Positions 1-32,000 of a stretch of 32,000 bases of DNA are shown piece by piece. The stretch is from the NCBI RefSeq assembly GCF_028912405.1, contig NZ_JAKELO010000002.1, positions 969,276-1,001,275 on the forward strand, written 5' to 3'. The stretch comes from Methanogenium marinum. GTDB lineage: Archaea > Halobacteriota > Methanomicrobia > Methanomicrobiales > Methanomicrobiaceae. A model generated the notes under the pieces. The model was not told where the DNA came from, searched no databases, and was given only the letters and a program-made list of their open reading frames with translations. A program made the position numbers and the translations under genes. The first letter of the stretch is position 1; each line of letters begins with the position of its first letter.

Positions 1-1041
1 GGGGCACCATCAGTCTTCGTCGGGACATATGGCTACCCGAAGATGGCCGGGGGGCCCCTTCTCATCGGTGAGAATGACAACCCGGAAGTCTGGGTGGAGA
101 AGGCATACTCCATTGATGATATTGTCAGCGTTCGCTCACGGACCATACGGGGAAATACTGCTGCTGCCTCCCGTGGCCCGGATGCCATGCAGGAAATTGC
201 ACTCTCTGCTGTACCCCTTGATGTAGAGGTCACATTCACCCGGCCGGTGGCGTTTGACCTCCGGTTTGACGGGACGATTGCCCCGGTCGGCCTCTCAGGA
301 AACATGAGAAAAATAGACGTGCTGGATAATGCAAAAACCCCACGGCCGGTCGAAAAGGCGGTAGGCGACACCGACCTGAAGGCAGCCGATGCGGTGTGGG
401 ACCTCTACCGGGACGGGGTTGGTGTGCACCAGGTATCCCAGCTTCTGAGTGCCGGTCTTCTCGGGCGACAACGGAAGGTGGTTCCGACCCGGTGGAGCAT
501 CACCGCAGTCGATGACATGCTGGGGAAGGCAGGCAAGGCTGCCGTGTCCCGTAACACGGCACTTGACGAATTTCTCGTATTTACTGCCACCCTGCACGGG
601 AATACCATCGTCTGTATCCTCACCCCCGGCGACTTCCGGTATGAGATGATCGAGCACTGGCAGGCAGGCAGCATGTGGGGGGGAGCAACGGGTGCCATCA
701 TGAGAGATGGGGAGAGTCGCAAAGGAAAATCAGGATATTCACCAATCGCAGGTGCTTACTACTCCGCACGCCTCGCCGTCCTTGATTATCTGCGCACCAC
801 GGAGAGGTCAGCCCGGGCCATTGTTATCAGGAGCATCGCTGATTCATACTGGGCCCCTCTCGGTACCTGGGTCATCCGGGAGGCCGCTCGCCAGGCAATG
901 AACCAGCCCCCCGTATCCTTTGAAGACCTCGCAGGGGCGCAAGGGTATGCCACCGCCATCCTTGGCACAGATACCTGGACACACCACAGCACTCTTCTCC
1001 GGGATATTGCCACACAGAAAAACCTCTTCGATTTCTTCTGA
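1..1041 (+). CDS. nreA: NreA-like archaeal DNA repair protein (Nre N/C domains, COG1602 family); 5' end cut by window edge
   Basis: Frame 1 is open from nt 1 (APSVFVGTYGYPKMAGGP...), so the listed ATG at 43 is internal. PSVFVG.YGYP and PTRWSITAVDD motifs are typical of the Nre family. The C terminus carries a PIP box, and an ATP-dependent ligase gene lies nearby. Confidence 0.7.
   Translation, partial: GAPSVFVGTYGYPKMAGGPLLIGENDNPEVWVEKAYSIDDIVSVRSRTIRGNTAAASRGPDAMQEIALSAVPLDVEVTFTRPVAFDLRFDGTIAPVGLSGNMRKIDVLDNAKTPRPVEKAVGDTDLKAADAVWDLYRDGVGVHQVSQLLSAGLLGRQRKVVPTRWSITAVDDMLGKAGKAAVSRNTALDEFLVFTATLHGNTIVCILTPGDFRYEMIEHWQAGSMWGGATGAIMRDGESRKGKSGYSPIAGAYYSARLAVLDYLRTTERSARAIVIRSIADSYWAPLGTWVIREAARQAMNQPPVSFEDLAGAQGYATAILGTDTWTHHSTLLRDIATQKNLFDFF
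1015..1038 (+). other. Canonical PCNA-interacting peptide (PIP box) QKNLFDFF at the extreme C terminus of the NreA-like protein
   Basis: The last 8 codons before TGA (1039-1041) read Q-K-N-L-F-D-F-F, which fits Qxx[LIM]xx[FY][FY]. Confidence 0.6.
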
Positions 1042-1086
1042 ATAAATCACGATCATTATATATCTCAAACCTGAAGCTTTATTTAT

Positions 1087-1848
1087 ATGAATAACTGTTT
1101 TGCTGCATTGCTTTGCTCCGGTCTTTTAGCAGCACTTGCTGTGCCCGTTCAGGCAGCAGAGGCACAACAGATCTACTATGGTCTGAGTGCCAACCAGTAC
1201 CTCCAGATTATGATTGTAGCGATCATTCTGGTGGCAATCTTCATCGCCATCTTTTATTTCATAGGAAAAGGGCATGCACGACGGACAAAAGTGAATCAGG
1301 TAACCAAGAATCTTGTCATGGCTCTTGCCATCATCTACCTGATTGTCGGGACATTTCTCCTGATTCTTGATTTCATTGTGCTCATTGAACCATATGCACA
1401 GACAGACACGTTCGCCTATGTTGTCCAGGTGTTTCAGTATTATTTCCCTGAAATGGTCTATGGCATCATTCTCGTCGGTGCAGCGGGACTCCTGCTCTAT
1501 CTGGTCGGCTTCTATATGACGGTCTTCGTGAGGGATTCTGAAAAAATAGAAAAATCAAATGAGTCCTATCATATCCAGGCCTCTTCTGAAATCGATATCG
1601 ATGCGAGCAAAGGAAAAGTGGAGTACACCAGACTTGTGTTCAATATCACAGACTGGGAAAACAAGGAACCACTCTCAGACGGAAAAATCCGCCTGGAGAC
1701 AAAAGACGGGACCCTGATGATGATCAAATACACTGACTCCATGGGAGAGGTTGACTTCGGCAAACTCCGGGGCAGGGAAGATGACTATTATGCCTATGTC
1801 GAAGGTGACCGTGAGCGGCAGGAATACCGCATCTTCACCATCAGATAG
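1087..1848 (+). CDS. Hypothetical membrane protein: signal peptide, about 4 TM helices, soluble C-terminal beta-rich domain
   Basis: 253-aa ORF. N-terminal MNNCFAALLCSGLLAALAVPVQA looks like a signal peptide, followed by several long hydrophobic segments. I recognise no family. Confidence 0.55.
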   Translation: MNNCFAALLCSGLLAALAVPVQAAEAQQIYYGLSANQYLQIMIVAIILVAIFIAIFYFIGKGHARRTKVNQVTKNLVMALAIIYLIVGTFLLILDFIVLIEPYAQTDTFAYVVQVFQYYFPEMVYGIILVGAAGLLLYLVGFYMTVFVRDSEKIEKSNESYHIQASSEIDIDASKGKVEYTRLVFNITDWENKEPLSDGKIRLETKDGTLMMIKYTDSMGEVDFGKLRGREDDYYAYVEGDRERQEYRIFTIR

Positions 1849-1849
1849 A

Positions 1850-3505
1850 TTATTGTGCAGCAAAACGTTCTTCAATCATCCGGAGGGATTCAATCTCATC
1901 CGGACTTTTATCATCCCGCAGACGAATAAAGCGAGGGAACCGAAGGGCAAACCCACCGGCATAACTGGGACTCTTCTGAACTTCCGCATACCCCACTTCC
2001 ACCACAATCTTCGGTTCCACGTGAACCATCTTTCCCTCCTCTGACAAAACAAGGTCAGAGAGGACCGCATACATCTCCTGCAATGCCTCATCTGAAAATC
2101 CCGTCGCCACCTTGGAAAGCGGAATAAACGACCCGTCTTCACCCAGACAGGAGAGAAGGAAGGAACCGAATATGTGTGCCCGTTTCCCTTCACCCCATTC
2201 TGCACCGGTGACCACCAGATCAATGGTGTCCACGGCGGGCTTTATTTTCACCCATAGTTTGCCACGGACACCCGGTGTATAGGGAGAGCGGGGATCTTTG
2301 ATCATGATACCTTCGTGCCCGTCGTCAAGGGCATTGCGGTAGAGGGCATCAATCTCTTCTTCATCACCGCTCATGAGCTGTGGAGCCACATACCCGTCTG
2401 AGGCATCATTTATCAGGCCATTGGATACAGCTGCCTCAAGACGCTGCCTGCGTTCAGCAAAAGGAAGATCAATGAGCGTTTCACCATCTATCCAGAGAAT
2501 ATCAAACAGATTCGGCTTAAGCGTTATTTCCTCAATGTGAGAGGCAATATCATGTTTGCGCCGGAAACGACGGAGCACATACTGGAATGGCAGAGGACGG
2601 CCGTCACGGACGGCGATGACCTCTCCATCAAGGATGACGTCATGTGATGTGGCCGCATTGAGCATTGCAACGACATCGGGAATGGCATGCGTCACTTCCT
2701 CCAGTCTTCGTGAGTACATCCGGCAGATGCCATCCACTTTATGGAACTGGAACCGGGTGCCATCATATTTATATTCGGCCGCAACAACCCCTGTTTCGCT
2801 GAGCATCTCAGTCACCGTCCCCTGTTTGGCAAGCATCATCTTCAGCGGCCGGAACGGTTCGATATGAACTACATTCAGGGCAGCTTCACCCTTTCGTGCA
2901 ATGAGCGCCACTTCGCCAAGGTCGTTTGACACCTGATATGCATGCTCCACAGCAGCAGGGCTGACGGCAAACGCCCCTGCAATTGCATCCCGCATCGTCC
3001 CTTCACCGATACCGATACGGAGTTCTCCCAAGAGGAGACGGGCAAGATATCGCCCTTCAAGAGGGGAGGCATTCGCAAAGAGCCTGCGCAATATCCGGTC
3101 TTTCTCCTTCTGTGACTTATTCCCCCCGGTTGCAGCAAGGAGCGTGAAATCACGGCCAATGTCAGCGAGTGTCAGGGACTCTGAAAAAAAAGACATCTGC
3201 TCTTTTTTTCCGAGCATTGTCTCAACGGATTTACCGGGATCACCACTCCGGTTGACTGCACTGACAACAGCCCGACGATCCCTGCCTGCCACATAGGCAA
3301 CCGCATCGTAGACACTGTTCGGACCGACACCTATTTTCTCCTGGCTCCAGTCTGGGAAGGGCCGCCCCATCAGGTAGCGAATAAAAAGGGGGAGGTCTGC
3401 TTCATCCAGAGGCGACAGGGCGTCCCGGACGACAACGGTCATATCAAGTCTGCCGGCAGTTCCTTCGAGTGCCTCACATATATGGGAAAATTCCAAAAAA
3501 TCCAT
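1850..3505 (-). CDS. lig: ATP-dependent DNA ligase
   Basis: Adenylation motif AEYKYDGTR (KxDG) and typical archaeal ligase domain order. ATG at 3505 is preferred over TTG at 3523: it lies 7 nt after the upstream MBL gene stop and is preceded by GAGGTG. Confidence 0.93.
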   Translation of the reverse strand: MDFLEFSHICEALEGTAGRLDMTVVVRDALSPLDEADLPLFIRYLMGRPFPDWSQEKIGVGPNSVYDAVAYVAGRDRRAVVSAVNRSGDPGKSVETMLGKKEQMSFFSESLTLADIGRDFTLLAATGGNKSQKEKDRILRRLFANASPLEGRYLARLLLGELRIGIGEGTMRDAIAGAFAVSPAAVEHAYQVSNDLGEVALIARKGEAALNVVHIEPFRPLKMMLAKQGTVTEMLSETGVVAAEYKYDGTRFQFHKVDGICRMYSRRLEEVTHAIPDVVAMLNAATSHDVILDGEVIAVRDGRPLPFQYVLRRFRRKHDIASHIEEITLKPNLFDILWIDGETLIDLPFAERRQRLEAAVSNGLINDASDGYVAPQLMSGDEEEIDALYRNALDDGHEGIMIKDPRSPYTPGVRGKLWVKIKPAVDTIDLVVTGAEWGEGKRAHIFGSFLLSCLGEDGSFIPLSKVATGFSDEALQEMYAVLSDLVLSEEGKMVHVEPKIVVEVGYAEVQKSPSYAGGFALRFPRFIRLRDDKSPDEIESLRMIEERFAAQ

Positions 3506-3512
3506 CTGTATT

Positions 3513-4289
3513 TCACACCTCAATTGTCCGGGTCACAGCATGCTGCAGACCGACTTCAAGGTCAACGTTATGTTCAAAGAGAGAAAGTGTCTCACGGGCG
3601 GTCGAAATGGCCTTTTCAGGCGTATTGTTCTCCTCTGACAGATGCGCAAGGACGGCTGCGGAGAGATCACCACAAAGTTCACTCAGGACATTGGATGCCG
3701 CCTGGTTCGATAGGTGACCCCGGTTTTTGTCTGCAATGCGCCGTTTCAGGAATACCGGATATGGTCCGTTTTCAAGCATCACCGGGCAGTGGTTACTCTC
3801 GAGGACAAGAGCATCACAGCGGGACAGATATTCCATCATTGCAGTGGTCACCATCCCGGTATCGGTGCAGACACCGATGGTCACTTCACCATCTGATATA
3901 CAGAATCCAGTCGGGTCGGCTGCGTCATGGGAGGTGGAGAACGGAGTCACGGAAAATGTGCCGGTATCAAACGCCTCTCCCGGAATGATGCGGGAAAGAG
4001 AGGCTGATCCCGGGGATTTCAGGGTCTCTTTCACACCGGCAAGAGTACCTCCGGTACCAAAGACGGTCATCGGACACTGCCGGGAAAAAACATCAACACC
4101 ACGGATGTGATCGGAGTGCTCGTGCGTGATACAGAGCCCTTCCACACAGGAAATGTCTCCCCCGCAGTCCACAACAGATGACCGGATGCGACGGCTGCTG
4201 ATGCCGGCATCTACCAGAAGGGCACCATCGTCCCCCTCAATATAGATGCAGTTTCCTTTGCTGCCGCTCGCAAGGACGGTTACCTTCAT
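3513..4289 (-). CDS. MBL-fold metallo-hydrolase (YycJ-like)
   Basis: HxHxDH motif (ITHEHSDHIRG). N-terminal MKVTVLASGSKGNCIYIE is typical of this family. It sits immediately upstream of lig on the same strand, so co-transcription is likely. Confidence 0.85.
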   Translation of the reverse strand: MKVTVLASGSKGNCIYIEGDDGALLVDAGISSRRIRSSVVDCGGDISCVEGLCITHEHSDHIRGVDVFSRQCPMTVFGTGGTLAGVKETLKSPGSASLSRIIPGEAFDTGTFSVTPFSTSHDAADPTGFCISDGEVTIGVCTDTGMVTTAMMEYLSRCDALVLESNHCPVMLENGPYPVFLKRRIADKNRGHLSNQAASNVLSELCGDLSAAVLAHLSEENNTPEKAISTARETLSLFEHNVDLEVGLQHAVTRTIEV

Positions 4290-4428
4290 TGATATTATGT
4301 TGTCCTTTGCAGATGGTAAAAGTCACCTCTCTGCTACTGCAGCCCTCCGGATAGAGAGACATCGCACCATCCATATCTTTTTTCTCTGTCAGTCAAGAGA
4401 TACAAAATACCGGAAACCGAGGCACAGA

Positions 4429-5802
4429 ATGACAGAGACATGGAACACTGCCCTGAAAAAGATCGTACCCGGACTCTCAGGGTGCAGGGCATACCCCGAT
4501 ACAAAACACATCACATATGGTGCAAATACCTACTGTGTCCGTTCCCACAGTCATGAAGAACTACGATTCTGCCTTCCTCTCCTGATTACCGACACTGCAG
4601 CGGGTGTTGCCTGCCCGGACGAACGGGGGAAGGACGGAGCCGTTTGGGCAGCTCTGGAACACATAAAGGCACAGGTCCCCCACGTTCCGGCACTCGCACC
4701 GGTTGGCGGCAGAGGGACACGCCACCCAAGACACTGCGCCGCACACACAGAACCCTGCACCCTCATATGCACACCAGACGGCATGGGCGAAGCACTCTGG
4801 AAACCGAACATAAACAATCTGCTGGACAAAGTCGGCCTGCACATCCAGATACGGGGGGCACTTCCCTACCCGGGGCCACCATCTGTCACAGCACAGCATC
4901 AGGTGCGAGAGGCACTCCGGGAACTCTGTAATGCCATAGGCGAGGCCGAGGAGTCGGTTCCCCAACACCAGGTGGAAACAGCAGTCCTCATGTCCATTGA
5001 CCAAAAGTCCCTGCGCCTGAGACTTCCGGAAGAAGGGGTCATCTCGTTTATTGCAGACGGCAGCCTGATGGCACGAAAAGAAACGGAAGTGCGAAACCAC
5101 TACCGCATCGCCGGCCCAAAGGAGGGTATTCATATCCCGTTTGTTTGCCCTGAAACCCTCACCCCTGCAGAGTTTGACTGCGAGGGGAGCGGCGGAAGCA
5201 TCACCGGGTTTGCCATCCACAGGCGTGAGGCAGTCGCCATCATCGGGTCAAACGCCGAAGGTAAGACAACAATAATTCACGGTATCCTCTCAGGCGTGGA
5301 CGACCATGCACCGGGGGACGGACGGGAGGGCATTGTCACCCGCCGGGGGATTGAACGGGTGGCTGCCGGGGCATATCAACTCAAAGGAGCAGACGTCAGT
5401 CTCTTCTTTAAGAGTCTCCCCCCGGGTGTGAACGGCACCCCTAAATCAGCCAGCGGGGTGGGGAGCGGGTCATTGGTGATGGCATATGAATGTATCCGTG
5501 CCTGTGCCCACAGGGCCCCTGCCATTCTCTTTGACGAGGATACATCAGCAAACAATCTGCTTATTCCCTCCTCATTCCAGACAGAGGATGTTACCCCGCT
5601 CTCAGAAGTCCTGCACCACCAACGTGAAGCGCTGGGTGAGACCACACTTATCTTTGCGGCAGGTTCATCCGACATGCTCGTTGCCCGGGCAGACACCATC
5701 ATCCGGCTAAAAGACCATGTGGCAGATGCCATACCGCCAAAGGAATTCCGGGCACACCTGCAGGAGCATCTCAGGCAGGCACTTCTGTCACTCAGTGGCT
5801 AA
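4429..5802 (+). CDS. Predicted ATPase of the ABC class (ABC-ATPase domain, COG3044-like)
   Basis: Walker A GSNAEGKTT, then PGDGREGIV and LFDEDTSANN, matching the conserved PGDGRE / IDEDTSATNF blocks of this family. The start is set at ATG 4429; the ORF-track start at 4246 would overlap the divergent MBL gene. Confidence 0.65.
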   Translation: MTETWNTALKKIVPGLSGCRAYPDTKHITYGANTYCVRSHSHEELRFCLPLLITDTAAGVACPDERGKDGAVWAALEHIKAQVPHVPALAPVGGRGTRHPRHCAAHTEPCTLICTPDGMGEALWKPNINNLLDKVGLHIQIRGALPYPGPPSVTAQHQVREALRELCNAIGEAEESVPQHQVETAVLMSIDQKSLRLRLPEEGVISFIADGSLMARKETEVRNHYRIAGPKEGIHIPFVCPETLTPAEFDCEGSGGSITGFAIHRREAVAIIGSNAEGKTTIIHGILSGVDDHAPGDGREGIVTRRGIERVAAGAYQLKGADVSLFFKSLPPGVNGTPKSASGVGSGSLVMAYECIRACAHRAPAILFDEDTSANNLLIPSSFQTEDVTPLSEVLHHQREALGETTLIFAAGSSDMLVARADTIIRLKDHVADAIPPKEFRAHLQEHLRQALLSLSG

Positions 5803-5819
5803 AAAAGAGATTAGTGGTT

Positions 5820-6629
5820 CTATTCCGCCGTGATTATCGTACCGGGGTTTTCGCCTTTCAGAGCACTCTCAAGGGTGCCACGCGTATGACCGTTTATTAT
5901 ACGTACTTCCCGGATATTTTTCGCGTTCACCAGGAGTTCTACAACCTTACGTTCCAGAACCATATCATCCATATTCAGGTCGAGGAGTTCCTCTGCTGAG
6001 ATCTTTTTGATGAGGTCTGCCTCCGGATTAACGAACGGATTCTCGGTGAAGAGTCCGTCGACATTCTTGAGGAGTGTGCAGGTTTTTGCCCCGATGACTT
6101 CTGCAGCGAGGAATGCACCGGTATCAGTCCGGTGCTGAGGAATAACAGAACCAGGTGAAGGTTCTTCAAAGTAGCTGTATGGCGGCGTGCCTGCCATTAT
6201 CGGCAGAAGGCCCATCTTCATCAGCATCGGAATATCCATGATTTCAGTCACTTCCACACGGATACCTCCGTCTTGTGCGAGCAGGGCCGCAACCATCTTG
6301 GTATTCTGTGTACTCACATCACCGGTGAGTTCGGCAAGAATACCGGTTGGCATCCCAAGGTCAATCCCTATATCCATTACGTGACGCACACGAACACCGC
6401 CGCCCACCACGACAAGCATCTCATACTGTTCTTTAAGCTGACGTATTTCATCGAGAAGGGGCAGAAGCACGGTGGAACCAAAATCCACTGTTCCGTGTCC
6501 GCCAATTTTGATTACGTTCAGGTTGGGTGCAATACGGACGGTCCGCTCCTGATGTTCACCATACTCCAGGGACTTACGTACCAACGTCTCTCCCTGTAAT
6601 CTGTTCTTTATTTCATGGCGTTTTACCAT
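5820..6629 (-). CDS. Amino-acid-kinase-fold protein resembling molybdenum storage protein subunits (MosA/MosB) and UMP kinase
   Basis: VIKIGGHG, VVVGGGVRVRH, GTPPYSYFEEPSPGSVIPQHRTDTGAFLAAE and GENPGTIITAE line up with my recollection of Azotobacter Mosto subunits. The start is set at ATG 6629 (MVKRHEI...), giving 269 aa. Confidence 0.65.
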   Translation of the reverse strand: MVKRHEIKNRLQGETLVRKSLEYGEHQERTVRIAPNLNVIKIGGHGTVDFGSTVLLPLLDEIRQLKEQYEMLVVVGGGVRVRHVMDIGIDLGMPTGILAELTGDVSTQNTKMVAALLAQDGGIRVEVTEIMDIPMLMKMGLLPIMAGTPPYSYFEEPSPGSVIPQHRTDTGAFLAAEVIGAKTCTLLKNVDGLFTENPFVNPEADLIKKISAEELLDLNMDDMVLERKVVELLVNAKNIREVRIINGHTRGTLESALKGENPGTIITAE

Positions 6630-6741
6630 ATAATCACTGACCAAAGGTTCACCGTATACCAATAAAGGTTTCCTGTTTTCCTTTTTTCTACAGGGGCATC
6701 GTGCTGGCTGAAAACCATGAGAAATCCCCACCATATCACAA

Positions 6742-6769
6742 GCATTTATATGCCATGACGGCATTTATA
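6742..6769. promoter_or_regulatory. Divergent promoter region: two GCATTTATA TATA-like boxes flanking an ATGCC-N5-GGCAT palindrome
   Basis: GCATTTATA occurs at 6742-6750 and 6761-6769. Inverted repeat ATGCC (6750-6754) / GGCAT (6760-6764). The region lies between the divergent Mosto-like gene and the first small paralog. Confidence 0.3.
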
Positions 6770-6820
6770 AATTATATCAACTGGTATAACACCTGTTATC
6801 CAGCTGTAGGATGTGAAAAT

Positions 6821-7060
6821 ATGAAAATCTATGTCAGACCACGCACAAAAGTCGGCGAAGGTGCTCACCAGCCGATGTTCAAAATCGTCGCCACCACCGG
6901 GGAAGGAACACAAAATATCAAATTTCAGGCAAAACATCTCCGTAAATCTGAGCTTGAACAGATCGCAGAGGATACCGGGGCAGAACTTGTGTATCTGGAG
7001 TCCGCCCGCGGTACCGGAACAGGCAACGGCACTGGTGCCGGCCACAAAAATCATAAATAA
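6821..7060 (+). CDS. Small conserved hypothetical protein (79 aa), tandem paralog 1
   Basis: MKIYVRPRTKVGEGAHQPMFKIV... is about 60% identical over the first ~60 aa to the next ORF. It has a Gly/Thr-rich low-complexity tail. Confidence 0.6.
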   Translation: MKIYVRPRTKVGEGAHQPMFKIVATTGEGTQNIKFQAKHLRKSELEQIAEDTGAELVYLESARGTGTGNGTGAGHKNHK

Positions 7061-7113
7061 TATTCAATCTATTTTGAGCTGTCCGCATACGTGGCAAAGA
7101 AGGGGGAAAAAAT

Positions 7114-7329
7114 ATGAAAATCTACGTACGTCCGCGACAGAAAGTCGGGGAGGGGGCCCACCAGCCGATGTTCAGGGTTGTTGCTGTCACCGGAAAAGGT
7201 GAGGAAAAACTGAAAGTCGAGGCCAGCCATTTCCGGAAAAAAGAGCTGGAGATGATCGCTGCCGATGTCGGCGGAGAGATTGTGATGCTCGAGCCAACCA
7301 AAGATGAATCCGGGAAGGGCACAAAATAA
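7114..7329 (+). CDS. Small conserved hypothetical protein (71 aa), tandem paralog 2
   Basis: MKIYVRPRQKVGEGAHQPMFRVV... is a paralog of 6821-7060. AGGGGG lies upstream of the ATG, and a T7 run follows the stop. Confidence 0.65.
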   Translation: MKIYVRPRQKVGEGAHQPMFRVVAVTGKGEEKLKVEASHFRKKELEMIAADVGGEIVMLEPTKDESGKGTK

Positions 7330-7338
7330 CCACCAACC

Positions 7339-7345
7339 TTTTTTT
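7339..7345 (+). terminator. Oligo-T (T7) archaeal-type terminator after small paralog 2
   Basis: TTTTTTT lies 10 nt after the TAA stop at 7327-7329. Confidence 0.4.
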
Positions 7346-7374
7346 GTCTATACTGCCAAATACCGCATACTTCT

Positions 7375-7725
7375 ATGGTAGCACTTGACATTCCTGCACT
7401 CTTCCATGCTGCAGCTGAAATCCTTATACGGGAAGATCAACGTATATCTGTTGAATTTTCAGCAGAAGAGGCGAGAATACGGTTTCCCACTACCCGGCGC
7501 CTTGCCCAGTATCTTGATGTCCCTCATTACTATGTCCTTCCCATATTCAGCATGATGGAGGAGAAAAATCTGGTCAGAAGAGAAGAACGGGTTGGGATTT
7601 CAACGACAGGAGCAGGCACATTGCTCTTTCTTGACATAATCCGTAAATCAATGCCTGATGAGGCAACCGCACTCCTTGGGGAAGGAACAATCACAGCACT
7701 CGCGGCAAAACATTCTTCAGTGTAA
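7375..7725 (+). CDS. Small putative winged-helix DNA-binding protein
   Basis: 116-aa ORF. TRRLAQYLDVPHYYVLPIFSMMEEKNLVRREERVG resembles an HTH recognition helix plus wing. I did not recognise a specific family. Confidence 0.45.
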   Translation: MVALDIPALFHAAAEILIREDQRISVEFSAEEARIRFPTTRRLAQYLDVPHYYVLPIFSMMEEKNLVRREERVGISTTGAGTLLFLDIIRKSMPDEATALLGEGTITALAAKHSSV

Positions 7726-7852
7726 TTTTGCTCCCCTGAATTCAGGCACACACACGTTTGCAGAGAGAATCTCAACAATACCACAATAGCTATCGTAAGA
7801 AAAAAACGATATTATTCTGATTTTTCCGGAATAAACCAGAAAAGGAGATGAC

Positions 7853-9034
7853 ATGGACCTTCTGACACATCATCCATACAATAAAGACAAACTCCCAAAA
7901 CCTGCCTTTACTCTGCGTGAGGCTGCGGGATCAGTTGGCGACTTCGGAACAATTCTTCCGATTATCTTCGGAGTGGCCCTTGTTTCAGATATGAATATCA
8001 GCAATATTCTCTTTTTTTTCGGTCTCTGGTTTATTATTTCCGGGTATTACTACCGTCTGCCGGTGCCCATTGAACCAATGAAGGCTGTCGGAGCGGTGGT
8101 GATTGCCGGTTCACTCACCCATGACATCATCGCTGCGTCAGGCATTATCATCGGAATATTCTTTCTTCTGGCAGGCGTGATGCGCTGGATGGAGGCACTG
8201 AAGAAATACATCCCAAAAAATGTCATCCGGGGTGTTCAGGCAGCCCTTGCACTTCTGCTGCTTCGTTCAGCCTTCGGGTTTGCAACCGGGGATATCATTC
8301 CCTTCGCTGTGGCCACGCTTATCATCGCACTTTTCTGGGTCGGTGCAAAGTATACCCGGTTGCCGGATGTCTCAGCACTCATCGTAGTATTCGGTGGGGT
8401 GGGAGCAGGCATTCTCATCACGGGGATGCCCGAATTTGTCCTCCCTGCCCTTCCAACATTCTACCTGCCTCCCCCGGAGGTATTCTCCCCGGCATTCACT
8501 GACCTCGTCCTCCCGCAGATTCCACTTACCATTACCAATGCCATTCTTGCAACATCTCTTCTGACGATTGATCTCTTCCGCCACGAGATCAAACCTGACC
8601 GCCTCTCTGCCACTATAGGTGTGATGAATCTGGTCACGGTTCCATTCGGAGGATTCCCCATGTGTCACGGTGCAGGGGGCATGGCAGGACAGTATCGCTT
8701 CGGAGCACGCACCGGCGGGGCAAATATCATTGCAGGTGTCATCCTCCTGGCCTTCGCCTTCTTCTTTGCATCAGCAAGCGTGCTCTCAATCATCCCCACC
8801 GGCATATTCGGTGCCCTCCTCCTGTTTGTAGCGATAGAACTGGGTATTCATGCAACCAAAACCGACTCTCTTGCGGTGACCGGCATCATGGCAGTGGTCT
8901 CCTTTGCAGGTAACATCACCATTGCATTCATTGTAGGCATGATACTCGCATGGGGACGTATCTGGTACCTGAGAAAGAAAGGACTCGAAACAGACACTGA
9001 AAAGAGCAGTGTTTCAGAAGAAACGGAAGAATAA
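7853..9034 (+). CDS. MOT1/MOT2-family (MFS_MOT1) putative molybdate/tungstate transporter
   Basis: GDFGTILPI and PVPIEPMKAVGA match the two signature motifs (GDLGTxIPI, PVQPMK) of MOT-type molybdate transporters. About 10 hydrophobic segments. Confidence 0.7.
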   Translation: MDLLTHHPYNKDKLPKPAFTLREAAGSVGDFGTILPIIFGVALVSDMNISNILFFFGLWFIISGYYYRLPVPIEPMKAVGAVVIAGSLTHDIIAASGIIIGIFFLLAGVMRWMEALKKYIPKNVIRGVQAALALLLLRSAFGFATGDIIPFAVATLIIALFWVGAKYTRLPDVSALIVVFGGVGAGILITGMPEFVLPALPTFYLPPPEVFSPAFTDLVLPQIPLTITNAILATSLLTIDLFRHEIKPDRLSATIGVMNLVTVPFGGFPMCHGAGGMAGQYRFGARTGGANIIAGVILLAFAFFFASASVLSIIPTGIFGALLLFVAIELGIHATKTDSLAVTGIMAVVSFAGNITIAFIVGMILAWGRIWYLRKKGLETDTEKSSVSEETEE

Positions 9035-9770
9035 CAGAGGGCTGAGCGTTCCATTGTATGGGCACTGCATGTCAGATGCACCCGTACAACGGAAGGCCCC
9101 CATCATGGGACACATAATACCGGAATGAGTAGCCCGATTCAGGTTGAGAGGAAGAGTCTCTTCCTGAACGCACAAAACCACCAGGGCCATCCATCAGGTT
9201 TGTGGGAAGGATGGGTGTTATACTGGAGCGGTGTATGACCCCCTTTGCCTATCCATCGATGCGGTAGACAAAAGAGGAGCAGACCTTGTGATACGACCAC
9301 TGGCTGTATGAAACCCCCGCCATGAGATTGGATTTGCTCCTGTAAGGGAGAGTTGATGATTCCACATTGGAAGAGGGGGAGCAGGGGTTGAACACAGGTT
9401 TGTGCAGACGGAAGGGAGCTAAAAAACACCAGCGAGCTGACCTGAGTAAGGGAATGCTCTGAATGAGCGTTGGGCGAAAAACCCCTTTAGGCCGAATACT
9501 ACTGGTGATCTGAGGCGGGTACAAAAAACATGGGGTATGGTTCCATGCCAATATACCTGCTTCCCGAAGCCCCCTTCCGAAAGGGTCTTTAGCATCCGGT
9601 TCTGATATCCTCATCAGAGCATCGGGGTTATCTGAATATAACTCTTTACATTCGCACAATTGTTAATAATAATTAATTACCAAAAACCAGACACTCTTCT
9701 GCTATTTCCTTTGACAAAAAATACCTGCCAAACGTACTATTATGGCATTCCGGGACGAACGCATTCCTAT

Positions 9771-11018
9771 ATGTTGAAACCGCTGCAGGTTGAGACCTGG
9801 GTGCAGTCCCGCCGGTCTGACCTTGATGATGTACGTGAGCCGGTCGAGGCAATAATCCGGCAGGTGCGGGAGGGAAAGGACGCTGCACTCCGGGATTTGA
9901 CTGCCCGGTTTGACGGAATCGAAATAGATGATTTCCGCGTGACAGAAGAGGAGATTGAGGCGGCCTATGATGAGGTTGACACCGAAATCACGGAACGCCT
10001 CATCGAGGCAGAAGCACGGATAACACAGTTCCACGAACTCCAAAAGCGTACCGGGATGTGGCTGCAGGAGACCGAGCCCGGTATCACTCTCGGAGTGAAG
10101 ACGACAGCTCTGCACCGTATCGGGGCCTATGTCCCCGGCGGGCGGGCCGCATACCCGTCCACCGCCCTGATGACGGCCATCCCTGCACGGGTGGCAGGTG
10201 TCAAAGAAATCTGCTGCTGCACACCGCCGCCCATCCATCCCCTGACGTTGGTAGCCCTTGATATCGCCGGTGTCACTGAAATATACCGCCTCGGCGGAGC
10301 ACAGGCAATCGCTGCAATGGCTCTCGGGACGGAATCAGTAAAGCCAGTCCAGAAAATAGTCGGGCCGGGGAACATCTTTGTGACTGCAGCAAAGATGATG
10401 CTGCGTGACCATGCAGAGATTGACTTTCCGGCAGGCCCGTCTGAGATTGGCATCATCGCAGACGCAACCGCGATACCTGAATATATCGCAGCAGACATCA
10501 TGGCCCAGGCAGAGCATGACCCGAAGGCCGCCTGTGTCCTTGTCACAACCGATCCAAAAATTGCAGAGGCAGCGTCTGCGGAAGTGGCCCGGATGTTCCA
10601 GGAGAGTCCACGGAAAGAAATCATCGAAAAGGCACTCGCCAACTCCGGCTACATCATCGCAGATACGCTGAGTGAAGCCATTCGTCTGATAAATGAGATT
10701 GCACCCGAACACCTCTCCATCCAGGTGGCTGACACCTTTTCCGTCCTATCAAAGATAGAAAATGCAGGCTCAATCTTTGCCGGGCCCTTCACCGCGGTTG
10801 CCTGCGGAGACTATGCCTCCGGCACAAACCATGTTCTCCCGACAGCAGGATATGCCCGGATGTACTCAGGCCTCAATGTCGACCACTTCTGCAAGACGTC
10901 AACCATTCAGATGATTGACCGGGAAGGGCTTGAGGCGATTGGGGATATTGTCGAGACACTTGCCGATGCGGAAGGGCTGCATGCCCATGCTGAGTCGGTG
11001 CGGATTCGGCGACGATAA
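9771..11018 (+). CDS. hisD: Histidinol dehydrogenase
   Basis: Full-length HisD pattern ([20 protein letters not shown]). The start is set at ATG 9771 ([10 protein letters not shown]). The TTG at 9660 lies in an AT-rich promoter-like tract. Confidence 0.93.
10696..11018 (+). repeat. Direct repeat copy A: 3' end of the intact hisD, repeated at 12108-12430
   Basis: By hand alignment there are about 29 mismatches in ~323 nt against 12108-12430, with no indels. Both copies run to a stop codon (TAA versus TGA). Confidence 0.9.
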
Positions 11019-11044
11019 AAACCATAGAAACCAGAAATCAACTA

Positions 11045-11062
11045 TTTTTGAATACAATTTTT
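11045..11062 (+). terminator. Two T5 runs after the hisD stop
   Basis: TTTTT occurs at 11045-11049 and 11058-11062, within 45 nt of the TAA. Confidence 0.35.
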
Positions 11063-11197
11063 AGAATTTCGCAGAACAGGGAAGTATGTGATGCATAAAA
11101 CCGGAATGTCACGGAAAACATCCAACCAACAGCATCCTCACAAAAACGAATACATACCCGACAAATATCAGGATATCAATACGGGGACATACTATTC

Positions 11198-11413
11198 ATG
11201 AAACTTGACATTGTTCTTGAAAAGGAAGAAAGCGGAGGATATTCAGCCCACTGTCCAGCCCTTAAGGGGTGCCACTCCCAGGGAATGACCGGGGAAGAAG
11301 CACTCAAAAATATGCAGGAAGCCATTGAACTTTATCTGGAAGTCACCCACGATATTGCCTCCCGGCAGGTAACATCCCGGCCGGGTTCAATCCTCATTGA
11401 TCTCGCAGTATGA
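11198..11413 (+). CDS. hicB: HicB-family antitoxin (UPF0150-type, short form)
   Basis: LEKEESGGYSAHCPALKGCHSQGMTGEEALKNMQEAIELYLE is the classic HicB N-terminal domain pattern. Confidence 0.75.
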   Translation: MKLDIVLEKEESGGYSAHCPALKGCHSQGMTGEEALKNMQEAIELYLEVTHDIASRQVTSRPGSILIDLAV

Positions 11414-11539
11414 GTTACAAAACACCTGTTCCCGATATTCGGCAAAGAGATGGTCCATGTATTTTTAAAAGTCAGATTTCAGGTTGAACATAAACGCCAA
11501 GGATGCAAACACGATTTGTTTATGCCCCTAAATATCTGA
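11414..11539 (+). pseudogene. hicA: Truncated HicA-like mRNA interferase toxin remnant (41 codons)
   Basis: The ORF is too short for the ORF track. A GTG directly abuts the hicB stop. VTKHLFPIFGKEMVHVFLKVRFQVEHKRQGCKHDLFMP resembles the first half of HicA (..SGKEvikaLeklGFevvrqkGSHhil.), then stops early. Confidence 0.4.
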
Positions 11540-11619
11540 GGACCGCATCTTTCACATTGTGGGATGATCCGGGAGTCAGGCACCCATACCTTTTTTTCCT
11601 TTTTGACGAATGTGGCTTT

Positions 11620-12051
11620 ATGGTTTCAGAATATTATAAAAATGCAGAGGGGTGGGGAGTTTTTATCGGTGGGCCCATCGCGATTTTGTATGTATTACTA
11701 AATATCTATTATAATCATTCAATTCATGAAGCACCCATATCTGGCTGGATTTACGTTGGGCCATTTTCATTCATAGTTTCTGCTGGCTTATTTATTTACC
11801 TGCACCTGATATCACGCAGGAATCTTACCGAAGAGGAGGATATAAAAAAGGCTCATCAAAACTATCTGATAGTGATCGCTTCTCTTATTGGTTTTTTTAC
11901 CTGGCTTCTTGTGCTTGTCATTCTTGACCTGATTCACCTTGACATAAATGTGCTCTTGTCAGTATTGTGCGGAAATGCTGTTATTTTACTACTATATTAT
12001 CTGTTGAGAGCGAGTGACAATAAACGAAGTAAAACTGTTGTTAACCAGTAA
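11620..12051 (+). CDS. Small AT-rich hypothetical membrane protein (about 4 TM)
   Basis: ORF 11503-12051. The internal ATG at 11620 (MVSEYYKN...) avoids overlap with the hicA remnant. Four hydrophobic helices; no recognisable family. Confidence 0.45.
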   Translation: MVSEYYKNAEGWGVFIGGPIAILYVLLNIYYNHSIHEAPISGWIYVGPFSFIVSAGLFIYLHLISRRNLTEEEDIKKAHQNYLIVIASLIGFFTWLLVLVILDLIHLDINVLLSVLCGNAVILLLYYLLRASDNKRSKTVVNQ

Positions 12052-12107
12052 TTTGTCTTTTAAAAAATACTGGTTCATGAACAGGGAAGCCATCTCTCTG
12101 ATGAACA

Positions 12108-12430
12108 AGATTGCACCCGAACATCTCTCCATCCAGGTGGCTGACACCTTTGCCGTGCTCTCAAAAATAGAAAACGCAGGCTCAATCTTTGCCGGCCCCT
12201 TCACCGCGGTTGCCTGCGGAGACTATGCATCAGGCACAAACCACGTCCTCCCAACAGCAGGATATGCCCGGATGTATTCAGGCCTCAATGTCGACCACTT
12301 CTGCAAGACATCGTCCATCCAGATGATCGACCAGGAAGGGCTTGAGGCGATTGGCGATATCGTTGAGACCCTTGCCGATGCGGAAGGGCTGCATGCACAT
12401 GCTGAGTCGGTAAGGATTCGACGACGGTGA
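12108..12430 (+). pseudogene. hisD: Orphan 3' fragment of hisD (last ~107 codons): direct repeat copy B, displaced or imported gene end
   Basis: Encodes [19 protein letters not shown]...ESVRIRRR, with only 3 aa differences from hisD residues at 10699-11015. The sequence upstream of 12108 is unrelated to hisD. Confidence 0.9.
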
Positions 12431-12442
12431 TAAATGGAATTA

Positions 12443-12448
12443 TTTTTT
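12443..12448 (+). terminator. Oligo-T (T6) run after the hisD fragment stop
   Basis: TTTTTT lies 13 nt after the TGA at 12428-12430. Confidence 0.3.
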
Positions 12449-12756
12449 GATGAGGAAACAGACCGAAGCTGATTCATATAATTTCAGAGCGTTCATTTGA
12501 CCCCATATGATTAATGAAGATAAATTTACATTTTAAATTCTCATCACCGTTCTTCTTCATTTTAGTGATATACCACTTTTGTAGAAAATTGATATTTCAT
12601 TTTTAAATTCAATTTTTAAGGATTTTTTTGGCCTCGTATAAATCCTTCAAAAAAACATTGTGCAAGCATTATATGAAAAGGAAAATGAATAATCCATCAA
12701 TCTCAATTTTTCCAATGATCACTCGATTGATTCCATAATTGATAGTTGATAATCAG

Positions 12757-13677
12757 TTATTTTTCAATTCCCGTCCCGGATCTATCATTCAAATTTCGTT
12801 TGAATTCTGCATATTTACACTGGCACTTTAAAAATTCATGTAGTTTATTCAGATCTAATTCTGCGTCTTCATAATCTTTAGGGTATATTACAATAATTAA
12901 ATTGTTTGTAAACCTTTTTTCTGAGCATGCTGCTATAAATGATTTTATTATTTCCTGAATTATTATTTCTTTTTCAATCTCAATTCTTGAAAAACCAGTG
13001 CCTAATATTGGAATTACTAATGGATCTGTGCTTCCATGAGATGAAATATAATCCCATAAATTCGAAAGTGATAATAATATATTCTCATAAGAAGAGGAGG
13101 CCACTCCGTATCTATTCATTTCAGCCAGAGCTAAAAAGTATGCAGTAACATCATTATTTTTTATTTGAATTGTTTTACCTATTGGATATCTATTGCACTT
13201 TCCTGTTTTAATACTGTCAATAGTGAAATCATTTTCCAATTCAAGCTGTTTTTCAATTAATTCATCCAATAATTCGATTTTTCCTTCGAAATATTTGGTT
13301 GTAAATTGTCCCTGAATACTTTTTTTAAAAATAATTCCTTCTGTTAAATTAGTATCAAAAGTTGTATTCGTCCCAACAATATAATCCCCTTTTTGTTCAA
13401 AAAAATCTCCAATTACTATACTTATGGTAATATCACGGTTGTTTAATTTTTCATTTATAGAATTTATTGGTCGATTAATGAATACTGAAATAACCAGTGC
13501 TACCAGAATGAGAATAGCTAAAAACCAAACACCTAAGGAAACAATATATTGGCTACATATTTTTGGAATAAAATATGAAGATATTTCCAGAATTAACCAT
13601 AATGCACCTAATATTGCTAAAAAAAGGGAGAATATATTAATAATCCTCTTTTTTTGCAAATAATCTTTTAAAACCAT
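12757..13677 (-). CDS. Membrane-anchored Macro-like domain protein, type II Thoeris ThsA-like effector candidate
   Basis: Two N-terminal TM helices (IINIFSLFLAILGALWLILEI; IVSLGVWFLAILILVALVISVFI). The following domain has ITISIVIGDFF..GDYIVGTNTTFDT and LVIPILGTGFSRI, which fits Macro / ThsA-Macro patterns. The gene starts 12 nt downstream of the TIR gene and is very AT-rich. Confidence 0.6.
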   Translation of the reverse strand: MVLKDYLQKKRIINIFSLFLAILGALWLILEISSYFIPKICSQYIVSLGVWFLAILILVALVISVFINRPINSINEKLNNRDITISIVIGDFFEQKGDYIVGTNTTFDTNLTEGIIFKKSIQGQFTTKYFEGKIELLDELIEKQLELENDFTIDSIKTGKCNRYPIGKTIQIKNNDVTAYFLALAEMNRYGVASSSYENILLSLSNLWDYISSHGSTDPLVIPILGTGFSRIEIEKEIIIQEIIKSFIAACSEKRFTNNLIIVIYPKDYEDAELDLNKLHEFLKCQCKYAEFKRNLNDRSGTGIEK

Positions 13678-13689
13678 TATATTTCCATA

Positions 13690-14193
13690 TTACAGCCCTA
13701 AATTCGTATAAACAGTATCTGTATAGTAATATGGTCCTTGTTTTCCTTCTTTCTTATATTCATCATGTGAATCAGGCCAATTATCTAATGCATGTTGAAT
13801 TATTTTGGCATTAAAACTTGTGTAAATAACAAGTTTATCTTTTATTGCTGATGGACATTTTTCAGAATCTCTTGATCTAAGGCCGTTTAAATTAACCCCA
13901 ATTATAGGCAATCCCATTTTTAATGCAACTTCCATTTCCCATTTTACAAATTTTGTTAAATATCTTGTTTTATCACCAATGAGAACAACAAATGCTTTTG
14001 AATTGGCAAACCGTTCTCTTAATTTTCGCTTTATTGTTTCTTCAGAACTTGAATCTAATGCGTTATTTAGATCATGTGCATCATTAAAATTAAAATCAAT
14101 TCCATCATTATTTTTCCATGCTACCATGAGCCGGTAATAATGAATATCAGTATCACCGTCAAAACAAACGTACGTTTTATTTCTATATGCCAT
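13690..14193 (-). CDS. TIR-like domain protein (ThsB / DUF1863 MTH538-type)
   Basis: YRNKTYVCFDGDTDIHYYRLMVAWKNN..FNFNDAHDL and AFVVLIGDKTRYLTKFVKWEMEVALKMGLPIIGVNL match the conserved blocks of ThsB-type TIR proteins, including the W-E glutamate. Confidence 0.85.
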   Translation of the reverse strand: MAYRNKTYVCFDGDTDIHYYRLMVAWKNNDGIDFNFNDAHDLNNALDSSSEETIKRKLRERFANSKAFVVLIGDKTRYLTKFVKWEMEVALKMGLPIIGVNLNGLRSRDSEKCPSAIKDKLVIYTSFNAKIIQHALDNWPDSHDEYKKEGKQGPYYYTDTVYTNLGL

Positions 14194-14510
14194 ATATACA
14201 CCAAAATGAATATGCTGTGATTCATTTTAATTTAGAATAAGCTTCTGATATGAATAACCACCATACAAAAAATTACACCCTCACATAAGCCCGGAGCGTG
14301 CCGTTCTCAGTCGGGACAACCCATAACATCCTCTCAAAATATCCACCAATAGCGGCCCCAATATAATCCACAATATAAAAATGGTTTAGCAAATAAAAGG
14401 CACAGCATCCACATTCTTCCGGCAACAAACAAGAACTAAAAATACGCCCATTTTGTCCCCAAATCCCAAAACACAGGGAGTCTAAAAAGGTGAAAAAGGG
14501 GAGAAAAGGG

Positions 14511-15842
14511 TCACGGCAAATACCCGTCCACACACTCCAAAAACCGCTCCATCGTCTCCCGCGAATACGGCCCTTCCTCATAGGCCGTGACAATCGTCAT
14601 TGCACCCTTAAAGGTGGAGAGGGCCATGAGGAAACCATACGGCCAGCAGACACACGGAAGGAGACAGACATCCCGGAGACCAAGGGGGCGGCCGTCCGTT
14701 CCCTTTAGCGGGAGAAAGTCTTCTTCCCTGAATATCCCGATATTCGAGAATACCGGATTTTTCTGGCCTGTCGTTTCGTACATCTGCATCATCCCGTCAA
14801 AAAACTCTTTGACCGCAGGCATACCACCTGCACAAATATCCTCATAGAAGAGGATGCACCCAAGTCCCATTCCAAGACCCTCCGCTTTCCGCTGTTTTGT
14901 CACTGTTGTTACCTGGCCGATGACATCCTCCAACCGTGCGTCTTCAACGGCGGTGATGGTAACCTCGTAGGCGACCGAGAGGTTCAATGGCGGATACTCC
15001 TTCGGGCCGTTTGCATCAGTGAGGGGGCGTCGGAGGTCTGCAGAAGTGAGAAGGGAACGTGGTGCATCGATATCTGCAGGGTCGTCCCGGACAGCACGAA
15101 AGGCCAAAAAAAAGGCACCGATCATGATGTCATTTACTGTGGCACCATGTTCTTTCCCAAACTCTTTTGCCCGCCGGAGCCGGTCGGACGAAAGGGTTCG
15201 TGAGGCAATCCGGGAATTCCCCTTTTCCATTCGTTCGGTGGGGAACCGCCATCGGTCCACAAAGGGCTCCTCGTTTTGTTGCGCCTCTTTCATCTCCTCC
15301 GCCGTGAACCTGGCAAGAACCGGACCGGTGCTGCGGTCGTACCACCCGGTGGGGGCGGGCCGGAAGTCCGAATCTGTTTCAATACCCCGATAGTTTGCAA
15401 AGAGCTGCCGGGCCAGATCCCTGAGGCCGCCTGCGTCACAGAAACCGTGGTGGCAGGTGACCGTTACCCGGTCGCCTCCCTTTTCCCGTGACAGGCTGAC
15501 CCGCAGTTGGGGCCCGTTCCGGACGTCAAGGGGTGCGGGGGGAGACTCAGGAGGCATCGGATTATCATCTCCATCTCCATCATTAGACGGAAGACAAACA
15601 AAGGCCCGCTCCCACTCTCCTTCAGGAATCTCGTCCCAGCAGGGCATACCGTCCCCTTCCGCAAACCGTGACCGGAGATAGGGATTTGATTCGAGCAGGC
15701 GCATGGTGGCCATCCGCAGCACCGCTTCGTCGAGGTGCCCGTCAAACGCAAAGACGATGTGCATCGTCGGGTCATAGATACGCTCAAAATAGACATTGAA
15801 GAGGTCAAAGGCAGGTGCGGGATGGCCGGGGGGACAGATCAT
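14511..15842 (-). CDS. Stand-alone condensation-domain-like acyltransferase (HHxxxDG superfamily)
   Basis: The 443-aa ORF carries VTCHHGFCDAGG (HHxxxD.G) at the position expected for condensation / WS-DGAT / PapA5-like enzymes. GC is host-like. Confidence 0.6.
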   Translation of the reverse strand: MICPPGHPAPAFDLFNVYFERIYDPTMHIVFAFDGHLDEAVLRMATMRLLESNPYLRSRFAEGDGMPCWDEIPEGEWERAFVCLPSNDGDGDDNPMPPESPPAPLDVRNGPQLRVSLSREKGGDRVTVTCHHGFCDAGGLRDLARQLFANYRGIETDSDFRPAPTGWYDRSTGPVLARFTAEEMKEAQQNEEPFVDRWRFPTERMEKGNSRIASRTLSSDRLRRAKEFGKEHGATVNDIMIGAFFLAFRAVRDDPADIDAPRSLLTSADLRRPLTDANGPKEYPPLNLSVAYEVTITAVEDARLEDVIGQVTTVTKQRKAEGLGMGLGCILFYEDICAGGMPAVKEFFDGMMQMYETTGQKNPVFSNIGIFREEDFLPLKGTDGRPLGLRDVCLLPCVCWPYGFLMALSTFKGAMTIVTAYEEGPYSRETMERFLECVDGYLP

Positions 15843-16066
15843 ATCAGATGATATTCTTTCAGAAGAGGATATGTGCTTTCACACGCTGTTTTCGCGGCAT
15901 CCTCAGGAATGACAAATAAACAGATACCGGAATAGATCCTATTTCTGGATCAGACACGAAAAAAGATTTCAGAGCATCAATGGCACAGCATCGTCCCGTT
16001 ACGGGAATCATTTTGCTGCATTGCGCTCCACTCTCAGTATGAAGCGATTCCCCCCGAAGGTGACTT

Positions 16067-17641
16067 GTGACTGACAGAAACCCTGCCCTGTGCAGTGCCC
16101 TACTCGGTCTTGGTGCCGGAATAATCATCACCGTAGTGATAACCGTCTTCTCAAAAGGCTGGTGGCACCTCACATCATATAACCAGACCCTCATGGGGAT
16201 GGGAGTTGTCCACACAGATGTATCCCTTCTCTTAGTGCTCTTCTTTGCCGGATGCTGCATTCCCTTCATGCTTCATACCAGTTCCCGGCCCACAATTCTC
16301 ATGCATGCCGCCCTGACCGGCCTCATCGCCGCAGGCGTGGCCCGCATCCTGCCGTTCGTCGGGAAGCCCGCCTATATCATCTCCTCGCTTCTCTCAACCA
16401 TACCGCAACTCCTCATCATCCTCGCCTGCGGAGTACTGGTGGCCGCCTTCGGGGGACTCTTTGCCTCATTCATCAGGAAGGAGGAGGAGGGGGGACTGGG
16501 GTTTGCCCCTCTCATCCCGGTGGCCATCGTCACCATCGCGGTGATTGTCCTCCCACTGCTTCTGGCCACTGTAGGCACATCCACCGGCATTATTCCCCCT
16601 GCTCCGTATTCGTGCGGCCCGTCAGAACAGCCGACCGACCTCTTAGTAATCAAACTCTCCTCCAGTGGCGATCTCGAATGGAAAACAACCGTGGACATCA
16701 ATACCTACGACGGAGCAGATGCCCTCACCGAATATTCAGACGGCTATGCCATCGCAACAACAGAATACTGTCAGGAATCCAGTATCGTGCATCTGATTCT
16801 GTTTGACCGGGAGGGAACCACCCTCAGGCAAACGGAAGTCAGAACTGAATTTGGTCAAGTATCAGCCATCGTCCCCGCACCCGACAACAGGTTCTTCCTT
16901 GCAACAGACACGCCGGGAATCCTTCGCATCGGTCACGAGGGAGAGACCGTCTGGATAAAGTCTCTGGTAAACAAGAGTCAGGGCCCGGCACCAATCTCCC
17001 TTTTGGCACGGAATGATGGCTCCTTCTGTGCCGCCTGGCAAAACCAAATCGTCTGCCTGACAGACAACGGCACCAGACTCTGGGACACTACCCTTAACGC
17101 CGGCAGCGGACCGGAGGTAATGCTCATCTCCCCGGCAGATGCAGGTGGCATCCTCATCTGCACCGAGGGAAACCATGTATTTAACGGCGAACACTTCGAG
17201 ATTCCCCTGATGGCGATTCGTCTGGACGCAGACGGCACCATCCTCTGGGAACAGACGTTCGGCAGTGGAAATGCAGATACCCTGCTGGGTGTCTGGAAAA
17301 ACCCGTCGGGTCATACTATTCTCTATCGGACAATCACATCCCCCAAAAACCTCTGGGGAAAAATCGTTCGGGTATATACCAGTCACCTCATCACTTTGAG
17401 TGACGATGGCACCGTAACCGGATTACAGGAGGTGGAAGATACCGGTGGAGACGTCATCCCGTCACCCGTCAGAGGATACATCTCGGTCGACACCGGTGAG
17501 GAGAGCATTACGATTACCGGATATGATGCCGGTCAGAAGATCTGGAAGAGAGAATATGATATGCAGGCCAACCCGTACTCTCTCAAGGGCATGGGAACAG
17601 CAGACGGCGGATATCTCATCGCCGTCTCTTCTCCTCTCTGA
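16067..17641 (+). CDS. Membrane-anchored beta-propeller (PQQ-like repeat) protein
   Basis: N-terminal multi-TM region followed by repeated ..G..lW.. blades (GDLEWKTTV, GETVWIKSL, GTRLWDTTL, GTILWEQTF, QKIWKREY). The GTG start is uncertain. Confidence 0.55.
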   Translation: MTDRNPALCSALLGLGAGIIITVVITVFSKGWWHLTSYNQTLMGMGVVHTDVSLLLVLFFAGCCIPFMLHTSSRPTILMHAALTGLIAAGVARILPFVGKPAYIISSLLSTIPQLLIILACGVLVAAFGGLFASFIRKEEEGGLGFAPLIPVAIVTIAVIVLPLLLATVGTSTGIIPPAPYSCGPSEQPTDLLVIKLSSSGDLEWKTTVDINTYDGADALTEYSDGYAIATTEYCQESSIVHLILFDREGTTLRQTEVRTEFGQVSAIVPAPDNRFFLATDTPGILRIGHEGETVWIKSLVNKSQGPAPISLLARNDGSFCAAWQNQIVCLTDNGTRLWDTTLNAGSGPEVMLISPADAGGILICTEGNHVFNGEHFEIPLMAIRLDADGTILWEQTFGSGNADTLLGVWKNPSGHTILYRTITSPKNLWGKIVRVYTSHLITLSDDGTVTGLQEVEDTGGDVIPSPVRGYISVDTGEESITITGYDAGQKIWKREYDMQANPYSLKGMGTADGGYLIAVSSPL

Positions 17642-17721
17642 AAGGAGGGATGAATGAGGGTGTACAGGCGGGGCAGGACAGAGATACAGGAAAAAAACTG
17701 GCGAAATCCCAGGTTACTACT

Positions 17722-18147
17722 TCATGAAATCCCCGAGAAAAACAACAGCACCCACAGAACCGAGAGAGGGAGGGCAAGTATTCTCGGAAGATTCTCTTTT
17801 TTTGAAGACATCCACCCGATCACGCCGAGAATGAATGGCAGAACCAGATGGTATCCTGCAAAACGGATCAGATAAGCTGTATCCATTGGATACGTCGCAA
17901 AACCAGGTGAGAGGAGAATAATGAGAATGAAGAAAACATACGAGAAAAACCCCGCAATAAATGCCCGGATACTGTCGCCGGTCATATATCCGAACAGCAG
18001 GGCACCAGCAGGATACGCAAAGAGCAGAATAACGGCAAGAATTGGGTACGCATAGGTTCCAACAGTGAGAATCGCAAAGCCGAGAAGATAGAGAACAAAA
18101 AGACCGTTTTTTCTCTCAGGACTTAGCCGTGCATACCCTTCTTTCAT
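17722..18147 (-). CDS. Hypothetical small membrane protein (4 TM)
   Basis: 141-aa ORF, strongly hydrophobic. No family recognised. Confidence 0.45.
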   Translation of the reverse strand: MKEGYARLSPERKNGLFVLYLLGFAILTVGTYAYPILAVILLFAYPAGALLFGYMTGDSIRAFIAGFFSYVFFILIILLSPGFATYPMDTAYLIRFAGYHLVLPFILGVIGWMSSKKENLPRILALPLSVLWVLLFFSGIS

Positions 18148-18345
18148 GGGAGGAGGATTCCATCTTCTCTTCCATGAAGGTTTGCAGGGGGAAATCTCAT
18201 TTTTCCGGTGTACAATTGCTGTACCAGACTACCTTACCGATGGAGTGTATCTTTTCTGCCGCCAAACACCGGAATCAGTACAACATAGTAATAGATTTTG
18301 CATTTGGCAGTGATGCAATAACCGCATATACGACCTTAACCAAAA

Positions 18346-19248
18346 ATGTACCTGGTTAAGGGAAATATGAATTTTATCCTCGTTTTCTTTGACTTTTTCA
18401 TAAATTCATTCGCTCTGGTCAGTGTTACCTTTGCATTGTTTTCGGTTTTGATATATCTGATAATACAGAAGCTCAAAAATGAAAAATATCAGTTCTTTAC
18501 CGCAATTGCATGCGGTTTTTTCCTGGTGGCAGTCTCCAGCGGTTTTTCCGGGATCAGTTTAACAGGTGAGATTACCCGAACAATTGGAACAGTTCTGATA
18601 CTCATCGCACCCCTGATTGTCTTTAAACGATACCTGCATACAAAAGACGAACTGATAGCAGTATTTCTCATATCTGTCCTCTACCCGGCATACTTTCGCT
18701 CCTCACAATACCAGTGCGGAGGCCCTGCCATGGTCGGATACTACCCGTGGTATGTTGCGGTTCTGGGAGATTGTATCGGCCCCCTTATTCTTTCACTCGC
18801 TGCGGTAAGCACCCTGATTGTTATCAGACGAGTCTATGAAAAACTGAAGCCGGGTAAATGCATGTTGATTATATTTGGGTTACTCATTCCCGCCACAATA
18901 TGGTTCACCTACGCTGTCGCATCAGCCTCGGTTGCAGTATTGATACTCATCATTCTCAATGCATGTATGAAAGATGCAGGGAATCACCGTGATTTCAGGA
19001 TTTCAGCAGGAATGATCATCTCAGCGGTAGTGATCGCTTTGCCCTGGAACTTCCTGGCAGGACTCCCGTGCATCCGAAATTTCTTCCCAATATGGATTAT
19101 TCCTGTTCTTGCAGTATCCGTTGGGGCCGCTGCCCCTCTCTATTACATACAGTCAAAGATACCGGAAAAATGGATGGAAATCTCTGCCTTCACATTATGT
19201 TTCATCGTTTCTGTGATGATACTCCCTTTTACTGGTCTTATCAGCTGA
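18346..19248 (+). CDS. Hypothetical polytopic membrane protein
   Basis: 300-aa ORF with about 8 hydrophobic segments. The alternative start at 18367 (MNFILVF) is possible. Confidence 0.5.
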   Translation: MYLVKGNMNFILVFFDFFINSFALVSVTFALFSVLIYLIIQKLKNEKYQFFTAIACGFFLVAVSSGFSGISLTGEITRTIGTVLILIAPLIVFKRYLHTKDELIAVFLISVLYPAYFRSSQYQCGGPAMVGYYPWYVAVLGDCIGPLILSLAAVSTLIVIRRVYEKLKPGKCMLIIFGLLIPATIWFTYAVASASVAVLILIILNACMKDAGNHRDFRISAGMIISAVVIALPWNFLAGLPCIRNFFPIWIIPVLAVSVGAAAPLYYIQSKIPEKWMEISAFTLCFIVSVMILPFTGLIS

Positions 19249-19273
19249 TGGCCAGAGAAATGTCTGTGCTGTC

Positions 19274-20092
19274 TCACACATAATTCTGATCTTCATCCAC
19301 CGGGACGGAACCCACCACCGCCGCCTTCATCCGGGCAATGTAGTCAGAGAGTTCCCGCTCCATGCCCGCCAAATCCCCGACATGTCTCTCAACAATCTCA
19401 ACAATGGCACTGCCGACAATAACCCCGTCAGCGCCTGCCTCAACCGCCTGCCGGGCATGGGTCTCTGTGGCAATTCCAAAGCCAAGGGCGAGCGGTAGTG
19501 AGGTCTCTTTCCGGACTCTCTGGATGAGAGGAACAGCGGCCTCAGAGAGCGTCTCACGTCTCCCGGTCACCCCGGAAAGGGAGACGAGATAAAGAAAACC
19601 GCCGGCCAGATCTGTGATCTTTTTTACCCTCTCCGGCGGGGTGGTCGGTGTCACCGTGAATATCGGTGCAATTCCAGACTCTGTCGCATACTGCATCACC
19701 AGATGGCCTTCTTCAACCGGCATATCAACGATCAGAATGCCGTCAACACCGGCCGCTTTTGCATCCTTATAGAAGCGTGCTGGCCCGCGGGAATAGACCG
19801 TGTTGCAGTACACAAGCAGGACAACCGGAACCTCTGATGTTTTCCTGATCTCTCTCACCAGTGCAAAGGCCGAATCGGTCGTTGCCCCGGCAGAAAGTGC
19901 CCGTTCATCGGCCCGCTGAATGACCGGCCCGTCACCCACCGGATCAGAGAACGGGATACCCAGTTCCAGAATGTCTGCTCCGGAATGAATTATTGTCTGT
20001 GCCACAGCAAGCGATGTTGTCAGATCAGGGTCGCCTGCCACCGTAAAGGCGATGAATGCCGGTCGCTCAAAGACCGTTTCAAATCTGTTCAT
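19274..20092 (-). CDS. trpA: Tryptophan synthase alpha chain
   Basis: [17 protein letters not shown] motif. The start is set at ATG 20092 (MNRFETVF...), overlapping the trpB stop by 14 nt. Confidence 0.92.
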
Positions 20093-21245
20093 GGACAACC
20101 TCCCGTGTGATATCCTTGTCACCCCTCCCCGAAAGGTTGATGATGACAATATCATCTTTCTCAAACCGGTCCTGCTCACGGAGGAGATACGCCACCGCAT
20201 GCGCCGACTCAAGGGCCGGCACAATGCCCTCCCTGCGTGAGAGGTAGCGGAATGCGTTCAGGACTTCATCATCAGGCACACTTTCATAGTGCACCCGGCC
20301 GGTATCTTTGAGCATACTGTGCTCCGGCCCGACCGAGGGGTAATCCAGGCCTGCTGCAACAGAGTACGTTTCAATAACCTGCCCATCGTCGTCCTGAAGA
20401 AGGTAGGAAAGAGCGCCGTGCAGAATCCCCGGCCGGCCACTCTCAAGCGAAGCACCGTGTTCTCCGGGCGCTTTGCCTCTGCCGCCGGCTTCAACACCGA
20501 CAAGCTTCACATCATCCTTCAGGAAGGGATGGAACATGCCGATGGCATTGGATCCACCGCCCACACAGGCGATAACCGTATCCGGGAGACGCCCTTCGTG
20601 TTCAAGGATCTGACGCCGGGCCTCTGTTCCAATAACAGTCTGGAAATCCCGTACCATCTCAGGATACGGGTGTGGGCCGACGACAGAACCAAGGATGTAG
20701 GCCGAATCCTCACTACTGGCCGCCCATTCACGCATCGCTTCATTGACAGCATCTTTCAGGGTCGCCGTGCCGCCCTTCACCGGGATGACTGTTGCGCCCA
20801 TAAGTTCCATCCGGAATACATTCAGGCTCTGCCTCTGGCAGTCGGTCTCTCCCATATACACCTCGACAGGAAGATTCAGCACGGCACCTGCTATCGCTGT
20901 TGCAACACCATGCTGCCCGGCACCCGTCTCTGCAATCAGGCGTTTTTTGCCCATGTGTTTTGCCAGAAGGGCCTGTCCGAGAGTATTGTTAAGTTTGTGC
21001 GCCCCGCTGTGGAGGAGATCTTCCCGTTTGAGATACACCCTGCACCCCATATCTGCCGAAACATTCCTGCAGAAGGTCAGGGGAGTCTCCCTTCCTGCAT
21101 ACTCCTTCAGGTAGAACGAAAGCTCTTCTCTGAATTCCTTCGTCGGGCAGACTGAATTCCGCCCCTCCTCAAGTGCCGTTACGGCTGCCATGAGGGTTTC
21201 GGGGACAAATTGTCCGCCAAAATCTCCAAAACGTCCTTTACTCAT
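20079..21245 (-). CDS. trpB: Tryptophan synthase beta chain
   Basis: [18 protein letters not shown] and the PLP-lysine motif HSGAHKLNN. The start at 21245 overlaps the trpF stop (ATGA). Confidence 0.95.
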
Positions 21246-21811
21246 GTTGACCTCCTGCATGCAGTAACAAATGCACGCACCAGCCGGGGGTCCTTGACAC
21301 CGGGCCGGCATTCGACACCTGATGCCACATCAAGGGCATAGGGGCCAAGGGCCACCGCTGTCCGGGCATTCTCCGGTGTTAATCCTCCGGCAAGAATGAC
21401 CGGGAGAGAAGATCTCTCCAAAACCTGCCGGGCAAACTCACGATTAAAGGGCAGTCCCTTCCCTCTGCTCGCATCTATCACAACCGCATCACAACTCTGT
21501 GATGGCTGTTCTCCGGGAGCAACCATGCGCAGAACTCTGGCACGGGTGCGAGGAAGGGATACTCCTGCCCCCACCTGCACTACCGCCGGGTTTAGGGACA
21601 ATATCTCATCTATCTCTTCTGCATTTTCTGTTGCCGTCACACATACTCCGGTAGTGAAGGGGCCAAGAGAGTCAAGAATTTCTCCGGCACGCTCAACTGC
21701 AACCGAACGCAGCGAATCACTGAAGACAACGATGCCCACCGCATCCGCCCCGACCTCTTCTGCGTAGCATGCATCCGCGGGTGTTGTCACCCCACATATT
21801 TTTATGCGCAT
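21242..21811 (-). CDS. trpF: Phosphoribosylanthranilate isomerase
   Basis: [10 protein letters not shown]...[10 protein letters not shown] pattern, plus its position in the trp operon. Confidence 0.9.
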
Positions 21812-22551
21812 ACAAATTCCTCCAGCACCGTTCGTGGATCTTCTGCTGACATCAGGGCTGTCCCTACAAGGAAGGCATCGGCGTGGGAAGAAAGCCGTCT
21901 GATATCCTCCTGCCCTCCAATCCCGCTCATCGAGACAACAAGCCTGCCGGCATCCCGTATGGAACCCGCCAGGGCGGCTGTTGTTTCCGGCATGACCTGC
22001 ATCGTCCGGAGGTCACGGTTGTTTATGCCGATAATTTCCGCACCGGATGCAAGTGCCATTGTAACTTCATCAGGTGTGTGCACCTCGACAAGGGGTTCAA
22101 GCCCTGCCGCATACGCAGCAGAGACAAAGTCACAGAGCCGTTCTTCGAGAAGACCCGCAATCAGGAGCACGGCATCTGCTCCGAGGGCTTTTGTTTCTTC
22201 AATCTGACACATATCAATGATGAAGTCCTTCCTTAAAACCGGAAGAGAGACAGCATCCTTCACCGCTGCAATATCCTCTGCCCTGCCCCCGAAAAAATCA
22301 GGTTCCGTCAGAACCGAGAGAGCTACACAACCACCCTTCCGGTATTCTTCTGCGATCTTTCCCGGGTTGGTTCGTTCCCGTATCATACCACGGGACGGGG
22401 AAGAGAACTTAATCTCAGCAATCACCGCGTGCCTGCCCTGAACAGAGGTTATTGCCTCCTTCAGACTCAGCGGACAATTATTTGTCATTCCGCGGGGTGC
22501 AGGCTCCGGGCTGCGAAGTGCTGTTTTTTGGATAATATCATCCAGTATCAT
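21802..22551 (-). CDS. trpC: Indole-3-glycerol phosphate synthase
   Basis: [13 protein letters not shown] and VLRKDFIID motifs. Confidence 0.92.
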
Positions 22552-23570
22552 TGGAGAGCTCCTGTCATGGTAATCAGAGACGCAAGTTTTCCCTGGGCCC
22601 GTCCGGAGTCAATAGCGGCCTCTGCACAACGGATGCCCTGTTCAAGGGAATCCGCCCATCCGCCAATGCAAATTGCAGCCCCGGCATTTATGAGAACAAT
22701 GTCACGGTGCGGGCCCTCGTCTCCTCCAAGGACTCCCATCAAAATCTCTGCATTCTCTCTGGCATCGCCTCCCCTGAGGCTGGCCGGGTCGGCCTTTGGT
22801 ATGCCAAAGTCAGTGCAGCAAAGTTCATACTGCTCTATTGTCCCGTTCTTCAGTTCTGAAATCCGTGTTGTTCCGGTCGTTGTGATCTCATCAAGTCCGT
22901 CACCGTGGACAACCATCGCCCGTTGTGTTCCAAGTAGCTTCAGGGCTTCAGCAACGGTATCTGTCAGTTCCGGGCGATAAACACCTACAAGCTGCGCCTT
23001 TGCTCCGGCAGGGTTTGCCAGCGGGCCAAGAATGTTAAAGAGACTGCGAGTACCTATCTCTCTTCTCGGTCCCGCGACCATTTTCATGGCCGGGTGATGA
23101 AGAGGTGCATACAAAAAGCCGATTCCAATCTCATCGATGATGCGGCACATATGCTCCGGGGGGAAAGAAAGAGAGACACCCAGCCGTTCCAGCAGATCAG
23201 CTGAACCACATCTGCTGCTCACACTCCGGTTACCGTGTTTCACAACAGGAATACCCGCACCGGCGGCGACGAATGCAGCGGCCGTGCTGATATTGAACGT
23301 ACCCCGCATATCCCCACCCGTCCCGCAGGTATCAACGAGAGTGCCCGCCACCTGTGGGTGCACCGATGCTGCATGTTCCCTGAGCACACGGGCACAGGCA
23401 GCAATCTCTGCTGTTGTCTCTCCCTTCATGCTCATTGCCGTCAGGAAAGCCCCAATCTGGGCATCGGTGGCACCGCCGGTCATCATCATCGTCATGGCAG
23501 AGGCTGCCTCTGCTGCGCTGAGATCGGTATGAGCCGTCGCCATTGCAATTGCGCTTTGCATCACCTGCAC
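22548..23570 (-). CDS. trpD: Anthranilate phosphoribosyltransferase
   Basis: DTCGTGGD and KHGNRSVSS motifs. Confidence 0.93.
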
Positions 23571-24136
23571 CCACTCCCGAGGAAATTCTCCATCATATGA
23601 AGACCATGCTCCGTGAGTATGCTCTCCAGGTGAAACTGGATGCCCTCCACCGGATAGTCCCGGTGGCGAACACCCATCACGTACCCGTCATCACAGCTGA
23701 CCGCAGTCACCGCCAGTTCTTCCGGAAGGGAATCTCTGTCCACGATAAGGGAATGATACCGGGTCGCCGTAAACGGATTATCAATTCCCGAAAATATTCC
23801 GGCTCCTTCATGCGATATTTTGGAGGTCATCCCGTGCATCAGGTTCTCTGCCCGGATGATTTTTCCTCCATAGTTCTGGCAGATTGCCTGATGCCCAAGG
23901 CAGACTCCCAGTGTCGGAATTTCCTGTGAAAATGTTCTGAGAGCGTGAAGAGAGAGACCGGATTCCTCAGGGTGGCCGGGCCCGGGAGAGAGAATCACCC
24001 GTTCGATATCCCGGAGACTGACTGTTTCAGGCGGCATATCGTTTCTCACAACAACAGGCTCTGCACCCAGGTGGCCGATCATCTGGCAGAGATTGTAGGT
24101 AAAACTGTCATAGCAGTCAATAACAAGCACTTTCAT
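23561..24136 (-). CDS. trpG: Anthranilate synthase component II (glutamine amidotransferase)
   Basis: GVCLGHQ catalytic Cys motif and the GIQFHLES (conserved GxQFHPES) block. Confidence 0.93.
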
Positions 24137-25623
24137 GATCGCTCCTCCGCCATTTGAATGGCTTCAAGCATGGCACGGGCCTTTATCCCGCTCTCGGCAT
24201 ACTCCTTTTCGGGGACAGAATCGGCGACTATACCCGCTCCTGCCTGAACAGAGGCCCGTCCGTCTTCAATTACTATCGTCCGGATGGCTATCGCGAGATT
24301 CAGGTCCCCTTTGAGCCCGATATACCCTGCTGCTCCTGCATAGATGCCCCTCGGGTCGTCTTCGAGTTCATTGATTATCTGCATTGCCCGTATCTTGGGC
24401 GCACCGGAAACGGTTCCTGCAGGAAAACAGGAGACAAACGCATCAAACCGGTCGCAGCCATCCCTGAGTTCGCCGCTCACCCGTGAAACGATATGCTGCA
24501 CGTGAGAGAACTTCTCAATCTTCATGAACGTCTCCGGAACAACGGTGCCATATCTGGATACCCGGCCGAGGTCGTTGCGAGCAAGATCAACAAGCATGAG
24601 ATGTTCGGCGCACTCCTTTTTGTCTGCGAGGAGATCCCGTGCGAGTTCGATATCCTCTTCACCGTTTCGTCCGCGGGGACGAGTGCCTGCAATGGGGACG
24701 GTTGTTACCGTTTTTCCTTCGACCCGCACCAGCATCTCCGGGCTGGAACCAATAATCTGCCTCGTCCCAAAGTCCATGAAATACATATAATTGCTCGGGT
24801 TCACGTCACGGAGGGCTGAATAGAGAGTAATGGACGGTGCCGTGTAGGGGCACTCCATTCTCCGTGAGATTACTGTCTGGAGAATTTCTCCCGCGTGGAC
24901 ATACTCCCGCGTCTGTGCAACCCGTTCTTCAAAGGTCTCCTGTGAGAAGTTTGAGGTATGAGGTATCTCTGCTGTGCCGTGGTAAATCGGCTCATCTTTT
25001 TTTGCCGGAGGTGCACAGAGTATCTGTTGAATCCGCCCGAATGCATTCTTATACTCCTCAGATGGGACGGAGTCTTCGGTTATAAGGGGATAGCTAACGA
25101 GGTAGCTTTTATTCTCATCGTGATCGGTGACAATGCTCTCACGGGCGAGCATAAACGCAGCCAGTGGTGTATCACTCCGGATTACCGCATCATTTTTCCG
25201 ACGCGGGGGGAGTTTATCAAAAAGTGCATAGACCAGATCATAGGCGAAGTATCCGGCAAAGCATCCGGTAAAATCCGGCGTGTTTTCTGCACATATCGTA
25301 AAGGCATCAACAATCGACCGGATTGTTTCAACCGGCGTTCCCTCTACTGCCGCACGGCGTGCACAGGCAACATACCGTTCATCACCGGTCAGACTGAGGG
25401 TTTCTCCGACGGATATCGTCAGCACCGGCTCCATCCCATAAACCGAGTGGCGTGCATCCCGCCTCTCTCTATCCATAGATTCAAGAATAAATCCGCACTC
25501 TCCTTCAGGAGAGAAATCTTCCGGCACGCTCGTACAGAGAGGGATTATTGCGGGCTTTGTGCATTTTTCTGCAATCGTTTCAAATTCTTCCAAAGATATG
25601 TTTAGTTGTATTGCGGTTTCCAT
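24133..25623 (-). CDS. trpE: Anthranilate synthase component I
   Basis: Typical TrpE C-terminal chorismate-binding blocks (GTRPRG, GAAGYIG). ATG 25623 (METAIQ) is preferred over 25647 because a TATA-like box at 25663-25670 would place the TSS downstream of 25647. Confidence 0.9.
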   Translation of the reverse strand: METAIQLNISLEEFETIAEKCTKPAIIPLCTSVPEDFSPEGECGFILESMDRERRDARHSVYGMEPVLTISVGETLSLTGDERYVACARRAAVEGTPVETIRSIVDAFTICAENTPDFTGCFAGYFAYDLVYALFDKLPPRRKNDAVIRSDTPLAAFMLARESIVTDHDENKSYLVSYPLITEDSVPSEEYKNAFGRIQQILCAPPAKKDEPIYHGTAEIPHTSNFSQETFEERVAQTREYVHAGEILQTVISRRMECPYTAPSITLYSALRDVNPSNYMYFMDFGTRQIIGSSPEMLVRVEGKTVTTVPIAGTRPRGRNGEEDIELARDLLADKKECAEHLMLVDLARNDLGRVSRYGTVVPETFMKIEKFSHVQHIVSRVSGELRDGCDRFDAFVSCFPAGTVSGAPKIRAMQIINELEDDPRGIYAGAAGYIGLKGDLNLAIAIRTIVIEDGRASVQAGAGIVADSVPEKEYAESGIKARAMLEAIQMAEERS

Positions 25624-25662
25624 TCCACCGGCATCACCTATGCACATATTTGTACTTCATTG

Positions 25663-25670
25663 TATTAATA
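25663..25670 (-). promoter_or_regulatory. Candidate TATA box of the trp operon
   Basis: TATTAATA on the minus strand lies about 40 nt upstream of ATG 25623. GGTGAT/GGTGGA SD-like sequence lies between them. Confidence 0.35.
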
Positions 25671-25966
25671 TGTCCGGAATATCCCCTTGTGCCCTCCCTC
25701 TATGGATGAATTGATTTCGGATATTCCTGAACATAAATGAACCCGGATATATTGTTCGAAAAAAGTATTACACAAAAAATGCTGACATCTGAATCGATTC
25801 TTCCGATATCTGCTCTGAATGTATCTTTCCCGGCCTAAGCGTATTTGACTGCACATTGAATTCGTAAAAATGCAGGAGAATATCAGAACATACTGAATCT
25901 GAGCACCATTCTCAACCTGAGAAAGGGACAACTCACATTCAGTGTACTGATGTGAACAGGTATGGC

Positions 25967-27340
25967 TTACAACATCCCATTGACCGTCCCGTTGGTATCC
26001 CGCGTAAATATGAATGAGTCTGCTGATTCCGGGGTCACAAAAAACGTATCATTTCCTTCATAGAAGAGTTCAACGGACTCATGAGGCACAACCGAGGTGT
26101 AAAAAAGGCGATTGCCTTCAGTAAATACCGTATACGTCCATGTCTCATCCAAATCCGACGGATAAACTCCTACATATTCCCCAAGTTCTTCTGCTGTCAG
26201 GGAAACAGCCCTGCGATCGATCTTCTGTGGCAGGGAATACGGCTCGTTAAAGACAATTGCCGGAAGGTTTTCATGGAGACTTTCCATCTGCGCACGGTCA
26301 TGGTTTGAAAGGAAAATGACATACACATCTTCATCCGGGCAATAGGCAGTCTCCGAAACAAACCCTAACACATGCCCGGAATGGCCGATAAAGGTGCGGT
26401 TGGCAATGACGCCACTGGTAATCCCAAAATCGTATTCTGCCATTGCATCAAGCGACTGCGAAGTAAGGATAACACCAGGGGTTTGGAATGCCCGCTCCCA
26501 TAAAAAGAGATCTCCGGTCGTGGAGTGGAGCGATCCGGCACCGTACAGATTGTGGATATTCTGGAGATCGTAATGAATATGCTTCCCGTCCATTGTGGTA
26601 TACCCGGATGCACGATTGGTAAAAACATCGCGGGCATTGTCCGGTCCTGTGTTGGTCATTCCGAGAGGTAAAAAGAAATTCTCCTTAAAATATTCGTCAT
26701 ATGACAGGCCCGATGCTCGCTCGATTATGTAGCTTAACGTGGTGTAGCCGTTATTGGAATAGGCATATCCCTCGCCAGGCTCAAAGGTGAGCGGAAGGTC
26801 GGCAAACCGTTTCACGAGTTCGGGAAGTGCAATATCGTCATAATCGATAATCAGATATCCTCCCAGATTCGGGATCCCCGAGGTGTGGTTCATGAGATGA
26901 TAGATACGGATATCCTTCCACTGAGGGGCATCGGGAATATAATCCATAACCGGATCAGTAATATTCAGCCGCCCCTGCTCCTGCAGCTTCATGAGGGCAG
27001 CAACAGTGAACTGCTTGGTGTTCGAGGCAATAGGGAATACCGTCTGCGGGGTGTTAGGGACAGAGAACTCTTCGTTTGCCATACCGTATCCTTTCGAGAG
27101 GAGGATGGTATCACCCCGGGCCACCAATACAGTTCCGCTGAACTGACCCGCATCGTCAAGCGCCGTCATGTATTCGTCAAGATTTTTTGATGTCGCTTCG
27201 TCAGCCTGAGAAAGTGATATTGTTGTAGAGGCAGCGGCATCCGGATTGTCGCTTTCCGCCACCGGGGACGATGTAACACAACCGGCAGTAAAGATGATGG
27301 TAATAATAACCAGAAAAATTCCTGCAATTTTCAATTTCAT
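25967..27340 (-). CDS. Secreted or lipid-anchored serine hydrolase (beta-lactamase / PBP4* class C family)
   Basis: SxxK (ASNTKQF) and YxN (YSNNGY) motifs. The N-terminal signal ends in TAGC, which is lipobox-like. Confidence 0.85.
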   Translation of the reverse strand: MKLKIAGIFLVIITIIFTAGCVTSSPVAESDNPDAAASTTISLSQADEATSKNLDEYMTALDDAGQFSGTVLVARGDTILLSKGYGMANEEFSVPNTPQTVFPIASNTKQFTVAALMKLQEQGRLNITDPVMDYIPDAPQWKDIRIYHLMNHTSGIPNLGGYLIIDYDDIALPELVKRFADLPLTFEPGEGYAYSNNGYTTLSYIIERASGLSYDEYFKENFFLPLGMTNTGPDNARDVFTNRASGYTTMDGKHIHYDLQNIHNLYGAGSLHSTTGDLFLWERAFQTPGVILTSQSLDAMAEYDFGITSGVIANRTFIGHSGHVLGFVSETAYCPDEDVYVIFLSNHDRAQMESLHENLPAIVFNEPYSLPQKIDRRAVSLTAEELGEYVGVYPSDLDETWTYTVFTEGNRLFYTSVVPHESVELFYEGNDTFFVTPESADSFIFTRDTNGTVNGML

Positions 27341-27608
27341 AATTGTACCTCTCTCAATTCTTTTTCTGAATCACGGAACCACAACTCACACATTATATTC
27401 AGGATTCAGAATAAAAAATATGTGCCTTAATGCAAAAGAACTATTGAATTTATCTATCGTCCTGTTTGAGGATGCATTTAATTTTGGACATATATCTGTG
27501 ACAATTCGGCTATTGGGCTTATTTTCGAATTATTCTGCCACCGCATGCGTTTATCAGCACCTATATATTCCATTTTATCTGAGATACCTATCATTACCGG
27601 AGATATTC

Positions 27609-28337
27609 ATGCCGCCTGTCATCAAAACCAATACCTATACCAAACTTTTTGGAGACCTGAGAGCAGTTGATACAGTCTCTCTTTCTGTTGAAAAGGGCAG
27701 TCTGTTCGGGCTTTTAGGACAGAACGGCTCGGGAAAGACAACGATGATTAAGATGCTCACCGGACAGATGAAGCCATCTTCCGGGACTGCAGAGGTGCTT
27801 GACATTGACCCTTCCAAAGAACCGGTAGCGGTCAGAGAAGCGGTCGGAATCATCCCCGAACAGGAAACCCCCCCGAGTTTTCTGACGTCAGTTGAGTATC
27901 TCGCATTCGTCGGAAAAATACGGAATATCGAAGGTATTGAAGAAAAGTCGCAATGGTGGTTTGAGTATCTTGACTTCGGTGACAAACGAGATGTCCTCTG
28001 CAAGGATCTCTCGCGGGGAACACGGCAGAAACTGATGTTTGCCCAGGCATTCCTTCACTCACCAGAGCTTGCACTGATAGATGAACCCCTGATTAACCTC
28101 GATCCCATCATGCAGAGAAAGGTGAAGCAGTTTTTGACAGACTATGTGCAGTCCGGCAAAACCATCTTCCTCTCAACCCATATCCTTGAAATTGCAGAGG
28201 AAATCTGTACCGACTTTGCCATCCTCCATAAGGGAAAACTGCTGCACACGGGAACGGTGCGTGAACTGACAGAAAAAAACATTCATCTGGATGATTTTTT
28301 CATGGACCTTGTTGAACGGGGAAACAAGAATGTTTGA
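27609..28337 (+). CDS. ABC transporter ATP-binding protein
   Basis: Walker A GQNGSGKTT, signature LSRGTRQKL, Walker B LALIDEP. The start is set at ATG 27609 (MPPVIKT). Confidence 0.9.
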   Translation: MPPVIKTNTYTKLFGDLRAVDTVSLSVEKGSLFGLLGQNGSGKTTMIKMLTGQMKPSSGTAEVLDIDPSKEPVAVREAVGIIPEQETPPSFLTSVEYLAFVGKIRNIEGIEEKSQWWFEYLDFGDKRDVLCKDLSRGTRQKLMFAQAFLHSPELALIDEPLINLDPIMQRKVKQFLTDYVQSGKTIFLSTHILEIAEEICTDFAILHKGKLLHTGTVRELTEKNIHLDDFFMDLVERGNKNV

Positions 28338-29736
28338 AATGTTCACCAGCATGTTCAAAGAAGAATGGCGGATGCATTCAACGCTGTTTGGCAGTCTGAA
28401 TTTTGCCCTGTTTCCGGTGCTGATATTTGGAATCGCCTTTATGGGCGCATTTTTGCTGCCCTTCATTGGTAGCGTGATGGACGTATCCGTCCTGGTATTC
28501 CTGATGCACGGCAACTTTGCCCTTCTGGGAATAATGGTCGGCTCATTCGGTCTCCTTGGTAAAGAAATAATGAACCGCAGGTTCGGGCAGGCAAGCCTTA
28601 TTGCCTATTCGGCACGCAGCCTTCCGGTCACGGAAAAACGGATTTTTCTGAATTTCGTTATCAAAGACATCGTGTATTACTTCATTCTCTGGGTATTGCC
28701 CTTCTGCATGGGATTTATTCTGGCTGCACCGCTGATGGGAATGAGCCTCTATTATCCGCTTCTGACCCTATTAACGCTCACCCTCTCCTTTCTCACCGGA
28801 CTGTGTGCCGTGTTTCTGTTATCAGCAGGATATTCCCGTAACAAGGCAGCGTTTGGAGGTATTATTGCAATCATGGCAGTTTCGGCCGGGTTGTTCGTAT
28901 TCGGATTTAACGGAGGGGCAACCGCTCTTTTCCCCCCGCTCGCAGTCTTTTATTCGTTCTCAGCAGGAAGCCTTGCAGTAGCCTTAGGTGTCATTCTCGT
29001 CCTTTTTGCCCTCTCGATGATCTTCTTTACCTCAGAATACCAGAGTGCGGAAAAACACTACAAAAACCGACACCCCCTGCTTTCGAAAAGACTTGACATG
29101 CTGCCGGAACATGATCTTGTTGCAAAAGATTTCATCGATCTCTACCGGAGTGGTATCGGAGTCGGGCAGACCCTGTTCTCATTTATTCTGCCACTGGGCA
29201 TTATATGGCTGATTCTTTCTCTCATGGGAGGATTCCTGCCGGAAGATTTGGTGTTATTGATGTTTGCAGTAGTTACCGGCGTTATATCCTCGACCATGTA
29301 CACCTGGCTGACCGAATTCGATGCAATAGCGTCGTATATGTTCCTGCCCCTCCGGGTATCGTCTGTTATCAAAGCAAAAATAGAATCATTCACCGTGCTT
29401 CAGGTAGTTCCGGTTATATTTCTTGCCTGTGTTGCCCTTTTTTCAGGCACTGCTGCATACATCCCCCATGCACTGGTAATTTCTCTTTGCATCTCCTTTT
29501 ATGCACTCTCTGTCCTTGTACGGTTATGCGGCCTCTCTCCCACCACGCTTATCTATAACGCCAGAGTTTTTCTGACCTACATGCTTCTCATCGGGCCGCC
29601 AGTACTCATTCTCATCGCCCTTACCTTTGCGAGTCCGCTCTTCGCCTTTGCGGGGATTTTCCTCCTGATTCCTTCATGGTACTTCATACAAAGCGGTTTT
29701 AAGAAGTGGGACAACGCTGAATTTACAGGATTTTAG
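28330..29736 (+). CDS. ABC exporter permease-like polytopic membrane protein
   Basis: The ATG at 28330 overlaps the ATPase stop by 8 nt. The protein has about 12 hydrophobic segments. Confidence 0.65.
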   Translation: MFEMFTSMFKEEWRMHSTLFGSLNFALFPVLIFGIAFMGAFLLPFIGSVMDVSVLVFLMHGNFALLGIMVGSFGLLGKEIMNRRFGQASLIAYSARSLPVTEKRIFLNFVIKDIVYYFILWVLPFCMGFILAAPLMGMSLYYPLLTLLTLTLSFLTGLCAVFLLSAGYSRNKAAFGGIIAIMAVSAGLFVFGFNGGATALFPPLAVFYSFSAGSLAVALGVILVLFALSMIFFTSEYQSAEKHYKNRHPLLSKRLDMLPEHDLVAKDFIDLYRSGIGVGQTLFSFILPLGIIWLILSLMGGFLPEDLVLLMFAVVTGVISSTMYTWLTEFDAIASYMFLPLRVSSVIKAKIESFTVLQVVPVIFLACVALFSGTAAYIPHALVISLCISFYALSVLVRLCGLSPTTLIYNARVFLTYMLLIGPPVLILIALTFASPLFAFAGIFLLIPSWYFIQSGFKKWDNAEFTGF

Positions 29737-29918
29737 ATGATAAAAATCATATTTCAAACACATAATTTTATTTTATAACTATTTTCAGAACAGACATATA
29801 GCATGAACAAAATAGAGACTGTCTGATACATGTGTATTGTTTTCAGCCTGGGGGACATGCCCGTCAGTTGAAAGAGAGAGAGAGAAACAAGAAACACCAA
29901 TAATTGGAGACGGATTAC

Positions 29919-30299
29919 ATGGGAATATTTAAAAAACTGGCGTTGGCTGCCGGTATAATACTAATTGTGATCGTATCGGTATTGTTCATCGGTTTGTATT
30001 TTGTATCTCAGGATCTGGGAGGAACCATCTATCTTAGCGAAACCCCGGGAGACAATATAACATCCGAAATAGTAGAAGTATCAGAGGACGATTTTAAGAG
30101 ATATCCCCAGCTGAGGGAATTGTTTGAAAATATCGATCGGGATGGCGGGGAATTTATAAGTTCGGTTCGTGTTCAGGGAAAGGCAATTGACGAGATTCGG
30201 TCGAAATACTCCGTTGAAGACTGCATTGAAGGCGGCCACAAATACAAAGCTATGTACTGGAACGGGAGTTATTACAGCATGCTGATTGCACGATCCTGA
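29919..30299 (+). CDS. Hypothetical single-pass membrane protein
   Basis: MGIFKKLALAAGIILIVIVSVLFIGLYF anchor followed by a soluble domain. No family recognised. Confidence 0.45.
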   Translation: MGIFKKLALAAGIILIVIVSVLFIGLYFVSQDLGGTIYLSETPGDNITSEIVEVSEDDFKRYPQLRELFENIDRDGGEFISSVRVQGKAIDEIRSKYSVEDCIEGGHKYKAMYWNGSYYSMLIARS

Positions 30300-30426
30300 T
30301 CCTGAGGAGTCTTGCCACATCTGTTCGGGTGTCCGCGAATCTTTTTAGAAAATGTATGGGGTATTAAAACGATTGAACAATTTATTATGAACCTTTTTAT
30401 GCCCTTCAAAAGGATCTAAAAAAGTA

Positions 30427-31716
30427 TTAGAGGGTCTCTGCCCCGTTCATGTAGGGCCGCAGGACTTCAGGAATAACAACCGTTCCGTCCTCTTCCTGGT
30501 AATTTTCCATAATTGCACGAATTGTTCGTGTTGTTGCAACCGCCGTGCTGTTTAATGTATGGAGGGGATACTTATTCTCGAAATCATGTGCGTCTCTCGC
30601 ACGGATATTCAGCCGCACCGACTGGTATGCCGTACAGTTAGAGCATGAAACAACCTCACGGTATGCCTCCTCACGCGGCATCCAGACCTCCATATCATAT
30701 TTCTTCGCGGCAACAGTCCCGATATCTCCGGTACAGATGTTTACCACCCGGTAGGGGAGACCGAGCATCTGGAAAATATCCTCTGAGTTTTTGAGAAGTT
30801 CCTCATGCAGTGCCCATGAATCCTCCGGTTTGCAGTAGACAAACTGCTCAACCTTGTTGAACTGGTGAACCCGGAAGAGTCCACGGGTATCAATCCCATG
30901 TGAGCCGATTTCACGCCGGAAACAGGGGCTGACACCTGCCAGTCTGAGTGGGAGATCTTTCTCATCAAAGATCTCGTCCATGTACATCGCAGCCATGGGA
31001 TGCTCGCTTGTGGCGATTAAAAACTCGTCCTCACCGTCAATGGCATACATCACATTCTCAAAATCACCGAGATCAGTGACACCCTCATACGCAGCACGGT
31101 TCATCATATAGGGCGGGATGACCGGCGTATACCCACGTTCACCAAGGACGTCAAGGGCAAGACGCTGGAGTGCAAGGTCCATGAGCGCAAGGTTTCCTTT
31201 CAGCATATAAAATCCCGCACCGGAAATTTTTGCCGCCCTCTCAAACTCCGCGAGGCCCTTTTCAACCGCAAGCTCACCGTGGTTTTTCAGTTGGAATGAA
31301 GGAACAACAGGTTCACCCCATCTTTTGATCTCTGCATTCTCAGTATCGTCCGCACCGACCGGAACACTCTCGTGGAGGAGATTGGGGATCCGCATCTGGT
31401 AGAATTTTATTTTCTTGTTTATCTCCTCAATTTCGGCTTCTGCTTCCTTTATTTTAGCAGGCAGGGATTTCGCTTCTTCAAGAAATCCGGAGATGTCCTG
31501 CTTAGCCTTTTTTGCTTCCTTAATATCCCGGCTGATGATATTGCGCCGGTTTCGCATGGTGTTAATTTCAATCTGCATCTCACGCGACTGGACATCCTTT
31601 TCTAAGAGATCATCAATCCAGGCGAGCTTTTCCACATCACCCCTCTTCGTGAGATCAGCCCTGACGACATCCGGGTTGTTTCGAATAAATTTTAGTTCAA
31701 GCATAAGTTCATTCAT
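30427..31716 (-). CDS. serS: Seryl-tRNA synthetase (bacterial-type)
   Basis: N-terminal coiled-coil arm, motif 2 CFRREIGSHG and motif 3 region. The true start may be ATG 31704 (MLELKFIRNNP). Confidence 0.93.
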   Translation of the reverse strand: MNELMLELKFIRNNPDVVRADLTKRGDVEKLAWIDDLLEKDVQSREMQIEINTMRNRRNIISRDIKEAKKAKQDISGFLEEAKSLPAKIKEAEAEIEEINKKIKFYQMRIPNLLHESVPVGADDTENAEIKRWGEPVVPSFQLKNHGELAVEKGLAEFERAAKISGAGFYMLKGNLALMDLALQRLALDVLGERGYTPVIPPYMMNRAAYEGVTDLGDFENVMYAIDGEDEFLIATSEHPMAAMYMDEIFDEKDLPLRLAGVSPCFRREIGSHGIDTRGLFRVHQFNKVEQFVYCKPEDSWALHEELLKNSEDIFQMLGLPYRVVNICTGDIGTVAAKKYDMEVWMPREEAYREVVSCSNCTAYQSVRLNIRARDAHDFENKYPLHTLNSTAVATTRTIRAIMENYQEEDGTVVIPEVLRPYMNGAETL

Positions 31717-31834
31717 TTATGCCCATCATAGGGGATTATTGTTACGAGCGCCTGTCAACAACTGCAATCAGAACCTTCAGTATTCACAGAGAGAAATCTG
31801 ACAAAAAAAGGGAAAATACCAAAATACCTCTCAC

Positions 31835-32000
31835 CTATTCATCACACGGCGAAGTCTTCCTTCCGGTCTTTCCGGAGAGAATGGGGACAGCGCAGATCAT
31901 CTTCAGCACGTCCGTCCCGGTATTCATGATCATGTGATTCTCGCAGGGACGGGTATAGACTACATCGCCTGCATGGATTGGAACTTCATCCTTGTCATCA
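31835..32000 (-). CDS. Cupin-domain protein, C-terminal part only (5' end beyond window)
   Basis: My own minus-strand translation from the window edge gives DDKDEVPIHAGDVVYTRPCENHMIMNTGTDVLKMICAVPI...*, a typical cupin_2 beta-strand pattern. It is absent from the ORF track because no start codon lies inside the window. Confidence 0.55.
   Translation of the reverse strand, partial: DDKDEVPIHAGDVVYTRPCENHMIMNTGTDVLKMICAVPILSGKTGRKTSPCDE

Follow-up and report, generated by a model that had tools for sequence, protein, structure and literature searches.

Direct repeats of the 3′ end of a gene, accompanied by an intact copy of that gene and diverged from one another, are the classical signature of islands that target gene 3′ ends, while defence-island and integration hotspots are characterised by variable cargo flanked by conserved core genes. 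Methanoculleus thermophilus is a methanogen of the same family as Methanogenium. Natural transformation has been documented in M. thermophilus (PMC10133366) and, according to passages in PMC12281630 and PMC2700283, microhomology-mediated end joining in archaea. Homology-facilitated illegitimate recombination, as defined in PMC3240628, has been described in Acinetobacter baylyi, Streptococcus pneumoniae and Pseudomonas stutzeri (PMC3240628; references in PMC5361080), and in Rhs, CDI and T6SS effector-immunity loci the displacement of C-terminal ends produces arrays of orphans (PMC5361080). Type II Thoeris systems comprise a TM-Macro ThsA and a TIR ThsB with signalling by His-ADPR (bioRxiv 10.1101/2024.01.03.573942; PMC11204291); their anti-virus activity and His-ADPR signalling are known from bacterial systems only (bioRxiv 10.1101/2024.01.03.573942).

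Here we describe a locus within a 32,000 nt stretch of the Methanogenium marinum genome (the window) in which hisD is followed by hicB, a hicA remnant, a membrane-protein gene, an orphan hisD 3′ end, a type II Thoeris cassette, a conserved flank and a condensation-domain gene (Table 1). The orphan is probably a scar left at a cargo hotspot when related Methanogenium lineages recombined additively, a known kind of event that is newly documented here in a methanogen.

Table 1. Features of the hisD locus in the window (relatives are given as L numbers).
Feature	Position	Strand	Basis or remark
hisD, histidinol dehydrogenase, 415 aa from ATG 9771	9771..11018	+	Pfam PF00815
Repeat copy A, last 114 codons and stop of intact hisD	10673..11018	+	ungapped repeat alignment
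hicB-like antitoxin gene, 71 aa	11198..11413	+	PF15919, E = 8e-9
hicA toxin-gene remnant, 5′ third only, frameshifted; end is joint J1	11410..11497	+	alignment to L089 and L092 hicA
Membrane-protein block, GC 38%	11498..12084	+	homologues in M. organophilum (L082) and L083-L086
Joint J2, 9-nt microhomology GAAGCCATC	12085..12093	+	common to hisD and the membrane gene's native 3′ flank
Repeat copy B, orphan hisD 3′ end, 114 codons and TGA	12085..12430	+	ungapped repeat alignment
Type II Thoeris cassette, GC 28.5%	12453..14267	-	Pfam and PADLOC
thsA (TM + Macro)	12757-13677	-	PF20016, E = 5e-51; PADLOC ThsA1, E = 5e-73
thsB (TIR)	13690-14193	-	PF08937, E = 2e-18; PADLOC ThsB1, E = 2e-80, 167/167 positions
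Conserved non-coding flank, right hotspot edge, beginning ..CACATAAGCCCGGAGC..	14268..14510	.	homology to relatives
Condensation-domain gene, convergent with hisD, right-hand core gene of hotspot	14511..15842	-	PF00668

The intact hisD covers profile positions 4-410 of 411 of its Pfam family (E = 4e-165), and its product shares 91-95% amino-acid identity with Methanogenium relatives, the highest value (95%) being to L089. The second copy of its 3′ end noted in the preliminary description is real: the two copies form an ungapped direct repeat of 346 nt (offset 1412, ~90% identity), the only direct repeat of at least 40 nt within the 32-kb window, which reaches 23 nt further 5′ than first reported and gains three amino-acid differences there. 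Similarity ends on the right at the stop codon and on the left at 10673/12085. The DNA after copy A is unrelated to the DNA after copy B, and copy B has a T-run terminator of its own at 12443-12448. Identity between the copies is unbroken for at most 32 nt, a length reached twice; such runs are scattered along the repeat, and no stretch is marked as a crossover core.

On the interval first described (10698-11015) we recovered the counts given there of about 29 nucleotide differences without indels (28, together with a stop codon that reads TAA in one copy and TGA in the other) and exactly three amino-acid differences (S/A, T/S and R/Q); when 28 substitutions were placed at random, three or fewer amino-acid changes arose in 0 of 20,000 trials, with a mean of 19. 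Over the full 342 coding nucleotides there are 34 differences, distributed 5:2:27 over codon positions 1, 2 and 3, with dS = 0.41, dN = 0.028 and dN/dS = 0.068 (0.031 on the interval first described). The dS between the copies is at the level seen between species (A-L169 0.41, A-L001 0.44, B-L169 0.50). Because the differences are almost all synonymous, as had been claimed, we conclude that copies A and B diverged while each served as a functional hisD end in its own lineage; the earlier suggestion of purifying selection in different lineages agrees with both the codon-position pattern and the dS. Copy B carries three private replacements (E>K, T>S and R>Q) at residues that are identical in copy A, L169, L001 and L089, and at the three sites A's base is found in 8/8 relatives aligned, hinting at a short spell of relaxed constraint.

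The repeats had been described as bracketing a 1.1-kb insert, a view that synteny does not support: judged by alignment, the DNA between them is the ordinary neighbourhood of hisD in relatives and not the foreign block. The hicB gene is collinear after hisD in L089, L100, L092, L093 and L005 and lies beside the downstream gene in L002, making at least six relatives. The hicA remnant aligns with the intact hicA of L089 and L092 (77 aa, PF07927) to about 11497 and then diverges, so that the HicAB pair of the window is not intact, HicB being whole and hicA reduced to a remnant. M. organophilum (L082) and L083-L086 encode homologues of the membrane protein (143 aa, 73-80% identity) directly 3′ of an intact hisD, with DNA homology spanning 11510-12100; the real coding sequence is probably 11620-12051 (143 aa), preceded by ~110 nt of its own upstream sequence, and the protein had no Pfam match above the curated cut-off and no PADLOC match. 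A 24-nt imperfect inverted repeat around this gene (11462-11485 / 12043-12066) was judged to be due to chance, since conserved sequence makes up both arms, hicA coding sequence on the left and the 3′ end of the membrane gene on the right.

Compared with L089, the novel DNA is 11498-14267, which includes both the orphan and the Thoeris cassette. Two illegitimate joints are found, at 11497/11498 (J1) and 12085-12093 (J2). A segment of 172 nt in L089 and L100, consisting of the 3′ part of hicA and about 25 nt more, is replaced by 2,770 nt in the window; relative to L089, the insertion is coupled to a deletion of recipient DNA at J1. Two homologies overlap at J2, that to hisD beginning at 12085/12086 and that to the membrane-gene flank ending at 12095-12100. 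The sources read ..GAATAGGGAAGCCATCCTCTG.. in the L082 flank, ..GAACAGGGATGCCATCTT.. in the L083 flank and ..GAGTGAAGCCATT.. in hisD; the 9-nt GAAGCCATC is present in the L082 flank and has one mismatch in that of L083, these relatives standing in for the true parental sequences.

Comparison of gene order shows that the interval between hisD and the condensation-domain gene, the latter conserved across Methanomicrobiales, is a cargo hotspot that holds toxin-antitoxin, defence or other genes where it is filled. Relatives with an empty site, proposed earlier as a check, were found: in seven (L001, L003, L042, L090, L175, L176 and L177) hisD is followed by the condensation gene without cargo, at a distance of ~30-325 nt, mostly 190-325. 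Elsewhere the site holds HicAB (L089, L100, L005, L093 and L092), two ThsB-like TIR proteins and a caspase (L002), BNR-repeat proteins (M. cariaci and L006), the membrane gene with a CarboxypepD_reg protein (M. organophilum and L083-86) or type II Thoeris alone (L169). In the right flank, homology to L089, L100, L006, L082, L175 and L176 sets in again at 14267-14281, irrespective of the preceding cargo. This flank (14268..14510) had no Rfam match, an Rfam scan of 9000-16500 (E <=0.1) returned nothing, and a tRNA scan of the window found none. As in defence-island hotspots, the interval is either empty or occupied by varied systems (Thoeris II, TIR with caspase, HicAB); unlike them, it is located in a methanogenic archaeon, is very small (0-4.6 kb) and has no mobile-element genes, and exchange appears to run on flanking homology.

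Orphan hisD 3′ ends were also found in two relatives. In L092, a 251-nt copy lies after hicBA and is 96% identical to that genome's own hisD, with 9/9 differences at third codon positions, and in M. organophilum a 3′ fragment of the condensation gene is fused to a 3′ fragment of hisD. The orphans start at 10673 in the window and at the equivalents of ~10765 in L092 and ~10876 in M. organophilum and are joined to different partners, one junction in these other lineages lying inside the condensation gene; they are independent of the window's orphan, and the variable starts and partners do not fit the earlier proposal that hisD serves as an attachment site. Recombination among these Methanogenium lineages is rampant: the Thoeris cassette is 97% identical to that of L169 between flanks of 72-90%, and window positions 16685-18090 are 94-98% identical to L002 whereas hisD is 87% identical. 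When the fast-evolving condensation protein was used as a query for closer relatives, identity to the best match reached only 80%, which means that the sampled genomes include no near relative of M. marinum.

The Thoeris cassette is located outside the A/B repeats. ThsA is matched by PADLOC over residues 17-284 and its N-terminal ~65 residues are visibly hydrophobic in translation; together with the adjacent thsB this corresponds, at the level of predicted domains, to the TM-Macro ThsA and neighbouring TIR ThsB that define type II Thoeris. As in the described systems, the two genes match their profiles full length and are adjacent on one strand; unlike those systems, the host is an archaeon and the system is known here from its genes alone. 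The cassette is 94-97.5% identical to that of L169, where it lies directly after a long hisD (>=216 codons), with identity boundaries at 12453 and about 14265-14297. At its left edge identity is 54% in the 22 nt before 12453 and 100% in the 58 nt after, a sharp fall that plain homologous exchange does not obviously predict. The flanks are 72-90% identical to L169 (hisD about 10% diverged, the condensation gene 13-28%) against ~97% for the cassette; as Jukes-Cantor (JC) divergence, the right flank stands at 0.125 and non-coding DNA of the cassette at 0.06-0.10. Inspection of the cassette ends by eye turned up neither a target-site duplication nor terminal inverted repeats nor anything resembling attC, apart from an unconvincing 8-nt inverted match, ATTCATAT. 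Since relatives carry unrelated cargos at this site, a functional tie between hisD and a system that signals by His-ADPR was considered but set aside, and the position of Thoeris beside a histidine-biosynthesis gene is most likely a coincidence.

In the additive scenario that we favour, DNA of a relative, spanning part of hisD and that relative's hotspot cargo, would have entered the genome through a single homologous crossover in a conserved flank together with a single illegitimate joint mediated by microhomology. Homology-facilitated illegitimate recombination of a linear fragment could have brought this about or, equivalently, circularisation of the fragment through microhomology end-joining followed by single-crossover insertion. 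Both routes would add new cargo to the old without displacing it and would leave part of the flanking core gene stranded in between, with the product hisD, hicB and hicA remnant, then membrane gene, then orphan, Thoeris II, flank and condensation gene; the scenario needs two separate illegitimate joints. Conserved sequences that could have served as homology anchors lie to either side, hisD on one and the flank and condensation gene on the other, and mosaic tracts occur nearby. The repeat, its synonymous divergence, the empty and variously filled sites, the microhomology, the loss of the hicA 3′ part, the recurrent orphans and the lack of a recombinase are observed, whereas the pathway of recombination, the succession of events and the identity of the immigrant hisD end are what we infer from them. 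Identity of copy A to relatives tracks that of the hisD 5′ part (e.g. 89.5 vs 89.7% for L001), and no mosaic breakpoint was detected within the repeat by a maximum chi-square test of which copy carries the majority state (P = 0.37), locating no crossover point. Distance to relatives is uninformative as to which copy is native because A, B, L169 and L001 are mutually ~10% apart, the copies being about equally distant from every sampled relative. The orphan may have come in with, or beside, the Thoeris cassette; it may equally be the displaced resident end, with hisD, hicB and the membrane gene as the arrival. None of the relatives sampled has a hisD end that exceeds 90% identity to copy A or copy B and could mark it as the donor, so horizontal transfer is deduced from the substitution patterns and was not observed; exact-sequence look-ups of the window's HisD, ThsA and ThsB also found no record.

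The preliminary description held that one copy had been brought in by an integrating element, of which the horizontal transfer is upheld and the element is not. A site-specific element carrying a replacement hisD 3′ end in its attP, with attL and attR corresponding to the two repeats and the intervening 1.1 kb to the element or its remnant, would account for direct repeats of a gene 3′ end, an intact target gene and copies from different lineages, features shared with integrase-borne islands and proviruses at the 3′ ends of tRNA or protein genes, and its integrase could have been lost or act in trans. We nevertheless regard it as very unlikely. Pfam identified no integrase, recombinase or transposase domain in the scanned ORFs of at least 100 aa of the 32-kb window and no recombinase or transposase domain in the cargo ORFs of L002, L006, L082 and L092; unlike in such islands, the repeats do not bracket foreign DNA, the sequence between them being normal beside hisD and the foreign low-GC cassette lying outside; at its left end the orphan shares microhomology with the native flank of the neighbouring gene; and the repeat starts vary among lineages. 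A screen of 2.9 million viral contigs with the orphan peptide found no Methanogenium-like hisD fragment, the four matches being only 47-52% identical; ORFs were inspected in two of the four, both of which have a long ORF over the match (428 aa in L171), and the 358-aa gene adjoining hisD in L171 has no integrase domain. As this locus shows, finding a gene 3′ end directly repeated in diverged form does not alone constitute evidence of integrase-mediated integration. The sharp bounds of the Thoeris cassette could point to a different kind of mobility, in which recombinase-independent or trans-mobilised cassettes would use a docking site between the hisD terminator and a conserved flank motif and the orphan would be a by-product. 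This we consider unlikely. The position of Thoeris does coincide between the window and L169, with sharp bounds of high identity (12453 to about 14267-14297) between a hisD and a condensation gene that are more diverged, and many different cargos abut the same flank motif, but the cassette ends lack the structures looked for by inspection, coincident boundaries are also expected if later exchange with cassette-free relatives erodes co-transferred flanks, and the JC divergence of the flank is not far from that of the cassette's non-coding DNA. That the stretch from the hisD terminator to a CACAxAAGCCCGGAGC motif is a dedicated Methanogenium cassette-exchange site, with precise-end swaps made by integron-like or trans-acting machinery outside the cassette, is a more specific proposal and a quite improbable one; it is hinted at because ~97%-identical Thoeris cassettes occur in two lineages with identity falling within a few bases at 12453 and flanks 10-28% diverged. 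If true, it would be a cassette-exchange system not yet described in archaea, with stranded hisD ends as occasional mis-products.

Two other explanations have very little probability. Local tandem duplication of the hisD 3′ end in this genome, with the non-functional copy drifting afterwards, would fit copies about equally distant from every sampled relative, which is what we observed and what the preliminary description had named as a pattern against its own view; drift is refuted by the codon positions, where positions 1 and 2 hold 7/34 changes against the about two thirds expected for an unconstrained orphan (binomial P = 4e-4 for <=7/34 even with only half expected), and a dS equal to inter-species divergence and unrelated DNA after each copy also argue against it. 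Mixed assemblies can yield diverged near-duplicates, and an artefact merging the hisD ends of two strains was considered as well, with equally little credit. The sequence is part of a 2.17-Mb M. marinum contig, and an independent metagenome contig (L081, SRR17593425), which differs from the window by one 1-nt difference over ~11080-12200, repeats hicB, the membrane gene and the joint; because it spans that joint into the orphan, the structure is not an assembly artefact.

Additive recombination between lineages, the reading we prefer, resembles homology-facilitated illegitimate recombination in that one end would be anchored by homology and the other is joined illegitimately with short microhomology at the joint, and in that the insertion is coupled to the 172-nt hicA deletion and the donor would come from a related lineage. 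It differs in being reconstructed from natural genomes of a methanogenic archaeon and not from laboratory selection, in having two nested joints, and in that single crossover of a circularised fragment would give the same product. The likeness to Rhs, CDI and T6SS arrays seems to be one of mechanism only: modules enter by recombination in a conserved part, the displaced 3′ ends move downstream together with their neighbours and persist as orphans, no integrase is involved, successive events are recorded and the cargo serves conflict or defence. In contrast to those arrays, the orphaned gene encodes a housekeeping enzyme whose C-terminus is conserved, where theirs encode polymorphic toxins, neither a function nor an immunity partner is plausible for the orphan, and the cargo is intergenic instead of lying in a variable gene end. 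The locus would thus be a natural record, with its joints preserved, of a methanogen gaining and stacking defence and toxin-antitoxin genes without mobile-element machinery, by homologous recombination across species-level lineages in which an end is occasionally joined illegitimately, and it documents a small defence hotspot flanked by core genes, together with type II Thoeris, in Methanomicrobiaceae. The earlier remark that the repeats are a substrate for deletion holds in principle. The 138-aa ORF at 12014-12430 should be annotated as a pseudogene fragment.

The hisD region of M. marinum is best read as a recombination scar of a known kind, newly and rather clearly documented here in a methanogen, at a small hotspot for defence and toxin-antitoxin genes, among them a type II Thoeris system in an archaeon. 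The window around it encodes core genes (Nre, DNA ligase, hisD, the trp operon and serS); it contains no tRNA genes, and no integrase, recombinase or transposase domain was detected in any scanned ORF. Many relatives retain, next to their condensation gene, the non-coding flank that marks the right edge of the hotspot; this flank has no Rfam match. A mechanically called 106-aa ORF overlaps this flank.

Features of the interval between hisD and the condensation-domain gene
Feature	Position	Strand	Remarks
hicB-like antitoxin gene	11198-11413		between copies A and B of the hisD 3′ end
hicA remnant	to 11497		frameshifted 5′ third; partner of hicB; between the copies
Small membrane-protein gene	about 11620-12051		real CDS; between the copies
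Orphan hisD end (copy B)	12085-12430		own T-run terminator; directly 5′ of the Thoeris block
Thoeris block	12453-14267		1.8 kb; 28.5% GC against ~50% in the window
ThsA	12757-13677	minus	TM and Macro domain
ThsB	13690-14193	minus	TIR protein
Conserved non-coding flank	14268-14510		243 nt; starts CACAxAAGCCCGGAGC; right edge of the hotspot
Condensation-domain gene	14511-15842	minus	3′ of the flank; convergent with hisD

The 3′ end of the intact hisD gene (copy A, 10673-11018) aligns without gaps to copy B at an offset of 1412 nt, and this is the sole long direct repeat in the window. The preliminary description had recognised the repeat, which in fact starts 23 nt further 5′ than was proposed; on the shorter interval we recovered 28 differences and a further one within the stop codon, with the same three amino-acid changes (S/A, T/S and R/Q). 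Over the 342 coding nucleotides compared, the 34 differences are distributed 5:2:27 over the three codon positions (dS 0.41, dN 0.028, dN/dS 0.07), and random placement of an equal number of substitutions gave so few replacements in 0 of 20,000 trials. This codon-position pattern upholds the earlier reading of the copies as functional hisD ends from different lineages, and it led us to reject local duplication followed by drift (P = 4e-4). An assembly artefact was also rejected, since an independent metagenome contig (L081) reproduces the structure from hicB through the membrane gene and across the joint with the orphan. Over ~1.1 kb this contig differs from the window by a single A in the A-run at 11408-11416, inside the hicA remnant, a difference consistent with pseudogene decay or with a sequencing error in the homopolymer. 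Three replacements are private to copy B and fall at residues that copy A shares with three relatives (L001, L089 and L169), and the base of copy A is found at these sites in 8 of 8 aligned relatives, suggesting a brief spell of relaxed constraint after copy B was stranded.

Comparison of ~25 Methanogenium-like loci revealed an empty site in seven of them (L001, L003, L042, L090, L175, L176 and L177), where the condensation gene lies ~30-325 nt after hisD. Cargo at the same site comprises HicAB in L089, L100, L093, L005 and L092, BNR-repeat proteins in M. cariaci (L006), the membrane gene with a CarboxypepD_reg protein in M. organophilum (L082) and L083-L086, and, in metagenome contig L169, the same Thoeris cassette as in the window, alone. 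Methanogenium sp. CSMAG_280 (L002) has, ahead of HicAB, a different TIR-based gene set (L002 11250-14700) that may be an uncharacterised defence system; it encodes a pair of ThsB-like TIR proteins, a Peptidase_C14 caspase and a protein of 325 aa that matches no Pfam family. The L002 hicA gene has a ~240-nt AT-rich insertion near its start (15015-15253; window equivalent 11434), missing from the window and from L005, that may be a small non-autonomous element. Judging by these cargo contents, both hicB and the membrane gene commonly adjoin hisD in other lineages, and the DNA between the repeats is thus not the insert for which it had been taken. Against L089, the relative with the highest hisD protein identity (95%), homology begins upstream of hisD, continues without a break to 11497 and resumes at 14268, and 172 nt of L089 containing the 3′ part of hicA are replaced in the window by 11498-14267 (membrane gene, orphan and Thoeris). 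A membrane-gene homologue with the same 110-nt upstream sequence lies in wholly different surroundings in L087 (SRR038530_82, 2547-3089), near a chemotaxis sensor and pyrroline-5-carboxylate reductase, which indicates that the small membrane gene also moves between contexts.

The native 3′ flank of the membrane gene in M. organophilum and L083 reads ..GAAyAGGGA(A/T)GCCATC.., hisD at the start of the repeat reads ..GAGTGAAGCCATy.., and at 12085-12093 the two homologies overlap in GAAGCCATC. By our estimate a 9-nt overlap would be very rare at a random joint, with a chance on the order of 1e-5 to 1e-4; such an overlap is typical of microhomology-mediated illegitimate joining, not of an attachment core. 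A second joint, at 11497/11498, cuts hicA short. Independent hisD orphans were found in three lineages (the window, L092 and M. organophilum), with three hisD start points and three joint partners. L092 (Ga0272441_10053018) has the order hisD, hicB, intact hicA, a 251-nt hisD 3′ copy with stop codon and terminator, and sensor-kinase genes; this orphan (1916-2172) is 96% identical to the resident hisD of L092, with 9 of 9 differences at third codon positions. PAS/histidine-kinase and response-regulator genes replace the usual downstream gene 3′ of it. The M. organophilum scar (CP113361, L082 8696-9330) follows the membrane gene and consists of a duplicated flank with the final 290 nt of the condensation gene, to which a hisD 3′ fragment is directly fused; this fragment starts at the equivalent of 10876, has lost 51 nt internally between two GGAAGGGCT repeats and retains its stop codon and terminator; 3′ of the scar lie the CarboxypepD_reg gene and then the intact condensation gene. 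On these alignments, the differing start points and partners exclude a fixed attachment site at hisD and suggest instead that an imprecise process driven by homology has acted repeatedly.

Pairwise dS among copy A, copy B and the L169 hisD end is 0.41-0.50, whereas the Thoeris genes of the window and L169 are 97% identical (dS 0.06-0.08) and the non-coding parts of the cassette have a JC distance of 0.06-0.10. The flanks of the cassette are 10-28% diverged from L169 (JC 0.125 for the conserved flank; condensation gene 72-87% identical), and on the left, identity steps from 54% over the 22 nt after the orphan stop codon to 100% over the next 58 nt. The contrast between cassette and hisD indicates that the cassette moved more recently, its transfer between lineages being by these distances ~five to six times more recent than the hisD allele split. 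By its gene content the cassette is a complete type II Thoeris system in a methanogen. Type II Thoeris uses histidine-ADPR signalling (bioRxiv 10.1101/2024.01.03.573942); its position beside a histidine-biosynthesis gene is probably a coincidence, because other cargos occupy the same site. The segment 16685-18090 (a 141-aa ORF and the terminal part of a gene for a PQQ-like repeat protein) is 94-98% identical to L002, compared with only 87% for hisD and ~82-87% for hisD and neighbouring genes together, and resembles a tract exchanged recently between lineages by recombination; recombination is evidently frequent among these lineages.

The evidence is best explained by additive recombination in which one end was homologous and the other illegitimate. 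It could have proceeded by the homology-facilitated illegitimate recombination defined for bacteria (PMC3240628), or through a fragment circularised by microhomology end-joining and inserted via a single crossover. The closest natural analogue is provided by Rhs/T6SS loci, where orphan 3′ ends and immunity genes accumulate and are, like the hisD locus, ascribed to such recombination events without an integrase (PMC5361080). Such a route has plausible prerequisites in this group: Methanoculleus thermophilus is documented to undergo natural transformation (PMC10133366), and there are documented cases of microhomology-mediated end joining among archaea (PMC12281630, PMC2700283). Like the 5′ part of hisD and the genes upstream, copy A is closest in its identity profile to L001 and L169, a mild indication that it is the resident end; however, no breakpoint signal was found within the repeat (P = 0.37), and no relative closer than ~10% was found. 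In a displacement variant of additive recombination, hisD, hicB and the membrane gene may instead be the newcomers, their arrival having displaced Thoeris and the former hisD end to a downstream position.

The preliminary description had instead proposed an integrating element with its attachment site in hisD. Defining features of such an element (a recombinase, repeats bracketing foreign DNA and a recurring attachment boundary) are absent: no recombinase domain was detected in the scanned ORFs, the low-GC Thoeris block lies outside the repeats, the orphan starts vary and the joint is one of microhomology. We retain an integrase-borne element as a highly improbable explanation, since the analysis covered no more than 32 kb of the genome. 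A site-specific cassette mechanism acting in trans, suggested by one feature, the sharp cassette boundary, is also unlikely. Elsewhere in the window, two segments are variable relative to L001, namely 15880-19307, encoding the PQQ-like repeat protein and 141- and 300-aa ORFs without a Pfam match, and 25672-27544, carrying a beta-lactamase-family gene; both occur in some relatives and are missing from others.

What the first reader, a model, noticed from the sequence alone, without database searches (positions are those of the whole stretch)
12757..14193. TIR plus TM-Macro two-gene cassette (type II Thoeris-like) on foreign DNA in an archaeal genome
Two minus-strand genes 12 nt apart occupy the most AT-rich DNA of the window. 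The first (167 aa) is a clear ThsB / DUF1863-type TIR-like protein (FDGDTDIHYY..MVAWK; KWEMEVA glutamate). The second (306 aa) has two N-terminal TM helices followed by a domain whose conserved blocks (IVIGDFF..DYIVGTNTTFDT; PILGTGFSRI) look like the Macro domain of type II Thoeris ThsA. That architecture, a TIR signal producer with a membrane-anchored Macro-domain effector, is established for Bacillus type II Thoeris. It has not, to my knowledge, been studied in methanogenic archaea. Open questions are the infection trigger, the signalling nucleotide, and whether a bacterial-style membrane effector works in an ether-lipid membrane. The pair appears to have been acquired horizontally from a low-GC donor.
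Basis: partly seen in the sequence, partly recalled or inferred. Interest (0 to 1): 0.85.

Follow-up and report, generated by a model that had tools for sequence, protein, structure and literature searches.

The report
Type II Thoeris cassette in a methanogen
Two adjacent genes in the archaeon Methanogenium marinum are a textbook bacterial-type "type II Thoeris" antiviral system (a TIR signal-making enzyme plus a membrane-anchored Macro-domain effector). It arrived by horizontal transfer, so this is a rare host for a known system, not a new kind of system.

Summary
Two minus-strand ORFs, 167 aa (13690-14193) and 306 aa (12757-13677), lie 12 nt apart in the lowest-GC DNA of the window (0.28 against about 0.55).

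Both match curated Thoeris models end to end:
- Pfam: ThsB_TIR 2e-18 and ThsA_Macro 5e-51.
- PADLOC: ThsB 2.4e-80 and ThsA 4.9e-73.

The TIR protein is 43% identical over its full length to E. coli ThsB2 (PDB 8V6T). It keeps the active-site Tyr8/Glu86 pair and the C-terminal Tyr-rich tail. The 306-aa protein has two TM helices. Its predicted Macro domain best matches solved ThsA Macro structures (TM-score 0.81-0.84).

In 48 of 53 genomes that carry a relative of the effector, a full-length ThsB gene sits immediately upstream on the same strand.

The host is Methanogenium marinum. A related Methanogenium-like contig carries the same cassette at the same locus. Synonymous divergence there is about five times lower than in the adjacent hisD gene, and dN/dS is 0.13-0.32. 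The cassette was therefore shared recently and is under purifying selection.

The likely mechanism, inferred from homologs, is an infection-triggered His-ADPR-type signal, Macro binding, effector oligomerisation and membrane damage.

Verdict: a new member of a known kind in an unusual host. Interest is modest.

The parts
13690..14193 (-). thsB: a 167-aa TIR-like signal synthase or sensor of ThsB 'subfamily 9' (EcThsB2-like). Key residues are Y8 (active-site Tyr), W26xxxD30, E86 (catalytic Glu), and the C-terminal tail Y155-Y157 and Y162.
   Evidence: Pfam PF08937 at 2e-18. PADLOC PDLC00429 at 2.4e-80, covering 1-167 of 167. PDB 8V6T (EcThsB2) at 5.4e-34 over the full length. Global identity is 43%, with Y8->Y8, E89->E86, W25->W26, Y159->Y157 and Y164->Y162. 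E86, W85, W26 and F11-D12-G13 are invariant and D14 is kept in 45 of 47 relatives.
12757..13677 (-). thsA: a 306-aa TM-Macro effector.
   Evidence: Pfam PF20016 at 5e-51, residues 85-265 covering 183/183 profile positions. PADLOC PDLC00414 at 4.9e-73, residues 17-284. PDB sequence hits 8V6Q at 1.3e-15 and 8R66 at 2e-12. AF2 model plus Foldseek.
13477..13644 (-). [quoted passage not shown]
   Evidence: Kyte-Doolittle 19-residue windows score at least 1.6 at starts 10-20 and 39-56. The AF2 model has long helices at 9-36 and 38-67. PADLOC ThsA models align from residue 6-17 onward.
12883..13425 (-). The Macro (signal-binding) domain of ThsA, aa 85-265. The inferred ligand pocket is D91, I121/Q122, Q124, T227-G228, S230, R231 and Y265.
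   Evidence: Residues were mapped from the alignments onto the published contacts of BaThsA (D100, N133, Q135, R240, Y277; 10.1101/2024.01.03.573942) and EcThsA (D83, L113, N114, S217, G218, T220, H259; PMC11204291).
14194..14270 (-). AT-rich leader upstream of thsB. It contains GGTG 5 nt before the ATG (Shine-Dalgarno-like) and A/T-rich TATA-like stretches (TTATTCTAAATTAAAA) about 45-60 nt upstream.
   Evidence: Read directly from the sequence. No functional test was done. The sigma-70 scan is not above shuffled expectation (17 sites against 13.0 +/- 3.6).
12434..12756 (-). AT-rich 3' flank of the cassette (GC 0.24-0.32) containing a T7 run. It forms the other end of the low-GC island (about 12434-14270).
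   Evidence: Sliding-window GC and identity to L054. No Rfam hit. Only ORFs of 42 aa or fewer lie within this flank.

Best explanation
This is a two-gene type II (TM-Macro) Thoeris antiviral system that Methanogenium acquired horizontally from bacteria.

Shown here:
- ThsB is a TIR-like protein of the EcThsB2/'subfamily 9' class, with the Tyr8-Glu86 active-site pair and a Tyr-rich C-terminal tail.
- ThsA has two N-terminal TM helices and a ThsA-type Macro domain.
- The thsB-thsA gene order and adjacency are conserved across many phyla.
- The cassette is compositionally foreign, sits between housekeeping genes, and is under purifying selection in two Methanogenium lineages.

Inferred from characterised homologs:
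- On viral infection, ThsB uses NAD+ to make an ADP-ribose conjugate, most likely histidine-ADPR.
- The signal binds the Macro pocket of ThsA. D91 would contact the adenine, Y265 would stack on it, and R231 would contact the histidine carboxylate.
- Ligand binding drives higher-order oligomerisation of the Macro domains and clustering of the TM helices. This damages the cytoplasmic membrane or arrests growth, and so aborts virus propagation.
For: Family membership.

Conserved residues: one search shows E86, W85 and W26 in 47 of 47 relatives. In the 24-sequence ThsA alignment, R231 is kept in 23, D91 in 22 and Q122 in 24.

Gene linkage: 48 of 53 loci have a 167-aa ThsB (54-67% identity) immediately upstream on the same strand. 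The same pairing is seen in metagenome contigs L054, L055, L056, L060 and L061.

Selection in archaea: between the window and L054, ThsA has dN/dS 0.13 and ThsB 0.32. Both ORFs are intact in both lineages.

Mechanism from the literature:
- His-ADPR is produced by the Bacillus type II ThsB and is bound by the Macro domain (10.1101/2024.01.03.573942).
- Nucleotide-induced Macro oligomerisation enables TM clustering. BaThsB shares the Tyr-containing active site of subfamily 9 (PMC11204291).
- In E. coli, thsA plus thsB2 alone confer defence, and both the TM helices and the ThsB2 WxxxE tryptophan are required (10.64898/2026.01.22.701046).
Against: There is no functional evidence in any archaeon.

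Purified EcThsB2, the closest solved relative, showed no NADase activity in vitro (PMC11204291).

This ThsA clade differs systematically from the characterised ones at two ribose-contacting positions. Asn133 of BaThsA (Asn114 of EcThsA) is Gln122 here, invariant in 24 of 24. Ser194 of BaThsA (Ser175 of EcThsA) is Ala185 here, in 20 of 24. The Macro domain is only 22-25% identical to solved ThsA domains, so the exact signal could differ.

The E. coli thsA-thsB2 system caused growth arrest without markers of cell death, so 'membrane pore' is not settled even in bacteria.

Whether two bacterial-type TM helices insert and act in an archaeal ether-lipid membrane is unknown. No virus of Methanogenium is available to name a trigger.
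Confidence: 0.8

Rival explanations
1. The architecture is the same, but the second messenger is not His-ADPR. ThsB would make another ADPR conjugate or an imidazole-type adenine dinucleotide, read by a Macro pocket tuned differently from those of Bacillus and E. coli.
For: Q122 replaces the N-ribose-contacting Asn (24 of 24 sequences) and A185 replaces the Ser (20 of 24) in this ThsA clade. Position 8 of ThsB, the active-site Tyr of EcThsB2, is Phe in 25 and Tyr in 22 of 47 close relatives, so active-site chemistry varies within the family. EcThsA binds ADPR and IAD, and EcThsB1 makes IAD or histamine conjugates rather than His-ADPR (PMC11204291).
Against: The Arg that contacts the histidine carboxylate (BaThsA R240) is kept as R231 in 23 of 24 sequences. 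The adenine contacts D91 and Y265 are kept in the window protein. The window ThsB itself has the Tyr8/Glu86 pair, which Shi et al. link to the His-ADPR-producing BaThsB.
Confidence: 0.2
2. The cassette is an inert passenger. It would be a bacterial cassette dropped into the Methanogenium chromosome that is not expressed, or does not work, in an archaeal cell because of the foreign promoter, the ether-lipid membrane or the lack of a cognate trigger.
For: GC is 0.28 against 0.55, so codon usage is far from the host's. There are no neighbouring defence genes. There is no expression or functional evidence. Only 1 of 53 genomic loci found elsewhere is archaeal.
Against: Both ORFs are intact, with all key residues, in two lineages. 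dN/dS of 0.13 and 0.32 indicates purifying selection since they last shared the cassette. There is a GGTG Shine-Dalgarno-like element and A/T-rich promoter-like sequence upstream. An independent archaeal occurrence (Halobacteriota MAG) falls in a different clade, which suggests repeated retention in archaea.
Confidence: 0.12
3. The cassette is a selfish addiction or inter-MGE competition module rather than host antiviral immunity. It would be maintained because it travels on mobile elements and kills cells that lose it or that acquire competitors.
For: The same ThsB family is on conjugative and mobilizable bacterial plasmids. The cassette spread between Methanogenium lineages after they diverged (dS 0.06-0.08 against 0.40 for hisD). 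A HicB antitoxin-bearing insertion lies next to it.
Against: Experimentally tested members defend against phages and need both genes. No integrase, transposase or replication gene accompanies the cassette in the window. No relative was found in the IMG/VR viral contigs.
Confidence: 0.05

Closest known systems
E. coli CFT073 / ATCC 25922 type II Thoeris: ThsA(TM-Macro) + ThsB2 (PDB 8V6Q/8V6R and 8V6T; PMC11204291; 10.64898/2026.01.22.701046)
   Same: ThsB is 43% identical to EcThsB2 end to end, with the same Y8/Glu active-site pair, the WxxxE/D motif and the Tyr-rich C-terminal tail. ThsA has the same architecture of two TM helices plus a Macro domain, and the best structural match (TM-score 0.81). 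A minimal thsA+thsB2 pair is sufficient for defence in E. coli, which matches the two-gene layout here.
   Different: There is no second TIR gene (ThsB1). thsB is co-oriented directly upstream of thsA, not divergent. The Macro domain is only 23-25% identical, with N114->Q122, S175->A185 and H259->Y265. The host is an archaeon.
Bacillus amyloliquefaciens Y2 type II Thoeris (His-ADPR signalling; PDB 8R66, 9UUZ/9UV0; 10.1101/2024.01.03.573942)
   Same: It is a single ThsB plus a TM-Macro ThsA. The histidine-carboxylate Arg (R240->R231), adenine Asp (D100->D91), stacking Tyr (Y277->Y265) and Q135->Q124 are conserved.
   Different: The ThsB is only distantly similar (E = 6e-8 to 9UV0, a 195-aa protein). 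N133->Q122 and S194->A185 differ. ThsA Macro identity is about 22-23%.
Type I Thoeris (ThsA SIR2-SLOG + TIR ThsB; 3'cADPR; NAD+ depletion)
   Same: It has the same logic of a TIR-domain sensor or signal producer plus a signal-activated effector.
   Different: No SIR2 or SLOG domain is present. The effector is membrane-anchored and non-enzymatic. ThsA Macro domains do not bind 2'/3'cADPR (PMC11204291).

Membership tests
Type II (TM-Macro) Thoeris | ThsB with a TIR-like domain (PF08937/DUF1863 or TIR) | tested here: met
   PF08937 at 2e-18, above the gathering score (67.1 against 21.2 bits). PADLOC ThsB models at 2.4e-80 over the full length. PDB 8V6T at 5.4e-34.
Type II (TM-Macro) Thoeris | Catalytic glutamate of the TIR active site | tested here: met
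   E86 aligns with EcThsB2 E89, the active-site residue named in PMC11204291. It is invariant in 47 of 47 relatives.
ThsB subfamily 9 (EcThsB2-like, specific to TM-Macro systems) | Active-site tyrosine paired with the Glu, and a C-terminal tail of about 20 residues with conserved Tyr | tested here: met
   Y8 aligns with EcThsB2 Y8. Y157 and Y162 align with Y159 and Y164. Caveat: position 8 is Phe in 25 of 47 close relatives. Contact geometry was not checked, because no ThsB coordinates were analysed.
Type II (TM-Macro) Thoeris | ThsA with a C-terminal ThsA-type Macro domain | tested here: met
   PF20016 at 5e-51, 183/183 profile positions. The AF2 model has pLDDT 83.8. The top 8 Foldseek PDB hits are ThsA Macro domains with TM-score 0.81-0.84, followed by generic macrodomains.
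Type II (TM-Macro) Thoeris | Two N-terminal transmembrane helices in ThsA | tested here: met
   There are two hydrophobic segments at about aa 12-34 and 43-67, and the model has long helices there. No dedicated TM predictor was available.
Type II (TM-Macro) Thoeris | Signal-binding pocket residues of the Macro domain | tested here: inconclusive
   D91, Q124, T227-G228, R231 and Y265 correspond to published contacts. However, Asn (Ba133/Ec114) is Gln122 and Ser (Ba194/Ec175) is Ala185. The mapping is by sequence alignment only.
Type II (TM-Macro) Thoeris | thsB and thsA adjacent, and co-occurring across genomes | tested here: met
   The gap here is 12 nt and both genes are on the same strand. 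48 of 53 loci have a full-length ThsB directly upstream. Caveat: the loci were found with peptide patterns from this ThsA clade, so they sample that clade only.
Type II (TM-Macro) Thoeris | Infection-triggered production of His-ADPR, and protection from viruses | not testable with these tools
   This requires LC-MS and infection assays. It is known only for the Bacillus and E. coli members.
Type I Thoeris | ThsA with SIR2 NADase and SLOG domains | tested here: not met
   Pfam finds only PF20016 in the 306-aa protein. No SIR2 or SLOG protein was found in the neighbours scanned.

The most novel reading that the evidence does not exclude
A bacterial TIR-to-Macro second-messenger immune system is functional and actively selected in methanogenic archaea. 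It entered Methanogenium from bacteria and then moved between Methanogenium lineages at the hisD locus after they diverged (cassette dS 0.06-0.08 against 0.40 for hisD). Its two-helix membrane effector would work in an ether-lipid membrane against archaeal viruses, possibly with a signal slightly different from His-ADPR (the Q122/A185 pocket). This would be the first experimentally approachable case of Thoeris-type TIR signalling immunity in Archaea.
Probability: 0.5. Interest if true: 0.45.

Novelty: new member of a known kind. Interest (0 to 1): 0.3.

Why it matters
Thoeris biology has been worked out only in bacteria. A cleanly delimited, minimal thsB-thsA pair in a cultured methanogen, apparently under selection, gives a concrete test case for three questions:
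- Does TIR/His-ADPR-type signalling operate in Archaea?
- Does a bacterial-type TM effector act on archaeal membranes?
- How do defence cassettes cross the domain boundary and then spread among related archaea?

It does not reveal a new mechanism or architecture. Standard defence-annotation pipelines would call it automatically.

Tried and rejected
- **Defence island or mobile element around the pair:** rejected. PADLOC finds nothing in 10 neighbouring or window proteins. The Pfam neighbours are hisD, an MFS molybdate transporter, a condensation-domain protein and trpA/trpB-like genes. There is no tRNA, and no integrase or transposase was seen.
- **Viral carriage:** the IMG/VR scan with the ThsA alignment found no relative.
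- **Hidden RNA element or small gene in the AT-rich flanks:** there is no Rfam match at E <= 0.1 in 10900-14700. Only short ORFs of 42 aa or fewer lie within the 3' flank.
- **Bacterial promoter or terminator signals:** these are not above shuffled expectation, and the tool does not cover archaeal promoters.
- **HicA toxin remnant after HicB (about 11405-11527):** it looked HicA-like by eye, but Pfam gives no hit, so it is unsupported.
- **NCBIfam:** it has no specific model for either protein.
- **Literature:** I looked for any report of Thoeris studied in methanogens or other archaea. I found only census-level statements.
- **Not done:** The full-length match to 8V6T (5e-34) already settles its fold.

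Full report
**1. Observation**

The ORF list shows two minus-strand ORFs at exactly the stated coordinates: 13690-14193 (167 aa, ATG) and 12757-13677 (306 aa, ATG). They are separated by 12 nt (TATGGAAATATA on the coding strand).

The 1-kb composition windows covering the pair have the lowest GC of the 32-kb window, at 0.278-0.283. The flanking genes are at 0.53-0.57.

Exact-sequence look-up identifies the window as Methanogenium marinum chromosome. The proteins are WP_274924628 ('TIR domain-containing protein') and WP_274924627 ('macro domain-containing / DUF6430 protein'). The organism belongs to the Methanomicrobiales.

**2. What the two proteins are**

*Profile matches*
- The 167-aa protein matches Pfam ThsB_TIR (PF08937) at 2e-18.
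- The 306-aa protein matches ThsA_Macro (PF20016) at 5e-51 over all 183 profile positions.
- PADLOC's Thoeris models match both end to end: ThsB PDLC00429 at 2.4e-80 over 1-167/167, and ThsA PDLC00414 at 4.9e-73 over residues 17-284.
- NCBIfam has no specific model for either protein.

*ThsB against solved structures*
- ThsB matches E. coli ThsB2 (8V6T) at 5.4e-34 over its full length.
- It matches the Bacillus-type ThsB 9UV0 only weakly, at 6e-8.
- A global alignment gives 43% identity to EcThsB2 and maps the published active-site pair Y8/E89 onto Y8/E86.
- The WxxxE tryptophan W25 maps onto W26, in a W26xxxD30 motif.
- The tail tyrosines Y159 and Y164 map onto Y157 and Y162 (residue names from PMC11204291).
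- In 47 relatives taken from genomic loci, E86, W85 and W26 are invariant, and the F11-D12-G13-D14 motif is nearly so (D14 in 45 of 47). Position 8 is split between F (25) and Y (22).
- The protein therefore belongs to the 'subfamily 9' ThsB class. Shi et al. found this class only in TM-Macro Thoeris systems, and they argue it includes the His-ADPR-producing Bacillus ThsB.

*ThsA*
- It has two hydrophobic segments at about aa 12-34 and 43-67.
- An AlphaFold2 model built on a 24-sequence alignment has mean pLDDT 83.8. It shows long N-terminal helices followed by an alpha/beta domain.
- The eight best Foldseek PDB matches are the ThsA Macro structures 8V6R, 8V6Q, 8R66 and 8V6S (E 1.5e-15 to 5.7e-12, TM-score 0.81-0.84, 22-25% identity). 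Generic macrodomains follow.
- Mapping published ligand contacts through the alignments gives these correspondences:
  - BaThsA D100 / EcThsA D83 -> D91
  - Ba Q135 -> Q124
  - Ec S217-G218-T220 -> T227-G228-S230
  - Ba R240 (histidine carboxylate) -> R231
  - Ba Y277 / Ec H259 -> Y265
- Two ribose contacts differ systematically in this clade. Ba N133 / Ec N114 is Q122 (24 of 24 sequences), and Ba S194 / Ec S175 is A185 (20 of 24).

**3. Linkage and distribution**

I scanned one genome per GTDB species using peptide patterns from the ThsA alignment. This found 53 loci. In 48 of them a full-length 167-aa ThsB (54-67% identical) lies immediately upstream on the same strand. One of the five exceptions is cut by a contig end.

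The same pairing occurs in every metagenome contig examined: L054, L055, L056, L060 and L061. Some of these also carry type I R-M, GmrSD and other defence genes.

Of the 53 loci, 52 are bacterial, from many phyla. One is archaeal, a Halobacteriota MAG (L002/L057). The ThsB family also occurs on bacterial plasmids next to 'macro domain-containing protein' genes. The hosts include Sinorhizobium, Brucella, Carnobacterium, Lactococcus, Vibrio and Synechococcus. No relative was found in IMG/VR viral contigs.

In an unsupported NJ tree of concatenated ThsB+ThsA, the Methanogenium pair groups with L055. It then groups with L056, L060, L061 and a Thermotogota MAG. The Halobacteriota MAG falls elsewhere. 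This suggests at least two separate entries into archaea.

Caveat: the loci were found with exact patterns from this ThsA clade, so they do not sample all type II Thoeris systems.

**4. History at the locus**

The cassette is a lone insertion between hisD and a condensation-domain gene. PADLOC finds no other defence protein nearby. There is no tRNA and no integrase or transposase.

A metagenome contig, L054, has flanks 80-90% identical to the window in nucleotide sequence. It is therefore a related Methanogenium-like organism; that assignment is inferred from the flanks only. It carries the same cassette at the same place.

Identity to L054 is 97.2-97.5% across the two CDSs. It is 80% in the condensation gene and about 90% in hisD. 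The high-identity block roughly coincides with the low-GC island (high identity about 12634-14260 within island 12434-14270).

| Gene | dS | dN/dS |
|---|---|---|
| thsA | 0.083 | 0.13 |
| thsB | 0.063 | 0.32 |
| hisD | 0.40 | 0.09 |

These are Nei-Gojobori estimates. They imply two things:
- The cassette was shared between the two lineages well after they diverged. That could be by recombination through the conserved flanks or by a recent common acquisition.
- It has been under purifying selection while resident in archaea. This argues against a dead passenger.

Across 46 other loci the cassette is on average 9 GC points below its flanks. Low GC is therefore partly a property of this mobile cassette. 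The 27-point gap here is the largest seen.

**5. Mechanism**

*Shown here*
- Domain identity of both proteins.
- Conserved catalytic and binding residues.
- The TM-plus-Macro architecture.
- Conserved operon structure.
- Purifying selection on both genes.

*Inferred from characterised homologs*
- Infection activates ThsB, which converts NAD+ into an ADPR conjugate, most likely His-ADPR (Sabonis et al.).
- The Macro domain binds the conjugate.
- Macro domains oligomerise and cluster the TM helices (Shi et al.).
- This damages the membrane or arrests growth.

Englert et al. showed that thsA plus thsB2 suffice for defence in E. coli. That defence needs both TM helices and the ThsB2 WxxxE tryptophan, and it arrests growth without NAD+ depletion.

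*Open points*
- EcThsB2 had no NADase activity in vitro.
- The Q122/A185 pocket variant leaves the exact ligand uncertain.
- Function in ether-lipid membranes is untested, and the archaeal trigger is unknown.
- A GGTG Shine-Dalgarno-like element lies 5 nt before the thsB ATG, with A/T-rich TATA-like stretches upstream. These are sequence readings only.

**6. Comparison with the known, and verdict**

Every testable defining feature of type II (TM-Macro) Thoeris is met. The defining features of type I (SIR2-SLOG) are absent.

The literature held here contains only census-level mentions of Thoeris in archaeal genomes. I found no experimental work in archaea or methanogens.

The finding is therefore a correctly identified new member of a known kind in a rare host. 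It comes with a clear inter-domain HGT signature and evidence of selection. It is useful as a test case but not surprising to a specialist.

Noticed in passing
window 10671-11018 and 12083-12430 (with 11019-12082 between): The last 348 bp of hisD are duplicated: 89.7% nt identity, dS 0.41 and dN/dS 0.08, so both copies evolved as functional hisD ends in different lineages. The copies bracket a 1.07-kb lower-GC insert carrying a HicB-family antitoxin (11198-11413) and an orphan 182-aa multi-TM protein (11503-12051). The related contig L054 lacks this insert, and there hisD directly abuts the Thoeris cassette. It looks like the remnant of an element that integrated into the hisD 3' end while carrying its own copy of that end. 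No integrase is present.
   Followed up: partly
window 12434-14270 versus L054: The cassette's synonymous divergence between M. marinum and the L054 organism (0.06-0.08) is about five times lower than that of the adjacent hisD (0.40). This implies lateral exchange or recent common acquisition of the cassette after the lineages split.
   Followed up: partly
ThsB residue 8 (window 14170-14172) across 47 relatives from loci L001-L052: The 'active-site tyrosine' position of EcThsB2 is Tyr in 22 and Phe in 25 of 47 close homologs (54-67% identical). All of them are paired with TM-Macro ThsA. The Tyr is therefore not universal within this ThsB family.
   Followed up: partly
ThsA residues 122 and 185 (window 13312-13314 and 13123-13125): This ThsA clade has an invariant Gln where BaThsA and EcThsA have the ribose-contacting Asn. 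It mostly has Ala where they have the ribose-contacting Ser. This may be a compensating pair or a differently tuned ligand pocket.
   Followed up: partly
L056 3052-3804 and the P0006 contig (genes at 426-1226): In two related metagenome loci (ThsA about 48-51% identical), a gene with HFX_2341_N / WHD_DUF6293 domains lies divergently just upstream of thsB. In L056 it also has a weak Csa3_N hit. It may be a ligand-sensing transcription regulator of the cassette. It is absent from the window.
   Followed up: no
L057 2755-3594: The Halobacteriota archaeon MAG that carries the other archaeal thsB-thsA pair also encodes a separate 279-aa TIR_2 protein about 4 kb upstream. The pair sits among thiolase, acyl-CoA ligase and ETF genes.
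   Followed up: no
L055 2804-3007: The nearest non-Methanogenium cassette (73% identity over concatenated ThsB+ThsA, host unknown) is flanked by a gene fragment. By eye it resembles the C-terminus of an IS5/IS4-type DDE transposase (IERFFSWIE...RYDRYERSFLGFIHLG). The cassette GC is 0.31 against 0.46 in the flanks.
   Followed up: no
window 11405-11527: The frame following HicB reads GKEMVHVFLKVRFQVEHKRQGCKH, which looks like a truncated HicA toxin N-terminus by eye. Pfam gives no hit, so this is unsupported.
   Followed up: yes
window 9660-11018 next to 12757-14193: The cassette, whose homologs signal with histidine-ADPR, sits beside hisD (histidinol dehydrogenase, the last step of histidine synthesis). 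This is probably coincidence. Among the related loci whose gene tables I saw, hisD adjoins the cassette only in L054 (the same locus).
   Followed up: no
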